A stretch of DNA of 64,000 nucleotides, from assembly GCA_035461085.1 (NCBI GenBank), contig DATHVW010000104.1, forward strand, positions 6,018 to 70,017, read 5' to 3'. This stretch comes from Longimicrobiales bacterium (lineage in GTDB: Bacteria; Gemmatimonadota; Gemmatimonadetes; Longimicrobiales; RSA9). Below are positions 1 through 64,000 of this stretch, piece after piece. Below the pieces are notes generated by a model. That model had not been told where the DNA came from. It saw only the letters and a program-made list of their open reading frames with translations, and did no database searches. The position numbers and the translations under genes are program-made. Position 1 is the first letter of the stretch, and every line of letters begins with the position of its first letter.

Positions 1-67
1 GCCAGGGCTCTCTTTCGCGGCGCGGAAATCAGCGGGGCGGCGTGCGTTATGGGCTGCCCGGGAGGAT

Positions 68-198
68 CGGACGCGGAACCCACTCTGCAGAACGGCTGGA
101 CGGGGCATGCGAATGTCACCGGGACCGCCGGGGTACATGTCCGGGCGCGTCGCGGCCATGCGGGTCTGAGCCGTTCTGCAGAGTGGGTTCCGCGTCCG
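68..198. repeat. Inverted-repeat element A: perfect 30-bp arms (68-97 and 169-198) flanking a 71-nt core
   Basis: Read directly: CGGACGCGGAACCCACTCTGCAGAACGGCT (68-97) is the exact reverse complement of 169-198. It lies in non-coding DNA upstream of the ABC-F gene and has the same geometry as 21853-21979. Confidence 0.9.
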
Positions 199-318
199 GT
201 TGCTGGACGATGACGGCTCCATCCGCCAGGTTTACTCCTCCCTGCACACAGTTCAACATCCAGCAAGGCGGCTGCTGCGCACGCGCGTCGCGCCGCCGCA
301 CGAGGCAGCAGCAGCAGC

Positions 319-2250
319 GTGAACATCCTGAACGTCAACAACCTCCCCAAGAGCTATGGCAGTCGCGTCATCTTCGACGGCGTGTCGTTCGCGATCGACG
401 ACACGGAGAAGGTGGGCTTCATCGGCGTGAACGGCTCGGGGAAGTCCACCCTGTTCCGCATAGTCGCCGGCATGGAGGGCGCGGACTCCGGTGACATTGC
501 ACGCCGCCGCAATACCACGGTCCGCTACCTGTCGCAGGAGCCGGAGTTCGAGGAGGGGCAGACGATCCTCGATGCCGTCGGCGAAGGACGGCCGGAGCTC
601 GGGGCGGCGTTTGCCGAATACGAGACCGTCACGCACGCGCTCACCGCGCCTGACGCAGATCACGACCGCCTGGTGCAACGGCAGGCGGAGCTGACGGCGA
701 CGATCGACCGGCTCAACGGCTGGGACTGGACGCATCGTGCGGAGGCAATGCTCACGCGCCTGGGTGTGCAGGACTGGGAACGCGGCGTGGCTGGCCTGAG
801 CGGCGGCGAATCGAAACGCGTGGCGATCGCGCGCGCACTGCTGGCGCAGCCCGACCTGCTGCTGCTCGACGAGCCGACGAACCATCTCGACGCGGATACT
901 GTTCTGTTTCTCGAGGAGTATCTGATCGAGTATGCGGGCGCGGTGATGCTGATCACGCACGATCGCTACTTCCTCGATCGGGTGGTTGACCGGATGATCG
1001 AGGTCTCCGCGGGAGAGCTGACGACGTACATGGGCGGCTATACGGAGTACCTCGAGGCGCAGGCCGCGCGTGCGGAGTGGCAGGCGACGGTGGACGCAAA
1101 GCGCAGGAAGCTCGTCGAGCAGGAGCTCGAGTGGGCGCGCCGCTCACCCCCCGCACGCACGGGCAAGTCACGCGCTCGCGTCGATCGCGCACGAGCGCTC
1201 GAGAAGGAGAGTCGCACATACGCATCGAAACAGACGGCGGACCTGACGCTGCACGCGCCCGACACGGCACGGCTCGGACGCACGGTGCTCAACCTGCACG
1301 GCATCCGGAAGGCGTATGACGGCCGTGTGCTGATCGATGGCTTCGATACCATACTCCGCGCAGGCGAGCGCGTAGGCATCATCGGGCCGAACGGTGCCGG
1401 CAAGACCACCCTGGTGCGCATCATCCTCGGCGAGGAGCTGCCTGACAGCGGGGAAGTGGAGATCGGAGTCAACACCCGGATCGCATACTTCGATCAGCTG
1501 CGCACCCAGCTCGACGACAGCCTTTCCGTCTATGAAGCAGCGGGCGGCACCGACTGGGTGGAGATCGGCGGGCGCCGCGTCCATCTGCGAAGCTGGCTGG
1601 AGGACTTTCTGTTCCCGACCGAACGGCAGCAGCAGAAGGTGTCCAGCCTGTCCGGTGGCGAACGCAATCGCCTGATGCTCGCCAGGCTGTTCATGCAGCC
1701 CTCCAACCTGCTCATCCTGGACGAGCCCACCAACGACCTCGACCTCGTCACGCTGCAGGTCCTCGAGGCCGCGCTCACCGACTATCCCGGCTGCGTCCTG
1801 ATGGTCACGCACGATCGCTTCTTTCTCGACAAGATCGCCACCGCACTGTTCGTATTCGAAGGCAATGGCGTCGTGCACCGCCACGAAGGCGGCTTCGAGC
1901 TGTATCGCAGGCTGCGCGAGCAGCGCGAGGCTGCCGCAGCGGAGAGCGCCCGCGACGCGGCGCGCGCAGCGCGTGTCCAGCCGGCGCGCACGGACAAGCC
2001 GGTCGCCGGGTCCGCTCGTCCCACAAAACGGCTGAACTGGAACGAGGCGCGGGAGCTGGAGGGCCTCGAAGTACGCATAATGGAGGCGGAAACGGCCCGC
2101 GATGAGCTCGAGGCACGGCTGGCGGATCCGGCGCTGTACCGCGATCCGGCCGCCGCCGCGGACGCGACGGCGTCATTTTCGGCCGCGAAGGCGGCCGTGG
2201 AGGCGCTGTATGAGCGCTGGGCGGAGCTGGAGGAGCGCAGGAACGGCTAA
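319..2250 (+). CDS. ABC-F family ATPase (Uup/YheS-like, no membrane domain)
   Basis: GTG start. Two Walker A motifs (GVNGSGKST, GPNGAGKTT) and two signature motifs (LSGGESKR, LSGGERNR). Charged coiled-coil C-terminus. 643 aa. Confidence 0.85.
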   Translation: MNILNVNNLPKSYGSRVIFDGVSFAIDDTEKVGFIGVNGSGKSTLFRIVAGMEGADSGDIARRRNTTVRYLSQEPEFEEGQTILDAVGEGRPELGAAFAEYETVTHALTAPDADHDRLVQRQAELTATIDRLNGWDWTHRAEAMLTRLGVQDWERGVAGLSGGESKRVAIARALLAQPDLLLLDEPTNHLDADTVLFLEEYLIEYAGAVMLITHDRYFLDRVVDRMIEVSAGELTTYMGGYTEYLEAQAARAEWQATVDAKRRKLVEQELEWARRSPPARTGKSRARVDRARALEKESRTYASKQTADLTLHAPDTARLGRTVLNLHGIRKAYDGRVLIDGFDTILRAGERVGIIGPNGAGKTTLVRIILGEELPDSGEVEIGVNTRIAYFDQLRTQLDDSLSVYEAAGGTDWVEIGGRRVHLRSWLEDFLFPTERQQQKVSSLSGGERNRLMLARLFMQPSNLLILDEPTNDLDLVTLQVLEAALTDYPGCVLMVTHDRFFLDKIATALFVFEGNGVVHRHEGGFELYRRLREQREAAAAESARDAARAARVQPARTDKPVAGSARPTKRLNWNEARELEGLEVRIMEAETARDELEARLADPALYRDPAAAADATASFSAAKAAVEALYERWAELEERRNG

Positions 2251-2362
2251 AGTGTTATATTGGTAGTACTTACACGGAACCTCATGGGGTTTGTGGGGTT
2301 TCATGTGTAGTGCCGCAAGAGCCGCATTCGCCCAGGACATTCCCCGGAGTAAAGGAGACGCG

Positions 2363-3370
2363 ATGGCGCGACCGAAGATGACGACTCGAAACGCAGTCTT
2401 GCTGGCTACGGGAGCCGCGCTTATCACGGTGGGCTTCAGTGTGTCTGCATCGAGCCGGCGCAGCGTCGATACGCTGGTCGCCGAAGCGGCGTCGGGCGCC
2501 AGTCTCGTGAGCGAGGCGGCCGCCACCGTCATGGCCGGCACGTCGAAGCGGGCGGGTCTGGGTCAGGAGTGGGATCTGCCGAACCTGGATCACCCGCGCA
2601 TCGACTACTGGGTGGCGCGGTTCGACACGGTGCCGGAGATGCGCAAGAAGTTCCAGGGCTTCCTGGATCGAGGTGCGGAGCTCGCGCCGATGATCCTGGA
2701 GCGTCTGGAGGCGCGCGGCATGCCGCAGGACCTGCTGTACCTGGCGATGATCGAGTCGGGATTCCAGCCGAACGCGACGTCGCACGCGGCCGCGGTGGGT
2801 GTGTGGCAGTTCATCAGCGCGACGGGGCAGCGTTACGGTCTGGACATCGATCGCGCGGTGGACGAGCGACGCGACCCGGTGCGCGCGACGGAAGCTGCAC
2901 TGGACTACCTGGAGGACCTGCACGACCGATTCGGCTCGTGGTATCTGGCTGCAGCGGCGTACAACTCGGGCGAGGGCCGCGTGGGTCGTTCGATGCGCGC
3001 GGAGTTCGGACGTGAACGTGCGCGCAGCGAGTCGGAGTACTACCAGATCTGGGACAGGCTGCCGAAGGAGACGCGCGACTACGTCCCGCTCATGATCGCA
3101 GCAGCGCGGATCACGAAGGATCCTGAAGCGTACGGTTTCCGTCCGCTGACGCCTTCGCCGAGCGCCTGGGCAGAGATCACGGCGGCGCCCGCGACGCAGC
3201 TGGATGACATCGCGGCGATGTACGGCACCACGGTCGGGGAGCTGAAGGCGCTGAATCCTCACTTCCTGCTGAGTCGCACGCCGAACAACCGCAGCTATCC
3301 CGTGCGCGTGCCCGTCGGGGCGGTGCAGTATGCACAGGCGCAGGGGAGCCAGGTCAACGTCGCCGACTGA
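2363..3370 (+). CDS. Lytic transglycosylase (SLT domain) with C-terminal LysM
   Basis: SLT motif MIESGFQPNATSHAAAVGVWQF and a LysM-like C-terminus (LDDIAAMYGTTVGELKALNP). N-terminal membrane anchor. AAGGAG lies 6 nt upstream of ATG 2363, so the track ORF 2291 start is trimmed. Confidence 0.8.
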   Translation: MARPKMTTRNAVLLATGAALITVGFSVSASSRRSVDTLVAEAASGASLVSEAAATVMAGTSKRAGLGQEWDLPNLDHPRIDYWVARFDTVPEMRKKFQGFLDRGAELAPMILERLEARGMPQDLLYLAMIESGFQPNATSHAAAVGVWQFISATGQRYGLDIDRAVDERRDPVRATEAALDYLEDLHDRFGSWYLAAAAYNSGEGRVGRSMRAEFGRERARSESEYYQIWDRLPKETRDYVPLMIAAARITKDPEAYGFRPLTPSPSAWAEITAAPATQLDDIAAMYGTTVGELKALNPHFLLSRTPNNRSYPVRVPVGAVQYAQAQGSQVNVAD

Positions 3371-3391
3371 CGGGGTGAGCGAATGACACGA

Positions 3392-3419
3392 GGGGTCGCG
3401 GGCGAAAGCTCGCGGCCCC
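3392..3419 (+). terminator. Hairpin terminator candidate after the transglycosylase gene
   Basis: 12-bp stem GGGGTCGCGGGC/GCTCGCGGCCCC (two G-U wobbles) with a GAAA tetraloop, followed by TTCGTCGTT. Confidence 0.55.
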
Positions 3420-3467
3420 TTCGTCGTTGCGACACCAACCTTGCGTGGCGCAGTGCGTGCGCCTTGA

Positions 3468-3926
3468 TTGCGCGGAATGATGAACGCAGCGGAGCTCCAG
3501 CGGTACCTTCACCGTCACATCCCGATCTCGGACGCGATGGGCATCACGGTCACGACAGCGTCGGCGGCCGTCGTCGAGCTGCGCGCAGCGCTCGCACCGA
3601 ACCTGAATCATCGCAGCACCGCCTTCGGCGGCAGTGTCGCGTCACTGGCTGTGCTCGCCGCGTGGAGCGTGGTGCGGGTGGGGCTGGACGGGATCACGCC
3701 CGTGCCACAGATCGTCGTGCAGCGGACGTCCATCGAGTACGCGGCTCCCGTGTGGTCGGACTTCGACGCGGTGTGTCGTCGCCCGCCGGAGGAGGTGTGG
3801 CAGCGATTCATGCAGGCGTTTACGCGGCGCGGTCGTGGCCGGCTACGACTGGCGGTGGACATACGGTGCGCCGGCGAGCCGGTGGGACATCTCACGGGCG
3901 AGTTCGTCGCCATGACCGGCGCGTGA
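3468..3926 (+). CDS. Hotdog-fold thioesterase, YiiD C-terminal-domain-like
   Basis: 152-aa ORF resembling the putative thioesterase / YiiD_C family (LHRHIPISDAMGI...HRSTAFGGS). Its stop overlaps the recX start (TGATG). Confidence 0.55.
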   Translation: MRGMMNAAELQRYLHRHIPISDAMGITVTTASAAVVELRAALAPNLNHRSTAFGGSVASLAVLAAWSVVRVGLDGITPVPQIVVQRTSIEYAAPVWSDFDAVCRRPPEEVWQRFMQAFTRRGRGRLRLAVDIRCAGEPVGHLTGEFVAMTGA

Positions 3927-4600
3927 TGTCACGCACGATCACCAGGCTCGAGCCGCAGCGGCGCAATCCGGAGCTCGTCAACCTGTACCTCGACGGCGAG
4001 CTCCATGGTGCGGTGGCGTTTACCGCCGTGGATGCGGAGCGTCTGCATTCCGGCGACACGATCACACAGGAGCGGCTCGATCGTCTGCTGGCGGCGGACG
4101 AGCGCTGGAAGGCGCGGCACGCGGCGCTTTCGCTGCTGTCGGTTCGCGCGCGTGCGCGCGGTGAGCTGCGCGATCGCCTGCGCAGGAAGGGATTCAGCGA
4201 TGCTGCGGTGGAGCACGCACTCGCGGAAGTGGACAGGCTCGGGTTCGTGGATGATGCCGCGTTCGCGGAGTCGTGGGTACGCGACAGGCTGACACTGCGG
4301 CCGCGTGGTGCAAAGGCGCTCGTGCACGAGCTGGGTCGCAGGCATGTGGCGGCCGATGTCGCGCGGGCCGCGGTCGCGCGCGTCATGGAGGCGCAGAACG
4401 TCAGCGATGATGAGCTGTGCAGCGCGGCGGCTGGACGCTGGCTGCAGACGCATCCGGTGCGTGCGGGTGAAGATGATGCGCGCCGTGAGCGCAGGCTCGC
4501 CGGCTTCCTCGCCCGGCGCGGCTACCGTCCTGGCGCCATCAGGTCCGCAGTCGATGCGCTGCGCAGCGCGGCAGCCGATCGGGACCGACATTCCGCGTGA
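3926..4600 (+). CDS. recX: Recombination regulator RecX
   Basis: Typical RecX three-repeat helical sequence (LVNLYLDGE..., ALSLLSVRARARGELRDRLRRKGF..., FLARRGY). ATG 3926 lies inside track ORF 3383..4600, whose first 181 aa are Arg/Gly-rich shadow. Confidence 0.8.
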   Translation: MSRTITRLEPQRRNPELVNLYLDGELHGAVAFTAVDAERLHSGDTITQERLDRLLAADERWKARHAALSLLSVRARARGELRDRLRRKGFSDAAVEHALAEVDRLGFVDDAAFAESWVRDRLTLRPRGAKALVHELGRRHVAADVARAAVARVMEAQNVSDDELCSAAAGRWLQTHPVRAGEDDARRERRLAGFLARRGYRPGAIRSAVDALRSAAADRDRHSA

Positions 4601-5979
4601 AACGCGATGCCGACCGTGTCCGCGACATCGTGCGCCGCTGCGGCTGGAACGTCACATCCTGGCAGATCCTGAACCCGGGCTTCACATACTGGGTGCACCC
4701 CGGACACGACGCCGTCGTCGGGTACATCGAACGCAACGGCGTTCGCGTGGTCGGCGGCGCACCGGTATGCGCCGATGAGCATCTGGAGGATGTGGTCGCC
4801 GCCTTCGAGAGCGACGCATCGGCAGCAGGTGCCGGTGTAATCTATTTCGCGGCGGAGCGTCGCATGGCGGAGCTGGCGCGCGCGGAAGCGCGGCGCGTAA
4901 CGTTTCCGATCGGTGCGCAGCCGTTCTGGGATGCCGGCGTGCTGACGCGCGAGTTCGACAGGCATGCGTCGTTGCGGGCACAGCTCAACCGGGTTCGGAA
5001 CAAGGGCGTAACGACACGCGAGATCTCTACCCTCGATCCAACGACGGCTGCCGCCCTGCACAGGTGTCTCGCGGAGTGGATCGAGCAGCGCCCGCTCCCG
5101 CCGCTGCACTTTCTGATCGAGACCGAGACGCTGCGGGACGTCGTGGACCGTCGCCTGTTCGCAGCGGAGCTCGGCGGCGACGTCGTGGGATTCCTGGTAG
5201 CGACACCGGTACCCGCGCGCGGGGCCTGGCTCATTGAGCAGATCGTGCGCGGCGCCGCGGCGCCGAACGGCACCGCGGAGCTTCTGCTGCATCATGCGAC
5301 AGGGACGCTGCCGGGCAGGATCACCCTCGGTCTCGCGCCGCTGGCACGGCGCGGCGATCCCCTGGTGGACCGCGCGCCGCGCTGGGTGACGATCCTCCTC
5401 GCGCGGCTCCGCGCTCACGGCGGAGGGTACTTCAACTTCGAAGGGCTGGAACGCTTCAAGGCGAAGTTTGGCGGATCGTCGTGGGACGTGGTATACGCGA
5501 GCGTGGCGCCGGGTACACCTGTGACGCGCGCGCTGCTGGCCGTTACGGCCGCGTTCAGCGGTGAGTCGCTGCTGCCGTTTGCGGCGCGCGCAATGCGCCG
5601 GCGATTGGCCGGTTCTTCAGCCGGGATGTGGATGCGCACACGCCCGGTGCGTTCATTGCACCAGGCATCCGGGAAATGTCAAATGGAGGCGGGAATGTCC
5701 AGGGCGTTCGTGAACGAGGATCGTGATGATGATGTGCCGCGCGTGCACTTCACGCTGCCGCCGTTCAACGACCCGTCCTACCCGCGCGCCGCGGCTCTTG
5801 CACTGATCGAGGCGGCGTGCGACGGCCACACATCGGAGGCCGAGGAGGCGACGGGTTACCGCTTCGGAGAGCCGCAGCTGCACCGGTACGTCCGGAGTCT
5901 GCTGGAGCAGGAGGAGGCCCGGCCGGAAATGGAGCAGGATCGTCGTCTGATCACCGTCGCGAAACGGTTCCTGCGCTGA
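4597..5979 (+). CDS. DUF2156 (lysyl-phosphatidylglycerol synthase C-terminal-like, GNAT-fold) protein with an unrelated ~95-aa C-terminal tail
   Basis: N-terminal ~330 aa resemble standalone MprF C-domain/DUF2156 proteins. The GTG start overlaps the recX stop (GTGA). The tail from residue 367 has its own Shine-Dalgarno and ATG (see findings). Confidence 0.55.
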   Translation: MKRDADRVRDIVRRCGWNVTSWQILNPGFTYWVHPGHDAVVGYIERNGVRVVGGAPVCADEHLEDVVAAFESDASAAGAGVIYFAAERRMAELARAEARRVTFPIGAQPFWDAGVLTREFDRHASLRAQLNRVRNKGVTTREISTLDPTTAAALHRCLAEWIEQRPLPPLHFLIETETLRDVVDRRLFAAELGGDVVGFLVATPVPARGAWLIEQIVRGAAAPNGTAELLLHHATGTLPGRITLGLAPLARRGDPLVDRAPRWVTILLARLRAHGGGYFNFEGLERFKAKFGGSSWDVVYASVAPGTPVTRALLAVTAAFSGESLLPFAARAMRRRLAGSSAGMWMRTRPVRSLHQASGKCQMEAGMSRAFVNEDRDDDVPRVHFTLPPFNDPSYPRAAALALIEAACDGHTSEAEEATGYRFGEPQLHRYVRSLLEQEEARPEMEQDRRLITVAKRFLR

Positions 5980-5994
5980 CGGCTGCGACCCGCC

Positions 5995-6252
5995 TCAGAC
6001 GGGGATGCCGCGCCAGAACGCGGCGGCACGCGCCAGGCGTGCCGTCAGATCCGGCAGCTCATCGGGCAGGACCAGGTCGGCGAATCCGCACGTGGGACAC
6101 ACGAGCAGCACATCGCCGGCAACGGCGAACGGCTCCATCAGGTAGTGATCGGCACTTTCCGGACACGTGAACGGCCGGAGCGCTTCATACCGGTGATAAC
6201 GGCGCAGCATGGCGGCCACGCGACGGGCTTCGGCACGTGCAGTTTCGTTCAT
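5995..6252 (-). CDS. Small hypothetical protein with CPxxxxH...CPTC putative zinc ribbon
   Basis: 85-aa ORF from MNETARAE (track ORF 5995..6375 trimmed). GC3-rich. Divergent from the helicase gene. No family recognised. Confidence 0.35.
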   Translation of the reverse strand: MNETARAEARRVAAMLRRYHRYEALRPFTCPESADHYLMEPFAVAGDVLLVCPTCGFADLVLPDELPDLTARLARAAAFWRGIPV

Positions 6253-6338
6253 GTCCTCGAGATTACGGTTTTCTCCGCGCGGGATCCATGGGTTGTGCAG
6301 GCTTCTTGCACGTGGCGGGCGCAACGGAGGTGCATCGG

Positions 6339-8540
6339 GTGAGTGCTGAGGGCGGGCAGGATCTGAGACAGGCACTGCTGGACGCGGCGGCGACGCGTCC
6401 GCTGGTCGGCGGTGAAACAGACGACCTGATCGAGGATGCGGCGACGCGCATCGCCGACCTGCTCGGGTCCATTGACGGGCCGGAGCGCTGGACGCTGTTC
6501 GACGAGGCGCTGGCGCGCATGGCCACCCCGGGCGCGTCGCTGCGCAAGCTGGAAAAGCGCATCCGCCAGGCCGCGATCGGCGCGGCCGGCTCGGAGCGCG
6601 CGCGCGCGGTGGTCGCCGTGGCGCCCGAGATCCAGATCGACGATCTGCCGGGCACCGTCCGCTTCGGCATCGCGGACGAGGAGAAGGTGGTCATCGACGG
6701 ATCCGCGTACACCGTGCCGATCGCCGGGCGTCTGGTCGGCGGTGCGCTCGAGCGGACACTGCTTACGCGGAGCACGGACGAGTTCATCGCAGAGGCACGC
6801 CCTGCACTCCAGGCGCAGCTGCAGCTGGCACGTGAAGAGACGCGGAACGCGGCAGCGCAGATCGATCGCATCCTGAGCGAGCGCGTGTCACGCCCGCTCT
6901 ACGACGCACGCGGCCTCCGTCGCATGGTGCTGCGCGCGATCCGCGACGCGGATGACATCCCCGCCGCGCTCGAGGAGATCGAGTATCGCATTGGCGCGTT
7001 CGACCGGGAAGCGGGCGAGCGTGAGCGCGTGCGCGCGCTGGTCGAGGAGCACGGCCTCATCGCGTATCGTGAATACTTCCCGACCGCACGCTCGCTCGAG
7101 CGCCAGCTCATCATGTACGCGGGCCCCACGAACAGCGGCAAGACATGGCGGGCGCTGAACGACCTGGTCGCCGGTGAGTCGGGTGCCTACCTGGCGCCAC
7201 TGCGCCTGCTTGCCCTGGAAGGGCAGGAGGAAATCGAGAAGCGCGGCCGCGTCTCGAGCTTCCTCACGGGCGAGGAGCGCGACATCAAGGAGGACGCGCG
7301 GTTCATCGCGAGCACGATCGAGATGATGGATCCGCGGCGCGTCGTCGACACCGTCGTGATCGATGAGGTTCAGCTGCTGACGGATCGTGATCGCGGCTGG
7401 GCCTGGTGCCAGGCGCTGGTCGGCGCGCCCGCACGCAATGTCATCATGACCGGCTCCCCCGATGCGATTCCTCTCGTGAAGGCGATGGCCGAGTACCTGG
7501 GCGAGCCGCTCACGGTGCACATGCTCGAGCGCTATGTGCCGATCGAGGCGGCTGCACAGCCGATGTCGCTCGCGGACATCGAGCCGGGCACCGCCGTCAT
7601 CGCGTTCACGCGCCGCGACGTTCTCGCGCTGAAAGCCGAGCTGGAAGGAAAGCATCGAGTGGCGGTGATCTACGGTAACCTCACGCCGGAAGTGCGCCGC
7701 GAAGAGGCGCGCCGCTTCCGCTCCGGCGAGGCGCAGGTGCTGGTGAGCACGGATGCGATCGCCATGGGACTCAACCTGCCGATACGGACCGTGTGCTTCT
7801 CGACGCTCCAGAAGTGGAATGGCGAGGACGACGTGCAGCTCGAGCCGTGGGAGATCCTCCAGATCGGCGGTCGTGCCGGCCGGTTCGGCCACTACGAGCG
7901 AGGTCATGTCGGTGCGCTCGACCGCCGCGATGCTCGCCGCGTGGCGCAGGTGTTCTCGGCGGATTACGAGCCGCCGCATCGCGAGATCGCGACGAAGGTG
8001 CGCCCCGGCGCCGACCACATTGCGGTCATCGCGGAAGGATTGCACACGCGGCGTCTCGGACGCGCGCTGTCGGCGTTCCAGCGCGGGATGACGTTCGACT
8101 CGGAGCTGCTCTCGCCCGGTGTGCAGGATGACATGATCGTGCTCGCGGATCTGGCCGATCGCCATCCGAAGATCCCGCTCGCGGAGCGGCTGACGCTGGC
8201 ATCTGCACCGGTGGACATGCGCATCGAGTGGTTGATCGAGGAGTACGGTACCTGGATGGGTGTGCGAGCCGCGGCCGGCGAGGTCCATCTGGCGCCGCTT
8301 GCGCCGGTGTTTCAGAAGGAGCGCGCGTTCAGCGACGATGAGCTGCGCGGCGCCGAGATGGAGGCGAAACGGCTCACGCTCTATGCGTGGCTGGCCTACC
8401 GCTTCCCCGAGACGTTCCCGGATCTGGCGCACTGCTCTGCACAGCGTCGCTCGCTCGACGCTTTCATTGAACGCAGTCTCGCCGCACGCCGCCTGCGCCG
8501 GCAGGCGGAGCGGCCGCGCCGGGCACGCCGCCGCGGCTGA
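6339..8540 (+). CDS. Suv3-like superfamily-2 RNA helicase with long N-terminal extension
   Basis: Walker A GPTNSGKT, DEVQ box (VIDEVQLL), motif VI QIGGRAGRFG, and a Suv3-type C-terminal region. GGAGG lies 8 nt before GTG 6339. The start is uncertain (in-frame alternatives from 6237). Confidence 0.75.
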   Translation: MSAEGGQDLRQALLDAAATRPLVGGETDDLIEDAATRIADLLGSIDGPERWTLFDEALARMATPGASLRKLEKRIRQAAIGAAGSERARAVVAVAPEIQIDDLPGTVRFGIADEEKVVIDGSAYTVPIAGRLVGGALERTLLTRSTDEFIAEARPALQAQLQLAREETRNAAAQIDRILSERVSRPLYDARGLRRMVLRAIRDADDIPAALEEIEYRIGAFDREAGERERVRALVEEHGLIAYREYFPTARSLERQLIMYAGPTNSGKTWRALNDLVAGESGAYLAPLRLLALEGQEEIEKRGRVSSFLTGEERDIKEDARFIASTIEMMDPRRVVDTVVIDEVQLLTDRDRGWAWCQALVGAPARNVIMTGSPDAIPLVKAMAEYLGEPLTVHMLERYVPIEAAAQPMSLADIEPGTAVIAFTRRDVLALKAELEGKHRVAVIYGNLTPEVRREEARRFRSGEAQVLVSTDAIAMGLNLPIRTVCFSTLQKWNGEDDVQLEPWEILQIGGRAGRFGHYERGHVGALDRRDARRVAQVFSADYEPPHREIATKVRPGADHIAVIAEGLHTRRLGRALSAFQRGMTFDSELLSPGVQDDMIVLADLADRHPKIPLAERLTLASAPVDMRIEWLIEEYGTWMGVRAAAGEVHLAPLAPVFQKERAFSDDELRGAEMEAKRLTLYAWLAYRFPETFPDLAHCSAQRRSLDAFIERSLAARRLRRQAERPRRARRRG

Positions 8541-8589
8541 CGGTCACCGCCGATCAACGCGGCCCACTGTCGCTGTTTGACCGAGCGCG

Positions 8590-8763
8590 CTACAGCGTGC
8601 CCGGCTCGTTCTCCGCGGGCATGATGTTGCCGGCGTCCGGCTCCGGCTCGTGCTTCACGCCGGGCACAGGTCGCCGGGCGGTTTCCGGATCCTGCTCCTC
8701 CACTGACTTCCGGCGCGCGTCATCGCGATCCGCGACCTCCCGGTCCTTCCGTTCTCCCTCCAT
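8590..8763 (-). CDS. Small acidic/charged hypothetical protein (57 aa)
   Basis: ATG 8763 is preceded by GGAGG at 5-nt spacing on the minus strand. Sequence MEGERKDREVADRDDARRK... is low complexity with no family recognised. Confidence 0.35.
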   Translation of the reverse strand: MEGERKDREVADRDDARRKSVEEQDPETARRPVPGVKHEPEPDAGNIMPAENEPGTL

Positions 8764-8843
8764 CGTCCACCTCCTCTGCGGTATCGCTGGTACAGGCATC
8801 TTCGATACCAGACGGTCTGGAACCCTCATTGCATGACTGTCAG

Positions 8844-8963
8844 ATGAAGGGCAAGTTCGCTGACGGCCGGCTGGTGCACGAGCCTACACGCGAGTTCCTC
8901 GCGGCCTTCCTGCGGGATTTCGCGGAGTGGATGGAACGGATGGGGGTTCCGTCGCTGAAGTGA
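8844..8963 (+). CDS. Possible 39-aa small ORF (MKGKFADGRLVHEPTREFLAAFLRDFAEWMERMGVPSLK)
   Basis: Below the track length cutoff and found by eye. About 33 of 38 third positions are G/C, as in genuine genes here. A strong hairpin follows directly. No clear Shine-Dalgarno. Confidence 0.3.
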   Translation: MKGKFADGRLVHEPTREFLAAFLRDFAEWMERMGVPSLK

Positions 8964-8965
8964 GA

Positions 8966-8995
8966 CCGGCCGGATGCGTGGCAGCATCCGGCCGG
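8966..8995. terminator. Bidirectional hairpin between the small ORF and the abgT-like gene
   Basis: Perfect 12-bp stem CCGGCCGGATGC/GCATCCGGCCGG with a 6-nt loop, sitting between convergent stops (8963 and 9003). No T-run. Confidence 0.6.
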
Positions 8996-9002
8996 AGTCC
9001 AC

Positions 9003-10562
9003 TCAGGGATAGACGTACGGCGCCTGCAGGCCGAGCGGTATGCCGACCAGCCAGTAGCCGATCAGGAACACGGTCCATGTGATCAGGAACGCGACGGAGT
9101 AGGGGAGCATCATGGAGACGAGCGTGCCGATACCCGTGCTCTTCACGTAACGCTGACTGAACACCACGACCAGAGGGAAGTACGGCATGAGCGGTGTGAT
9201 GATGTTGGTCGTGGAATCGCCGACGCGGTAGGCCGCCTGCGTCAGCTCCGGCGAGATCCCGAGCTCCATCAGCATGGGCACGAAGATGGGGGCCAGGAGC
9301 GCCCACTTCGCGGATGCGGAGCCGATCAGCAGGTTGACCATGCCCGTGAGCAGGATGATGCCGATGATCGTGAGCTGGCCGGGCATCGCAAGCGCCTTCA
9401 GCACTCCGGCACCCTTGAGTGCGAGCAGGGCCCCGATGTTCGAGCGTCCGAACGCCGCAATGAAGAGAGCGGCAAAGAAGGCGAGCACGATGTAATAGCC
9501 CATCGTGCTCATCGCCTTGCTCATCCCCTTGATGATGTCGCGGTGGCTCTCCACCGTCTTCGCGCCGTAGCCGTACGCGATGCCCGGCAGCAGGAAGAGC
9601 AGGAAAATGAGCGGCACGATCGCCTGCATCAGCGGCGCCGTCGATGCGGTCAGCTCGCCCTCGGGCGAACGCAGCGGCGCGCCCGCGGGAGCCGAGCCCA
9701 GAACGAGCACGGCCAGGCCGAGCGCGAACGCGATGCCGCCCCATACGAGCCCGCGACGCTCACGCGGTCCCAGCTCTTCCATCTGCGGGATCTCGTCGGG
9801 ATCACCGTCGATGGCGACATGGCGCAGCCGCGGCTCGACCACACGGTCCGTCAGGTACCAGCCGACCGCCACGATGAGGATGCTGGACACGCCGGTGAAG
9901 AACCAGTTGGACAGCGGATTGACGAGCCGCTCCGGTGCGATGATCTGTGCGGCTTCCTGCGTCAGGCCGGACAGCAGCGGATCCAGGCTCGACGGGATGA
10001 AGTTGGCGCTGAATCCGCCCGACACTCCGGCGAACGCGGCCGCAATTCCGGCCAGGGGATGGCGGCCGGCGGCATAGAAGATGACACCGCCGAGCGGGAT
10101 GACGAGCACATAGCCCGCGTCGGCCGCCGTGTGGCTGACGATGGCGACGAGTATCAGCATGGGCGTGAGCAGCTTCGGCGATGTGAAGCTGAGCATCCCC
10201 TTCAGACCGGCGTTGATGAAGCCCGTGTGCTCCGCGACGCCGACACCGAGCAGTGCGACGAGGACCACGCCGAGCGGATGGAAGCCCGTGAACGTCGTCA
10301 CCATCGTGGACAGGAACTCCGCGATCGCACTGCCCGTCAGCAGGTTCACGATCTGGATCGGCGCGTCCGTGCGCGGATCGATCTCGGAGAACGACATCGG
10401 TGCGAGGAGCGCGGACAGGCCCCACACCACGAACAGCAGGATCAGGAACAGCGCGGCCGGATCCGGCAGCGTATTGCCGGCGCGCTCGATCCAGTTCAGC
10501 GCACGATCGATGAATCGCGGCGGTGCGGTACCGGCCTCCGTCGGCGGATCGACTCTGTTCAT
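9003..10562 (-). CDS. AbgT family transporter (p-aminobenzoyl-glutamate transporter family)
   Basis: Polytopic membrane protein with AbgT-type N-terminus (FIDRALNWIERAGNTLPDPAALF...GFHPLGVVLVALLGVGVAE). Start set at MNRVDPP (ATG 10562), with the track N-extension trimmed. Confidence 0.85.
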   Translation of the reverse strand: MNRVDPPTEAGTAPPRFIDRALNWIERAGNTLPDPAALFLILLFVVWGLSALLAPMSFSEIDPRTDAPIQIVNLLTGSAIAEFLSTMVTTFTGFHPLGVVLVALLGVGVAEHTGFINAGLKGMLSFTSPKLLTPMLILVAIVSHTAADAGYVLVIPLGGVIFYAAGRHPLAGIAAAFAGVSGGFSANFIPSSLDPLLSGLTQEAAQIIAPERLVNPLSNWFFTGVSSILIVAVGWYLTDRVVEPRLRHVAIDGDPDEIPQMEELGPRERRGLVWGGIAFALGLAVLVLGSAPAGAPLRSPEGELTASTAPLMQAIVPLIFLLFLLPGIAYGYGAKTVESHRDIIKGMSKAMSTMGYYIVLAFFAALFIAAFGRSNIGALLALKGAGVLKALAMPGQLTIIGIILLTGMVNLLIGSASAKWALLAPIFVPMLMELGISPELTQAAYRVGDSTTNIITPLMPYFPLVVVFSQRYVKSTGIGTLVSMMLPYSVAFLITWTVFLIGYWLVGIPLGLQAPYVYP

Positions 10563-10693
10563 TGCGTCTGCACGTTTCGGTTGAACGCGTGCGGGGCGTG
10601 CCCGATGAGCACGCCGGCGCGGGGATCCACATATTGCATCGTCGAGGATGGCGCGGCCAGTACCGCCGCTCCGGTGACCCGCTACGGGAGGTA

Positions 10694-11587
10694 ATGATGG
10701 AGGACGGTTACGGCGTGGCACCGGCAGGGTACCGGCTGCCTCCGGAGTCGCGTCCGGGCCCGGTGCGTCTGCAGGTCAGTAACCTCGAGCGGTCCCTCGC
10801 CTTCTACGAAGGCCTGCTCGGGATGAACGTCATCGCACGGGACGGAGACGGAGTGCGCCTCGGCGCCGCCGGCAGCGACCGGACTCTGCTGGAGCTGCGT
10901 GCAGGTGCCGAGCCCCGCACGTCACGGGGCGGTCGGCTCGGCCTCTATCACTTTGCGGTGCTGCTGCCCGACCGCCCGTCGCTCGGCCGGCTCCTGTCAC
11001 ACCTCATGAGCCGCGGCGTGCACCCCGGCGCAGCGGATCACCTCGTGAGCGAGGCGCTGTATCTCCAGGATCCCGACGACCTGGGCATCGAGCTGTACCG
11101 CGACCGGCCGCGCTCCGAATGGACGACCCGCGGCGGTGAGCTGGCGATGTCCACCGACCCGCTCGACGGCGCCGCCATCATCGAGTCGGCCGAAGGCGAA
11201 TCCTGGGACGGCATGCCCGCCGGTACGACCATCGGACACGTACATCTGCACGTCGGAGACATCGCCGCCGCAAGGTCGTTCTACCATGACGCACTCGGCC
11301 TCGATGTCATGGTCTCCGGCTATCCCGGCGCACTCTTCATGGCCGCCGGCGGCTATCATCACCACCTCGGAGTCAACACCTGGGCCGGTGCCCATGCCGT
11401 GCCGCCCGCCGAGCACGAGCCGCAACTCCTCAGCTGGGACCTGGTGCTGCCGACCACCGCCGATGTCGCCGCCGCCGCTGACAGCCTGGCGCGCAACGGC
11501 TGCGTCGTATCACCCGAGGAGGTCGGCGGCAGCATCGCCCGCGATCCCTGGCAGACGCCGCTGCGGCTGACCGCCGTCACGGAATAG
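10694..11587 (+). CDS. Two-domain VOC/glyoxalase-family protein (CatE-like ring-cleavage dioxygenase family)
   Basis: Two glyoxalase-like halves (LQVSNLERSLAFYEGLLGM and HVHLHVGDIAAARSFYHDALGL). Start at MMEDG (10694). The 3' end overlaps the convergent cysK by 11 nt. Confidence 0.7.
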   Translation: MMEDGYGVAPAGYRLPPESRPGPVRLQVSNLERSLAFYEGLLGMNVIARDGDGVRLGAAGSDRTLLELRAGAEPRTSRGGRLGLYHFAVLLPDRPSLGRLLSHLMSRGVHPGAADHLVSEALYLQDPDDLGIELYRDRPRSEWTTRGGELAMSTDPLDGAAIIESAEGESWDGMPAGTTIGHVHLHVGDIAAARSFYHDALGLDVMVSGYPGALFMAAGGYHHHLGVNTWAGAHAVPPAEHEPQLLSWDLVLPTTADVAAAADSLARNGCVVSPEEVGGSIARDPWQTPLRLTAVTE

Positions 11588-12545
11588 CGAGCGCGTCCGC
11601 GTCCGGCATCTCGGAGTACACGGGATTCGACAGGTAGCGCTCGCCGAAGTCGCAGATGATCGACACGATGAGCTTCCCGGCGTTCTCCGGACGCGCCGCG
11701 ATCTGCAGTGCGGCCCACGTGATCGAGCCTGATGATATCCCCGCGAAGATCGCTTCCTCGCGCGCGAGCCGCCGCGTCGTCTCGAACGCGTCCTCGTTCG
11801 TGACACGCACCACCTCATCGAACACGTCCGTGTCGAGCACGTCCGGCACGAACCCCGCCCCGATGCCCTGCTGCTTGTGCGGTGACGGCTGCCCGCCCGA
11901 CAGGATCGCACTCTCCGCCGGCTCCACCGCCACGATGCGGATGTCCCGCTTCTGTTCGCGCAGGTATCGGCCAGCACCCGTGATCGTGCCGCCCGTACCG
12001 ATCCCCGACACGAAGATGTCCACGCGCCCCGCCGTGTCCGACCAGATCTCCGGACCCGTCGTGCGATAGTGGATGGCCGGATTCGCCGGATTCGCGAACT
12101 GCTGCGGGATCCACGCGCGATCGCCGAGCTCCGACGCGATCTCCTCCGCCCGCGCCATCGCCGCCTTCATCCCCTTCGCACCCTCCGTCAGCTCCACGCG
12201 CGCGCCCAGCGCCCGCAGCATGTTGCGCCGCTCCACCGTCATCGTGTCCGGCATCGTGAAGATGCAGCGATACCCGAGCACTGCCGCCGCGTATGCGATG
12301 CCGATCCCGGTGTTGCCGCTCGTCGGCTCCACGATCGTCATGCCCGGCTTCAACGCGCCTCGTGAGATCGCGTCCTCCACCATCGCGACACCGATCCGGT
12401 CCTTGACCGAGCTGAACGGATTGAATCCCTCGTGCTTCACCGCGATGCGCGCCGGCAATCCCTCCGTCAGCCGGTTCAGGTAGATCAGCGGCGTGCCGCC
12501 CACCGTCTTCGTGATGTCGTCGTAGATCCGCTCTTGCTGTCCCAT
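11577..12545 (-). CDS. cysK: Cysteine synthase A (O-acetylserine sulfhydrylase)
   Basis: PLP-lysine motif FNPFSSVKDR, TSGNTGIG, GIGTGGTITG. 322 aa from MGQQERIYDD. The track N-extension (84 aa) is rejected. Confidence 0.9.
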   Translation of the reverse strand: MGQQERIYDDITKTVGGTPLIYLNRLTEGLPARIAVKHEGFNPFSSVKDRIGVAMVEDAISRGALKPGMTIVEPTSGNTGIGIAYAAAVLGYRCIFTMPDTMTVERRNMLRALGARVELTEGAKGMKAAMARAEEIASELGDRAWIPQQFANPANPAIHYRTTGPEIWSDTAGRVDIFVSGIGTGGTITGAGRYLREQKRDIRIVAVEPAESAILSGGQPSPHKQQGIGAGFVPDVLDTDVFDEVVRVTNEDAFETTRRLAREEAIFAGISSGSITWAALQIAARPENAGKLIVSIICDFGERYLSNPVYSEMPDADALAIP

Positions 12546-12651
12546 GTCGTCTCCGGTGTTGTCGCTCGCGATCGGTGATCGTACAGCGACCGGTGACCGG
12601 CCGCGAACGCGAGTCGATCCAGCTGGAGGGAAGCGCCCGTATCTGGACCCA

Positions 12652-12688
12652 GTGCGGAATCCGCACGGCGCATGTGCGGATTCCGCAG
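12652..12688. promoter_or_regulatory. Tandem 15-bp palindromes GTGCGGA(A/T)TCCGCA(C/G), candidate enhancer (UAS) or operator
   Basis: Arms 12652-12666 and 12674-12688 are reverse complements (14/15). Each arm is itself near-palindromic. Centre-to-centre spacing is 22 bp. The site lies about 75 bp upstream of the GG-N10-GC promoter candidate. Confidence 0.5.
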
Positions 12689-12740
12689 TCCTTTTCCGCA
12701 GCAGCCCGCTGAAGTCGTTCTCTCCCAATGCCTCGTGATC

Positions 12741-12754
12741 GGCACAGGCGGTGC
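12741..12754 (+). promoter_or_regulatory. Sigma-54 type -24/-12 promoter candidate (GGCAC-N5-GTGC)
   Basis: GGCACAGGCGGTGC has GG and GC separated by 10 nt, as in the TGGCAC-N5-TTGC consensus. It lies 47-60 nt upstream of the adaptor gene ATG 12801. The operon encodes a GAFTGA-containing activator. Confidence 0.45.
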
Positions 12755-12800
12755 CTTTACCGGGCCCGAGAAGACGACAACCGGAACAACAGGACATGTC

Positions 12801-14093
12801 ATGAAGAGGAAGATCTGGATTCCCGCCGCGATGGTCGCCCTGGCGCTGGTGGTGTGGGCGTTCGTCGGACGCGACGCCGCGGACGCGGAATCATACCGGT
12901 TCGTGGCCGTGGAGCAGGGCACGATCGAGACGGTGGTGACGAGCACGGGGGTGCTGCAGCCGACCGAGACGGTGGAGGTCGGCACCCAGGTGTCGGGCCA
13001 GGTCGCGGAGCTGTTTGCCGACTTCAACGACCGGGTGAAGAAGGGTCAGCTGCTGGCGCGGATCGATCCGGTGATCCTGCAGCAGGAAGTGCAGTCGTCG
13101 CAGGCGACGGTGATGCGCAATCAGGCGGAGGTCGATCAGGCGGAGCGAGCGCTTGCGCGATCGAAGGATCTGTTCGCCGAGAAAGTGATCACGGAGACGG
13201 AGCTGGAGCAGGCGCAGTACAGCTTCACGGTGGCGAAGGCGGCGTTCACGTCCGCGCAGGTCGGGCTGGAGCGGGCGCGACGCAACCTGGCGTATACGGA
13301 GATCCGCGCACCGATCGACGGCATCATCGTCGAGCGTGCGGCCGATCTCGGGCAGACGGTGTCGGCGAGCACGTCGGCGCCGACGCTGTTCCTGCTGGCG
13401 CAGGACCTGTCGCAGATGGAGATCCTGGCATCGGTCGATGAGAACGACATCGGCCGGATCTCGAGCGGCCAGGCGGTGCGCTTCACGGTTCAGGCATACG
13501 GCGACCAGGAGTTCACGGGTGTCGTGAAGCAGGTGCGCCTGCAGTCGGTGAAGCAGGACAACGTGGTCAGCTACAGCGTCGTGATCGGCGTGGCGAACCC
13601 GGACCTGCGACTGCTGCCGGCCATGACCGCAACGGTCGAGTTCATCGTGGCGCGGGCCGATGACGTGCTGAAGGTGCCGAACGCGGCGCTGCGGTTCCAG
13701 CCGACGGAGGAGATGCGCGCGACGGCGAAGGCGAGCCGGCAGGCCGCCAACGGGTCCGGCGACGCAGCAGCGCCTGAAGGCGAGCGGTCCGTGCGGAGTG
13801 GTGCGGCACGGCCGACGGACGGGCAGGCGGTGACGCGGGGGACCGGAACGGCGGCGCGGGGAACGGGGACGGCGCCCCGCAGCGTGCTGTGGCTGATCGA
13901 TGACAGCGGTGCTCCGAAGATGGTGCCGGTGCAGACCGGCCTGACAGATGGGCAGAGCACGGAAGTACGCGGCCCCGGCGTGAGCGAAGGCATGCAGGTG
14001 ATCGCCGGCACGACGGGCGGCACCGGCACGCAGGCGGCACCGAACCCGTTCCAGAGCACTCAGCGTGCGCCGGCCGGCCCCGGCCGGTTCTAG
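12801..14093 (+). CDS. Efflux periplasmic adaptor (MacA/HlyD-type membrane fusion protein)
   Basis: N-terminal anchor, lipoyl/barrel motifs (VEVGTQVSGQVAELFADFNDRVKKGQLLARIDP, YTEIRAPIDGIIVER), coiled-coil middle. Start at MKRKIW. Confidence 0.85.
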   Translation: MKRKIWIPAAMVALALVVWAFVGRDAADAESYRFVAVEQGTIETVVTSTGVLQPTETVEVGTQVSGQVAELFADFNDRVKKGQLLARIDPVILQQEVQSSQATVMRNQAEVDQAERALARSKDLFAEKVITETELEQAQYSFTVAKAAFTSAQVGLERARRNLAYTEIRAPIDGIIVERAADLGQTVSASTSAPTLFLLAQDLSQMEILASVDENDIGRISSGQAVRFTVQAYGDQEFTGVVKQVRLQSVKQDNVVSYSVVIGVANPDLRLLPAMTATVEFIVARADDVLKVPNAALRFQPTEEMRATAKASRQAANGSGDAAAPEGERSVRSGAARPTDGQAVTRGTGTAARGTGTAPRSVLWLIDDSGAPKMVPVQTGLTDGQSTEVRGPGVSEGMQVIAGTTGGTGTQAAPNPFQSTQRAPAGPGRF

Positions 14094-14101
14094 GAGGCAT
14101 C

Positions 14102-14854
14102 ATGGCGAACGTGATCGAGGCGCGCGGGCTGGAGAAGGTATACCGCATGGGCAGCACGGAAGTGCGGGCGCTGCGCGGCGTGGATGTGACGATCGGCGCG
14201 GGCGAGATGGTGGCGATCATGGGCACATCGGGCTCGGGCAAGTCCACGCTGATGAACATTCTCGGATGTCTGGACCGGCCGAGCAGCGGCAGCTACACGC
14301 TGGATGATGTGCGCGTGGATGAGCTCACGAAGGACCAGCTGGCGGACATCAGGAATCGCAAGCTCGGCTTCGTGTTCCAGGGCTTCAACCTGCTCGCGCG
14401 GACGAGTGCGCTGGAGAACGTCGAGCTGCCGCTGCTCTATGACCGGTCGGGACGGAAGCTGGACACGCGGGCGCTGGCGACCGCGGCACTCGAGCGTGTC
14501 GGGCTCGGTGAGCGGCTCGACCACGATCCGGGCGAGCTGTCGGGCGGCCAGCAGCAGCGTGTGGCGATTGCCCGCGCGCTCGTGACGCAGCCGGCATTGC
14601 TGCTCGCCGACGAGCCCACCGGCAACCTGGACACACGCACCTCCATGGAGGTGATGGCGCTGTTCCAGGAGCTGAACGATGAGGGTGTGACAGTGATGCT
14701 GGTCACGCACGAGCACGACATCGCGGAATACGCGAAGCGTGTGATCGAGCTGCGTGACGGCAGGATCATTCGGGATGAGGCAGTGCACAACCGGCGCATT
14801 GCCGCGCTCGACGCGGCAGGCGCAGTCACATACGAGATGGCAGGTGCCGCATGA
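14102..14854 (+). CDS. MacB/LolD-type ABC transporter ATP-binding protein
   Basis: Walker A GTSGSGKST, signature LSGGQQQR, Walker B LLLADEPTGNLD. Confidence 0.9.
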   Translation: MANVIEARGLEKVYRMGSTEVRALRGVDVTIGAGEMVAIMGTSGSGKSTLMNILGCLDRPSSGSYTLDDVRVDELTKDQLADIRNRKLGFVFQGFNLLARTSALENVELPLLYDRSGRKLDTRALATAALERVGLGERLDHDPGELSGGQQQRVAIARALVTQPALLLADEPTGNLDTRTSMEVMALFQELNDEGVTVMLVTHEHDIAEYAKRVIELRDGRIIRDEAVHNRRIAALDAAGAVTYEMAGAA

Positions 14855-16068
14855 AGGCAGTCGTGATGGTCCGCGTGGCAGTCCAGAGCATCGTCAAGAA
14901 CGCAATGCGCACGCTGCTCACAATGCTCGGCATCATCATCGGCGTCGGCGCCGTCATCATCATGGTGGCGGTCGGCGCGGGGGCACAGGCCCAGATCGAG
15001 CGCCAGGTGCAGGGTCTCGGGACGAACATGCTGGTGGTGACGGCCGGCGCCGCGCAGACGGGCGGCGTCAGTCAGGGTGCGCAGACGTTCAACCGGCTGA
15101 CCGTCGCGGACGTGGACGCGATCGATTCGCAGAACACACTGCTCGCCGCGGTGTCACCGGTGATCGTCACGCGACTGCAGGTGGTCGGCGGCGAGGGCAA
15201 CTGGCGCACGATGATCAACGGGGTGGACACCGACTACACGCAGATCCGCGACTGGGCCGTGGAGTCGGGGGTGTTCTTCGACGATTCGGATGTGAAGGCC
15301 ATGCGCAAGGTGGCGGTGCTCGGTGCGACCGTCGCAGCGAACCTGTTCCCGAACGGTGATGCGGTCGGACAGCAGCTGCGCGTGCGGGACGTGCCGTTCA
15401 CGATCGTGGGCGTGCTCGCAGCCAAGGGGCAGACGGCAGAGGGCACTGACCAGGACGATGTGGTGCTGGCGCCGTACTCGACCGTGCAGACGCGGCTCAG
15501 CGGCCGCACGTTCATCGCCCAGATCCTGGCCAGCACGTTCAACCCTCAGGACGTGACGGGCGCACAGGCGGAGATCGCCGCGATCATGCGCGACGGTCAT
15601 GGCCTCGCGCCGAACGAGCCGGATGACTTCCAGGTCCGCAATCAGGCTGAGCTGGCGGATGCGGCACAGGGGACGACGCAGGTCATGACGCTCCTGCTGG
15701 CGGCCATCGCGAGCATCTCACTGCTGGTCGGCGGTATCGGCATCATGAACATCATGCTGGTGTCCGTGACCGAGCGCACGCGCGAGATCGGGCTGCGCCT
15801 CGCGCTCGGCGCACGCGGCAGCGACGTGCAGACGCAGTTTCTGATCGAGAGCGTCGTCATGTCGGTCGCCGGCGGGCTGCTCGGCGTCGCGCTCGGCTAC
15901 ACGGGCAGTGCGGTCGTTGCCGGCGTCACGGGCTGGAGCACGCTGATCTCCCCGCCCACCGTGATGATGGCGCTCGGGTTCGCCGGCGCGGTCGGCATCT
16001 TCTTCGGCTTCTATCCGGCGCGGCGCGCGGCGGGCCTGGATCCGATCGAGGCGCTGCGGTACGAGTGA
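14851..16068 (+). CDS. MacB-type ABC transporter permease (FtsX domain)
   Basis: MacB_PCD-like periplasmic domain between TM1 and TM2, and a C-terminal FtsX region (TERTREIGLRLALGARGSDV). The start overlaps the upstream stop. Confidence 0.85.
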   Translation: MKAVVMVRVAVQSIVKNAMRTLLTMLGIIIGVGAVIIMVAVGAGAQAQIERQVQGLGTNMLVVTAGAAQTGGVSQGAQTFNRLTVADVDAIDSQNTLLAAVSPVIVTRLQVVGGEGNWRTMINGVDTDYTQIRDWAVESGVFFDDSDVKAMRKVAVLGATVAANLFPNGDAVGQQLRVRDVPFTIVGVLAAKGQTAEGTDQDDVVLAPYSTVQTRLSGRTFIAQILASTFNPQDVTGAQAEIAAIMRDGHGLAPNEPDDFQVRNQAELADAAQGTTQVMTLLLAAIASISLLVGGIGIMNIMLVSVTERTREIGLRLALGARGSDVQTQFLIESVVMSVAGGLLGVALGYTGSAVVAGVTGWSTLISPPTVMMALGFAGAVGIFFGFYPARRAAGLDPIEALRYE

Positions 16069-16135
16069 GCGGGAGCTGAAGCGACAGGCAGGGCGAGAAA
16101 CAGGCGGGGTCACGGATCAACGGTGGACAAGGACG

Positions 16136-17473
16136 ATGATCATGGCACACATACATGGATTGCGACGGGCGGGTGCGGTCGTGGCGATCGCGCTCGGGAT
16201 CGGCAGCGGGGTTTCCGCACAGACGCCCACGCTCGTCACGTTCGACGAGGCGATCGGCATCGCGCTCCGGCAGAGCAGTGCGATAGCGCGGTCGGAGAAT
16301 ACGCAGACATTGAACGCGCTGGCAGTGTCGGACGCCAGGATGAGCTTCCTCCCCGACCTGCGGCTGAGCACGTCCGGATCGCAGGACCTGCAGTCGAGCG
16401 GCATCGGCGGGGCGTCGCAGTCGATGAATGCGCGGCTGTCGTCGAGTGTGACGCTGTTCGACGGCTTCGCGAACATGGCGAACCTGCGCAGCGCCGAGCT
16501 CCAGGAAACGGCCGGCTCCATGGATGGGGCGCGGACGCGCCAGGATGTGGTATTCTCCGTGATCTCGGGATACCTGACGCTGATCGAAGCGCGCGAGCAG
16601 GTGCGGGTGGCGGAGGACAATCTTGCGGCACAGACGGATCGCGAGGCGGAGCTCGAGATCCTCGTGGATCGCGGCAGCCGCCCGATCGCCGATCTGTACC
16701 AGCAGCGGGCGACGGCTGCGGCCGCGCGCTCGACTCTCGTGGAGGCGGAGCGCTCGCGTGAGCTGGCTGAAGTGACGCTGGTGCAGGCGCTGCGGCTGGA
16801 CGCGGCAGGCGAGTACGAGTTCGAGGCGCCGGCGATCGCGGATGCGGCGCGCGATGTCCTGCTCGACGTGCCCACTCTCGTCGAGCAGGCGTTGCAGCAA
16901 CGCGCGGACATTGCGGCTCTCGCCGCGCGCACCAACGCGGCAGAGCAGGAAGTGCGTGCCGCGGCAGCAACGCGGCTGCCGACCGTGTCCCTGTCCGCCG
17001 GCTACGGCGCGAACTACTCGAGCGCTGCCGAGCTCGGCCTGACCGATCAGCTCGACCAGTCCCGCGGCGGCTCCGTGAGCCTGTCGGTGTCGGTCCCGCT
17101 GTTCGACCGCCTGACGAGCGGACGCGCGATCGAGCGCGCGAACGTGCAGGTGGACAATGCGCGACTCAGCCTGGAAGATCAGCGTCACCAGGTGGCGCTC
17201 GAGGTTAAGCGGGCGGTGCTGGATCGTGAAGCCGCGGTGGCGCGGCTGGATGCGGCCGACGCGCGCGTCGCCGCGGCCGAGCAGGCACTCACCGCGACCG
17301 AAGCACGTTATGATGCCGGTGTGGCGACTCTGTTCGAGGTGACCCAGTCCCGTACCGCTTACGTCGATGCAGTGAGTGCGCAGGTCCGCGCACGCTACAC
17401 GCTGGTGTACCAGGACCAGGTGCTGGATTACTACACAGGCAGCATGGACGCAGGCGCACGTCTCACGAACTGA
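16136..17473 (+). CDS. TolC family outer-membrane efflux protein
   Basis: Signal peptide, two OEP repeats (coiled-coil rich, LEAERSRELAEVTLVQAL, ATEARYDAGVATLFEV). 445 aa. Confidence 0.85.
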   Translation: MIMAHIHGLRRAGAVVAIALGIGSGVSAQTPTLVTFDEAIGIALRQSSAIARSENTQTLNALAVSDARMSFLPDLRLSTSGSQDLQSSGIGGASQSMNARLSSSVTLFDGFANMANLRSAELQETAGSMDGARTRQDVVFSVISGYLTLIEAREQVRVAEDNLAAQTDREAELEILVDRGSRPIADLYQQRATAAAARSTLVEAERSRELAEVTLVQALRLDAAGEYEFEAPAIADAARDVLLDVPTLVEQALQQRADIAALAARTNAAEQEVRAAAATRLPTVSLSAGYGANYSSAAELGLTDQLDQSRGGSVSLSVSVPLFDRLTSGRAIERANVQVDNARLSLEDQRHQVALEVKRAVLDREAAVARLDAADARVAAAEQALTATEARYDAGVATLFEVTQSRTAYVDAVSAQVRARYTLVYQDQVLDYYTGSMDAGARLTN

Positions 17474-17526
17474 CCGGACATGACGCCTACTCACGAACCG
17501 ACCGGACACGATCAGGCGGAAGGCTC

Positions 17527-18828
17527 ATGAACAATGCACGGCCGGCGGGACTGGCGCGCACCGGATGGCTCGCGACGACTCTTGCGCTCGCGGTAGCGCT
17601 CGTGGCGGGTGCGTTCGCCAGCTACAGCGGCGCGCAGTCGGCCGTGTCCGCGCTGAACCGCGGGCAGGCGGACTTCCTGCAGGCCGCCGTGCGCGACAAC
17701 TTCCTGCAGCACACCGGCGCCATCGCCGATACCATGCTGGCGGCCCTGCTGGAGCAGCACGGTGAAGCGGGGCTTCGCTATGTCGCGCTGCTCGACTCGC
17801 TCGGTGATGTCACGATGAGCGCCGGCGAGGCGCTGCTACCACTGGAGGCGGGCGCCGAGCCCTCGTTCAGCGGCGGGCCGCTCGAGCAGACGGGCGACCG
17901 CATCCGGCTGTTCATGCCGCGCCCGCCGACGTTCACCGAGATGGCAGCGCAGGACTCCGCGCGGCGGGCGGCGCGGGCGGGTGGCGATCGAGGTCGGCGC
18001 GCACCGCCGCAGCGTCGCTGGATCCTGATCGAGATGGAGCCCGTCCTCGCCAGCACGCTCGAGAACAGGGCTGCCCGTTCACTGGCGCTGTCGGTCGCGG
18101 CCGCAGTCATTCTGACGCTCGCCGCGATTCTGTTCTGGCGGACATCGGGCAAGTACCAGAGCGCACTGCTGCGACTGGAGGAGCAGCGCAGGCTGACGCT
18201 GCTGGGCGAGATGTCGGCCGTGCTCGCGCACGAGATCCGTAACCCGCTGGCATCGCTCAAGGGGAACGCGCAGCTGCTCGCCGAGCGTCTGCCGACCGGC
18301 TCGCGGGAGCACGCGCGCGCCGAGCGTGTGGTAGGCGAGGCGACGCGCCTGGAAGCGCTGACGTCCGACCTGCTCGACTTCGCGCGCAGCACCACACTCG
18401 AGCGACAGCCCGTGGACCCCGTGGCAGTGCTGGAGGCATCGATCGACGATGTGAGCGCGGGCGGCTTCGACGTCGAGAGCGACGGTGTGCCCGCGCAGTG
18501 GCCCATGGATCCCGCGCGCATCCGCCAGATCCTCGTGAACGTGCTGCAGAATGCGCGACAGGCCTCACCGGACGGTTCACGCCCGCGCGTGCGCGTGGGC
18601 GTGGAGAACGACCGCCTGGTTTACGAAGTGCGTGACTTCGGAGATGGACTCGCGCCCGGCACCGGGACGCGTATCTTCGATCCGTTCTTCACGACGCGCA
18701 CGAGTGGCACCGGGCTCGGCCTGGCCGTGGCGCGTCGCGCCGCCGAGATGCACGGCGGCCAGGTCAGCGCGCGCAATCACGAAGAGGGCGGTGCCGTGTT
18801 CCGCATCGAGATCCCGGCCGGAGTCTGA
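17527..18828 (+). CDS. Sensor histidine kinase
   Basis: Two TM segments, H-box LAHEIRNPLASL, and N/G boxes (NVLQNARQA, DFGDGL, GTGLGLAV). Confidence 0.85.
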   Translation: MNNARPAGLARTGWLATTLALAVALVAGAFASYSGAQSAVSALNRGQADFLQAAVRDNFLQHTGAIADTMLAALLEQHGEAGLRYVALLDSLGDVTMSAGEALLPLEAGAEPSFSGGPLEQTGDRIRLFMPRPPTFTEMAAQDSARRAARAGGDRGRRAPPQRRWILIEMEPVLASTLENRAARSLALSVAAAVILTLAAILFWRTSGKYQSALLRLEEQRRLTLLGEMSAVLAHEIRNPLASLKGNAQLLAERLPTGSREHARAERVVGEATRLEALTSDLLDFARSTTLERQPVDPVAVLEASIDDVSAGGFDVESDGVPAQWPMDPARIRQILVNVLQNARQASPDGSRPRVRVGVENDRLVYEVRDFGDGLAPGTGTRIFDPFFTTRTSGTGLGLAVARRAAEMHGGQVSARNHEEGGAVFRIEIPAGV

Positions 18829-20151
18829 ATGGCGAACATCCTCGTGGTCGATGACGAAGAAGGCATTCGCGAGTTCCTCGCGGATGCACTCGGCGACGAT
18901 GGGCATGATGTCACGCAGGCCGCGGACGGCCTCGCAGCTCTTCAGCGGCTGCACGAGCGCGCGTTCGACCTGGTGATTACCGACCTGCGCATGCCGGGCG
19001 CACTGGACGGCGTTGACATCCTGCGCAAGGCGAAGGCGGAGCAGCCGGAGATCGAGGTCGTCGTCCTCACTGCCTACGGCACCGTGGACAGCGCAGTCGA
19101 AGCGATGAAGCTCGGCGCGTTCGACTACCTCCAGAAGCCGCTCGGCAGCCCCGCCGAGCTGCGGCTGATCGTGGCACGCGCGCTCGAGCGGCGCCGGCTG
19201 CTGTCGCTCCGGGACGCCGCAGAACGCGTCGATGCGCTGCCGCCCCTGTCGTACGGGGATCCCGCCATGGCTCCCGTGCTCCGCGGCATCGAAAAGGTCG
19301 CCCCGACGAACGCGACCGTGCTGCTGCTCGGCGAGAGCGGCACGGGCAAGGAAGTGGCCGCACGCACCATCCACCGGAACAGCCGCCGCGCCGGCGGGCC
19401 GTTCATCGCCGTCAACTGCGCCGCGATCTCAGAGAACCTGATGGAGAGCGAGATCTTCGGCCACGAAAAAGGCGCGTTCACGGGCGCGACCGCCGCGCGC
19501 CGCGGCCGCCTCGAGCTCGCTCACGGCGGCACGATGTTCCTCGATGAGATCGGGGAGCTGAAACAGGAGATGCAGGCCAAGCTGTTGCGCGTGCTACAGG
19601 AACGTCACTTCGAACGTGTGGGCGGTACGCGCACCATCGATGCCGATGTGCGCTGGATCGCCGCAACGAACCGCGACATCGAAGACATGCTGCGCACCGG
19701 TGAGTTCCGCGAGGACCTCTATCACCGGCTGGCCGTGTTCCCCATCGAGCTGCCGCCGCTGCGCGAGCGCACCAGCGACATCGCGCCGCTGGCCGAAACG
19801 CTCATGGCTGAGATCAGTGCCGACCTCGGGCGTCCGCCGCTCCGCCTCGACGAGGAAGCGACCCGCCGGATCCGGGCTGGCGCGTGGCCGGGCAACGTGC
19901 GCGAGCTTCGCAACACGCTCGAGCGCGCCGCGATCATGGCGGAGGGCGATGTCATACGCGGCGCCGACATCACCGTGCAGGCAGGTTCACCCGCGCGAAG
20001 CGATGATGCGCGCACGATGAACGACATCGAACGCGACGCGATACGGACCGCACTCGACGAAGTCGGCGGCAACCGCCGGCTCGCCGCGGAACGACTCGGC
20101 ATCGGCGTGCGCACGCTGTACGAGAAGCTGAAGCGTTACGAGATCGACTGA
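18829..20151 (+). CDS. Sigma-54-dependent response regulator (NtrC/AtoC family bEBP)
   Basis: Receiver domain ([11 protein letters not shown]), AAA+ core with GESGTGKE and the GAFTGA loop, C-terminal Fis-type HTH ([19 protein letters not shown]). Confidence 0.9.
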
Positions 20152-20153
20152 GG

Positions 20154-21845
20154 TCAGCGGGACGGCCGCACCGCCCGTCCCGGCCGCGCCTCCGTATGCT
20201 CGCCATTCTCGATCACGAACGTGCCGCCCACGATGACGTGCGGGATCCCGACCGGATACTGGTGCGGCTCGGCAAACGTCGCGCGGTCTGCAACCGTGAC
20301 GGGATCGAACGCGACCAGATCCGCCACTGCACCGACCTCGATGCGCCCGCGATCCGTGAACTTCAGCCGGTCTGCCGGCTTGCGCGTCATCTTGTGGATG
20401 GCCTGTTCGAGCGGCAGCGCATTCAGCTCGCGCACATACCGGCCGAGCACGCGCGGGAACGTGCCGTAATTGCGCGGGTGCGGCACGCCATCGCCCATTG
20501 CGACGGCGCCGCCATCGGAACACACCATGGACAGCGGGTGCGCGAGCTTGCGCGCGATGTTCTCCTCGCTCATGCCGAAGCCGACCATGCGTGTGCGTGC
20601 ACGGTCGCCGGCGATGATGTCGAGCAGGAGTGCATACGGCTCGACACCGCGTTGCTCCGCGAGCGTGCCGAGTCTGCCGCCGGCCACCCACGCGTAGTCG
20701 GGCGATGACGCGGACGACATCTGCACGGAATCCCACGACCCCAGCATCGCGATCTTGTCACGGACCGCCCGTTCGATGCGCGGTGCGGTTGCGTCGTCAC
20801 GCAGGCGTGACAGAAACGCGTCGGTCCCGCCCTCACGCGCCCATACCGGGAACAGGTTCGACAGGCCCGTCGCGTAGGCCTCGTAAGGATAGACATCGAA
20901 GCCGGCATCGATGCCTGCAGCACGCGCATCCTCGAGCAGCCGCAGCGCGGCGTCCGTCTTCCACCAGTTGCGCTCGCCCTGCGCTTTCAGATGCGAAACG
21001 TGAACCGCCACACCGGCGCGGTGGCCGATGCCGATCACTTCCTCGATTGCGGCGATGAGACGGTCATCCTCGTTGCGCATGTGACTCGCGAACGGCAGCC
21101 CTGTGCCGCGCAGCGGCGCGGCGAGCGCCTGCATCTCCGCGGCATCGGCGAACGCACCGGGCGTGTACTCCAGCCCGGTGGATATGCCGCACGCGCCACC
21201 GTTCAGGGCCGCCCGCACGAGCCCGACCATGCGCTCGACCTCGTTGTCCGTCGCCGGCCGGTCGGTGTCGCCGATCACCAGCCCGCGGACGTGACCGGCG
21301 CCGATCATGCTCGCGACATTGACGGCCGCGCCGTGCCCATCGATGTACCGGAGGAATCCCGGGACGTCCCGGAAATCCAGGTCGATCCCCTGCTGCGCAT
21401 AGCGCTCGCGCGCCGCCGCGAAGTCGGCCTCGCTCCAGCCGACGGACCCGCCGTCCTGACCGGTGACCTCCGTCGTCACACCCTGACGCACCTTGCTGTC
21501 GGCGCGGGGATCGCGCAGCAGGCTCAGGTCCGTGTGCGAATGGATGTCGATGAATCCGGGCGCGAGCGCGAGCCCGGTCAGGTCCACCTCCCGATCGCCG
21601 CGCGTGCCGAGCTGCGCTGCGATCTCCACGATGCGGCCACCGCTCACGGCCACGTCGCCACGCACCGGAGCCCCACCCGAGCCGTCGTAGATCAGCGCCC
21701 GGCGCAGTACCAGGTCGGCGCGCGCGCCCGCGCTGCCCGCGTGGGTCGCAGGTGCCGCGGCGACGGACGTATCGGCGATGCCGATGCCGGCGAGCGCGGC
21801 GCCGCCGAAGGTGGCGGTGCGCCTGATGAACGTGCGTCGCTCCAT
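20154..21845 (-). CDS. N-acyl-D-amino-acid deacylase (D-aminoacylase) family amidohydrolase, TAT-exported
   Basis: Twin-arginine signal MERRTFIRRTATFGGAALA, metal motif DIHSHTD, and D-aminoacylase-type C-terminus. Start at ATG 21845, with the track extension reading through repeat B rejected. Confidence 0.8.
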   Translation of the reverse strand: MERRTFIRRTATFGGAALAGIGIADTSVAAAPATHAGSAGARADLVLRRALIYDGSGGAPVRGDVAVSGGRIVEIAAQLGTRGDREVDLTGLALAPGFIDIHSHTDLSLLRDPRADSKVRQGVTTEVTGQDGGSVGWSEADFAAARERYAQQGIDLDFRDVPGFLRYIDGHGAAVNVASMIGAGHVRGLVIGDTDRPATDNEVERMVGLVRAALNGGACGISTGLEYTPGAFADAAEMQALAAPLRGTGLPFASHMRNEDDRLIAAIEEVIGIGHRAGVAVHVSHLKAQGERNWWKTDAALRLLEDARAAGIDAGFDVYPYEAYATGLSNLFPVWAREGGTDAFLSRLRDDATAPRIERAVRDKIAMLGSWDSVQMSSASSPDYAWVAGGRLGTLAEQRGVEPYALLLDIIAGDRARTRMVGFGMSEENIARKLAHPLSMVCSDGGAVAMGDGVPHPRNYGTFPRVLGRYVRELNALPLEQAIHKMTRKPADRLKFTDRGRIEVGAVADLVAFDPVTVADRATFAEPHQYPVGIPHVIVGGTFVIENGEHTEARPGRAVRPSR

Positions 21846-21852
21846 ACCGGCG

Positions 21853-21979
21853 GGACCTGGTTTCGGTTTGCGGTTACGGCCGATGCGGCCATGAACCTGC
21901 CCCAGCACTATATCACTTTCCCGGACATGGGGCAGCCGCATGTCCGGATGTGCCGTAACTGCAAACCGAAACCAGGTCC
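21853..21979. repeat. Inverted-repeat element B: 28-bp arms (27/28) flanking a 71-nt core
   Basis: GGACCTGGTTTCGGTTTGCGGTTACGGC (21853-21880) against GCCGTAACTGCAAACCGAAACCAGGTCC (21952-21979). The core contains the inner inverted repeat CCGGACATG-N9-CATGTCCGG. GGCG is present on both flanks. Confidence 0.9.
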
Positions 21980-22001
21980 GGCGTCCGGCCGTCCGGCTCG
22001 G

Positions 22002-23636
<1,635 letters not shown>

Positions 23637-23759
23637 TCGTCGTGTCTCCTGGTTGCGCGCTGCCCATGCAGGTTGCACGCCCGGCCCCACCGCGAAGCCG
23701 CGCGGCTGCCGAGCGACGGGGCTCGCCAGCCGACGGCCCCCCGGCCACTGGACGCTGCA

Positions 23760-23786
23760 CGGTTCCGCCCGTATGATGCGGAACCG
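23760..23786. promoter_or_regulatory. 9-bp inverted repeat CGGTTCCGC-N9-GCGGAACCG bracketing a TATGAT -10-like hexamer
   Basis: Read directly. It lies in the divergent region between pgm and the propeller protein gene. TATGAT is at 23772-23777, with TGGACG 18 nt upstream. Confidence 0.4.
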
Positions 23787-23860
23787 CCGCCCCGGCGGAC
23801 ATCCCACAAAGCAACTCCGCGCCCCCGGGCGTCAGCCTTCGACATCAGCCAGAGGCGGTT

Positions 23861-26200
23861 ATGAGGACGATCCCGACAGCGGTATTCATGGCGGCGGTGT
23901 CTGCGTCCGTGGCGGCGCCGCTGGCTGCTCAGGGCGGCTACGGCACGTCGGTGGCCGCCGCGGGCGACGTCCTGTACGTGGCCGAGCCCCTGAACATCGC
24001 CCGCCCCGGAATGGTCTACGCATACGTCCGTGGCGACAGTGGGCGGTGGATCGAGGCGGGCCGCCTCACGGCCCCCGCCAGCCGGCCCGGCGATCTCTTC
24101 GCGCGGTCGGTCGCGGCCTCGGGCGACGTCGTAATCGTCGGTTATCCTGCCGAAGCCAATGGCGCCGGCGCCGCCCACGCGTTCACCCGCAGCAACGGCC
24201 GCTGGCTCCACACCGGGCGACTGGCCGGCGCGCGCGCGGCCGCGGGCGACAGTGCAGGCGCGGCTGTCGCGGTGCACAGGGATGTCGCGGCCGTGGCGGT
24301 GCCCGGATCGAAGGCGGTCCATGTCTATCGCAGGGATGGCAACGTCTGGCGCCAGGAGGCGGAGCTGACCGTGGAAGGCATCGTCGCGGCCGACCGCTTC
24401 GGCGCCGCGCTCGCCGCCGGTCTCGACTGGATCGTGGTGGGCGCGCCGGGCGAGGCGGAGGGCCGCGGCGGGGCCTGGCTGTTCCAGCGCGATGGCGACG
24501 CCTGGGCGGAGCGCGCACATCTCGTCGCGCGGAGCGCCCGCGCCGGCGATGCCGTCGGCAGCAGCCTTGCCATCATGGATGACCTGATCATCGCAGGCGC
24601 GCCGCTCCGTGACGAGCAGAGCGGTGGCGTGTTCGTGTTCCGGTTCGATGCCGAGAGCGAGAGCTGGAACGCGCGGGACCGGCTCCAGGCATTCGACGGC
24701 CGCCCGGGCACGCTCTTCGGCACCTCCGTCGCGGTAGCGGGACGGGACCTGTGGGCTGGCTCACCCGGCACGCGCGCGGCGTATCGGTTCACGCGCGACA
24801 GCACGACGGGCGCGTGGACGGACGGCGGCCGCATCGTGAACCCGTCAAATCAGGCGCACACCCAGTTCGCAGCGACGATGGCAGCGACCGCGGGGGCGCT
24901 CGTGGTCGGCATACCCGATATCCTGGGGACCGGCACCGCGCTGGCCGCGGAGCGCGGGCCCGACGGGAGCTGGGCCGTGGCTGCCGAGCTGCGCAGCCCG
25001 CCCGAAGAATTTCCCGCCGTTACCGGCGGCGTGCAGACCTGTGCGAACGGACGCGCCGGATCGTTCAGCTGCGGCAACATGGAGCTGCTCGGCTATCTGC
25101 CGCCGTCTGCAATCGGCGCCGGGCCGGGCGTCCATTTGAACGACATCTGGGGCTGGACCGACCCGCAGACGGACCGGGAGTACGCACTCGTGGGCCGCTC
25201 GAATGGAACGTCGTTCGTGGACGTGACCGACCCCTCCAACCCACGCTATCTCGGCGACCTGCCCATGACCGAGGGCTCGCGACCGAACCTCTGGCGCGAC
25301 ATCAAGGTGTATCGCGATCACGCATTCATCGTTGCCGATGGCGCGGGCGAGCACGGCGTGCAGGTCTTCGACCTCACGCAGCTGCGCGACGTGCAGGGTG
25401 CACCCGTGAGGTTCGTCGAGACCGCCCACTATGACGGCATTCACAGCGCACACAACATCGTCATCAACGAGGAGACCGGTCTCGCCGTGGCGGTCGGCAG
25501 CAATGGCGGCGGGAACACGTGCGGCGGCGGTTTGCACATGATCAATGTGCGCGACCCGAAGGCCCCCGTGTTCGCCGGCTGCTTCGCCGACGCCCGCACC
25601 GGCATATCGGGCACGGGCACGTCGCACGACGCACAGTGCGTCACCTATGACGGGCCGGACGAGAAGTACGTCGGCCGCGAAATCTGCTTCGGCTCCAACG
25701 AGACCGCACTCAGCATTGCCGATGTCACGGACCGGGAGAACCCCATCGCCGTCGCCCGTGCCGCGTACCCCAACGTCCAGTACGCGCACCAGGGCTGGCT
25801 CACCGAGGACCACCGCTTCTTCTACATGAACGATGAGGGCGATGAAGTGGCCGGCGTCGTGCCGCGGACCCGAACCATCATCTGGGATGTCGCAGACCTC
25901 GACGACCCCGTGCTGGCCGGCGAATTCCTCGGCACCAGCGCCGCGTCCGATCACAACCTGTACGTGCGCGGCGACACCATGTACCAGTCCAACTACGCCA
26001 GCGGACTGCGCATCATCGACATCAGCGACCGCGCCAATCCAAGGGAGATCGGGTATTTCGACTCCGTCCCGAACAGCGAGAATGTCCCCGGCTTCAACGG
26101 GTCGTGGAGCAATTACCCCTACTTCCGCAGCGGCACCATCATCTTCACCAGCATCCGCGAGGGTCTGTTCATCGTGCGGATGGGTCGCCCCATCTCGTAG
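23861..26200 (+). CDS. Secreted two-propeller protein: N-terminal FG-GAP-like repeats plus C-terminal choice-of-anchor B / LVIVD-repeat domain
   Basis: Signal peptide. The N-terminal half has repeated G-x-FG/AG-x-S-VA motifs (FARSVAASGDVVIVG, FGAALAAGLDWIVVGAP, FGTSVAVAG). The C-terminal half matches choice-of-anchor B proteins as I recall them (NDIWGWTDPQTDREYALVG, YRDHAFIV, AHNIVINEE, DHNLYVRGDTMYQSNY). Confidence 0.55.
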   Translation: MRTIPTAVFMAAVSASVAAPLAAQGGYGTSVAAAGDVLYVAEPLNIARPGMVYAYVRGDSGRWIEAGRLTAPASRPGDLFARSVAASGDVVIVGYPAEANGAGAAHAFTRSNGRWLHTGRLAGARAAAGDSAGAAVAVHRDVAAVAVPGSKAVHVYRRDGNVWRQEAELTVEGIVAADRFGAALAAGLDWIVVGAPGEAEGRGGAWLFQRDGDAWAERAHLVARSARAGDAVGSSLAIMDDLIIAGAPLRDEQSGGVFVFRFDAESESWNARDRLQAFDGRPGTLFGTSVAVAGRDLWAGSPGTRAAYRFTRDSTTGAWTDGGRIVNPSNQAHTQFAATMAATAGALVVGIPDILGTGTALAAERGPDGSWAVAAELRSPPEEFPAVTGGVQTCANGRAGSFSCGNMELLGYLPPSAIGAGPGVHLNDIWGWTDPQTDREYALVGRSNGTSFVDVTDPSNPRYLGDLPMTEGSRPNLWRDIKVYRDHAFIVADGAGEHGVQVFDLTQLRDVQGAPVRFVETAHYDGIHSAHNIVINEETGLAVAVGSNGGGNTCGGGLHMINVRDPKAPVFAGCFADARTGISGTGTSHDAQCVTYDGPDEKYVGREICFGSNETALSIADVTDRENPIAVARAAYPNVQYAHQGWLTEDHRFFYMNDEGDEVAGVVPRTRTIIWDVADLDDPVLAGEFLGTSAASDHNLYVRGDTMYQSNYASGLRIIDISDRANPREIGYFDSVPNSENVPGFNGSWSNYPYFRSGTIIFTSIREGLFIVRMGRPIS

Positions 26201-26400
26201 CCGGTGGCTCGTGGGGGCCCGGAGTGACATCGCTGCACCATGGCCGGGTACGCCTCACAGAGTGGCGTCCCGGGCGCATTTCGGTTAAATTGAACAGGTT
26301 AGGGGCCGAATCAGGCCGCTGCCGCCCGCGGCGTGCGAATCGCAAGCGCATGTGTGGGCGGTTTCTATTAACGGGGGGAAGCCCTCACTGGAGAGGATGA

Positions 26401-26643
26401 ATGGCGAAACAGGAATCCATTGAGGTCGAGGGCGTCGTAACGGAAGTGTTGCCGGACCAGAACTTCCGCGTCAAGCTGGAGAACGGGCACGTCGTGCTCT
26501 GCTATGCGAAGGGCAAGATGTCGAAGTTCAAGATCCGTGTTCTCGCAGGAGACCGGGTCACGGTCGAGCTGTCGCCGTACGATCTGTCACGGGGCCGCAT
26601 CACATACCGCCACAAGGGCGACGCGCCGCGACCGGGCGCATAA
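26401..26643 (+). CDS. infA: Translation initiation factor IF-1
   Basis: [40 protein letters not shown]...[14 protein letters not shown] is near-canonical IF-1, with a short C-terminal extension. Confidence 0.95.
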
Positions 26644-26664
26644 GGTACAAGGGAAAGAAAAATA

Positions 26665-28107
26665 GTGAGTTCAAGTCAGGGACATACGGCACGCGCTGGA
26701 AGGCCGGCGGGTGCAGGGAATACGAACGCCGGCGACGCGGTGCGCGCCGGCTCTTTTCATGATCTGGGGCTGAACGCCGAGCTGGTCAGGGCCATCGACG
26801 AGCTGGGGTTCACCCGGCCGACACCGGTCCAGGCCGACGCGATTCCGCCCGGCCTCGCCGGTCGCGATGTGCTGGCGTGCGCGATGACGGGCAGCGGCAA
26901 GACGGCGGCGTTCCTGCTGCCGATCCTGCAGCGCCTGAAGGATCGCCCGACGGGCCGCACGCGCGCGCTCATTCTGAGCCCGACGCGCGAGCTGGCCGCA
27001 CAGACGCACCAGGCGCTCGAGGACCTGGCGAAGCACACGCGCATCCGCGGTGCCGCGATCTTCGGTGGTGTCGGCATGAAGCCGCAGGAGGACGCGTTCC
27101 GGCGCGGCGTCGAGATCATCGCCGCGACACCGGGCCGTCTGCTCGACCACATGCAGTATGACTACGCGAAGCTCGCGGACATCGAGATCCTCGTCCTGGA
27201 CGAGGCCGACCGCATGCTGGACATGGGCTTCCTGCCCGACATCCGGCGCGTGCTGCGGCAGCTGCCGGCGAAGGCACGCCAGACCATGATGTTCTCCGCC
27301 ACCATGCCCGCTCCGATCCTGGAGCTGTCACGGTCGCTGCTGGACAATCCGGAACGCATCGCGGTCGAGCGGAAGCAGGCCCCGGCGACCGGCGTCGCGC
27401 AGGCGCTCTATCCGGTCCCGTCGCATCTGAAGGTGGGCCTGCTGATCGAGCTGCTGCAGCGCGATGAGATCGGCAATGCGATCGTCTTCTGCCGCACGAA
27501 GCATCGCTCGAACCGTCTCGCGGAAAAGCTCGAGCGCGCCGGCTTCGAGACGGCACGCATCCACGGCAACCGCAGCCAGAACCAGCGTACGGAAGCGCTC
27601 GCCGGGTTCAAGAGCGGCCAGTACCGGGTGCTCGTGGCAACGGACATCGTCGCACGCGGCATCGACGTCGAGGCGCTCGAGCACGTCGTGAACTTCGACG
27701 TGCCGAACGTGCCGGAGGATTACATCCACCGGGTGGGCCGCACAGCGCGCGCGGATGCGACCGGTGATGCCTTCACGTTCGTGTCGCCGGAAGAGGAGAC
27801 CGACATGCGCGCGATCGAGCGTGCCGTCGGCCGCCGGATCGAGCGGCGCACCGTCGCCGGCTTCGATTACAGCGCGAAGCCGACCGAGAAGCTCGAGGTC
27901 CCGATCGGCGAGCGCATTGCGCAGATCCGTGCGCGCAAGGCGGATGAGCGTGCGCGTGCACGTGCTAATGCCGAGAAGAAGGCCGGACGTCAGGCCGGCA
28001 GCGCCCAGGGATCCGGCAGCAGCGAGCGGGCAGCGCCGCGCCGGCGTCGTCGCCGCGGCGGCAGTGGACGACAGGGTGGCTCGGGATCGCAGTCATCGGC
28101 GGCCTGA
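26665..28107 (+). CDS. DEAD-box ATP-dependent RNA helicase (RhlE-like) with basic C-terminal tail
   Basis: Q motif (FTRPTPVQ), AMTGSGKT, DEAD (VLDEADRML), SAT, HRVGRTAR. Arg/Gly/Ser-rich tail. GTG start. Confidence 0.9.
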   Translation: MSSSQGHTARAGRPAGAGNTNAGDAVRAGSFHDLGLNAELVRAIDELGFTRPTPVQADAIPPGLAGRDVLACAMTGSGKTAAFLLPILQRLKDRPTGRTRALILSPTRELAAQTHQALEDLAKHTRIRGAAIFGGVGMKPQEDAFRRGVEIIAATPGRLLDHMQYDYAKLADIEILVLDEADRMLDMGFLPDIRRVLRQLPAKARQTMMFSATMPAPILELSRSLLDNPERIAVERKQAPATGVAQALYPVPSHLKVGLLIELLQRDEIGNAIVFCRTKHRSNRLAEKLERAGFETARIHGNRSQNQRTEALAGFKSGQYRVLVATDIVARGIDVEALEHVVNFDVPNVPEDYIHRVGRTARADATGDAFTFVSPEEETDMRAIERAVGRRIERRTVAGFDYSAKPTEKLEVPIGERIAQIRARKADERARARANAEKKAGRQAGSAQGSGSSERAAPRRRRRRGGSGRQGGSGSQSSAA

Positions 28108-28166
28108 TCACCGACGCATGGTCCTGCGGCGCGTGACCTGAGAGGGAGCGCTCCACCGGAGGTCCG

Positions 28167-28195
28167 ACGGCCGTCGCGTTCAACGCGGCGGCCGT
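28167..28195. terminator. Bidirectional hairpin between the DEAD-box helicase gene and the MutS-like gene
   Basis: 12-bp stem ACGGCCGTCGCG/CGCGGCGGCCGT (one G-U) with loop TTCAA, between convergent stops. Confidence 0.5.
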
Positions 28196-28201
28196 TCTGC
28201 A

Positions 28202-30055
28202 TCAGGCATCCGGCAGTCCCACGATCTTCATCAGTGCCAGCGCATTCGTCGATGTCGCGAGGCCATCGCGCAGACGGTAGTCGAAGTGCAGTGTCGATGC
28301 ACCATCGACGTCGGTGAACGTCTCGCTGAAATGCACGAGGCGGGCAGCGCGGGCGAGCGCGGGTTCCTCGGCCAGCTCGAGGTCGTGTGTCGTCGCGGCA
28401 CCGATCGCGCCCGTGTCCACCAGGTGTCGGATGACCCGTGTCGCCGCGATCCGGCGCTCGGCCGTGTTCGTGCCGTGCAGGATCTCGTCGAGCAGGAACA
28501 GCAGCGTCGCGGAGCCCTCATCACGAACACGATGAGCCGCGTCCACGATCTGCTTGAGCCGCTCAAGCTCCGCCATGAAATACGACACGCCGCGCGCGAG
28601 CGAATCCTGCACACGGATGCTCGAGTGCACTTCGAGACGCGGCATGCGGAGGCGGGCCGCGCAGACGGGAGCACCCGCCTGGGCCAGCACTACGTTCAGG
28701 CCCATCGCGCGAAGCAGCGTGCTCTTGCCCGACATGTTGGAGCCCGTAACCAGCAGGAACGTACCGGCCGGACCCACGCGCACATCGTTGGGCACCCGCT
28801 TCTCGTCCGGGATGAGCGGGTGTCCGAGCGCAGCAGCGTCGAGCACCGCGCCGTCGGCGACGGCATCCTTCGCCACCACTTCCGCGAACACCCAGTCCGG
28901 CTGGTCGTGGGCCAGCGTCGCCAGTGCACCCAGCGCCTCCACCTCGCCCAGCGCCGACAGCCAGTCGCGCACCGCCCGGCCGGCATCGCGCTGCCAGCGC
29001 TCGAGCGATATCAGCACGTGCACATCCCACAGCGTCAGCAGGAACACCGGCAGGTGCATGCTCGACATGCGCAGGTCGGCGCGATGCATCAGCCGCTGGA
29101 GCCGCTTCAGCTGGTGGTCGGCGGGTTCGTCATGCTGAACCAGGCGCGCGGCAACCGCCTGAAGCAGCGGACTCGCGAAGGTGGCGGCTGCAACCGCACG
29201 GAGCATGTCGGGATAGTAGGTGAACAGCGGCTCGCGACCGAACGCATCATCGAACGTGCGGCGTGCGCGCGCGCCGATCGTTCCATATGCAACGAGCGAC
29301 GCCAGCAGCGGAATCAGCCACAGCGAACGATCGATGACGCCGAGCAGGTGCCCGAGACCGAGCGCCCACGTGGCGGCCGGCAGCAGCCACGCGGCTGCCT
29401 GCACCCACAGTCGCCCGGACAGACGCGCCGGCGACTCCGCCCATGTGAGGAACCGCTCGATATCGCGCCTGCGGATCGTGCGCGCCGCGCGCCCGTGCAG
29501 TGCGAGCGTATCACGCAGGTCGTGCATGAGCGCAAGCTCGCGCACCGCGATGTTGCGCTCGACAATCGTGTCCGGACCGGCCGTCGCCGACAGCAGCCAG
29601 TCGTCCAGAATCGCGCTGCCGAACGGCGTCGCCACGGGGCCGAGTATCTGCGACATCGAGGCACGGCCGTAAAGGTCGAGGTCCCCCGCGTAGTCGTGCC
29701 CCTCGATCGATCGTGAGGGCGCCCGCACCGGCAGCCGGTCCCAGTTCCGGGCGAGACGATCGAGCCCCTCCTCGTTCAGCGCCGCCCGGTCCGCATACCA
29801 CCGCTCACGTCGCCGCGTCCGCCGGTGCGCGGCAATCAACGCGAGGAACGCTGCGGCCGACACTACGGTCGCAACGATCAGCGGCGCGGAGGGCGATCGC
29901 TCGATCAGCAGACCCAGCAGGATCAGGACGATGAATGTGGCGATGCGGGCGTGCGAGAGCAGGCGCGAGCGACGCGCCAGTGCGTCGCGCTGTCGCACGA
30001 AACCATCCGCGCGTTCACGATAGGTCGCCGCCGGCGCAGCAATGCGTTCAGACAT
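28202..30055 (-). CDS. Membrane-anchored MutS-related ATPase (MutS domain V only)
   Basis: Walker A GSNMSGKST, Walker B LFLLDEILHGTN, and a MutS-type signature region. It has at least four hydrophobic helices in the N-terminal and middle regions. No mismatch-binding or Smr domain is apparent. Confidence 0.7.
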   Translation of the reverse strand: MSERIAAPAATYRERADGFVRQRDALARRSRLLSHARIATFIVLILLGLLIERSPSAPLIVATVVSAAAFLALIAAHRRTRRRERWYADRAALNEEGLDRLARNWDRLPVRAPSRSIEGHDYAGDLDLYGRASMSQILGPVATPFGSAILDDWLLSATAGPDTIVERNIAVRELALMHDLRDTLALHGRAARTIRRRDIERFLTWAESPARLSGRLWVQAAAWLLPAATWALGLGHLLGVIDRSLWLIPLLASLVAYGTIGARARRTFDDAFGREPLFTYYPDMLRAVAAATFASPLLQAVAARLVQHDEPADHQLKRLQRLMHRADLRMSSMHLPVFLLTLWDVHVLISLERWQRDAGRAVRDWLSALGEVEALGALATLAHDQPDWVFAEVVAKDAVADGAVLDAAALGHPLIPDEKRVPNDVRVGPAGTFLLVTGSNMSGKSTLLRAMGLNVVLAQAGAPVCAARLRMPRLEVHSSIRVQDSLARGVSYFMAELERLKQIVDAAHRVRDEGSATLLFLLDEILHGTNTAERRIAATRVIRHLVDTGAIGAATTHDLELAEEPALARAARLVHFSETFTDVDGASTLHFDYRLRDGLATSTNALALMKIVGLPDA

Positions 30056-30161
30056 GGGCCGCAAGGTAGGGGAGCCGGCCCGCGGCCGCGACTCCGACTT
30101 TGCACCGCGATACGCCCCGCCGTACTATGCTGCACGCTGCGTTTCACTGCACGGAGGACGA

Positions 30162-30548
30162 ATGCTCGAAAAACGCTTCTACGGCGAACGCGTTCGACGC
30201 TACACCGACAAGATGGCTCACGTGCTCTACGACGCCTATCTCCGTATGGACAAGGAGCGCGACGCCCGCAAAATGCCGCACCCGACCCCCGAGGACGTCG
30301 ATATCCTGTCCTGGCCGCAGACATGGCCGGACGCTCGCTGCGGTTTCGACAAGCCGCTCAAGGACGTCTACGCCAGCGAGCAGACGGACGTCGTCATCGA
30401 CAGCCAGCTCGGCACCGCCTACGTCTACCACGCGGGACAGTTCGCCCGCACCGTCGAGAAGCCCGGTGACGCGTTCTGGGCCGCAGTCCGCGAACGCAGG
30501 CTGCCGGGAGCCGTAGACGAAGAGGCCTGGAGCCGCCTCGTCCAGTAA
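30162..30548 (+). CDS. Hypothetical protein (128 aa)
   Basis: ORF from MLEKRFYGER, GC3-rich, no family recognised. Divergent from the MutS-like gene. Confidence 0.45.
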   Translation: MLEKRFYGERVRRYTDKMAHVLYDAYLRMDKERDARKMPHPTPEDVDILSWPQTWPDARCGFDKPLKDVYASEQTDVVIDSQLGTAYVYHAGQFARTVEKPGDAFWAAVRERRLPGAVDEEAWSRLVQ

Positions 30549-30624
30549 CCATCACCGTGCTCCGGCCGCGGCGGAGCAGTCTCGCTGACGCGCCTCCTGC
30601 CTGCCGGACTGCGCCGACCGTAGA

Positions 30625-30853
30625 GTGCCTGGTTCACCTCCCGCGACGACGTCGGGGTTCCCCCGAGGGGTGAGCGAAGGCCCGCGGAGCACGATTGACG
30701 TCAAAGGGCGACGTCGGGACGGCCCCAAGGCCTGAGCGAAGGCGCTTGGCGCATGGTTGACGTTGCGGCGCCGTGGAGACCGCCCCAGGGCCTGAGCGAA
30801 GGCGCCTGGAGCCTGGTTGACGTTGCGGGCAACGTCGGCACTGCCCTGGGGCC
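30625..30853 (+). repeat. Tandem array of ~61-nt structured repeats (three full units 30660-30722, 30723-30782, 30783-30843, plus partial flanking units)
   Basis: Read directly. Each unit is CCCCnnGGnnTGAGCGAAGGC...GGTTGACGT...ACGTCGG and contains two hairpins. Non-coding gap of 398 bp. Confidence 0.85.
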
Positions 30854-30861
30854 GTTTTTTT
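30782..30861 (+). terminator. Complex intrinsic-terminator-like structure closing the repeat array
   Basis: GCCCCAGGGC (30782-30791) pairs perfectly with GCCCTGGGGC (30843-30852), enclosing the last unit. It is followed by CG and T7 (30855-30861), a very rare T-run in this DNA. Confidence 0.55.
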
Positions 30862-30890
30862 GGGTCAGGGCGCGATCGACGCTGACCCAA
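30860..30890. promoter_or_regulatory. 9-bp inverted repeat TTGGGTCAG-N13-CTGACCCAA, operator candidate upstream of the tetR promoter
   Basis: Read directly. It ends 20 nt upstream of the -35 hexamer. Confidence 0.35.
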
Positions 30891-30909
30891 GCCATGAGGC
30901 GCTGCCGGC

Positions 30910-30938
30910 TTGACCCACTGCCTCGTCCCCACTATCAT
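30910..30938 (+). promoter_or_regulatory. Sigma-70-type promoter TTGACC-17 nt-TATCAT giving a leaderless or near-leaderless tetR mRNA
   Basis: The -35 is at 30910-30915 and the -10 at 30933-30938. The ATG at 30947 is only 9 nt from the -10 and has no Shine-Dalgarno. Confidence 0.55.
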
Positions 30939-30946
30939 ACAAACGT

Positions 30947-31567
30947 ATGAATGACTCAGCGGACAGCCTCGATACGCCCGCCGCACTCATCCACGCGGCC
31001 CGGCCCATCTTCGCCACCCACGGCTTCGATGGCGCGTCCGTGCGCGCGATCACGACCGCGGCGGGCGCCAATCTCGGCGCGATCACGTACCACTTCGGCT
31101 CCAAGCGCGAGCTGTACGACCGGGTGGTGGGGAGCATCGTGACCCCGCTCGCGGAGCGGGTGGAGCGCGTCGTCGCGGGGGACGGGCCGGTGCTCGACCG
31201 GGCGGGGGAAGTGGTGACGGCGTACTTCGAGTATCTGCGGATGAATCCTGACCTGCCGCAGCTGATGATGCAGGAGCTGGTGCTGAGCGGAGCGCCGCCA
31301 GCGGCGATCGCCGATCCGATGCGTCGCGTGCTCGGGGCGCTCTCGCGCCTGATCGTGGAGGGTCAGGAGACCGGTGTGGTGAGGGCGGGTCCGGCGTCGG
31401 TGATGAGCATCTTCATTCTGTCGGTGCCGGTGCATCTCTCGATGATGCGGCCGGCCCTGGAGAAGGTGGGCGGTGTGGCGCTGGGTGATGCGGCGACATT
31501 CGGGCGCGTGGTGGCGTCGGCGCGTGAGTTCGTGCAGGCGGGGCTTGGCGTGGAGGGTGGCGCATGA
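30947..31567 (+). CDS. TetR/AcrR family transcriptional regulator
   Basis: N-terminal HTH FATHGFDGASVRAITTAAGANLGAITYHFGSKRELY. The stop overlaps the next start (ATGA). Confidence 0.9.
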   Translation: MNDSADSLDTPAALIHAARPIFATHGFDGASVRAITTAAGANLGAITYHFGSKRELYDRVVGSIVTPLAERVERVVAGDGPVLDRAGEVVTAYFEYLRMNPDLPQLMMQELVLSGAPPAAIADPMRRVLGALSRLIVEGQETGVVRAGPASVMSIFILSVPVHLSMMRPALEKVGGVALGDAATFGRVVASAREFVQAGLGVEGGA

Positions 31568-32592
31568 TACGACCGGAGAAGACAACGGGGAGGCCGGGAT
31601 CGCGGGCGAAGCGGATCGCGCCCGTTCTCGTGCTGCTGCTTGCTGCGGGCCTGGTGGGTTGGTGGGTACTCGGCCGAGGTGAGGATGATGCCGGGGTGCT
31701 GCGCGCATCGGGGACGGTCGAGGCGACCGATGCGGACCTCGGCTTTCAGGTGGGTGGCCGGCTGGAGAGCGTGACCGTGATGGAAGGCGACCGCGTGAGT
31801 GCGGGTGAGGAGCTGGCGCGGCTGGAGGTGTCGGATCTGAACGCACGACGCGCAGCGGCGGCCGCACAGGTGGACATAGCGCGGGCGCAGCTGGCGGAGC
31901 TGGAGCGGGGCGCCCGTCCGGAGGAGCTGGCGCAGGCGCGTTCGGCGGAGACGGCGGCGCGGGAGCAGATGGAGGATGCAGGGCGTGTGCTCGAGCGCAT
32001 GCGGCCGTTGTACGAGGGTGGCGCCGTGAGCCGGCAGACCTTGGACCAGGCGCAGACCGCGTACGAGGTGGCGCGGGCGCAGCACGCGCAGGCGCGCGAG
32101 CAGGCCGACATGGTACAGAGCGGTCCGCGTGCTGAACGGAAGGTGGCGCAGCGCGCGGTGGTGGAGCAGGCGGAGGCGCTGGTCGGCCAGGCGGATGCGG
32201 CGCTGGAGCACGCAGTGATCCATGCGCCGTTCGCCGGTGTCGTGTCGGTCCGGCACAGGGAGGAAGGCGAGGCTGTGGGTCCGGGGGCGCCGGTGCTGAC
32301 ACTGATGAATCCGGCGGACCGGTGGGTGAGGATCTACGTGCGCGAGGATGAGATCGGACGCGTCGTCATCGGTCAGCGCGCCGAGATCCGCAGTGACACG
32401 GACCCGTCACGGAGCTTCGGCGGGCGGGTGACGTACATCGCCGCGAACGCCGAGTTCACGCCGCGCAACGTGCAGACGACCGAGGAGCGCGTAAAGCTCG
32501 TGTATGCGGTGAAGGTGCAGATCACCGACGATCCGGAGTTGATGCTGAAGCCAGGCGTCCCGGCGGATGTACAGCTGATCACGGGCACGTGA
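31564..32592 (+). CDS. HlyD-family membrane fusion protein (YbhG/YhiI-like)
   Basis: N-terminal anchor, coiled-coil (ARAQLAELERGARPEELAQA), barrel motif VIHAPFAGVVSV, and the C-terminal motif FTPRNVQTTEERVKLVYAVKV typical of YbhG-type adaptors. Confidence 0.85.
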   Translation: MIRPEKTTGRPGSRAKRIAPVLVLLLAAGLVGWWVLGRGEDDAGVLRASGTVEATDADLGFQVGGRLESVTVMEGDRVSAGEELARLEVSDLNARRAAAAAQVDIARAQLAELERGARPEELAQARSAETAAREQMEDAGRVLERMRPLYEGGAVSRQTLDQAQTAYEVARAQHAQAREQADMVQSGPRAERKVAQRAVVEQAEALVGQADAALEHAVIHAPFAGVVSVRHREEGEAVGPGAPVLTLMNPADRWVRIYVREDEIGRVVIGQRAEIRSDTDPSRSFGGRVTYIAANAEFTPRNVQTTEERVKLVYAVKVQITDDPELMLKPGVPADVQLITGT

Positions 32593-32593
32593 C

Positions 32594-33511
32594 ATGTCTG
32601 CCATCTCCGTGCGTGCATTGTCGCGCGTCTTCGGTGCTGCGACGGCCGTCGATTCGCTGACGTTCGACGTCGGGGCCGGTCAGCTGTTCGGCATCGTGGG
32701 CCCGGACGGTGCAGGGAAGACGACGACACTCCGGATGCTCGCGGGCGTCCTCCCGCCCACGTCGGGCGATGCGGAGATCATGGGCGTCAGCGTCGCCGCG
32801 GATCCGGAGGGCGTGAAGCCGCACATCGCGTACATGTCGCAGCGCTTCGGTCTGTACCAGGACCTGACGGTGCGCGAGAACATCCTGTTCTACGCTGATC
32901 TGTACCGGGTGCCGCGCCGCGAGCTGCCGGCGCGCATGGAGCGGCTCTACCGCTTCTCGCAGCTGGGTGACTTCGAGCACCGGCTCGCCGGTCAGCTGTC
33001 CGGCGGCATGAAGCAGAAACTCTCCCTTTCCTGCGCGCTCATTCATCATCCGTCCGTGCTGCTGCTCGATGAGCCGACGTTCGGCGTCGATCCGATCTCA
33101 CGCCGCGACCTGTGGCTCATCCTGCATCAGATGGTAGCCGACGGCATGAGCGTCATCGTGACGACTTCGTACCTGGACGAAGCGGAGCGGTGCGATCGCG
33201 TGGCGCTGCTGCACGAGGGCGGGCTGCTGGCGCTGGATACGCCCGCTGCCATCCAGCAGCGTCTGGAGGGTCGTCTCTTCAGCGTGCGGGGCGACGATGC
33301 CCGCGCTCTGCGTGACGCGCTGCGCGGCATTCCGGACGTCCGGCACGCGACGTTGTTCGGCGATGCGGTCCACGCCGTCACGGACGCCGGCACTACCGCC
33401 GCCTCGCTGCGCGACGGCGTGCTGCGCAGCGGTACGCCCGTGGACCGCGTCGAGACCGTGCGCCCATCGCTGGAGGACGCGTTCATCGAGCTGGTGGGCG
33501 GCACGCCATGA
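32594..33511 (+). CDS. ABC transporter ATP-binding protein (canonical signature)
   Basis: GPDGAGKTT, LSGGMKQKL, LLLDEPT. Confidence 0.9.
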   Translation: MSAISVRALSRVFGAATAVDSLTFDVGAGQLFGIVGPDGAGKTTTLRMLAGVLPPTSGDAEIMGVSVAADPEGVKPHIAYMSQRFGLYQDLTVRENILFYADLYRVPRRELPARMERLYRFSQLGDFEHRLAGQLSGGMKQKLSLSCALIHHPSVLLLDEPTFGVDPISRRDLWLILHQMVADGMSVIVTTSYLDEAERCDRVALLHEGGLLALDTPAAIQQRLEGRLFSVRGDDARALRDALRGIPDVRHATLFGDAVHAVTDAGTTAASLRDGVLRSGTPVDRVETVRPSLEDAFIELVGGTP

Positions 33512-34446
33512 GCCCGGCAATCTCGGTGCGCGACCTCACACGCCGCTTCGGCGACTTCACAGCCGTGCACGAAGCTACGTTCGATGTGCAGCGGGGCGAG
33601 ATCTTCGGGTTCCTGGGGCCGAACGGTGCGGGCAAGACGACCACGATCCGCATGCTGTGCGGCCTGCTGCCGCCGACATCCGGGCATGCGACCGTGGCCG
33701 GGCTGGATGTCAGACGTGACGCCGCCGCGCTGCGCGCGCGCATCGGCTACATGTCACAGAGCTTCTCGCTGTATCCCGACCTCACCGTGAGCGAGAACAT
33801 CGAGCTCTTCGCCGGCCTCTACGATGTCACGGGTGAGCGGTTCGCCATGCGTCGCAAGTGGCTGCTCGACATGGCGGACCTGCGCGGGCGGGAGCGGCAT
33901 GTGACGGGTGAGCTGCCGCTCGGATTCAAGCAGCGTCTCGCCCTCGGCTGTGCCGTCCTGCATGAGCCGCCGATCCTCTTTCTCGATGAGCCGACGTCGG
34001 GTGTCGATCCGCTGGCGCGGCGCCGGTTCTGGGATCTGATCCACGCGCTGGCGCAGGGCGGAACCACGATCCTCGTGAGCACGCACTACATGGAGGAAGC
34101 GGAGTACTGCAACCGGTTGCTCCTCATGAACCGGGGACGCGTCATTGCCGATGGCGCGCCGTCCGCGCTCCGCGCATCGATGGCCGAGCCGATACTCGAG
34201 ATCACGACGGATGACGCGCCGCTCGCCGTCGAGGCGCTCACCGGCGCACCCGGCGTCATCGACGCGGCGATGTTCGGCCGGCTCGTGCACGTGGTGGTCG
34301 AAGAAGTGGCTGACACAGCGACCACGATCAGAGGTGTGCTGCGGGATGCCGGCCGCACGGTGGAAGACGTGCGGACGGTGCAGCCGTCGCTGGAGGATGT
34401 GTTCGTGTCACTGGTCCGCCGCGAGGGCGGCGCGGTAGCGGGCTGA
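33508..34446 (+). CDS. ABC transporter ATP-binding protein (degenerate signature motif)
   Basis: GPNGAGKTT, LFLDEPTSG, but the signature position reads LPLGFKQRL instead of LSGGQ. Confidence 0.9.
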   Translation: MSPAISVRDLTRRFGDFTAVHEATFDVQRGEIFGFLGPNGAGKTTTIRMLCGLLPPTSGHATVAGLDVRRDAAALRARIGYMSQSFSLYPDLTVSENIELFAGLYDVTGERFAMRRKWLLDMADLRGRERHVTGELPLGFKQRLALGCAVLHEPPILFLDEPTSGVDPLARRRFWDLIHALAQGGTTILVSTHYMEEAEYCNRLLLMNRGRVIADGAPSALRASMAEPILEITTDDAPLAVEALTGAPGVIDAAMFGRLVHVVVEEVADTATTIRGVLRDAGRTVEDVRTVQPSLEDVFVSLVRREGGAVAG

Positions 34447-35567
34447 TGCTGTCGCTCCGCAGGACCACCGCGATGGCCCGCAAGGAGTGGGTGCAGCTGC
34501 GCCGGGATCCGCGCAGCATGGTGCTGGCCTTCGGCATGCCTCTGCTGATGCTGCTCTTCTTCGGCTACGCGATCAGCTGGGACATACGCGACATCCGCAT
34601 TGCCGTCATCGACCAGGATCGTACGGCGTCGAGCCGGCGTCTGGTCGAGGTGTTCGAAGCGAGCGGCTACTTCTCAGTGGTCGATTATCCCGAAACGACG
34701 GCCGGGATCGATGATGACCTGCTGCACGGCCGCGTGACGGGCGGGCTGGTCATACCGCCGGGCTTTGCACGCGACCTGGCAGCAGGGCGCCTCGCACCCG
34801 TCCAGCTGCTGCTCGATGGCAGCGATGCGAACACGGCCACCGTGGCGCTGAACTACAGCAGCGCGATCGCTGCCGGCTTCTCCCGCGACGTGCTGCTTCA
34901 GGGGCGGCGCATCGAGGCGCCGGCATCGGCGGAAACGCGCATCTGGTACAACCCGACGCTCGCGAGCAGCAACATGATCGTGCCGGGCCTGATCGCCGTG
35001 ATCATGTCCATCATCGCTGCCATGCTGACGGCGCTCACGATTGCCCGCGAGTGGGAGCGCGGTACGATGGAGCAGCTTGCGGCCACGCCCGTTCACCGCC
35101 TCGAGGTGGTGTTCGGCAAGCTGCTCCCCTACCTCGGCATCGGCCTGTTCGATGTCGCGACCACCGTCGCCGCCGGCGTCCTCATTTTCGATGTGCCGCT
35201 GCGCGGCAGCATTCTATTGCTTGGTACGATGACGCTGCTCTTCCTGCTCGGCGCGCTCGGACTCGGCATGTTCGTATCCGCGGTCCTCAAGTCGCAGGTG
35301 CTCGCCACCCAGGTGGCGATGGTCGTGACGTATCTGCCGGCCCTGCTCCTCTCCGGGTTCCTGTTCGACATCGCCAGCATGCCCGCAGCATTGCGCGCGG
35401 TCAGCTTCATCGTGCCGGCGAAGTACTACATTACCGTGACGCGCGGCGTGTTCCTGAAGGGTGTCGGGCCGGACGTGCTGTGGGTGCAGGGTGTGTCCAT
35501 GGTGATCTTTGCCGCGATCGGCATCGGCCTGGCCACGGCCGCTTTCGACAAGAGGATCGCGGCATGA
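34446..35567 (+). CDS. ABC-2 type transporter permease (YbhS/YhhJ-like)
   Basis: N-terminal TM, a large periplasmic loop, then five TM segments. ABC-2 family features (EWERGTMEQL). Confidence 0.85.
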   Translation: MLSLRRTTAMARKEWVQLRRDPRSMVLAFGMPLLMLLFFGYAISWDIRDIRIAVIDQDRTASSRRLVEVFEASGYFSVVDYPETTAGIDDDLLHGRVTGGLVIPPGFARDLAAGRLAPVQLLLDGSDANTATVALNYSSAIAAGFSRDVLLQGRRIEAPASAETRIWYNPTLASSNMIVPGLIAVIMSIIAAMLTALTIAREWERGTMEQLAATPVHRLEVVFGKLLPYLGIGLFDVATTVAAGVLIFDVPLRGSILLLGTMTLLFLLGALGLGMFVSAVLKSQVLATQVAMVVTYLPALLLSGFLFDIASMPAALRAVSFIVPAKYYITVTRGVFLKGVGPDVLWVQGVSMVIFAAIGIGLATAAFDKRIAA

Positions 35568-36730
35568 CGACGCGGCCGGCCGAAGGTGCCGATCGGCAGC
35601 ACTCCGCTCGTGCGGCGTCACTGCGCCGCGTGCGGGCTCTCGTGCGCAAGGAGCTGCGCCAGCTGCTGCGCGATCCGAAGACGAAACGGATCGTGTTCGC
35701 TGCCCCCATCATCCAGCTCCTGCTGTTCGGCTACGCCGTTACCACGGACGTCCACGATGTGAGCACGTACGTCGTGGACCATGACCGGACGGCGGAGTCG
35801 CGCGCACTCCAGGACGCCTTCACGGCCGGCGGCTATTTCCGCATCGTCGGCCGCTCCGATCGGCCCGCCGACATGGCCGCAGCACTCGATGACGGCAGTG
35901 CGGGGCTCGGCCTCCAGATACCGACCGGCTTTGCCCGCGACCTCGCCGCGGGCCGCGGCGCCACCGTGCAGGTTCTCGTGGACGGCACCAGCTCCAACAC
36001 GGCGACCGTCGCACAGGGCTATGCCGGGCGCATCGTACAGGAATTCGGTATCCGCCATGCCGCCGGTCGCGGTGCCGAGCTCGACGGCGGCGTGGACCTC
36101 CGCGCGCGCGCGTGGTTCAATGCGGAGCTGACGAGCCGCGTCTACAACGTGCCCGCCATTATCGGCGTGCTGCTCATGATGATGGCACTGCTGCTCACCG
36201 CGCTCGGTGTGGTGCGCGAGCGGGAGCTCGGTACGCTCGAGCAGCTGCTCGTGAGTCCGCTGACCGCCGGCGAGCTGATCCTCGGCAAGACCATCCCCGT
36301 CGCGATCATCGCACTGATCGACCTGGCCCTCATCTGCGCGGTCGCGCTCCTCTGGTTCGACATACCGTTGCGCGGCAGTGTCGCCGCGCTCCTCATCGCA
36401 TCGTTCGTCTACATCCTGGCCAGCCTCGGACTCGGCCTCTTCATCTCCACCGTATCACGGACGCAGCAGGAGGCGTTCATGGGGATGTTCCTCCTGTTCC
36501 TGCCTGTGGTCATCCTCTCGGGGTTCATGTATCCAGTTGAGACGATGCCGGCGGTGTTCCAGAACCTGACGCTGCTGAACCCGCTGCGTCACTTCCTCGT
36601 GATCGTGCGCGGCATCTTCCTGAAGGGGCACGGCCTGCTGGACATCCTGGTGCCGCTCACGATTGTGACAGGGATGGCAGTCGTGGTGCTCGCGGGCGCT
36701 GTGGTGCGGTTCGGTCGGTCCGTGAGGTGA
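35564..36730 (+). CDS. ABC-2 type transporter permease (YbhR-like)
   Basis: Paralogue of the preceding gene (ERELGTLEQLLVSP). ATG 35564 overlaps the upstream stop. The first 171 aa of track ORF 35051..36730 are an out-of-frame overlap and are rejected. Confidence 0.85.
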   Translation: MTTRPAEGADRQHSARAASLRRVRALVRKELRQLLRDPKTKRIVFAAPIIQLLLFGYAVTTDVHDVSTYVVDHDRTAESRALQDAFTAGGYFRIVGRSDRPADMAAALDDGSAGLGLQIPTGFARDLAAGRGATVQVLVDGTSSNTATVAQGYAGRIVQEFGIRHAAGRGAELDGGVDLRARAWFNAELTSRVYNVPAIIGVLLMMMALLLTALGVVRERELGTLEQLLVSPLTAGELILGKTIPVAIIALIDLALICAVALLWFDIPLRGSVAALLIASFVYILASLGLGLFISTVSRTQQEAFMGMFLLFLPVVILSGFMYPVETMPAVFQNLTLLNPLRHFLVIVRGIFLKGHGLLDILVPLTIVTGMAVVVLAGAVVRFGRSVR

Positions 36731-36735
36731 AGCAA

Positions 36736-36804
36736 CTCGGGAGCGGAACGGAGCGGGAACGTTCGATCCCGATCCGAACACGCTCCCGGCCCCGCTCCCG
36801 ATTC
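36736..36804. repeat. Palindromic extragenic element, family 2, copy 1
   Basis: CGGGAGCG/CGCTCCCG outer stem plus an inner GGGA..TCCC stem. It shares TCGGGAGCGG, GGAGCGGGAAC, CCGAACACGCT and CCCGCTCCCGATTC with 57044-57143. It lies between convergent stops. Confidence 0.8.
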
Positions 36805-36807
36805 AGT

Positions 36808-38250
36808 CTACTGCCCGGTAACGATCCGCTTCACCGGCGTCCCCGCAGCGATCCGCGCGTTGCCATCCTGGAGCTGGTTGATGAGCGCGAGCTCCGCAAT
36901 GTCGATGCGCGACGGATAGCGGCGGTTGAACTCGGCGAGCGTCATTGCCTGGCTCGGCCGCACGATCGAGATGCGGTTCGGCTGGACATTCAGTGCGCGT
37001 GAGTCCGTGAGCCGGTCGAACGATCCGACGACACTGCGGAACACCTGGTCATAGCGCTGAAGCTGCTGTGCCGGGGTGTACGAGAGGATCTGGTACGTCC
37101 GGTTCTCGAACGAAATGAAAGCCGCCACGCCGGCGACGGTGCCGTCCTGCGTCTGGCCCTGGAAATAGCCGGTGACCGCGGGGAACCCGTTGATGGTCGT
37201 GCGGCTGACCTGGCTGGACGCAAGGCCCTGCTGACCGAAGAACTGGTTGGCGGCCTGTGTCTCGCTGCCCTGCGCAAGCGTGAGCTGAATGATGGCATCC
37301 TTCTGCGGGCTGAGCGCGGAGACGGACTGCGCCAGGTTTTGCGTCTGCCAGCCCTGTGGGAACTGCAGGCGGAAGCGGAGGTCAGGGTGCAGGAAGACAC
37401 CGCCCTCGAAGAACCCTGCACGCGGGTTGTCGCCGTATACCAGGCCGTCGATGCGGTTCATGTACGTGTCCACGTTCTTCTTCGTACCGCTGAGATCCTG
37501 GTTCAGCGTGGACAGCGTCTGCTGAATGCGCTCGATGCGCTCCTCCGGATACGGATGGCTGGCGAGCCACGTCGGCAGCGGACTCTGACCGGCCGCCTGG
37601 CTGGCGCGCTGCAATTGACCGAACATGTTCACCATCTCGCGCACGTCGTAATTCTGCTGGAGCGAATACCGGAACCCGAGGTCGTCGGCCTGCCGCTCCG
37701 CATCGCGGCCGTAGCTGAGGAACAGCAGCTGGAGACCGGCGCCGGCCAGCTGCCCGAGCTGGGCGATTTCCGGGACCAGAATCGATCCGACGCCGAGCCC
37801 GAGCTGCGCCAGCTGTGCGCGGCTCATCAGCGTCACGGAATGGCGCGCCGTGATGTGTCCGATCTCGTGGCCGAGCACACCCGCGAGCTCCGCCTCCGAG
37901 CCCATGAGCGCCAGTATCCCCCGTGTGACGAAGATTGGCCCGCCTGGCAGTGCGAACGCGTTCGGGGTCGGGTCATCCACCACCTGGAAGCTCCACGGCA
38001 GGTCGGGACGCTCCGACTGTGCGGCCATCGTGCTGCCGATCCGCGCCACGTAGCTCTGGAGCGCCGCATCCTCGACGAGGCCGATCGACTGCGCGGCCTG
38101 CACCGCGGCCTCCTGGCCCATCTGGATCTCCTGCGATTCGGAGATCAGTGCCAGCTGGCGTTCGCCTGTTACGGGGTTCGTCGCGCAGCCGCTGGCGAGT
38201 GGGAGTAGGGCGAGCAGCGGCATCGAGGTCATCAATGTGAGGCGTCGCAC
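36808..38250 (-). CDS. M48 family metalloprotease, lipoprotein
   Basis: Lipobox LPLASGC, HEIGHITARH zinc motif. 480 aa. Confidence 0.85.
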   Translation of the reverse strand: MRRLTLMTSMPLLALLPLASGCATNPVTGERQLALISESQEIQMGQEAAVQAAQSIGLVEDAALQSYVARIGSTMAAQSERPDLPWSFQVVDDPTPNAFALPGGPIFVTRGILALMGSEAELAGVLGHEIGHITARHSVTLMSRAQLAQLGLGVGSILVPEIAQLGQLAGAGLQLLFLSYGRDAERQADDLGFRYSLQQNYDVREMVNMFGQLQRASQAAGQSPLPTWLASHPYPEERIERIQQTLSTLNQDLSGTKKNVDTYMNRIDGLVYGDNPRAGFFEGGVFLHPDLRFRLQFPQGWQTQNLAQSVSALSPQKDAIIQLTLAQGSETQAANQFFGQQGLASSQVSRTTINGFPAVTGYFQGQTQDGTVAGVAAFISFENRTYQILSYTPAQQLQRYDQVFRSVVGSFDRLTDSRALNVQPNRISIVRPSQAMTLAEFNRRYPSRIDIAELALINQLQDGNARIAAGTPVKRIVTGQ

Positions 38251-38506
38251 GTGGTGCTCCTGTCGTGTCGGTCAGGCGCGGCGATAGGCGCGCGTCGTGG
38301 TGTCCGGTCCGGGTGGTATGTGGGCAAGATGCGGACCCCACGCCGATGGACGGGAGTCATCCCCGGATGAGCCCGGGTGTATCACACCCAGACTGCCACC
38401 TGTCCCGCAGGCGAATCTATTCCGGGTCCGCGCGCGTCCAATCCTCTGAGCATCACGCTGCCGTCTCGAGGTGGGGGAGCGGCGGCAACACCGGAGGAGG
38501 TCTTTC

Positions 38507-38998
38507 ATGAATGCGAAGCGAATCACTCTGACTGTGGCCCTGGCGACGATCCTGTCGGCCGCACCGGTTCTGGCCGATCAGACGGCTGAAGTGCCGGACC
38601 CGGAACGGGCGGCGCAGCTGCACGCGCAGGCAGAAGCGCTCTTCTCGCAGCCGAAGCAGTGGAAGAAGGCCGTCCGGCTGCTTGAACAGTCGGCGGAGCT
38701 GCGCGGAGCCGAGGACCCGGAGGCATACGACTGCCTGGTGTACGCAGGGCGAATCCGTGCGGCCATCGGTGATTTCCGTGCGGCACGCTCCAACATGCTG
38801 AAGGCCGCGGATCACGCCATGGCCCGCGGTGCGGTCATCGATGCGGCGAACGCGCTCATTGACGCGGCTCATGCTGCAGTCGAGCTGAAGGACGCGCGGG
38901 ACGCCCGCGACCTGGTGGAGCGGGCCGAACTGCTGACCGCATCACCGCTGCTCTCCATGGAACAGCGCGCAAGGCTGAGGGCGCGACTCTCCGTGTGA
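38507..38998 (+). CDS. Secreted hypothetical protein (helical, TPR-like)
   Basis: GGAGGAGG Shine-Dalgarno, signal peptide MNAKRITLTVALATILSAAPVLA. No family recognised. Confidence 0.5.
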   Translation: MNAKRITLTVALATILSAAPVLADQTAEVPDPERAAQLHAQAEALFSQPKQWKKAVRLLEQSAELRGAEDPEAYDCLVYAGRIRAAIGDFRAARSNMLKAADHAMARGAVIDAANALIDAAHAAVELKDARDARDLVERAELLTASPLLSMEQRARLRARLSV

Positions 38999-39092
38999 CG
39001 GATCTCCTGAGCGGCCTGCACCGGATGGCAGGCGGTGGGGGCGCGACGCATCTTTCGTCGCGCCCCTTTCCCATCGCCGCGGATTTCCGGCC

Positions 39093-40112
39093 GTGGATGC
39101 GGTACCTTGTCCGCAGCGCGATCCACGTCAGGATGAAGGGGCATTGGGGAGCAGCGAGCGGGCACAGCGCAGCATCCGTGTGGCACAGGCGGGCCTGCTG
39201 ATCAACGCGGCGCTGGTCGTGGTCAAGATCGGCACGGGCATTGTCGGCCATTCCTACGCACTCATCGCCGATGGCGTCGAGTCATCGCTCGACATCTTCT
39301 CCAGCCTGATCGTCTGGCGCGGCATCCATGTAGCCGCGCGCTCGGCTGACGAGACCTACCACTTCGGCTACGGCAAGGCGGAGTCCGTCGCCGCGGCCGC
39401 CGTCTCGCTGATGCTGATGGGCGCTGCCGTCGGCATCGCGATCGAGGCCGTGCGCGAGATCCTGACCCCGCACCACCTGCCCGCACCATTCACGCTGATC
39501 GTGCTCGTCGCGGTCATCGCGATCAAGGAAGGGCTGTTCCGCTTCGTCATGAGGGAGGGTGAGGCGCTCGAGAGCGGTATCGTGCAGGCCGACGCGTGGC
39601 ACCATCGCTCCGACGCGATCACGTCCGGCGCGGCGTTCCTCGGTATCAGCATTGCACTCATCGGCGGCCAGCGGTACGCTGCCGCCGATGACGTGGCAGC
39701 GCTGCTCGCGTCGGCGATCATCGCGTTCAACGGCATCCGGCTGCTGCGCCCGGCGCTGGCCGACCTGATGGACCGTGCACCGGAGGCCGAGCTGCTCGAC
39801 AGCGTGGCCGAGGAGGCCGCGCACGAGAACGGTGTGCTGCGCATCGAGAAGGTCGTCGCACGCCGCGCCGGTGTCGGCCACTTCGTCACCGTGCACGTAC
39901 AGGCGGATCCCGCTCTCAGCCTCAGGGACGCGCACGATCTCGGCGGGCGCGTGCGCAGCCGCATCGTCACGAACCTGCCGCTCGTCATCGATGCGACCAT
40001 CCACATGGAGCCATACGAGGGCGCGCTCGGCGAGCACGCCATGCAGCGCGGCAGGTTGAGCGGACACCGGCCGCGCCCGCGCGAAACAGGCAACGACCGG
40101 CCGGCGTACTGA
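39093..40112 (+). CDS. Cation diffusion facilitator (CDF) family metal efflux transporter
   Basis: TM1-2 motif ALIADGVESSLDIFSS, HFGYGKAE, and a C-terminal cytoplasmic domain. The start is uncertain (an in-frame GTG near 39178 is possible). Confidence 0.8.
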   Translation: MDAVPCPQRDPRQDEGALGSSERAQRSIRVAQAGLLINAALVVVKIGTGIVGHSYALIADGVESSLDIFSSLIVWRGIHVAARSADETYHFGYGKAESVAAAAVSLMLMGAAVGIAIEAVREILTPHHLPAPFTLIVLVAVIAIKEGLFRFVMREGEALESGIVQADAWHHRSDAITSGAAFLGISIALIGGQRYAAADDVAALLASAIIAFNGIRLLRPALADLMDRAPEAELLDSVAEEAAHENGVLRIEKVVARRAGVGHFVTVHVQADPALSLRDAHDLGGRVRSRIVTNLPLVIDATIHMEPYEGALGEHAMQRGRLSGHRPRPRETGNDRPAY

Positions 40113-40117
40113 GTGCC

Positions 40118-40789
40118 ATGAAACCTGCGACCCGGCGCCGGACCCGCCTCCTGCTCGGCATAGCCGTGTTCTACATCGCGCTGTGGCTGCTCTGGCTGAC
40201 TCCCGTGATCTTCCCGCTCAAGATCTTCGTCGTGCTGCTCCACGAGATCAGCCACGCACTGGCCGCACTGACGAGCGGCGGCACCGTGGAGCGCATCGTG
40301 CTCGACATGAACCAGGGCGGCGCCACGTACGTGCTGGGCGGGAACAGCTTCCTGATCCTCTCGGCCGGCTATCTCGGCAGCCTGCTCTGGGGACTCCTGC
40401 TCATCGAGCTCGCCGGCGCGCGCTCACGCTATGCACGATGGGCCGTGGGTGTGCTCGGCGGCTTCGTGCTGCTCGTCGCAGCACTGTATCTCCGCAATCT
40501 GTTCGGCTTCATCTTCACAGCTCTCTTCGGCGCCGCACTGATCATCTCCGCGCGCAAGCTCCCCGCGCGCGGCGTCGCGAACGTCCTGCTCGTGCTCGGC
40601 CTCACCAGCGCACTGTACGCGCTCCTCGACATCCGCAGCGACATCCTCGCCCGCCCGCACGTGCAGTCCGACGCCGCCATGCTCGCGGACCTCACCGGCG
40701 TGCCGACCGTCGTCTGGGGATTCCTGTGGATCGGCCTGGCGATCGCTGCGTGCTGGATCGGGATGCGGCGATGGCTGGCGCGGGCGTGA
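40118..40789 (+). CDS. M50B-like membrane metallopeptidase
   Basis: HEISHALAA zinc motif in TM2, followed by GGATYVLGG and multiple TM helices. Confidence 0.6.
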   Translation: MKPATRRRTRLLLGIAVFYIALWLLWLTPVIFPLKIFVVLLHEISHALAALTSGGTVERIVLDMNQGGATYVLGGNSFLILSAGYLGSLLWGLLLIELAGARSRYARWAVGVLGGFVLLVAALYLRNLFGFIFTALFGAALIISARKLPARGVANVLLVLGLTSALYALLDIRSDILARPHVQSDAAMLADLTGVPTVVWGFLWIGLAIAACWIGMRRWLARA

Positions 40790-40819
40790 ACCCGCGTCGT
40801 TCCTCCACCTGAGCGCGCC

Positions 40820-42874
40820 TCACACGTTCGGCGGCGCCCCATCCTCGGTCCGCCCCCAGCACCGCAGCACCTCGGCGACGGACCAGGCCTGCGCGATGCA
40901 GCCGCGCGGCGCGTACGGCTCCTCCGCATCGAAGATCTCGGCAATGGTGCCGACCCCGAACTCGTCCAGATGATCGACGAGGCCGCTCAGCATGCCGCGC
41001 GCACGCGCGCGTTCCTCCGGGTAGCAGCGCAGCCAGGCATCGATGAACGGCCCGATGAGCCAGCCCCACACCGTGCCCTGATGATATGCCGCGTCGCGGG
41101 CGTGCAGGTCACCCCAGTACCGCGGCTGATAGTCGGGGTGGTCCGGCGCGAGTGAGCGAAGCCCTACGGGCGTGAGCAACTGCGACTCGACCGTGTCCAC
41201 CACGGCCTTCCAGCGCTCGCTGTCGAGCACCGGATGATCCAGCGAGACGGCGAAGATCTGATTGGGCCGGCAGGCCGTGTCATCGCCCTGCTCGCCATCG
41301 ACGATGTCATGAAGGTACTGTCCCTCCTCGTACCAGAAGCGGCGATTGAACGCATCATGGACTCGTTCGGCGTGGTGTGCGAGCTTTTGCGCCCTGGTCT
41401 CGTCGCCGGCCTCCCGACACCAAACTTCGAGCAGCCGCAGCGCGTTGTACCAGAGCGCGTTCAGCTCGACGGCCTTGCCGCGCCGCGGCGTGACGACCCA
41501 GTCGCCCACCTTCGCATCCATCCACGTCAGCTGGTAGCCCTCCGCACCCTGCCGCAGCAGGCCGTCGTCGGGATCGACACCAATGCCGAAGCGCGTGCCG
41601 GCGAGGTGTCGATCGGCAATATCGTTGAAGGTCGGCAGGAGGTCCGCGATGAGCGTGGCATCGCCGGTGTGGCGCGTGTATCGCTCTGCGGCATGGAAGA
41701 ACCACAGCGTGGCATCGGCGGTATGGTACAGCCCCTCCGTGGACTGGTCGGGAAACATGTTCGGGATCAGGCCGTCGCGCACGTAACGGGCGAACGTGCG
41801 CAGGATGTCGCTGGCTTCGCGGAAGCGGCCGGTGCTCAGCGTGAGGCCTTCCAGCGAGATCATCGTGTCGCGGCCCCAGTCGGTGAACCAGTGATAGCCC
41901 GCGATGATGGTGCGCAGCTCGCGACCGGCAGCCTGCGCACGTGCCTGCTCGGCAACGCGGCCGGCCGGCTGCGTGATGAACTGATCGGCCGCCAGCACCA
42001 GCTCGGCCGCCACTCCTGTGCGGGCGGCTCGCGGAGCGAGTGAGATGAGCCGGCTGCGGCGCAGCTTCTCGATCTCGTACAGGTCCTCGAGGCCCGCGCC
42101 GTTTATCGTGCTCCACTCCTCCGTCGAAGCGATGAGTGCAACGGGCGCGTCACTCGCAAGCTCCGCCTTCAGGTAACCCGGACTCCACAGGTCTCCGACC
42201 GCGGTGTAGCCGCGATCACGCTCGATGCGATACGCGATCCTCGAATGATGCTGCGACTTCACCACGAGAGCGGCGTTCTGTCCGCCATGCTGCATGATCC
42301 GCAGCGGCGGCAGATCCGCGGAACACGCGTGCAGCTCGAACTGCTCCCGGGATGCGACCAGCCGATACGGCTCCTGCAGCGGTGAGTCCACCGCGGCCTC
42401 GTACGATCGAAAGTGCACGGACGGCCGTAACCGCAGGCGCACGGGAGCAGCGCCTTCCAGCAGACGGTATGTCACGACCACGGTGTTCTGGAAGTGCGGC
42501 ATCAGGATCCGCTTCTCGAGCACGAACCCGTCCACCTGGTAGCGCCATACGGGCAGTCCGGTGTCCAGGTGGAAATCGGCGAAGAAGGATGCGCCCGGCA
42601 CGTCCAGCCCCTCCGTGTTCTCCGTACCGCCGAGCGCAACCCTGCGACCGCCGGGAAGCCGCAGCTCCTCGAGCAGATGATTGAGCATCACGGTGCGGCC
42701 GAGTGGTGCGGGCAGTGCGGCCACGAGCAGACCGTGGTAGCGACGCGTGACTGCACCGGCGACGGTGCCCGACGCGTAACCTCCCAGTCCGTTCGTTACG
42801 AGCCATTCGCGCGTGAGCAGTGGCTCCGGAGTGGCGGGCTCCCATTGCGGTGCTCGCAGCAGCGGCTCAGCCAT
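40820..42874 (-). CDS. Glycogen debranching enzyme, amylo-alpha-1,6-glucosidase (GDE_C) type with GDE N-terminal domain
   Basis: N-terminus REWLVTNGLGGYASGTVAG...RRYHGLL and (alpha/alpha)6 C-domain motifs (GYHWFTDWGRDTMISL, QGTVWGW). The start overlaps the treZ stop by 8 nt. Confidence 0.75.
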   Translation of the reverse strand: MAEPLLRAPQWEPATPEPLLTREWLVTNGLGGYASGTVAGAVTRRYHGLLVAALPAPLGRTVMLNHLLEELRLPGGRRVALGGTENTEGLDVPGASFFADFHLDTGLPVWRYQVDGFVLEKRILMPHFQNTVVVTYRLLEGAAPVRLRLRPSVHFRSYEAAVDSPLQEPYRLVASREQFELHACSADLPPLRIMQHGGQNAALVVKSQHHSRIAYRIERDRGYTAVGDLWSPGYLKAELASDAPVALIASTEEWSTINGAGLEDLYEIEKLRRSRLISLAPRAARTGVAAELVLAADQFITQPAGRVAEQARAQAAGRELRTIIAGYHWFTDWGRDTMISLEGLTLSTGRFREASDILRTFARYVRDGLIPNMFPDQSTEGLYHTADATLWFFHAAERYTRHTGDATLIADLLPTFNDIADRHLAGTRFGIGVDPDDGLLRQGAEGYQLTWMDAKVGDWVVTPRRGKAVELNALWYNALRLLEVWCREAGDETRAQKLAHHAERVHDAFNRRFWYEEGQYLHDIVDGEQGDDTACRPNQIFAVSLDHPVLDSERWKAVVDTVESQLLTPVGLRSLAPDHPDYQPRYWGDLHARDAAYHQGTVWGWLIGPFIDAWLRCYPEERARARGMLSGLVDHLDEFGVGTIAEIFDAEEPYAPRGCIAQAWSVAEVLRCWGRTEDGAPPNV

Positions 42875-44756
42875 TCATGTCCTCTCTGGTACTGTGACCG
42901 GCGGCCAGCACGGCAGCGGATCGCGCGGGAATCAGCCAGCCATCGTCGAGCTCGGGATGGACGGCGCCGCGGCCGCCATAAAGGATATCCTCCGTGGACA
43001 GCAGCATGTGCCAGCGCTGTCCGTTCGGAGGCGCGAGCAGAGGTTCCGGCGCCACCTGAAGGCGCAGGTCCGGGCCCAGGTTCACCACGAGCAGCCGGTC
43101 GTCATCCGCGTCGCCCGCATAGCGCAGCACGAAGCACTGCGCACCCAGCACGGCACCATCCACACGTGCGCCTTCCTGTGATGCAAGCACGCTGTCGCTG
43201 CGCGACAGCGCAATCAGGTCGCGATGCAGCCGGAGCACGTGCGCGTTCACGACGCGCTCGCCGTGATCGATGCATGACAGCTCGAACGTTGCCGGTGCGG
43301 CAGGATCGTCGATCCGGCTCTGCACGGAGGGCAGCGCCGTGCTCGGGAACTGCTGCAGGAACTCGCGGCGTCCGGCGTGCACCAGCTTTGCCACGTCAGG
43401 CTTGTGGTCCGCGAAGAAGAGGAAGCGCGCGGTCGCCGCGAACTCCTGTCCCTGAAACAGCATGGCCGTCCCGGGCATCAGGAGCAGCAGAGCCGTCATC
43501 GCGCGCAGCTCCGCCGCGCCCGTCAGCTCGTGCAGCCGTCTGCCTGCCGCCGAGTTCGCGATCTGATCGTGGTTCTGAATGAAGTTCACGAACGAACGTG
43601 CAGTCACTCCGCGCGTGGGCGTGCCGCGCCGCTTGCCCTGCCACGAGTAGTATTGTCCCTGGTAGAGGAACCCATGGCGCGCGCACGAGATCAGCTCCTG
43701 CGGCGTGCCGCGATAGTCCGTGTAGTACGCTTCCGTGCTGCCGGTCAATGCCACCATGGCGGTGTGATGGAAGTCATCGTTCCAGACAGCATCCATTCCA
43801 TGACCTCCTTTCTCGGGAGGGCGTACCGTGCGGACGTCCTGCGGTTCGTTCTCCGCAACGATCCAGACGCGCCGGTGCGGAGCGGCGGCGCGCGCACGTG
43901 CGACGACTTCCGTCACGATGTGGCGAGGACCGTTGTCGTAGATATTCTGCGTCGCATCGATGCGCAGGCCGTCGAGGTGGTACTCGCGGATCCAGTATTC
44001 GGCGTTGGCGAGGAAGTATTCCCGCACGTGGCGGGAGCCGGGGCCGTCGAAGTTCAGCGCCGCGCCCCAGTCCGTGGTATGCCCGGTCGAGAAGTACTCG
44101 TCCGCGAAGTCGCGGAAGTAGCAGCCGTCCGGTCCCATGTGGTTGTAGACGACGTCGAGCACGACGCACAGGCCGGCGGCGTGGGCGTGATCCACGAAGC
44201 GACGCATGTCGTCGGGGGTGCCGTACACGTGCGCGGGTGCATACGGCGCAACGCCGTCATATCCCCAGTTGAAACGCCCCGGGAACTCCGCGACCGGCAT
44301 GAGCTCCAGGACGGTAACGCCGAGTGTCGCGATCTCCTCGAGGTGACTCGATGCTGCCTGCCAGGTGCCGGCCTCCGTGTATGTCCCGATGTGCATCTCG
44401 TAGACGACCTGCCGCCCGGCTAGCAGACCGCCCCAGCCGCCGTCCGTCCACGGAAACGCATCCGGGTCCACGACCTCGGAGGGGCCGTGCGGCCCGGCGG
44501 GCTGGCTCCGGGACGCGGGGTCCGGCAGCAGCCCTCCGTCGGTCGTGCGGTAGCGATACAGTGTGCCCGGCCCGGCTCCGGCGACCGAGCCGGTGAAGCA
44601 GCCGTCCTCGTCCCGCGTCAGCTCGTGCCCGCTGCCGCGCTCGTCGTCGAGGACCACATGCAGACGTGCATGTTTCGGTGCCCATACCCGGAAATGAGTG
44701 CCGTCGTGCGACGGCTCGGCGCCAAATGGCAGGCGCCGCCCCAGCTCTGTCTGCAT
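42867..44756 (-). CDS. treZ: Malto-oligosyltrehalose trehalohydrolase (GH13)
   Basis: FRVWAP, YEMHIGTYT, NWGYDGV, HLDGLRIDA, VAENEPQD, WNDDFHH. Start at MQTELG. Confidence 0.8.
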   Translation of the reverse strand: MQTELGRRLPFGAEPSHDGTHFRVWAPKHARLHVVLDDERGSGHELTRDEDGCFTGSVAGAGPGTLYRYRTTDGGLLPDPASRSQPAGPHGPSEVVDPDAFPWTDGGWGGLLAGRQVVYEMHIGTYTEAGTWQAASSHLEEIATLGVTVLELMPVAEFPGRFNWGYDGVAPYAPAHVYGTPDDMRRFVDHAHAAGLCVVLDVVYNHMGPDGCYFRDFADEYFSTGHTTDWGAALNFDGPGSRHVREYFLANAEYWIREYHLDGLRIDATQNIYDNGPRHIVTEVVARARAAAPHRRVWIVAENEPQDVRTVRPPEKGGHGMDAVWNDDFHHTAMVALTGSTEAYYTDYRGTPQELISCARHGFLYQGQYYSWQGKRRGTPTRGVTARSFVNFIQNHDQIANSAAGRRLHELTGAAELRAMTALLLLMPGTAMLFQGQEFAATARFLFFADHKPDVAKLVHAGRREFLQQFPSTALPSVQSRIDDPAAPATFELSCIDHGERVVNAHVLRLHRDLIALSRSDSVLASQEGARVDGAVLGAQCFVLRYAGDADDDRLLVVNLGPDLRLQVAPEPLLAPPNGQRWHMLLSTEDILYGGRGAVHPELDDGWLIPARSAAVLAAGHSTREDMNG

Positions 44757-44867
44757 CCGCGCATTACCTCCCCTGACAGGCGAGCGATGCAGGTTCCTTG
44801 CCCCGTCCGGGAGCACGTGGCTGGCAGGAGCGCCTTGAAAAACGGGAGCCGGCAGGCCGCGCCGCAG

Positions 44868-45620
44868 TCAGCGCGGCGGGTTACGCTCCCACGAGCCGTA
44901 CATCGGATTAGGCAGGAGGAACCACGTACGACCGAAGTTATCGTACGCGCCCGGGGTGGCGCGGATCTGCTGTGTCTGGTCGGGGAAGTCCTGGATGTTG
45001 TCGCCGATGTACATGACGACCTCGAGCGGCGGCAGGTCTGCGCCCGTAGTTCCTTCGCGCACGGCGCGGAACCGGCCGTTCTTTCCACTCTCGCCGGCGG
45101 CCTGACAGAGAACGACATCGACGATGATCGTGAGCTGGCGCAGGTTGCTGCGCGTCTCGTCGCACACGATGTCGTCGCGATTCGTCACGATGGCCACGCG
45201 GCCGCCGAGCTCGCGCACGGTGCGAACGAAAGCCGCCGCGCCCGGGAGCGAATCGGCGGTGCCCTCCCGCACCCAGTCGTTCCACGTCTCCGGATCGAAG
45301 CGGGCGCCGCGCTCGACCAGCCGGCGCTGATACTCGGAGTTGTCGAGCACCGTCTCGTCGGCGTCGAGAATGACCGCCCAGCTTCCGCGCGTGCGATCGG
45401 CCGCGATGTCGCGCACGCGGTCTGCAGCCGTGCGATAGGTCTGCACAAAGATGCCGCGATGCTCCGCCGCCGTGCGGGCCCAGTGCACGTCGTTCGCACG
45501 CACGGCCGCCGGTGCCGGAGCCGTGGCCGCAGGAACGGACGCGCAGCCTGCGAGCAGCACGGCGGCGCAGGCGAGAACGACACGCCGAATGCCTGTGCGC
45601 GATCGTGCGACGGGCGTCAT
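44868..45620 (-). CDS. Class C acid phosphatase / 5'-nucleotidase, lipoprotein e(P4) family (HAD)
   Basis: Lipobox LLAGC, DDDD-family motif ILDADETVLDNS, VTNR, GDNIQDF. The start overlaps the speA stop (ATGA). Confidence 0.7.
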   Translation of the reverse strand: MTPVARSRTGIRRVVLACAAVLLAGCASVPAATAPAPAAVRANDVHWARTAAEHRGIFVQTYRTAADRVRDIAADRTRGSWAVILDADETVLDNSEYQRRLVERGARFDPETWNDWVREGTADSLPGAAAFVRTVRELGGRVAIVTNRDDIVCDETRSNLRQLTIIVDVVLCQAAGESGKNGRFRAVREGTTGADLPPLEVVMYIGDNIQDFPDQTQQIRATPGAYDNFGRTWFLLPNPMYGSWERNPPR

Positions 45621-47512
45621 GAGCCCTCACCCTCCAGGTACGTATAGCCGTTCAGCCCGGCGATGTAGTCCGCAATGAAGGCGTTGGCCTCGATGCGCGC
45701 GAGGCCGGTGGCGTTCTGAACCTTGCGCCGGAACGTGGTGATCAGGTCCTGCGCATTGAACTGCACGTAGTTCAACACCTCCGTGATCGTATCGCCGTGG
45801 ACCAGGTCCTCGATCTCGTATCCCGAGTCCGTCAGCTTGATGTGCACGGCGTTCGTGTCGCCGAACAGGTTGTGCAGGTCTCCGAGGATCTCCTGATACG
45901 CGCCGGTGAGGAAGATCCCGAGCACGTACGGCTCCTCGCCGCGCAGCGGATGCAGCTCGAGGTTGGGCTTCGGGCGGCGCCAGCCGACGAACCGGTCGAT
46001 CTTGCCATCGGAGTCGCACGTCACATCCTGCAGCGTACCGCGACGGGTCGGCTCCTCGTTGAGACGGTGCACGGGCATGATCGGGAAGAGCTGGTCGATC
46101 GCCCACGAATCCGGCAGCGACTGGAACAGCGAGAAGTTGCAGAAGTAGCGGTCGGTCAGGTTCGCGTTTACGTCGGGCAGGATGTCGCCGTACTCCTCCT
46201 CGTTGTCGCCCGCAAGCTGCGCGATCCGGTTCATGAGCGCGACCTGAAGCCGCTCGGCGACAGCGCGTTCGCGCAGGGAGAGCACGCCGCTGTGAAAATG
46301 AGACTGTGCCTGCTCCTTTGCGAACAGCGTGTCGTGGTAGACCTCGCGCAGGCTCCGGTCATCGATGTCATTGAGCGCGGCGAAGAGATCATGGACGAGC
46401 GGGTGCGCGTCGTCCGGCACCTCGGCGGGAGCATCTGCGACCTGCGTCTCGATGTCGATGACGTTGAGCAGCAGCAGTGCATGGTGCGCGGTGAGCGCGC
46501 GCCCGGACTCCGAAATAATGTGAGGCATGGGCAGCTCGGCCTCGCGACACGCCTCGGCGAGTGAGTATACGATGTCGTTCGCATATTCCTGCACCGAGTA
46601 GTTGACGGACGCCGCCGCCGTCGAGCGCGTGCCCTCGTAATCGACGCCCAGGCCGCCGCCCACATCCACATACTCGATGCGCACGCCCAGCTGCTGCATC
46701 TCGACGTAGTAGCGCGACACCTCGGTCATCGCCGCCTTGATGTTCCGGATGTCCGGGATCTGCGAGCCGATGTGGAAATGGATCATCTTCAGGATGTCCG
46801 TGCGGTCCACCGACTGCAGCTTGTCCACCACACGCATGAGCTGTGCGGCATTCAGCCCGAACTTGCTCTTCTCGCCGGCAGTCTCCGACCAGCGACCCGC
46901 GCCCGTCGTGGACAGCTTGATGCGCACACCGGCGGTCGGCACTACGTCCATCTCGTCCGCGACCTTCAGCAGCGTGTCCACCTCGCCGATCTTCTCCAGC
47001 ACGATGAGCACGGTGTGGCCCAGCTTCTGGCCCATGAGCGCCAGCCGGATGTACTCCTCGTCCTTGTAGCCGTTGCACACGATCATGTGATCGGCGCGCT
47101 CGGTCAGCGCGAGCACGGCCTGCAGCTCCGGCTTGCTGCCGACTTCCAGACCCACATTGTACTTGCGCCCGAACGCGACGATCTCCTCCACGACGTGCCG
47201 CTGCTGATTCACCTTGATCGGATAGACCGTGGTGTAATCGCCGGTATAGTCGAAGTCGCGGATGGCGGTGCGGAACCGCTCCGTCAGCATCTCGATGCGT
47301 GTGCGCAGGATGTCGGAGAACCGGAGCAGCAGCGGGAGGCCCACGCCCTGTGCCTCCAGGTCCATGGCTATTTCGTAGAGGTCGAGGCCGCGGTCCGGCG
47401 CCTTGGTCGGGTGCACGGTGACGTGGCCGAGATCATTGATGTCGAAATAGCCGATCCCCCACCCCTCGATGTTGTAGAGGTCACGGCTGTCGTCGGTGGT
47501 CCAGCTCATCAT
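45617..47512 (-). CDS. speA: Biosynthetic arginine decarboxylase
   Basis: Full-length SpeA-type sequence (WTTDDSRDLYNIEGWGIGYF..., PIKVNQQ, GLEVGSKPEL, GGGLGVDY). About 631 aa from MMSWTT. Confidence 0.9.
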   Translation of the reverse strand: MMSWTTDDSRDLYNIEGWGIGYFDINDLGHVTVHPTKAPDRGLDLYEIAMDLEAQGVGLPLLLRFSDILRTRIEMLTERFRTAIRDFDYTGDYTTVYPIKVNQQRHVVEEIVAFGRKYNVGLEVGSKPELQAVLALTERADHMIVCNGYKDEEYIRLALMGQKLGHTVLIVLEKIGEVDTLLKVADEMDVVPTAGVRIKLSTTGAGRWSETAGEKSKFGLNAAQLMRVVDKLQSVDRTDILKMIHFHIGSQIPDIRNIKAAMTEVSRYYVEMQQLGVRIEYVDVGGGLGVDYEGTRSTAAASVNYSVQEYANDIVYSLAEACREAELPMPHIISESGRALTAHHALLLLNVIDIETQVADAPAEVPDDAHPLVHDLFAALNDIDDRSLREVYHDTLFAKEQAQSHFHSGVLSLRERAVAERLQVALMNRIAQLAGDNEEEYGDILPDVNANLTDRYFCNFSLFQSLPDSWAIDQLFPIMPVHRLNEEPTRRGTLQDVTCDSDGKIDRFVGWRRPKPNLELHPLRGEEPYVLGIFLTGAYQEILGDLHNLFGDTNAVHIKLTDSGYEIEDLVHGDTITEVLNYVQFNAQDLITTFRRKVQNATGLARIEANAFIADYIAGLNGYTYLEGEGS

Positions 47513-47701
47513 CCGGTCCGGCTGAGGTTCGCTGTCAGTGCACTCGCCGGCGGGCGACCGCGCCCTCTGGCATCGCGCGAATTGTAGCAGGTCCGCACGT
47601 GTGCGAAAGGGCGGGTCGCGCATCCGGCCGGACGCCAGCGGGACCGGCGTGCCGCACGGACCCGGGCCGCCGCCCCGCCACTGTCGCCTGCGTGCGTCGA
47701 G

Positions 47702-48745
47702 TCACCGCATGGTCGCCAGCTCGATGTTGCTGATGTGGCCGCCGTACTCCCGGTGGATCTGCACCTTCCGCTCGACCATCTCGATCACGGGCGCCGCGAA
47801 ATCTACCTTCTGCAGGCGCCCGGCAATGTTCAGCCCGCCCGTGCTGATGCAGTTGATCTCCACGATGCGGTCCGCGACGATGTCCAGGCCGGCAAAGAAG
47901 ATTCCGTCGCGTTTCAGCTTCGGGCCCACGATCGCTGCCAGCTCCAGCATCCGGTCCGTCACGCGGCCGCGGGTGCCCTTGCCGCCGGCCGTCATGTTCG
48001 ATCGGAAGTCTTCACCCTGCGCCACGCGCCTCAGGGCCGCATACTTCCCGTCGACCATGAGCGGTTCGCCGTTGACCAGGAAGAAACGCGTGTCGGAGCG
48101 GTCGCCGGGGAGGAATTCCTGCGCCATGATGTAGCCGCCTCGCTGGATCGTCTCCACCATCTGCTTCAGGTTCGTCAGGTCCTTCTCGACCAGGAACACA
48201 TCGGCGCCGCCGTATCCGTTCAGCGGCTTCATGACGATCTTGCGCCCGCACTCCTCGTGGAACCGGCGGATCTCTTCCACGTCGCGCGTGACGATCGTCC
48301 GGGGTCTGACGGATTCCGGAAAATGCTGGAAGTACAGCTTGTCGATGGCGTAGGCGAGCGTATCGGGGTGGTTGAGCACGATGACGCCGCGTGCCATGGC
48401 CAGGCGGCCGAAGAGCACGCCCGCCTGCTGGGCCCACGCGCGGTCGTTCTCCACTTCCTCCGACGGATTGTACCGCAGCCAGAACACGTCCATGTCATCC
48501 GTCGTGATCCGCTCGCGCGGCGCGTCCCTGGCCTGGAGTGCTGCGAGGAAGCTCTCCTTCGTGCGCGCGTTCGCCGGTGCAACGTGTGCCAGGCCGCCAA
48601 TCCGGCCGTCCTCGAGGTATGTGAGCTGGTCGATGCCGATCACGTGCACGGTGTGGCCGAGCTTCGCGGCTGCATGGCACAATATGGTCGTGGTGGCGGG
48701 GGGAACCTCCGTCGCCACGTCGTTCACCAGAAAGGTTATCCTCAT
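47702..48745 (-). CDS. Glutathione-synthetase-like ATP-grasp ligase (GshB fold, substrate unknown)
   Basis: Aligns by eye with E. coli GshB landmarks: MKPLNGYGGADVF, GDRSDTRFFLVNGEP, GLDIVADRIVEINCIS. The start overlaps the upstream stop (ATGA). Confidence 0.7.
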   Translation of the reverse strand: MRITFLVNDVATEVPPATTTILCHAAAKLGHTVHVIGIDQLTYLEDGRIGGLAHVAPANARTKESFLAALQARDAPRERITTDDMDVFWLRYNPSEEVENDRAWAQQAGVLFGRLAMARGVIVLNHPDTLAYAIDKLYFQHFPESVRPRTIVTRDVEEIRRFHEECGRKIVMKPLNGYGGADVFLVEKDLTNLKQMVETIQRGGYIMAQEFLPGDRSDTRFFLVNGEPLMVDGKYAALRRVAQGEDFRSNMTAGGKGTRGRVTDRMLELAAIVGPKLKRDGIFFAGLDIVADRIVEINCISTGGLNIAGRLQKVDFAAPVIEMVERKVQIHREYGGHISNIELATMR

Positions 48746-50598
48746 TCGCTGTCGCTGATCATCTGTGTCAGGGTGAGCCCATCGCGCAGCGCATCCAGGC
48801 GGTGCGCCGTGTCCGGCTGTTCGAACAGGCGCGGCAGCAGTGCCGGCGCCTGGAGGTAGTCCCGCGCGCGCAGCTCCTCGACGATCGGGACGTGCTTTGC
48901 TGCGATCTTGCCCACGTAGAGCGGCTCGATGGCGCCGCCGGCGCGTATGTACTCCACGAGGCGGAGCAGCCCGCGCAGGTAGATGAGATCACGCGTGAAG
49001 CCGCCGCTCGCGTGAACGCGCTCGGTCACATCGAATGCAGTGCCGGCCGGCAGGCCGTGATCCTGTGTGAGGATGCGGAACGTGTCGATGAAGCCGGCGC
49101 CCTGTTCCACCGAATGGGCCGCCACGACGCGTGCGGCGAGCACGCGCATGCGTGATGCGTCGAGGCCATCGGCGAGGTACTCGGCGAGCACCGCGAGTCC
49201 TTCCTGGAGCTCGTCGTATCCCGCCAGGCCGTTGTACAGCTGTCGGAGCGGCTGCGCACGGCCGTTGTAGTACGTCAGCACGTGCGTGCCGACCTCGTGG
49301 TGCAGCAGCGGCAGCGCGCGCTCCGGTCGCAGCGCGAGCGCTTCGCCGATCAGCAGGTTGCCCTGCGAAACCATGAGTCCGACCAGGTCGGGGCGGATCT
49401 GTACTTCAGCGGCGAGATCGGGATATGACGCACGATAGTACTCCAGCTCCGTGCGCGCGGCCGCGGCGAACTCCTGCGCGGACACGTACGTCTTCGCGCG
49501 TCTGCGGACTGGCGGCGGTACGTCACCGAGCACATCACGCGCGACGTTCAGCAGCATGTCATCGACCGCGCCGTACAGGCGCATGCTCGCGAACCGGAAG
49601 CCCTCCGTGTTGCGCTCCGCGATGAGCGTGATCTGGCGATCGAGCTCGTCGCGCTTGTCACGCAGCAGGAACGCCATCGCCGGGTCGGCAACAGGCTCGA
49701 GATCCACGTCGAACAGCTGCCGTTTGAGCGAGTCGGGATCGACCGGGAGCAGCCGGTAGCGGAACTGGGGCGCGCGGCTGAACTGGCTGTCACGGAATGC
49801 TGCCCACGCTTCCCCGATGTTGACGGGCGACACGAGAAGCAGGAGCTGGTAGGACGACTCGATGTCGGCGAGAGCCCGGTCCGCGTCGGCCACCTCGCGT
49901 CCGAACCGGCGCGGCCCGACCGCGCGGTAGCTCTCGAATCCGGCACTGGTCTGCACGCGCGCAAAGTCGAATGCGGTCTGGCGCAGCACACCGGAGAGCA
50001 GCTGACGCAGCCGGCGCAGGAACACGGGATACACGGTGCCCGTTTCCGCGTCGCGGAAGATGGGTGGAACCTCGAGGCCGACGAGGAGACAACCGATGTC
50101 CCAGCACTCCTGCGTGGTGAGGAGCGGGTCGAGATCCGGCGGATGTCGTGCGTCCGTCTGTCGTACCCGCACCGTCGTGCGGACGTCCGGATCCGTCATT
50201 TCGCGCAGGCCGCGACACAGTGCGTCCACGGTCCCCGCTGCAGCGCCCGTCGGCGCGTGCACGACGAACTCCGTGCTGTCCGCAGGACCGGACCACAGCT
50301 CCAGGATCATGAACGAATCGAGCTCGCGCGTCGCGGCGGCGGCGAGTGCGGCTACGACGTCGTGCGTCTCGTCCACAGCTTCGCCCAGCGCGACCAGATA
50401 CGACGCCTCGCCCAGTACCAGGCGGTGCGTGCCGGGATCCTCGCGCTCGGGGGGCTGGCGATAGACGAAGAGGTAGGGCAGCTTGCGATCGAGGTTCAGC
50501 ACTCCGCCGTCCGGCAGGCGCTCGCGCACGTGCGCATCCGTGCGGAACCGTCGCAGGGTCCGTTCGATCAGCGCGCTGTCGACAATGGCAGAGCTCAT
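48742..50598 (-). CDS. DUF1704 / QEGLA-motif protein (tyrosine/phenylalanine carboxypeptidase-domain family)
   Basis: Contains the family-defining QEGLA (YDELQEGLAVLAEY) and HEVGTH (HExxxH). Start at MSSAIVDS (ATG 50598). Confidence 0.7.
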   Translation of the reverse strand: MSSAIVDSALIERTLRRFRTDAHVRERLPDGGVLNLDRKLPYLFVYRQPPEREDPGTHRLVLGEASYLVALGEAVDETHDVVAALAAAATRELDSFMILELWSGPADSTEFVVHAPTGAAAGTVDALCRGLREMTDPDVRTTVRVRQTDARHPPDLDPLLTTQECWDIGCLLVGLEVPPIFRDAETGTVYPVFLRRLRQLLSGVLRQTAFDFARVQTSAGFESYRAVGPRRFGREVADADRALADIESSYQLLLLVSPVNIGEAWAAFRDSQFSRAPQFRYRLLPVDPDSLKRQLFDVDLEPVADPAMAFLLRDKRDELDRQITLIAERNTEGFRFASMRLYGAVDDMLLNVARDVLGDVPPPVRRRAKTYVSAQEFAAAARTELEYYRASYPDLAAEVQIRPDLVGLMVSQGNLLIGEALALRPERALPLLHHEVGTHVLTYYNGRAQPLRQLYNGLAGYDELQEGLAVLAEYLADGLDASRMRVLAARVVAAHSVEQGAGFIDTFRILTQDHGLPAGTAFDVTERVHASGGFTRDLIYLRGLLRLVEYIRAGGAIEPLYVGKIAAKHVPIVEELRARDYLQAPALLPRLFEQPDTAHRLDALRDGLTLTQMISDSE

Positions 50599-50663
50599 TT
50601 CGTTCCTGGTCTCGTAATCGTGCGAAATCATGTAGCAAGGTCGGGGCCGGAGGGAGGCTGTAC

Positions 50664-51845
50664 ATGACGTTCCCTGCACGGGTGGCGGGTCTGATCGCGG
50701 TGCTCTCCATCACTGCATGTGCCACGTCGGCGCGGCAGGCGGCGATTGCGCCGGTCGCGTTCGCCGATGCGGACAGTGTCGCGACCATGACGCTCGCACC
50801 CGGCGTGACGCACACGTTCGTGCGAGATGCGCGCGGGCCGTGGGCGATTCACGTGATCGAGGTCGATGCGCGCCGCTGTGAGCCGCTGCTGGAGGCGCGC
50901 AAGCCCGGCACTGCCCTGAGTGAACGGGCAACCACGTCCGCACTCACCGGCGACGCGCTCGCCGGCGTCAATGCCGACTTCTTCATGCTGCCGGGTGGAA
51001 CGCCGGTGGGCGCTCACGTCGCGGCCGGGGTGCCGCTCATCGGACCGGGCGACCGCCCCGTGTTCGCCATCACGGGCCCGGCACCCGCCGGGTGGAGGAT
51101 CGGCACTGCGCAGATCAGTGGACACGCGCGCGTGCGGGCGGACACTGCGGAGGTCGCGCAGGTGAACCGGAGCCCGCGCGCGACCTCCGCGTACCGCGTA
51201 CCGACCGATGGACTCACGCTCTTCACCAGCTGGATCGGTGACTCCGTTCCAGCTGACAGCGCCGCGCGCAGTGTGCTGCTGCGCGTGATCACGGGCGGCG
51301 CGTCGGGCGGCCAGGGTGTGGTGGTGGCGGCCGATTCGGCTGCAGCCGCGTCCGTCATCGGTACCGGCGCTGCGGTCCTGCTCGCCCGTGGAGGCACCCG
51401 CGAGTGGGCACGCCGGCGCACGGCGGGAGATACGGTCCATTGGACGATTCAGGTCACTGTCGGCCCGCCGGACGCCCGGGCGCCGGTCCGGGAAGCGGTC
51501 GGCGGGTTTCCGGTTCTGCTCCGTGACGGCGCGGCGGTCCTGGCCGAACAGACGGTCGGCGCCAGCTTCTCGACCGAGCGGCATCCGCGCACGGCGATCG
51601 GCTGGACGCCCGATGGCCGACTCCTGCTCGTGGTCGTGGACGGCCGGCAGCCGGAATGGAGCGCCGGCATGTCGCTCGACGAGATGACGTGGCTGTTCCG
51701 GAGCCTCGGCGCATCCGACGCGCTGAACCTCGATGGCGGCGGTTCGACCGCGATGGTCGTCGGCGGTACGGTCGTGAACCGGCCGTCGGACCGCGAGGGC
51801 GAACGTGCCGTCGGCAACGCCCTCGCGCTGACCGGCTGTCGCTGA
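50664..51845 (+). CDS. Phosphodiester glycosidase family lipoprotein (NAGPA/DUF2233 domain)
   Basis: Lipobox LSITAC, C-terminal motif ALNLDGGGSTAMVV, RHPRTAIGW. Confidence 0.6.
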   Translation: MTFPARVAGLIAVLSITACATSARQAAIAPVAFADADSVATMTLAPGVTHTFVRDARGPWAIHVIEVDARRCEPLLEARKPGTALSERATTSALTGDALAGVNADFFMLPGGTPVGAHVAAGVPLIGPGDRPVFAITGPAPAGWRIGTAQISGHARVRADTAEVAQVNRSPRATSAYRVPTDGLTLFTSWIGDSVPADSAARSVLLRVITGGASGGQGVVVAADSAAAASVIGTGAAVLLARGGTREWARRRTAGDTVHWTIQVTVGPPDARAPVREAVGGFPVLLRDGAAVLAEQTVGASFSTERHPRTAIGWTPDGRLLLVVVDGRQPEWSAGMSLDEMTWLFRSLGASDALNLDGGGSTAMVVGGTVVNRPSDREGERAVGNALALTGCR

Positions 51846-51891
51846 TCCGCGGCCGGAAACGTATGGTCCGGGGCTTGCGCTCACAGGCGTC

Positions 51892-53388
51892 ATGAGTGAT
51901 GCGACCGCTGTGCGCCGTCGCCCTCACAGCGCCAGCCGGGAGACGCTCCTGGCGACGCTGCGGGAGCGGTTCGGCTTCAACGAATTCCGGCCGGGCCAGG
52001 AAGACATCATCCGGGCGATCCTCGACGGGAGGGACACGCTGGCGGTGATGCCCACGGGCGCAGGCAAGTCACTGATCTTCCAGCTGCCGGCGCTGCTGCT
52101 GGACGGCCTGACCGTGGTGGTCTCGCCGCTGATCGCACTGATGAAGGATCAGACGGACAAGCTGGAGGAGCTGGGGGTGGATGCCCTGACCATCAACTCC
52201 GGGCTCACCGCGCGCGAGCAGCGCGAGGCCGAGGAGGCGGTCGCGGCTGGGGCGGGCGACATTCTCTACGTGACGCCGGAGCGGTTCCGCGACCGGGAGT
52301 TCTTCGAGACGCTGCTGGAGCGCCGGGTGGCGCTTTTCGTGGTGGACGAAGCGCACTGCATCAGCCACTGGGGTCACGATTTCCGTCCGGACTACATGAT
52401 GCTCGGCTCGATCGCGGACCGGCTGGACCGGCCGCCGATCGTGGCACTGACCGCGACCGCGGGTCCGGATGTGCAGGATGACATCATCCGGCAGCTGCGG
52501 ATGCGGGAGCCGTTCCGCCGGATCGGCGAGCTGATCCGGCCGAACCTGCTGCTGGAAGTACAGCGCACGGTCAATCAGGCGCTGAAGGACGCGGCGCTGG
52601 AGAAGCTGCTTGGCGAGACGGAGGGCACGGGCATCATCTACGTCGCCACGGTGAAGGAGGCGAAGCGACTGTACGAAGAGCTGTCGCAGCGCTGGCCTGT
52701 GGCGATGTATCACGGAAAGATGCAGTCGAAGGAGCGGCACGAAGCGCAGGAGATGTTCATGGGCGATGGCGTGAAGGCGGTGATCGCGACGAACGCATTC
52801 GGCCTCGGCATCGACAAGCAGGACATCCGTTTCATCATCCATTATCACCTGCCGGGCTCGCTGGAGGCATACTACCAGGAGGCGGGGCGGGCGGGGCGCG
52901 ATGGCGGCCGCGCGCGCTGCACGATCCTCTACCGCGAGGAGGATCGCGCGATCCAGGGATACTTCCTGGGCGGCAAGTACCCGGATGATGGCGAAGCGTT
53001 GAACGTCGCACGCGTGGTGAACGGCATCGGTGACGGCGAGCGGATGGCGTTGAACGACATTGCGGAGCGCGCGGACGTCGCACGCCGCAAGGCGCGCATC
53101 GTGCTCACACTCATGAAGCGTTTCGGCGCGGTGCGTGAGTATCGCGGCGGCGCCTGGGAGCGGCTCATCCCGGATGTCACGACGGTCCCGCTGCACGACC
53201 AGCTGATGGATTACGAGTCACGCCGGCAGGCCGACCGGGCGAAGCTGGAGGCCATGGTGCGCTACTGCCGTACGGCGCAGTGCCGCACCCGGCAGATCCT
53301 GGCGTACTTCGGCGATGACCCGGGCGCGGAATACCGCTGTGGCCACTGCGACAACGACACCGACATCCGCGACGCCACAGGCGCCTGA
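51892..53388 (+). CDS. recQ: RecQ family ATP-dependent DNA helicase (short form, no HRDC)
   Basis: FRPGQ, MPTGAGKS, DEAH (VVDEAHCISHWGHDFRPDY), QEAGRAGRDG, and a zinc-binding Cys cluster (CRTAQCRT...CGHCDNC). Confidence 0.85.
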   Translation: MSDATAVRRRPHSASRETLLATLRERFGFNEFRPGQEDIIRAILDGRDTLAVMPTGAGKSLIFQLPALLLDGLTVVVSPLIALMKDQTDKLEELGVDALTINSGLTAREQREAEEAVAAGAGDILYVTPERFRDREFFETLLERRVALFVVDEAHCISHWGHDFRPDYMMLGSIADRLDRPPIVALTATAGPDVQDDIIRQLRMREPFRRIGELIRPNLLLEVQRTVNQALKDAALEKLLGETEGTGIIYVATVKEAKRLYEELSQRWPVAMYHGKMQSKERHEAQEMFMGDGVKAVIATNAFGLGIDKQDIRFIIHYHLPGSLEAYYQEAGRAGRDGGRARCTILYREEDRAIQGYFLGGKYPDDGEALNVARVVNGIGDGERMALNDIAERADVARRKARIVLTLMKRFGAVREYRGGAWERLIPDVTTVPLHDQLMDYESRRQADRAKLEAMVRYCRTAQCRTRQILAYFGDDPGAEYRCGHCDNDTDIRDATGA

Positions 53389-53460
53389 GACGACGCTTGC
53401 CAGATTGAGGGTACCCCGCCTATTCTGCGCGTGGATCCCCACGAGAAACGAGGCCGTGTC

Positions 53461-53931
53461 ATGATCGACGACGTCGATCGCACCATACTCGACGCGCTTC
53501 AGCAGAACGCGCGCACATCGAACGCCGAGATAGCGCGGCGCGTGGGCATGGCGCCGTCCGCGATCTTTCAGCGTGTACGCAAGCTCGAGGAGAGCGGCCT
53601 CATCCAGGGCTACACGGCACGCCTGAACGCCAAGGCCCTCGGCTACGGCCTCGTCGCGTTCATCATGGTTCAGACGAGGGACAACGCGTCCTCGGTCGAT
53701 ACGGCCGGCCTGATCGCGGAGCTGCCCGAGGTCCTGGAGGTCCATCGCGTCGTCGGTGAGGACTGCTTCATCGTTAAGGCGCGGGTGCGTGACACGGATC
53801 ATCTGGCCGAGCTGCTCGAGCACCGCCTCCAGCCGATCCGCTCCATCGCATCCACGCGCACGACCATCGTGGTGAAGACGGTCAAGGACCGCGATGATCT
53901 CCCCATGGCGAGCGCGAACGGCAGCGGTTGA
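53461..53931 (+). CDS. Lrp/AsnC family transcriptional regulator
   Basis: DDVDRTILDALQQNARTSNAEIARRVGMAPSAIFQRVRKLEESGLI HTH plus a RAM domain. Confidence 0.85.
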   Translation: MIDDVDRTILDALQQNARTSNAEIARRVGMAPSAIFQRVRKLEESGLIQGYTARLNAKALGYGLVAFIMVQTRDNASSVDTAGLIAELPEVLEVHRVVGEDCFIVKARVRDTDHLAELLEHRLQPIRSIASTRTTIVVKTVKDRDDLPMASANGSG

Positions 53932-53979
53932 ATCAGACGCGCGTCACGGCAGTGTGACGTCGATGGCGCGGACAGATGT

Positions 53980-54018
53980 GAAGAGGGGGAGAACGCACCG
54001 GGCGCTCTCCCCCTCTTC
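53980..54018. terminator. Bidirectional hairpin between lrp and the M14 peptidase gene
   Basis: Perfect 13-bp stem GAAGAGGGGGAGA/TCTCCCCCTCTTC with a 13-nt loop, between convergent stops. Confidence 0.65.
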
Positions 54019-54036
54019 GTTCGTGCCGTCGGCCGG

Positions 54037-56967
54037 TCAGTTCTGGTCGGCGGTCGCGGCGGACCGCGTGCCCGCGCTCAGGTTGCCGTGATGCAGCAGT
54101 GCGTTGAAGACCAGCGCATAGGAGCCCAGGGTCTGGCTGCGCCAGAACGGATTGAAGCTGAACATGACGATGTGGCCGCTGCCGAGCGGGACATCGACCA
54201 GCGCGGGCGCATGCGCCAGCTCCGCGCCGTCGGTGAGGCCGCCGCTGATCAGGAGCTCCTTCGGCTCGCTCGCGAAACGGAGTACCGTGCGCGCCTGTGA
54301 GCCGGCCTGACTGCCGCCGCCGCCGAATCCCTGCTGCTCCTCTTCACCCTGCGTCCGCCGGAACTCGTCCACTGCCGCCCGGCCCATGTCGCGCGGCCGG
54401 CCCTGCACGATGTCCTGCTCGTCGATGCCGCCGCGACCGGAGCGGCGCTCCGTAGTGCTGCCATCGGGCGCATCGCCGGCGCGGGCGATGGCCGGGTTCC
54501 GCTGACCGTCCGCGAACACCGGCCCGCGATTGAAATAGACGCCGAGCGTCTCACCATAGCCGTACATGAGCGGGCTGGCCGCATCGGCGGTTGCCGTTCG
54601 GAACACGCCGCCCGGCGCCCACAGGTTGGGTGTGTCCGCCACGCGCACGCCGCCCGCCATGCCGAAGTGAATGGGCAGCATGCTGCTGTTCGTGATCGTG
54701 ACCAGAGTGCCGCCCTGTTCGACGAAGCGCTGCAGATTCAGCACACCCTGCAGCTCGAGTCCGCCGCGCATGTCGTCGGTCGAATCCTGCCGGCCGAGGT
54801 TGGGCGTGATGTCCGTCTTCTTCCACGGCATCGGGCTGTCGCCCGAGAGGCCGCTCACCACCTGGAGCGGGTCGTTGGACGACGGCCCGAACAGGATCAC
54901 ATCGTAGCGCTCGCGCAGGCGCGGATTATCGCGCGCTTCATGCACGGAGATGTAGTCGAACGGGATGCCGTACTGATCCAGCGCGAGCCGCATCCAGCCT
55001 TCCGTCTGCGTCGTCTGCCACGTGTGCATGACCGCGACGCGCGGCGTCGCGACAGCGTGAGTCGCAACCGCGGGCACGGTGCTCACACCGATGGCAGTGA
55101 ACCCGAACTCCTGCGCGGCATCACTCAGCAGCTGTGCAAGGTTGCCCGGGTTGCCGGACGTCGGGATGATGAACGTTCCCGCATTGAACGTGCGGCCGGC
55201 CGCATCGAACGCGGTCTGCGCCGCCTGCATGCGCAGGTTGCGATGACGGAACCGGAACGACGCGAGATTGTTGTCCGCGTTGTAATTGATGATGAATGCG
55301 CGCGCGCCGCCCGCGTTCTCGACCGCCCCGCCGGCCCGGACGCGTTCCGTCACGGCCTGCATGGGGGCGTCGAGGATCGCGACATCCTCCACGCGCACGG
55401 TCTCGGCATTGTAGAGCGGGCCGAACGTCCAGCCCGTGTCATCGTACGGCCGCGGGTCATCCGGATTGTAGTACTGCCTGTCGAGCATCATGTCGACGGC
55501 GCGCGAGAACGGCTGGTCCATGCGGACGACGTAGCTGCCGGCGCCGAACGTCTGCTCTCCGACCGTGGCCGGCGCCGTCGTGCGGTGCACCTCGGCGCCG
55601 TGGCGCTGGAGCAGATCGAGCAGCTGCGCCTGCTGGCCGGGTCGCGGATCGTCAGCCGGGAACACGTACGCTGCCGGGCCCTCGGCCCGCGCCTTCGCGA
55701 CGCTGCGCTGCGCCTTGAGGTAATAGTTGCTCAGGAACTCCTCACGGTTGTCCGCGACTTCGCGCAGCGCGATCAGCAGCGCACTCTGCTGCAGGTTCAC
55801 GTTGTTGCGGATGGACCAGACGGCCTGCGGCAGAGGCGTGCTCGGCCGGTGCCACTGGCGGTCGACATTGCCGTTCACGATGTAGTTCGAGGCGTCGCGC
55901 GAGCCCTGCGTCTCATAGAACCGGCCGATCGAGTTGCGCATGTTCGCGACCCAGAACATGTAATTCGGCGCCCAGCCGTCGTAGAAGTCGAACGTGTATA
56001 CGCCGGGCACGCCGTGCGCCGTCAGGTCCTTGACTTCCTTGAAGGCCAGCCGGTTCCACTCGCTGACGAGGATCGGGTCGATCCAGGCGTTGTACGGTCC
56101 GCGACCGGTCGACGTATAGAGGTACGTCGCCGACTCATGCAGGTCATGGAACACCGTCGGATTGTACTCGAGGAACGTCCGCACCACGTGCTCCGACAGC
56201 TTCAGCGACAGCGACATGCCGTCGCGGTTGTTGTCGTGTGCCACGTACTTCCCCCAGTACAGCGGCCGCGTGGGGTAGGTACCGTCCGGATCCTTGCGCG
56301 GCGCCATGTGGATGTCGACCACCTTCGCGCGGCCGTCCACTTCGATCACCGGTGTCACCAGCACGATCACATTGTCACGGATCGCACGGATGTGCTCCGA
56401 CTCATCGACCGCCAGCCGGTACACAAGCTCCATCAGCATTTCCGGGGAGCCGGTCTCCGGCGCGTGGATCGCGCCCGTCGCCCAGTAGATCGGCTTTGCC
56501 TGCGGTATGAAGCGTGCCGCTTCCTCCTCCGTCGTGCGCCGCGGATCACCGAGCCGCGCGAGCATGTCCTTGTAGGTGTCGAGCTGCGCGATGGTCTGCT
56601 CGTCCGAGATCGCGACGAGGATCATCTCGCGGCCCTCTTCGCTCTGTCCCATGCTGAACACACGCACGCGCGGCGACGCCGCGGCCACCGCCCGCATGTA
56701 TTCCGCAACGTCCTCCGGGTACGTGAGCTGCTCCGCCGCACCCGCGATATAGCCGTTCGCATCGAGCGGTGTCGGCACGGTGCTCGAGGCCGGCAGATGG
56801 TCGATCAGCGGTGTGAGGAAGAACGGTTCCGTGGTGAAGCGCCGGATCTGCGCCGTATACTCCTCGTCCACCGGCTGCTGCGCGAGCAGCACGTCCGCAC
56901 TCGCGCACAGAACTGCGCACAGTGCAACGACTGCACGCGCCGACCGGCCGAAGCGGCGGTTCAGCAT
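54037..56967 (-). CDS. Large secreted M14 family metallocarboxypeptidase
   Basis: Signal peptide MLNRRFGRSARAVVALCAVLCASA, HxxE zinc motif (GAIHAPETGSPE), and a long C-terminal extension. The track N-extension reads through repeat family 2 and is rejected. Confidence 0.7.
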   Translation of the reverse strand: MLNRRFGRSARAVVALCAVLCASADVLLAQQPVDEEYTAQIRRFTTEPFFLTPLIDHLPASSTVPTPLDANGYIAGAAEQLTYPEDVAEYMRAVAAASPRVRVFSMGQSEEGREMILVAISDEQTIAQLDTYKDMLARLGDPRRTTEEEAARFIPQAKPIYWATGAIHAPETGSPEMLMELVYRLAVDESEHIRAIRDNVIVLVTPVIEVDGRAKVVDIHMAPRKDPDGTYPTRPLYWGKYVAHDNNRDGMSLSLKLSEHVVRTFLEYNPTVFHDLHESATYLYTSTGRGPYNAWIDPILVSEWNRLAFKEVKDLTAHGVPGVYTFDFYDGWAPNYMFWVANMRNSIGRFYETQGSRDASNYIVNGNVDRQWHRPSTPLPQAVWSIRNNVNLQQSALLIALREVADNREEFLSNYYLKAQRSVAKARAEGPAAYVFPADDPRPGQQAQLLDLLQRHGAEVHRTTAPATVGEQTFGAGSYVVRMDQPFSRAVDMMLDRQYYNPDDPRPYDDTGWTFGPLYNAETVRVEDVAILDAPMQAVTERVRAGGAVENAGGARAFIINYNADNNLASFRFRHRNLRMQAAQTAFDAAGRTFNAGTFIIPTSGNPGNLAQLLSDAAQEFGFTAIGVSTVPAVATHAVATPRVAVMHTWQTTQTEGWMRLALDQYGIPFDYISVHEARDNPRLRERYDVILFGPSSNDPLQVVSGLSGDSPMPWKKTDITPNLGRQDSTDDMRGGLELQGVLNLQRFVEQGGTLVTITNSSMLPIHFGMAGGVRVADTPNLWAPGGVFRTATADAASPLMYGYGETLGVYFNRGPVFADGQRNPAIARAGDAPDGSTTERRSGRGGIDEQDIVQGRPRDMGRAAVDEFRRTQGEEEQQGFGGGGSQAGSQARTVLRFASEPKELLISGGLTDGAELAHAPALVDVPLGSGHIVMFSFNPFWRSQTLGSYALVFNALLHHGNLSAGTRSAATADQN

Positions 56968-57043
56968 GGATGTCTCCTTGGTTCCGGATCTGTGGGATGC
57001 CCTACGATACGGCTGAAGTGCGCGCGCGAGCAAGCGGTCGGGG

Positions 57044-57143
57044 GATTCGGGAGCGGGATCGTGTTCGGGAGCGGGAACTGCAAACAAACTGCTTGCAGTC
57101 CCGAACACGCTACCGAACACGATCCCGCTCCCGCTCCCGATTC
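57044..57143. repeat. Palindromic extragenic element, family 2, copy 2
   Basis: Perfect 21-bp stem CGGGAGCGGGATCGTGTTCGG (57048-57068) / CCGAACACGATCCCGCTCCCG (57113-57133), with an inner GGGAaCTGCAA/TTGCAGTCCC hairpin. Confidence 0.85.
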
Positions 57144-57145
57144 CG

Positions 57146-58765
57146 TTATCTGTTCCCCAGGTATCGGCGCGCCGCGACCAGCTCCGGTCGCGTCGGCTCA
57201 CCCTCGCTCATCAGCTCGACGATCTCGCGGTAACGCGCCGTGGCGGTCGCCGTGTCACCGGCCTGCTCGGCCGCGCGGGCGGCGCCGAAGAGAGCCCGGG
57301 CGCGTCGCGGCTCGCGCTCCAGCGTGCGGTTGTACGCGGCGAGGGCATCCGCGGGCCGGCCCAGCTCGAGCAGGAGGTCGCCCTCGAGCTCGCGCGCGGG
57401 GAGCAGGGGACCGGGCGTCACCGGGTGCTTCTCGACGGTCTCCTCGAGGTCGGCGGCCTGGCGTGCAAGCTGGACGGCCGTGGCGTCGTCGCCGGAGGCA
57501 TGTGCGACCCACGCCGCGGCCGCGAGCCGCTGTGCCTCCACGACGGTGGACCAGTATGCGTCGCCGGCGGTGTCGAGCTGAGCCTTCAGACGGGCCAGCT
57601 CATCGACTTCACTCCGGGCCGTTGCGGCGTTTCCGGTGCGCGCCGCGCCGATGGCGCGCGCGAAGCGCGTGACGGCCTGGACGAACGGCGTCGCGCCGAC
57701 GGGTAGCGTCAGCTCGGCTGCGTCCGACCACGCGCCGCGCTCCAGCGCGAAGCGCGCGGGCATGGCCGTGAAGTTATAGCCGAGCAGGCCGCCGTAATAG
57801 CTGTCGTCGATCTGCACGACGCGCTCGACGACGCGGCGCGCATCGCCGTCGCGGCCCTGCTGGAGGTACGCGTACACCATGTAGTCGAGCGGATGCACGG
57901 CCGCATTGGAGTCGGGTTCCGCGCGCGCGGAGCGCATGTTCGTCTCGATCGACTCATCCCAGTATCCGAGCCGCGTGAAGATGTGGGATGGCATGTGCAG
58001 GGCGTGCGGGGCGGCGGGTGCGATGTCGGCGTATGCGAACGCCGCCTTTGTTGCGCGCTCCGCCAGCCGCGGCGAGTCATACGCGTGAATCAGATAGTGC
58101 GCGAGGCCCGGGTGTTCCGGATGCTCGTCGAAGAGCGGCTGCATGATGGCCGCGCCGCGCAGCTGCGCAGCAAACGTGCTGTCCGAGGGTGATGCGTTGG
58201 CGACGACCGTACGCGCATGGAAGATCGCTGCCTCCATGTCCTCCGGATGCGCATCGTGCAACGCCGCGAGCGCCTGCTCGAGCGATGCCATGCGCGCCAT
58301 GTGGTCGCGCGTGCGGTAATCCGCGTAATAGGCAGCCACCGCGTCGATATACATCTGCTCACGGTGGGACGCGGCCCTCCCCAGCTCGAGCGCGCGGTCC
58401 GCTGCCGCGGCTCCCTCCTCCAGGGCAGCGGCCGACGGCGTCGCACGGGTCATGGGATTCCCCAGCATTGTCATCGCAACTCCCCAGTGCGCCATGGCGC
58501 ACCCGGGCTCGGCCTCGATGATCGATGTGAACGCCGCCCGCGCCGATTCGAACCAGAACGAGTGGAGCATTGCGACCGCCCTCTCGAACTGCGGCCGCAC
58601 GGCATCCGAACATGAGACGGGGAATTCCACCTTGCCGAGCTGCGCCGAGTCGCCCGCCGGATGGGGGTGATCCTGCGCTCGTGCGGGCAGGACAAGCATT
58701 GCTGCAGCCGTAGCAGTAACGAGTGTTGCGCGCGCGATGAGCGCGCCGTGGATGAGGCGTCGCAT
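57146..58765 (-). CDS. Secreted TPR-like helical repeat protein
   Basis: Signal peptide MRRLIHGALIARATLVTATAAAMLVLPARA and all-helical Ala/Leu-rich repeats. Function unknown. Confidence 0.45.
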   Translation of the reverse strand: MRRLIHGALIARATLVTATAAAMLVLPARAQDHPHPAGDSAQLGKVEFPVSCSDAVRPQFERAVAMLHSFWFESARAAFTSIIEAEPGCAMAHWGVAMTMLGNPMTRATPSAAALEEGAAAADRALELGRAASHREQMYIDAVAAYYADYRTRDHMARMASLEQALAALHDAHPEDMEAAIFHARTVVANASPSDSTFAAQLRGAAIMQPLFDEHPEHPGLAHYLIHAYDSPRLAERATKAAFAYADIAPAAPHALHMPSHIFTRLGYWDESIETNMRSARAEPDSNAAVHPLDYMVYAYLQQGRDGDARRVVERVVQIDDSYYGGLLGYNFTAMPARFALERGAWSDAAELTLPVGATPFVQAVTRFARAIGAARTGNAATARSEVDELARLKAQLDTAGDAYWSTVVEAQRLAAAAWVAHASGDDATAVQLARQAADLEETVEKHPVTPGPLLPARELEGDLLLELGRPADALAAYNRTLEREPRRARALFGAARAAEQAGDTATATARYREIVELMSEGEPTRPELVAARRYLGNR

Positions 58766-58953
58766 AACGACCTCCGGATGGGGACGGGCTGGAGGATTAC
58801 AGGGGCAACGCGGGCCGCAGCTGTGGCCATGCGCAGGCGGCCCGAGCGAGCCACCACGATGATAACGCGTGCCCGCAGGAGGGCAAGGCCACGTCCGTTC
58901 CGGCGCGTGCCTTGCACCTGGTGCGGACAACCCTGTCACCATGGAGGAGCAGT

Positions 58954-59754
58954 ATGGCCTCGACCTATCCGCTATCCGGCACGGATGCGACAGAGCTGCA
59001 TCCTGTTGCGGTCGAAGACAACGAAAATGTGAACGTCGGCCGCGGTGAACGGCTCGTCTCCGTGCTCGGCGGCAGCGTGCTCGCCCTGTACGGCCTCAAA
59101 CGCCACGATGCGCTCGGCCTCGCGGCCGCTGCGGCGGGAACGCTCCTCATCGAGCGCGGCGTTTCCGGACACTCGGTTGTGTACGATCGGATGAATCTCA
59201 GCACCGGTGGCGGGACGCTGCACGCGGGTGCGGCCGGCGTCGACGTGGAATCCGCGATCAGGGTCCGGCGCGCAGTCACGGTGATGCGGCCCCGGTCCGA
59301 ATGCTATGCGGTGTGGCGGGACTTCACCCGGTTGCCGACGTTCATGGATTACCTCGAGAGTGTCGAGGTGCTGGATGGGACGCGCTCGCGCTGGCGTGCA
59401 AAGGCGCCGGCGGGGCGCACGGTCGAATGGGAGGCCGAGATCGTCAGCGACCTGCCGGACGACTCGATCGCGTGGGCGTCCGTGGACCCGTCGGACATCC
59501 CGAACCGCGGTCGCGTCGAGTTCCGCGATGCGCCCGGCGACCGCGGCACGGAAGTCCACGTGCAGCTCGAGTGGGATCCGCCCGGCGGTCGGCTCGCGAA
59601 GCTCATCGCAACGGTGTTCGGGACAGATCCGCAGCACGAGGTGAACAACGCCCTGCGACGGTTCCGCCAGATCATGGAGACTGGCACGGTCCCGACCGTC
59701 GAGGGCCAGTCGACGGGCCGCGGCCGGGGTGAGACCATCGAGCGGTTGCAGTAG
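58954..59754 (+). CDS. SRPBCC (cyclase/dehydrase) family protein with N-terminal membrane segment
   Basis: GGAGGAG Shine-Dalgarno. N-terminal hydrophobic hairpin (LVSVLGGSVLALYGL...LGLAAAAAGTLLI), then a START-like domain (VWRDFTRLPTFMDYLESVEVL). Confidence 0.55.
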   Translation: MASTYPLSGTDATELHPVAVEDNENVNVGRGERLVSVLGGSVLALYGLKRHDALGLAAAAAGTLLIERGVSGHSVVYDRMNLSTGGGTLHAGAAGVDVESAIRVRRAVTVMRPRSECYAVWRDFTRLPTFMDYLESVEVLDGTRSRWRAKAPAGRTVEWEAEIVSDLPDDSIAWASVDPSDIPNRGRVEFRDAPGDRGTEVHVQLEWDPPGGRLAKLIATVFGTDPQHEVNNALRRFRQIMETGTVPTVEGQSTGRGRGETIERLQ

Positions 59755-59807
59755 CAGGGCGTGGCGCGGGCGGGCTGCGTCACACCATCTCGAGAGCGCT
59801 GCCATGC

Positions 59808-59854
59808 CGGTGATCGCTGCATCGGGATGCAGGCCGGCATGGCAGTATTCTCCT
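59808..59854. terminator. Compound hairpin between convergent SRPBCC and M28 genes
   Basis: Perfect 12-bp stem CTGCCATGCCGG/CCGGCATGGCAG enclosing an inner 7-bp hairpin CTGCATC-GG-GATGCAG. Confidence 0.6.
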
Positions 59855-59890
59855 CCGCCGCGATTGCGCCGCGATTCCCGGCCGTCGCCT

Positions 59891-61597
59891 TCAGCGGGCG
59901 AGCATGGAGTCCCGCAGTGCCTTGAACTCCGCACCCGGCTTCCATTCCGGGAACGCGGCGCGCTGCGACACACGGTACCCGACCTGGAACATCAGCTGCG
60001 CATCATCCACCGCGCCGGTCAGATCCCAGTCCGGCTTCACTTCGTCACTCGGCTTGTGATAGTCGTCGGCCGTGTACTGATCGCGCTTCTGCTGACCGTA
60101 CTCGGGCGCTTTCCCGACGAAGCTCGTGCCCGCGTCCGTATAGAGCGCAGGAACGCCCTGCTTGGCGAACTCGAAGTGGTCGGACCGATAATAGAATCCC
60201 TTCTCGGGCTCCGCGTCCGCAACGAGACGGCGGTTCTGAGTGGCGGCGGCTTCCTGGAGCACGTCGTCCAGCTCTGAATTGCCGAGGCCGATCACGACGA
60301 TGTCATCCGTCCGCCCCCACTGGTTGACGCCGTCCATGTTGATGTTGGCCACCGTACTGGTCAGCGGGTAGAGCGGGTTCTCGGCGTAGTACTTGGCGCC
60401 CAGCAGGCCCCGCTCCTCCGCCGTCACCGCGAGGAACAGGATGGAGCGGGCGGGCGGCTCGGCCAGCCGTGTAAACGCCTCGGCGATCTCCAGCATGGCC
60501 GCGGTACCGGATGCGTTGTCGAGGGCGCCGTTGTAGATGTTGTCGCCCTCCATCGCTTCGTTCATCCCGAGATGGTCCCAGTGTGCAGTGTAGACGACGT
60601 ACTCGTCGGGGCGCTCCGCGCCTTCCACTTTCGCGACCACGTTGCGGGACTGGATCTCGCGGATCTCGTTACGGATCGCGAAGCTGGCCTGCCCACCGAG
60701 ATCGACCGGACGGAAGTCCTTCTGCAGCGCCTGGCGCTTCAGCTCGTCGAAATCATGGCCCATCTGCTGGAGAAACCCGCGTATGGCGGGCTCCGGCATC
60801 CAGGCCTGTACAGCGACACGGCTCATGTTGTTGTCCGGCGACTTGATGTCGAAGCTCTCCTGGCCCCAGCCGGCCGACAGGACCTCGAACGGGTAGCCTG
60901 CCGGTCCCGTCTCATGGACCACGATCGCCGCTGCCGCGCCCTTCTCCGCCGCAATCTCGTATTTGTACGTCCAGCGCCCGTAGTAGGTCATGGCACGGCC
61001 GCGGAACATGTTCTCATCCAGCTGCGTCGAATCGGTCGGGGAGGGGATCGGCGGATCGCTGACGAGCATCACGATCGTCTTCCCGGTCACATCCACGTCC
61101 TTGTAATCGTCCCAGCCGTATTCCGGGGCCACGACGCCATATCCGACGAACACCAGGTCGCTGTCGTCGACGGTGACCTCGGGCATGACGCGGCGGGTCT
61201 CGGCGATGAAATCCCGCGGGCCCTCCAGCTCGATGGTCCGGCCATCAATGCTCAGGCGGCCCTGCACGTCCGAGCGCAGGCCGACGAGCGGAACGTTCTG
61301 GACGAAGGTGCCGTCCGGGTTGCCGGGCGCCAGACCCATTCCGCGGAACTCGTTCTCCAGATACGCGACGGTCCGCTCCTCGCCCACCCCGCCCGGCGCA
61401 CGGCCCTCCATGGAGTCGTCGGCCAGGATCGCGGTCCGCTGCAGGAGGTCTTCGGCCGTGATGCTCTCCATGGCCGGCTGCATCTGCTCGAGCGATACCG
61501 GCTCCTCGGGGGCGGCCTGTTCGTCGCCCGTATCGCAGCCCGCCGCCGCGATGCATGTGAGCGCGGCCGCCACCAATTTCGATCGCATCCTCATCAA
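59891..61597 (-). CDS. M28 family aminopeptidase with PA domain, lipoprotein
   Basis: Lipobox AAAGC, M28 motifs ([34 protein letters not shown]). Confidence 0.8.
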
Positions 61598-61743
61598 TGC
61601 CCCCTCCGGCTCGTTACATGATTTGCTGGACTCTCGTCAATCTGCCGTTCCCGACGGGGTTGCGCCACTTCGCGGTGATTGACGGCATTCCCACGGGCCC
61701 GTTAAACTTGTGGCCTCCCCTCCATTCTCATGCAGAAGGCCGG

Positions 61744-62847
61744 ATGCGAAGCTGCAATCTGCTGCTGCTCCTGATGTTCGTGTCGACAGGGTGCGCCGAG
61801 GAGGCGCCTCCGAAGATCGGTGTCATCGTCAGCGCGGCGCCGGCACAGGCGGCCGATATCGCTGCCGCCGAGCTGGGTCCGGGACAGCTCGGGTACTTCG
61901 AGGCGTTGATTGCAGTGCCGGCGACTCCGGCGACGGATGCAGAGCAGGCCATCGAGCAGGCGTACGCCTTCGTCAACGATCCACGGGTCGTCGCCGTCGT
62001 GGGTCACGCCAACAGCGCATCCAGCCTCGCGGCCTCCCAGATCTACAACACCGCCGGCCTCGTCCAGATCGCACCGACGACTACGGCGCCCGTATACGGC
62101 GCGGCGGGACCGTTCAGCTTCCGACTGGTGCCGAGCGACTCGTTCCAGGCCCAGTACCTGTCGATGGTGCGGGAGCATCATTATCCGGACAGCCGCGTTG
62201 CGCTGGTGCATGTGAACGATGACTACGGACGCGGCCTGGTGCGCATGCTTCGCCCGCAGCTGGACAACATCGTGTTCGAAGGGATGTACGCCGACGGCGG
62301 GGACAGCGTGATGGTCACTCGCCTGCGTGATGGCATAGCGGCCAGTCAAGCTGACCTGCTGGTGTGGCTCGGCCGGCCCCGCACACTTGGTCTGCTCCTG
62401 CCACAGCTGCGCGAGATCGTGCCTGACCTCGCCGTCGTCTGCGCGGACGCCTGTGACACCGCCACCGTATACGACAACGCGGGCGGGCGCTATACCGGCC
62501 TCTTCTTCGTCCGATTCCTCGAACCCGGGGCCACCGACTCCGCTACCGTCTCGTTCCGCTCACGCTACCAGAAGCAGACGGGCGAAGTGGCCAGCGGTGA
62601 GGCACTGCTGACTTATGACGCCGTCCGGCTCGTGCGGGCAGCGCTGCTCGATGGAGCACGCACGCGCGAGGAGGTCAGGCAGTATCTGGTCTCGCTCGGG
62701 GCCGCGCGCCCCGCCTTCGTCGGCATTACCGGCAGCATAGAGTTCGACGGGTCGGGCGCATCGACCAGGCGTCCCTACAGACTCGCGGTCGTGCGCGCGG
62801 GTGGGGTCGAGCCGGCCGAGCACGCCATGGGCCGCTACAAGCAATGA
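61744..62847 (+). CDS. Periplasmic substrate-binding lipoprotein (type I, Leu/Ile/Val-binding-protein-like fold)
   Basis: Lipobox FVSTGC, KIGVIVS..., VVAVVGHANS, and the overall Peripla_BP_6-like pattern. Start at MRSCNLL (track extension trimmed). Confidence 0.55.
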   Translation: MRSCNLLLLLMFVSTGCAEEAPPKIGVIVSAAPAQAADIAAAELGPGQLGYFEALIAVPATPATDAEQAIEQAYAFVNDPRVVAVVGHANSASSLAASQIYNTAGLVQIAPTTTAPVYGAAGPFSFRLVPSDSFQAQYLSMVREHHYPDSRVALVHVNDDYGRGLVRMLRPQLDNIVFEGMYADGGDSVMVTRLRDGIAASQADLLVWLGRPRTLGLLLPQLREIVPDLAVVCADACDTATVYDNAGGRYTGLFFVRFLEPGATDSATVSFRSRYQKQTGEVASGEALLTYDAVRLVRAALLDGARTREEVRQYLVSLGAARPAFVGITGSIEFDGSGASTRRPYRLAVVRAGGVEPAEHAMGRYKQ

Positions 62848-62848
62848 C

Positions 62849-64000
62849 ATGCTGAGGCGCTACTCCGTCCGGCAGGTGATCATCGGCACGCTGGCAGGCG
62901 TCGGCCTGCTCGCGGTCGTCTCCATCGTGGCGCTCCTGGTCACGGCCGCTTCGATGCACCGTAACGTGGAACGTCAGTCCGAAAGACTGCTGGAGGATGA
63001 AGCAACGGGCGACCGTGTCGGCATCCTGGTTCAGAACCAGATCGCAGTCGCCGAACGCTACATGGAAACCGGTGATCCCGCGCTGATCAGGCAGTTCGGG
63101 GAGGAGGGTCTGGAGGTGTACGACCAGATCCGCATGTACCTGTTCCTCGATCTGGAGCCACAGGAGCGGCTGCTCGTCGAACGCATCCGGGAACGTCATC
63201 AGGCCATTGAGGTCGCTGCTCACAACGTCTTCGCGATGCGCGGAACTCCGGAAGCTGCCGCCGAGATTCCCGGGATGGCGGAGCTCCAGGATCAGCTCCG
63301 CTCGTTCCTCAATCTGCGGAGGGAACGGACGCACCGGCTGCTCGTGGAACAGCAGCGCGTCTGGAGCTGGCTCTACATCGCGTGTGGCGTCTTCATCGTG
63401 CTGTTCGTCGCGACGCTGTTCGCCGCGGCCGTCTTCCTGCGCCGCCGGCTTCTCGATCCGCTGCGCAGTCTGACCAAGGCCGCGCGACGTGTGGGTGCCG
63501 GGGACTTCGACGCGCGCGTCCGCGTGACCGGCAACGACGAGCTGGCTGACGTGGCGCAGAGCTTCAACCGGATGGCCGAGCGCCTCCAGCATGCGCGCCG
63601 CGCCGCGCGCGACGCCGAGCACCGGTTCCGTGACCTCGTCGAGGGTGTGAGCACCGTCGTCTGGGAGGGGGACGCCGAGACATTGCGCTGCACCTATGTG
63701 AGCCCGCAGGCCGAGCAGCTGCTGGGCTACAAGGTCAGTGAGTGGACAGCCGGCGACATCTGGCGAACGCTGATCCACCCTGAGGACTACACGGATGTCA
63801 TCCGTGAGTGTGCGACGGCGACACTTGCCGGCCGCGATCACGTGCTGGAGTTCCGCGCCGTTCGCAGTGATGGCGAGGTTGTATGGCTGCGGGATTTCGT
63901 GCGCGTGCTGATCGACGCGAGCGGCCGGCCGAGCCGGCTGCGTGGCGTGCTGACGGATGTGACGCCCATGCGCGCCGCGAGTGACGCGCTCAGGTCCAGC
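62849..64000 (+). CDS. Sensor histidine kinase, N-terminal part (TM - periplasmic region - TM - HAMP - PAS); runs off the window
   Basis: Not in the ORF track because there is no stop in the window. My translation from ATG 62849 is open for all 384 codons. HAMP motif LRSLTKAARRVGAGDFDARVRVTGNDELADVAQSFNRMAERL, then a PAS-like region (VVWEGDAETLRCTYVSPQAEQLLGY). Confidence 0.7.
   Translation, partial: MLRRYSVRQVIIGTLAGVGLLAVVSIVALLVTAASMHRNVERQSERLLEDEATGDRVGILVQNQIAVAERYMETGDPALIRQFGEEGLEVYDQIRMYLFLDLEPQERLLVERIRERHQAIEVAAHNVFAMRGTPEAAAEIPGMAELQDQLRSFLNLRRERTHRLLVEQQRVWSWLYIACGVFIVLFVATLFAAAVFLRRRLLDPLRSLTKAARRVGAGDFDARVRVTGNDELADVAQSFNRMAERLQHARRAARDAEHRFRDLVEGVSTVVWEGDAETLRCTYVSPQAEQLLGYKVSEWTAGDIWRTLIHPEDYTDVIRECATATLAGRDHVLEFRAVRSDGEVVWLRDFVRVLIDASGRPSRLRGVLTDVTPMRAASDALRSS

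Follow-up and report, generated by a model that had tools for sequence, protein, structure and literature searches.

The 64,000-nucleotide stretch of Longimicrobiales DNA analyzed here (the window) encodes a MATCAP-family zinc peptidase with an additional N-terminal domain and, overlapping its end, an ATP-grasp ligase that, judged by its sequence, is not a glutathione synthetase but a paralog of true GshB. The two genes accompany each other across phyla far beyond what chance would produce. We infer that a C-terminus is lengthened by the ligase and shortened by the peptidase; it would belong to a small acidic peptide or, with lower probability, to a protein tail, and a connection with ion or osmotic balance is possible. 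The literature that we searched yielded no functional paper on the bacterial members and no reported substrate, product or activity.

Table 1. Location of the peptidase-ligase pair, its domains and motifs, and the downstream gene within the window.
Feature	Position	Strand	Length	Basis or remark
Long-form DUF1704/MATCAP-family zinc peptidase gene	48742..50598	minus	618 aa	ORF, PF08014, AF2 model
FGase-like N-terminal domain, residues ~17-225	49924..50550	minus		structure match, hhalign
MATCAP-type catalytic domain, residues 267-598	48805..49800	minus		PF08014 envelope
HEVGTH zinc-binding/catalytic motif, H434-H439	49282..49299	minus		translation, alignment
QEGLA motif, Q465-A469	49192..49206	minus		alignment
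ATGA overlap, peptidase stop and ligase start	48742..48745	minus		sequence read directly
GshB-paralog ATP-grasp ligase gene (PRK12458 type)	47702..48745	minus	347 aa	PF02955, PF02951, NF009110
speA, biosynthetic arginine decarboxylase	45617..47512	minus		NF003763, 869.9 bits; about 189 bp downstream of ligase

A long-form MATCAP-family peptidase with an intact zinc site

The reading frame of the peptidase opens with an ATG at 50598, with AGGAAC just ahead of it; a longer frame starting from the GTG at 50679 was rejected, as it would collide with a divergent lipoprotein gene starting near 50664. The protein matches the Pfam MATCAP model PF08014 with an E-value of 2.4e-83 (280.6 bits, cut-off 27) and is a member of this family, while its score of 305.6 bits on the QEGLA model TIGR02421 lies under the cut-off of 338.65 and leaves it outside that one. 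The TIGR02421 model spans residues 240-601 only, the window protein being a long form with an added domain. Among 68 aligned peptidase sequences H434, E435, H439, Q465 and E466 are invariant, and this alignment together with that to human MATCAP establishes for the window peptidase an HExxxH motif followed downstream by the glutamate of EGLA, the arrangement of a gluzincin site, in which E466 is likely the third zinc ligand.

The AF2 model of the whole protein has a pLDDT of 94.6, and a Foldseek search with it returned human MATCAP (7z5g) as the top PDB match (E 3.5e-9, 19% identity over the aligned fold). The same entry was matched in a profile search (E 1.3e-11) that aligned HExxxH, EGLA and KDxxYLxG, pairing HEVGTH with HEIGTH and QEGLA with EEGLA of the human protein. 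Plain phmmer against PDB sequences gave no match at E<=1, MATCAP being reached by profile and fold search only. The kinship with the tubulin detyrosinase put forward in a preliminary description of this DNA is borne out by these matches.

The fused N-terminal domain resembles FGase

The added N-terminal domain is modeled with a pLDDT of 93.6. It has no Pfam match even at E<=10 and does not belong to the family of N-formylglutamate amidohydrolase (FGase, PF05013) by this measure; its likeness to FGase is one of fold and remote homology. Structural alignment gave the FGase 2q7s_B (PDB 2Q7S) as the best match (Z 13.7, rmsd 3.0 over 177 residues), and hhalign against FGase genes adjoining the pair elsewhere returned a probability of 94.2% (E 1.1e-7). 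Foldseek with the domain alone produced weak mixed matches, at a TM of about 0.4. In the hhalign result the invariant D-L-H of FGase falls on E100-x-W102, so that a tryptophan takes the position of the invariant histidine (His136 of the FGase alignment), and across 71 sequences the domain has no invariant histidine. It is a diverged FGase-like domain that has lost the conserved histidine and probably has no catalytic activity.

A diverged GshB paralog of the PRK12458 type

The ligase matches PF02955 (E 1.1e-46) and PF02951 (E 2.6e-07), and both proteins of the pair thus carry the domains initially claimed for them. Model NF009110 (PRK12458) aligns with the protein at full length (residues 1-346) and scores 379.4 bits, under the cut-off of 408, whereas it gives 434-461 bits, all above that value, for the five further Gemmatimonadota carriers; by its context the window ligase is a diverged PRK12458 member, the one among the phylum's six that has diverged furthest. 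It departs from residues conserved at >=90% at S178Y, G217S, K293R, L294I and P302T. Among 52 orthologs K136, K173, G179, G180, Q209, D218, R220, R240, R248, N250, D288, E296 and N298 are invariant; K136, K173, G179-G180, D288, E296 and N298 are common to canonical GshB and identify an ATP-grasp enzyme, and every family-invariant residue shared with canonical GshB is kept in the window ligase.

In phmmer the ligase matches E. coli GshB (1gsa) with an E-value of 6.9e-33, and the family differs from canonical GshB by an extended C-terminus, an insert with W104-A105 and SPGG instead of SPTC. The ligase scores 70.4 bits with the RimK model TIGR00768 (cut-off 143.4), which leaves it outside that family, 26.5 bits with the S6 ligase equivalog, and 71.9 bits with the model of the cofactor glutamate ligase MptN (cut-off 350).

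Peptidase and ligase genes are linked across phyla

On the minus strand the peptidase gene precedes the ligase gene, and the ATGA overlap reported earlier was read directly at the junction. Among 301 Gemmatimonadota genomes the same 6 encode a PF08014 protein and an NF009110-type ligase (counted at E<=1e-60), adjacent in 6/6, and the other 295 encode neither. Across 80 peptidase loci from more than 12 phyla, in which related genomes are not independent of one another, the ligase is present in 79 and lies directly downstream with a gap of <300 bp in 73 (read from the locus table). In a gammaproteobacterial order represented by 151 genomes, 11/11 PRK12458-type ligases adjoin 11/11 long-form MATCAP genes, in either gene order. 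In a library with one genome per species, 587 or more matched stretches encode the peptidase, which places it in several hundred species at minimum. The pairing is far beyond chance, and the co-occurrence that the preliminary description had singled out for checking is conserved.

A third gene frequently joins the pair, namely FGase in 52/80 loci or AstE/AspA in 14/80, never both, and in one relative an M14 carboxypeptidase gene occupies this place. The earlier statement that an FGase gene often occurs with the pair holds for the compared loci but not for the window: neither the window nor its closest relatives have an FGase, AstE or AspA gene, and the genome has no PF05013 match. The window has a minimal two-gene form of the module and, since this form does without a third hydrolase, ligase and fused peptidase are its indispensable core. 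Tandem ligase paralogs (2-3 copies) occur in 5 of the 80 loci. Mg2+ transporters (CorA, MgtE, CNNM) lie within 8 kb in 15/80 and some ion channel or transporter near the pair in 20/80, both counts being without a background control. Clustering of the ORFs in the 80 loci (minimum 90 aa) yielded enzymes, transporters and regulators only, and no cofactor-biosynthesis genes recur.

A candidate make-and-break unit for a small acidic substrate

We tentatively prefer the reading that the pair, as a unit complete in itself, makes and breaks a single amide bond, located at the C-terminal end of some small, acidic substrate in the cytoplasm. A dipeptide, an oligopeptide or a compound resembling an N-acyl amino acid would qualify, with Glu or Asp as its last residue. 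We infer the shared substrate, its small acidic nature and the physiological role alike; that the same C-terminal residue would be added and removed, or that the target would be a protein, as had been proposed before, is an extrapolation from the reactions that either family is known for. The GshB-like ligase would use ATP to phosphorylate the terminal carboxylate of the acceptor and then join the amino group of the incoming amino acid to it, and the MATCAP-type gluzincin (H434, E435, H439, E466) would hydrolyze the C-terminal residue off again. The fused FGase-like domain, its conserved histidine lost, may serve for binding or as a scaffold, coupled translation through ATGA would keep ligase and peptidase in constant proportion, and the product pool would be adjusted upon ionic or osmotic change.

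This reading is supported by the domain identities, the intact catalytic motifs, the extreme gene linkage and the paralogy to true GshB. According to their Pfam descriptions, FGase and AstE/AspA act on small N-acyl compounds and liberate Glu or Asp, which points to a small acidic substrate, and the tandem ligase paralogs are what one would expect if a short peptide were built step by step. Against it stands the consideration that a ligase and a hydrolase of the same bond, if co-expressed, would burn ATP unless regulated; no regulator of the pair is visible here. The window also lacks the third hydrolase, the strongest pointer to a small substrate, its ligase has diverged further than the phylum's five others, and its speA adjacency is not conserved.

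A link to ionic conditions is suggested by the transporter genes near the pair and by Photobacterium damselae, in which at 1% NaCl a 'QEGLA motif protein' is reported to be up 27.5-fold and the 'GshB' of the next locus tag 38.4-fold (PMC10308900). Both genes are known by their annotation and are presumed, for this comparison, to be of the long-form/PRK12458 type.

That the ligase might be a glutathione synthetase of the usual kind, with the peptidase as a mere neighbour, is highly improbable, even though the ligase's top Pfam and PDB matches are GshB, it is the sole GshB-like gene found in the genome, and a YbdK-family GCS2 ligase is encoded elsewhere in it. With E. coli GshB (PDB 1GSA) the ligase shares the PF02951 and PF02955 architecture and the ATP/Mg and loop residues, but it stays under both GshB equivalog cut-offs (TIGR01380, 179.9 against 299.05 bits; NF003573, 193.2 against 272 bits) and its family carries the specific substitution, insert and extension described above. 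The absence of gshA noted in the preliminary description extends beyond the vicinity, as the 90%-complete genome has no match to PF04262. It has GCS2-type matches only, on other contigs, to a YbdK-family ligase (TIGR02050, 298 bits) and a RimK-like/GCS2 fusion; the former belongs to the YbdK family and not to a GshA equivalog, which leaves the ligase without a gshA partner. Furthermore, 4/4 proteobacterial carriers searched encode a separate canonical GshB scoring 434-454 bits, against 146-237 bits for the pair-linked gene, 0/295 other Gemmatimonadota genomes have a GshB-like match at E<=1e-60, and the near-absolute linkage to the peptidase across phyla is at odds with a chance neighbour. It is also unlikely that ligase and hydrolase(s) share a route in which each handles a bond of its own, without opposing each other, for instance when a hydrolase matures or proofreads a peptide or a cofactor tail (of the F420-, folate- or methanopterin-type glutamyl kind), or in a salvage route. 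Such a route would fit the weak likeness to MptN and the RimK family and the several hydrolase types swapped around a constant ligase-peptidase core, and the joint induction reported in Photobacterium (PMC10308900) is easier to explain by a pathway than by opposing activities. However, the MptN and RimK scores are far under the family cut-offs, cofactor-biosynthesis genes do not recur in the 80 loci, and a carboxypeptidase reverses exactly the type of bond that a GshB-type ligase makes.

Chemistry and linkage fit equally well with the ligase adding, and the MATCAP-like carboxypeptidase removing, one or a few residues at the C-terminal end of a particular protein whose gene lies elsewhere, much as TTL/MATCAP do with tubulin and RimK/RimB with ribosomal protein S6, a possibility that we consider somewhat unlikely. 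In its favor, the sole characterized MATCAP-family enzymes, as far as PMC10499314 describes them, act on protein tails, RimK/RimB shows that bacteria can set a ligase against an opposing peptidase (PMC12239564), and a large, well-folded two-domain peptidase could offer a protein-docking surface. Yet the 80 loci (ORFs >=90 aa) contain no candidate target gene conserved beside the pair, and the window operon has no credible small ORF. The accessory FGase and AstE/AspA are small-molecule amidases by family description, and stepwise peptide synthesis suits the tandem ligase paralogs better. A LysW-like zinc-ribbon protein encoded next to the pair in one locus (L010) was rejected as a carrier protein, being a single case and without an acidic C-terminal tail.

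Relation to known tail-editing cycles

In eukaryotes the tubulin cycle sets the ATP-grasp enzymes TTL/TTLL against MATCAP1/2 (TMCP1/2, KIAA0895L/KIAA0895). Its peptidase has PF08014 in common with that of the window, the HExxxH, EGLA and KDxxYLxG motifs align and no PDB fold matches better than human MATCAP, and the ATP-grasp ligase of the window would be the proposed counterpart of the tubulin ligases. TTL has a glutathione-synthetase fold. The differences lie in the low identity, the extra FGase-like domain of the bacterial peptidase, a ligase that is a GshB paralog and not a TTL-family member, and the joining of the genes in an operon; tubulin is not an expected target. The human enzymes are described as cutting C-terminal Tyr and Glu off acidic tails (PMC10499314). 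RimK/RimB and the RloABC system of Pseudomonas (alpha-L-glutamate ligase) likewise have an operon in which an ATP-grasp ligase adds to a C-terminal carboxylate and a co-transcribed peptidase trims it (PMC12239564), but this peptidase is a retropepsin-like aspartic protease and not a gluzincin, and the window ligase is remote from the RimK family by its score. The Rlo peptidases, related to RimB, are reported to matter under hypo-osmotic stress (PMC12239564).

More broadly, the module might be a bacterial system that writes and erases C-terminal residues, either on the tail of a protein or on an acidic peptide reserved for the purpose, thereby tuning cation (Mg2+, K+, polyamine) or osmotic balance. 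It would then correspond, in prokaryotes, to the tyrosination/glutamylation cycle of tubulin, whose peptidase half may have evolved from it; we regard this wider proposal as doubtful. Discovery of the substrate would give a first function for the bacterial relatives of MATCAP, mend a widespread misannotation, as the GshB-like partner is automatically annotated 'glutathione synthetase', and test whether bacteria in general make use of tail editing by ligase and carboxypeptidase, as it is known for ribosomal protein S6 and tubulin.

Surroundings of the pair in the window

A scan for consensus promoters and terminators between 47300 and 50900 found none. The small ORF 47535..47705 in the gap between ligase and speA was rejected as not credible, being Arg-rich by hand translation, of high GC and overlapping an over-extended speA frame. 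A polyamine link through speA was likewise set aside: 0/80 related loci have a SpeA relative, and we therefore take the adjacency as a local coincidence. We keep this reading despite the co-induction of polyamine genes reported in the Photobacterium data (PMC10308900). As the NF003763 alignment begins at residue 36 of the listed speA ORF, this gene probably starts at M38, at 47512.

A peptidase gene and a ligase gene overlap in the window

The preliminary description reported two overlapping genes, of which a QEGLA-family peptidase gene comes first and a GshB-like ATP-grasp ligase gene follows, sharing an ATGA. Open reading frames and sequence confirm every detail (Table). The ATG at 50598 was chosen as the peptidase start because a GTG start at 50679 would extend the frame into the divergent lipoprotein gene, which starts near 50664, and because the relatives measure 613-626 aa and align from their first residues. 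Profile searches bear out both domain assignments: the peptidase matches PF08014 (MATCAP) over residues 267-598 (Pfam, E 2.4e-83) and carries HEVGTH at residues 434-439 and QEGLA at residues 465-469, as described, while the ligase matches both GshB domains (PF02955, E 1.1e-46; PF02951, E 2.6e-07). On the NCBIfam models, the peptidase scores 305.6 bits against TIGR02421 ('QEGLA', cut-off 338.65) and the ligase 379.4 bits against NF009110 ('PRK12458', cut-off 408), both under the cut-off. The lower ligase score is due to departures from five residues conserved to at least 90% in the family (S178Y, G217S, K293R, L294I and P302T).

Features of the window discussed in the text
Feature	Position	Strand	Basis and remarks
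Peptidase gene, 618 aa	48742..50598	minus	ORF; start ATG at 50598, preceded by AGGAAC
Ligase gene, 347 aa	47702..48745	minus	ORF
ATGA overlap, peptidase stop / ligase ATG	48742..48745	minus	read in sequence
speA, biosynthetic arginine decarboxylase	45617..47623 (listed frame)	minus	downstream of ligase; NCBIfam, 869.9 bits
M14 zinc carboxypeptidase, 1054 aa	54037..57201	minus	PF00246, E 3.4e-15

None of the neighbouring genes in the window recurs as part of the setting of the pair. SpeA, the e(P4)-type acid phosphatase encoded after it and the NAGPA-domain lipoprotein have no relative in the best 80 of 587 related loci, and the RecQ-family helicase has matches in five of these 80; the lipoprotein, the helicase and an Lrp/AsnC regulator are encoded divergently, upstream of the pair. 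The M14 carboxypeptidase, whose N-terminus looks signal-like by eye from the translation, is probably unrelated to the pair; it lies 3.4 kb away with three opposite-strand genes between. A consensus scan around the pair returned no promoter or terminator. The speA frame as listed is probably too long: as the alignment to the NCBIfam model begins only at residue 36, M38 at 47512 is the likely start, leaving about 189 bp after the ligase gene. This gap contains a TACAAT-like hexamer.

The long-form peptidase and the PRK12458-type ligase occur together

By the source names of its close homologs, the organism belongs to the order Longimicrobiales of the Gemmatimonadota. Among 301 sampled genomes of this phylum, PF08014 occurs in six and an NF009110-type ligase (E<=1e-60) in the same six, with the ligase gene immediately downstream in every carrier; the other 295 have neither gene. 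One carrier, G097, is an unpublished genome, without which the counts are 5 of 300 genomes and four of four other carriers. In a scan with a single genome for each species, at least 587 stretches encoded peptidase relatives, and the best 80 of these were used for locus comparisons. The 80 span Gemmatimonadota, Bacteroidota, Chloroflexota, Planctomycetota, Acidobacteriota, Myxococcota, Calditrichota, Campylobacterota, Actinomycetota, Ignavibacteria and Gammaproteobacteria, together with one cyanobacterial relative and one Bathyarchaeota bin. By tblastn the window ligase matches 79 of them, and by our reading of the matches the ligase lies on the same strand, directly downstream and with a gap under 300 bp in 73. 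The match falls at another place in the locus or on the opposite strand in L028, L036, L040 and L050, is separated by 905 bp in L065 and is upstream in L079, and L054 has no match. In five of the 80 loci the ligase gene is present as two or three tandem copies.

In the gammaproteobacterial order around G301, a genome reached via locus L080, 21 of 151 genomes contain PF08014 (25 matches in total) and nine contain PRK12458-type genes (11 genes, E<=1e-80). All 11 lie within about 2 kb of 11 PF08014 matches with 641-693-aa frames, nine in ligase-then-peptidase order and two in the order of the window. The remaining 14 matches are short forms (180-573-aa frames) without a PRK12458-type ligase at the same threshold. 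The association is thus specific to the long-form peptidase and the PRK12458-type ligase, and the linkage proposed earlier holds in all three samples; the complete co-occurrence in the 301 genomes and the long-form specificity are added here. In G301 itself (C20:302034-305979), about 2.3 kb separate a short-form MATCAP gene (394-aa frame) from a distantly related ATP-grasp gene scoring only 75 bits on the GshB model; short forms may have a partner from another ligase family.

Accessory genes exclude one another and are missing from the window

Accessory genes were counted in the best 80 of 587 loci by ORF clustering, with Pfam searches of cluster representatives and of the same-strand immediate neighbours (106 ORFs scanned, one 2618-aa ORF omitted). 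Of the 80, 52 carry a gene for N-formylglutamate amidohydrolase (FGase), directly adjacent and Pfam-verified in 49, and 14 carry an AstE/AspA-family gene, directly downstream and verified in 11. The two sets do not overlap, and one or the other is found in 66 loci. The 14 with neither include four short contigs and the three Gemmatimonadota loci nearest the window (L005, L007 and L008). The frequent FGase association mentioned earlier therefore stands for most of the 80 loci but not for the organism itself, whose genome has no PF05013 match. Lacking both partners, the window represents a minimal two-gene form common to its nearest relatives. Other Gemmatimonadota carriers have FGase upstream (G153, G267) or an M14 carboxypeptidase downstream (G050).

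Two Flavobacteriaceae loci (L042:3804-5495 and L084:5927-7711) encode a glutamine-dependent asparagine-synthase-like amidotransferase immediately upstream of the peptidase and have an AstE/AspA gene downstream of the ligase gene. In one Gemmatimonadota genus, the pair is preceded a few kb upstream by a GNAT acetyltransferase gene (L097:5685-6272 in G050; L098:5659-6222 in G237), which may hint at an N-acetylated substrate.

The peptidase combines a MATCAP-like domain with a probable diverged FGase homolog

An AlphaFold model of the peptidase (pLDDT 94.6, pTM 0.92), based on an alignment of 67 representatives at 34-53% identity, has human MATCAP (7z5g, 7z6s) as its best Foldseek matches (E 3.5e-9, TM 0.66 on target); DUF885 and M32 carboxypeptidases come next. 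The peptidase profile also reaches 7z5g by sequence (E 1.3e-11), so that the kinship to MATCAP drawn in the preliminary description is upheld; the alignment pairs HEvGTH with HEIGTH, QEGLA with EEGLA and KDavYLrG with KDQVYLDG. Additional invariant residues are E473, R483, R490, R527, D537, Y540 and K564, and a basic pocket formed by such residues would suit an acidic substrate.

No Pfam model matches residues 1-235, even at E<=10. Folded alone (pLDDT 93.6), this domain best matches the FGase structure 2q7s_B (Z 13.7, rmsd 3.0 over 177 residues); the entries that follow score about three Z units lower and are 2odf (second chain, family uncertain), M14 carboxypeptidases, cell-wall amidases and poly-gamma-glutamate hydrolases. 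Its profile (71 sequences) matches that of 41 pair-flanking FGase genes with a probability of 94.2% (E 1.1e-7). The FGase invariant D134-L-H136 aligns to E100-x-W102, and across the 71 sequences only P41 and E100 are invariant, R47 nearly so, and no histidine is. The fold and profile matches, the replacement of H136 by W102 and the lack of an invariant histidine indicate that the domain is probably a diverged FGase homolog that has lost catalysis. The histidine loss, the mutually exclusive partners and the minimal form are likewise new to this analysis.

The ligase is not a glutathione synthetase

The ligase keeps the GshB landmarks, as previously noted: K136, K173, G179, G180, Q209, D218, R220, R240, R248, N250, D288, E296 and N298 do not vary among 52 orthologs and occur in canonical GshB too, and to judge by these residues the catalytic apparatus is intact. 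The ligase is not a glutathione synthetase, and it is very unlikely to make glutathione. It falls under both NCBIfam GshB equivalog cut-offs, and pair-linked ligases score 146-237 bits on the GshB model, versus 434-454 for the separate canonical GshB found in four of four proteobacterial carriers (five carrier genomes searched). The family is set apart by N8, E13 and H31 in its N-terminal domain, by an insert containing W104-A105, by SPGG at the site of SPTC in the three well-aligned canonical GshB, and by a C-terminal extension that includes Y334 and N340. The observation that no gshA lies nearby extends to the whole genome, a 306-contig, 90% complete assembly without a PF04262 match. Of the two GCS2 matches in the genome, one is a carboxylate-amine ligase of the YbdK family and the other an 886-aa fusion encoded outside the window (L004:73-2730, contig C60), which joins two amide-bond ligases in one chain, RimK/LysX-like ATP-grasp (residues ~87-314) and GCS2/YbdK-type (carboxylate-amine ligase, residues ~477-864).

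Possible role of the pair

A GshB-type ligase would activate a C-terminal carboxylate and add an amino acid, and a MATCAP-type enzyme would take a C-terminal residue off. As one reaction would reverse the other on one kind of bond, and as the genes are so tightly linked, we favour a common substrate. The exchange of FGase for AstE/AspA between loci and the presence of tandem ligase copies lead us to prefer, tentatively, a small acidic peptide as that substrate. Editing of protein tails by the pair ranks below it and is unlikely, and a one-way pathway is somewhat less likely again. Bacterial ATP-grasp glutamate ligases paired with antagonistic peptidases are described for RimK/RimB and RloABC in one report, which also gives Rlo peptidases as important in hypo-osmotic stress (PMC12239564). 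The literature searched, with subscription journals mostly outside its coverage, contained no functional study of the bacterial pair or its members.

In a Photobacterium damselae transcriptome, the genes with the strongest induction at 1% NaCl include one for a 'QEGLA motif protein' (27.5-fold) and, under the following locus tag, one annotated GshB (38.4-fold) (PMC10308900); these genes are likened to the pair by annotation and adjacent tags and may differ from it in subtype. Of the best 80 of 587 loci, 15 encode an Mg2+ transporter (CorA, MgtE, CNNM) within 8 kb, or 20 with MscS-type channels and TrkH included, and sigma-54 activators occur in eight, all being counts over related genomes with no background control.
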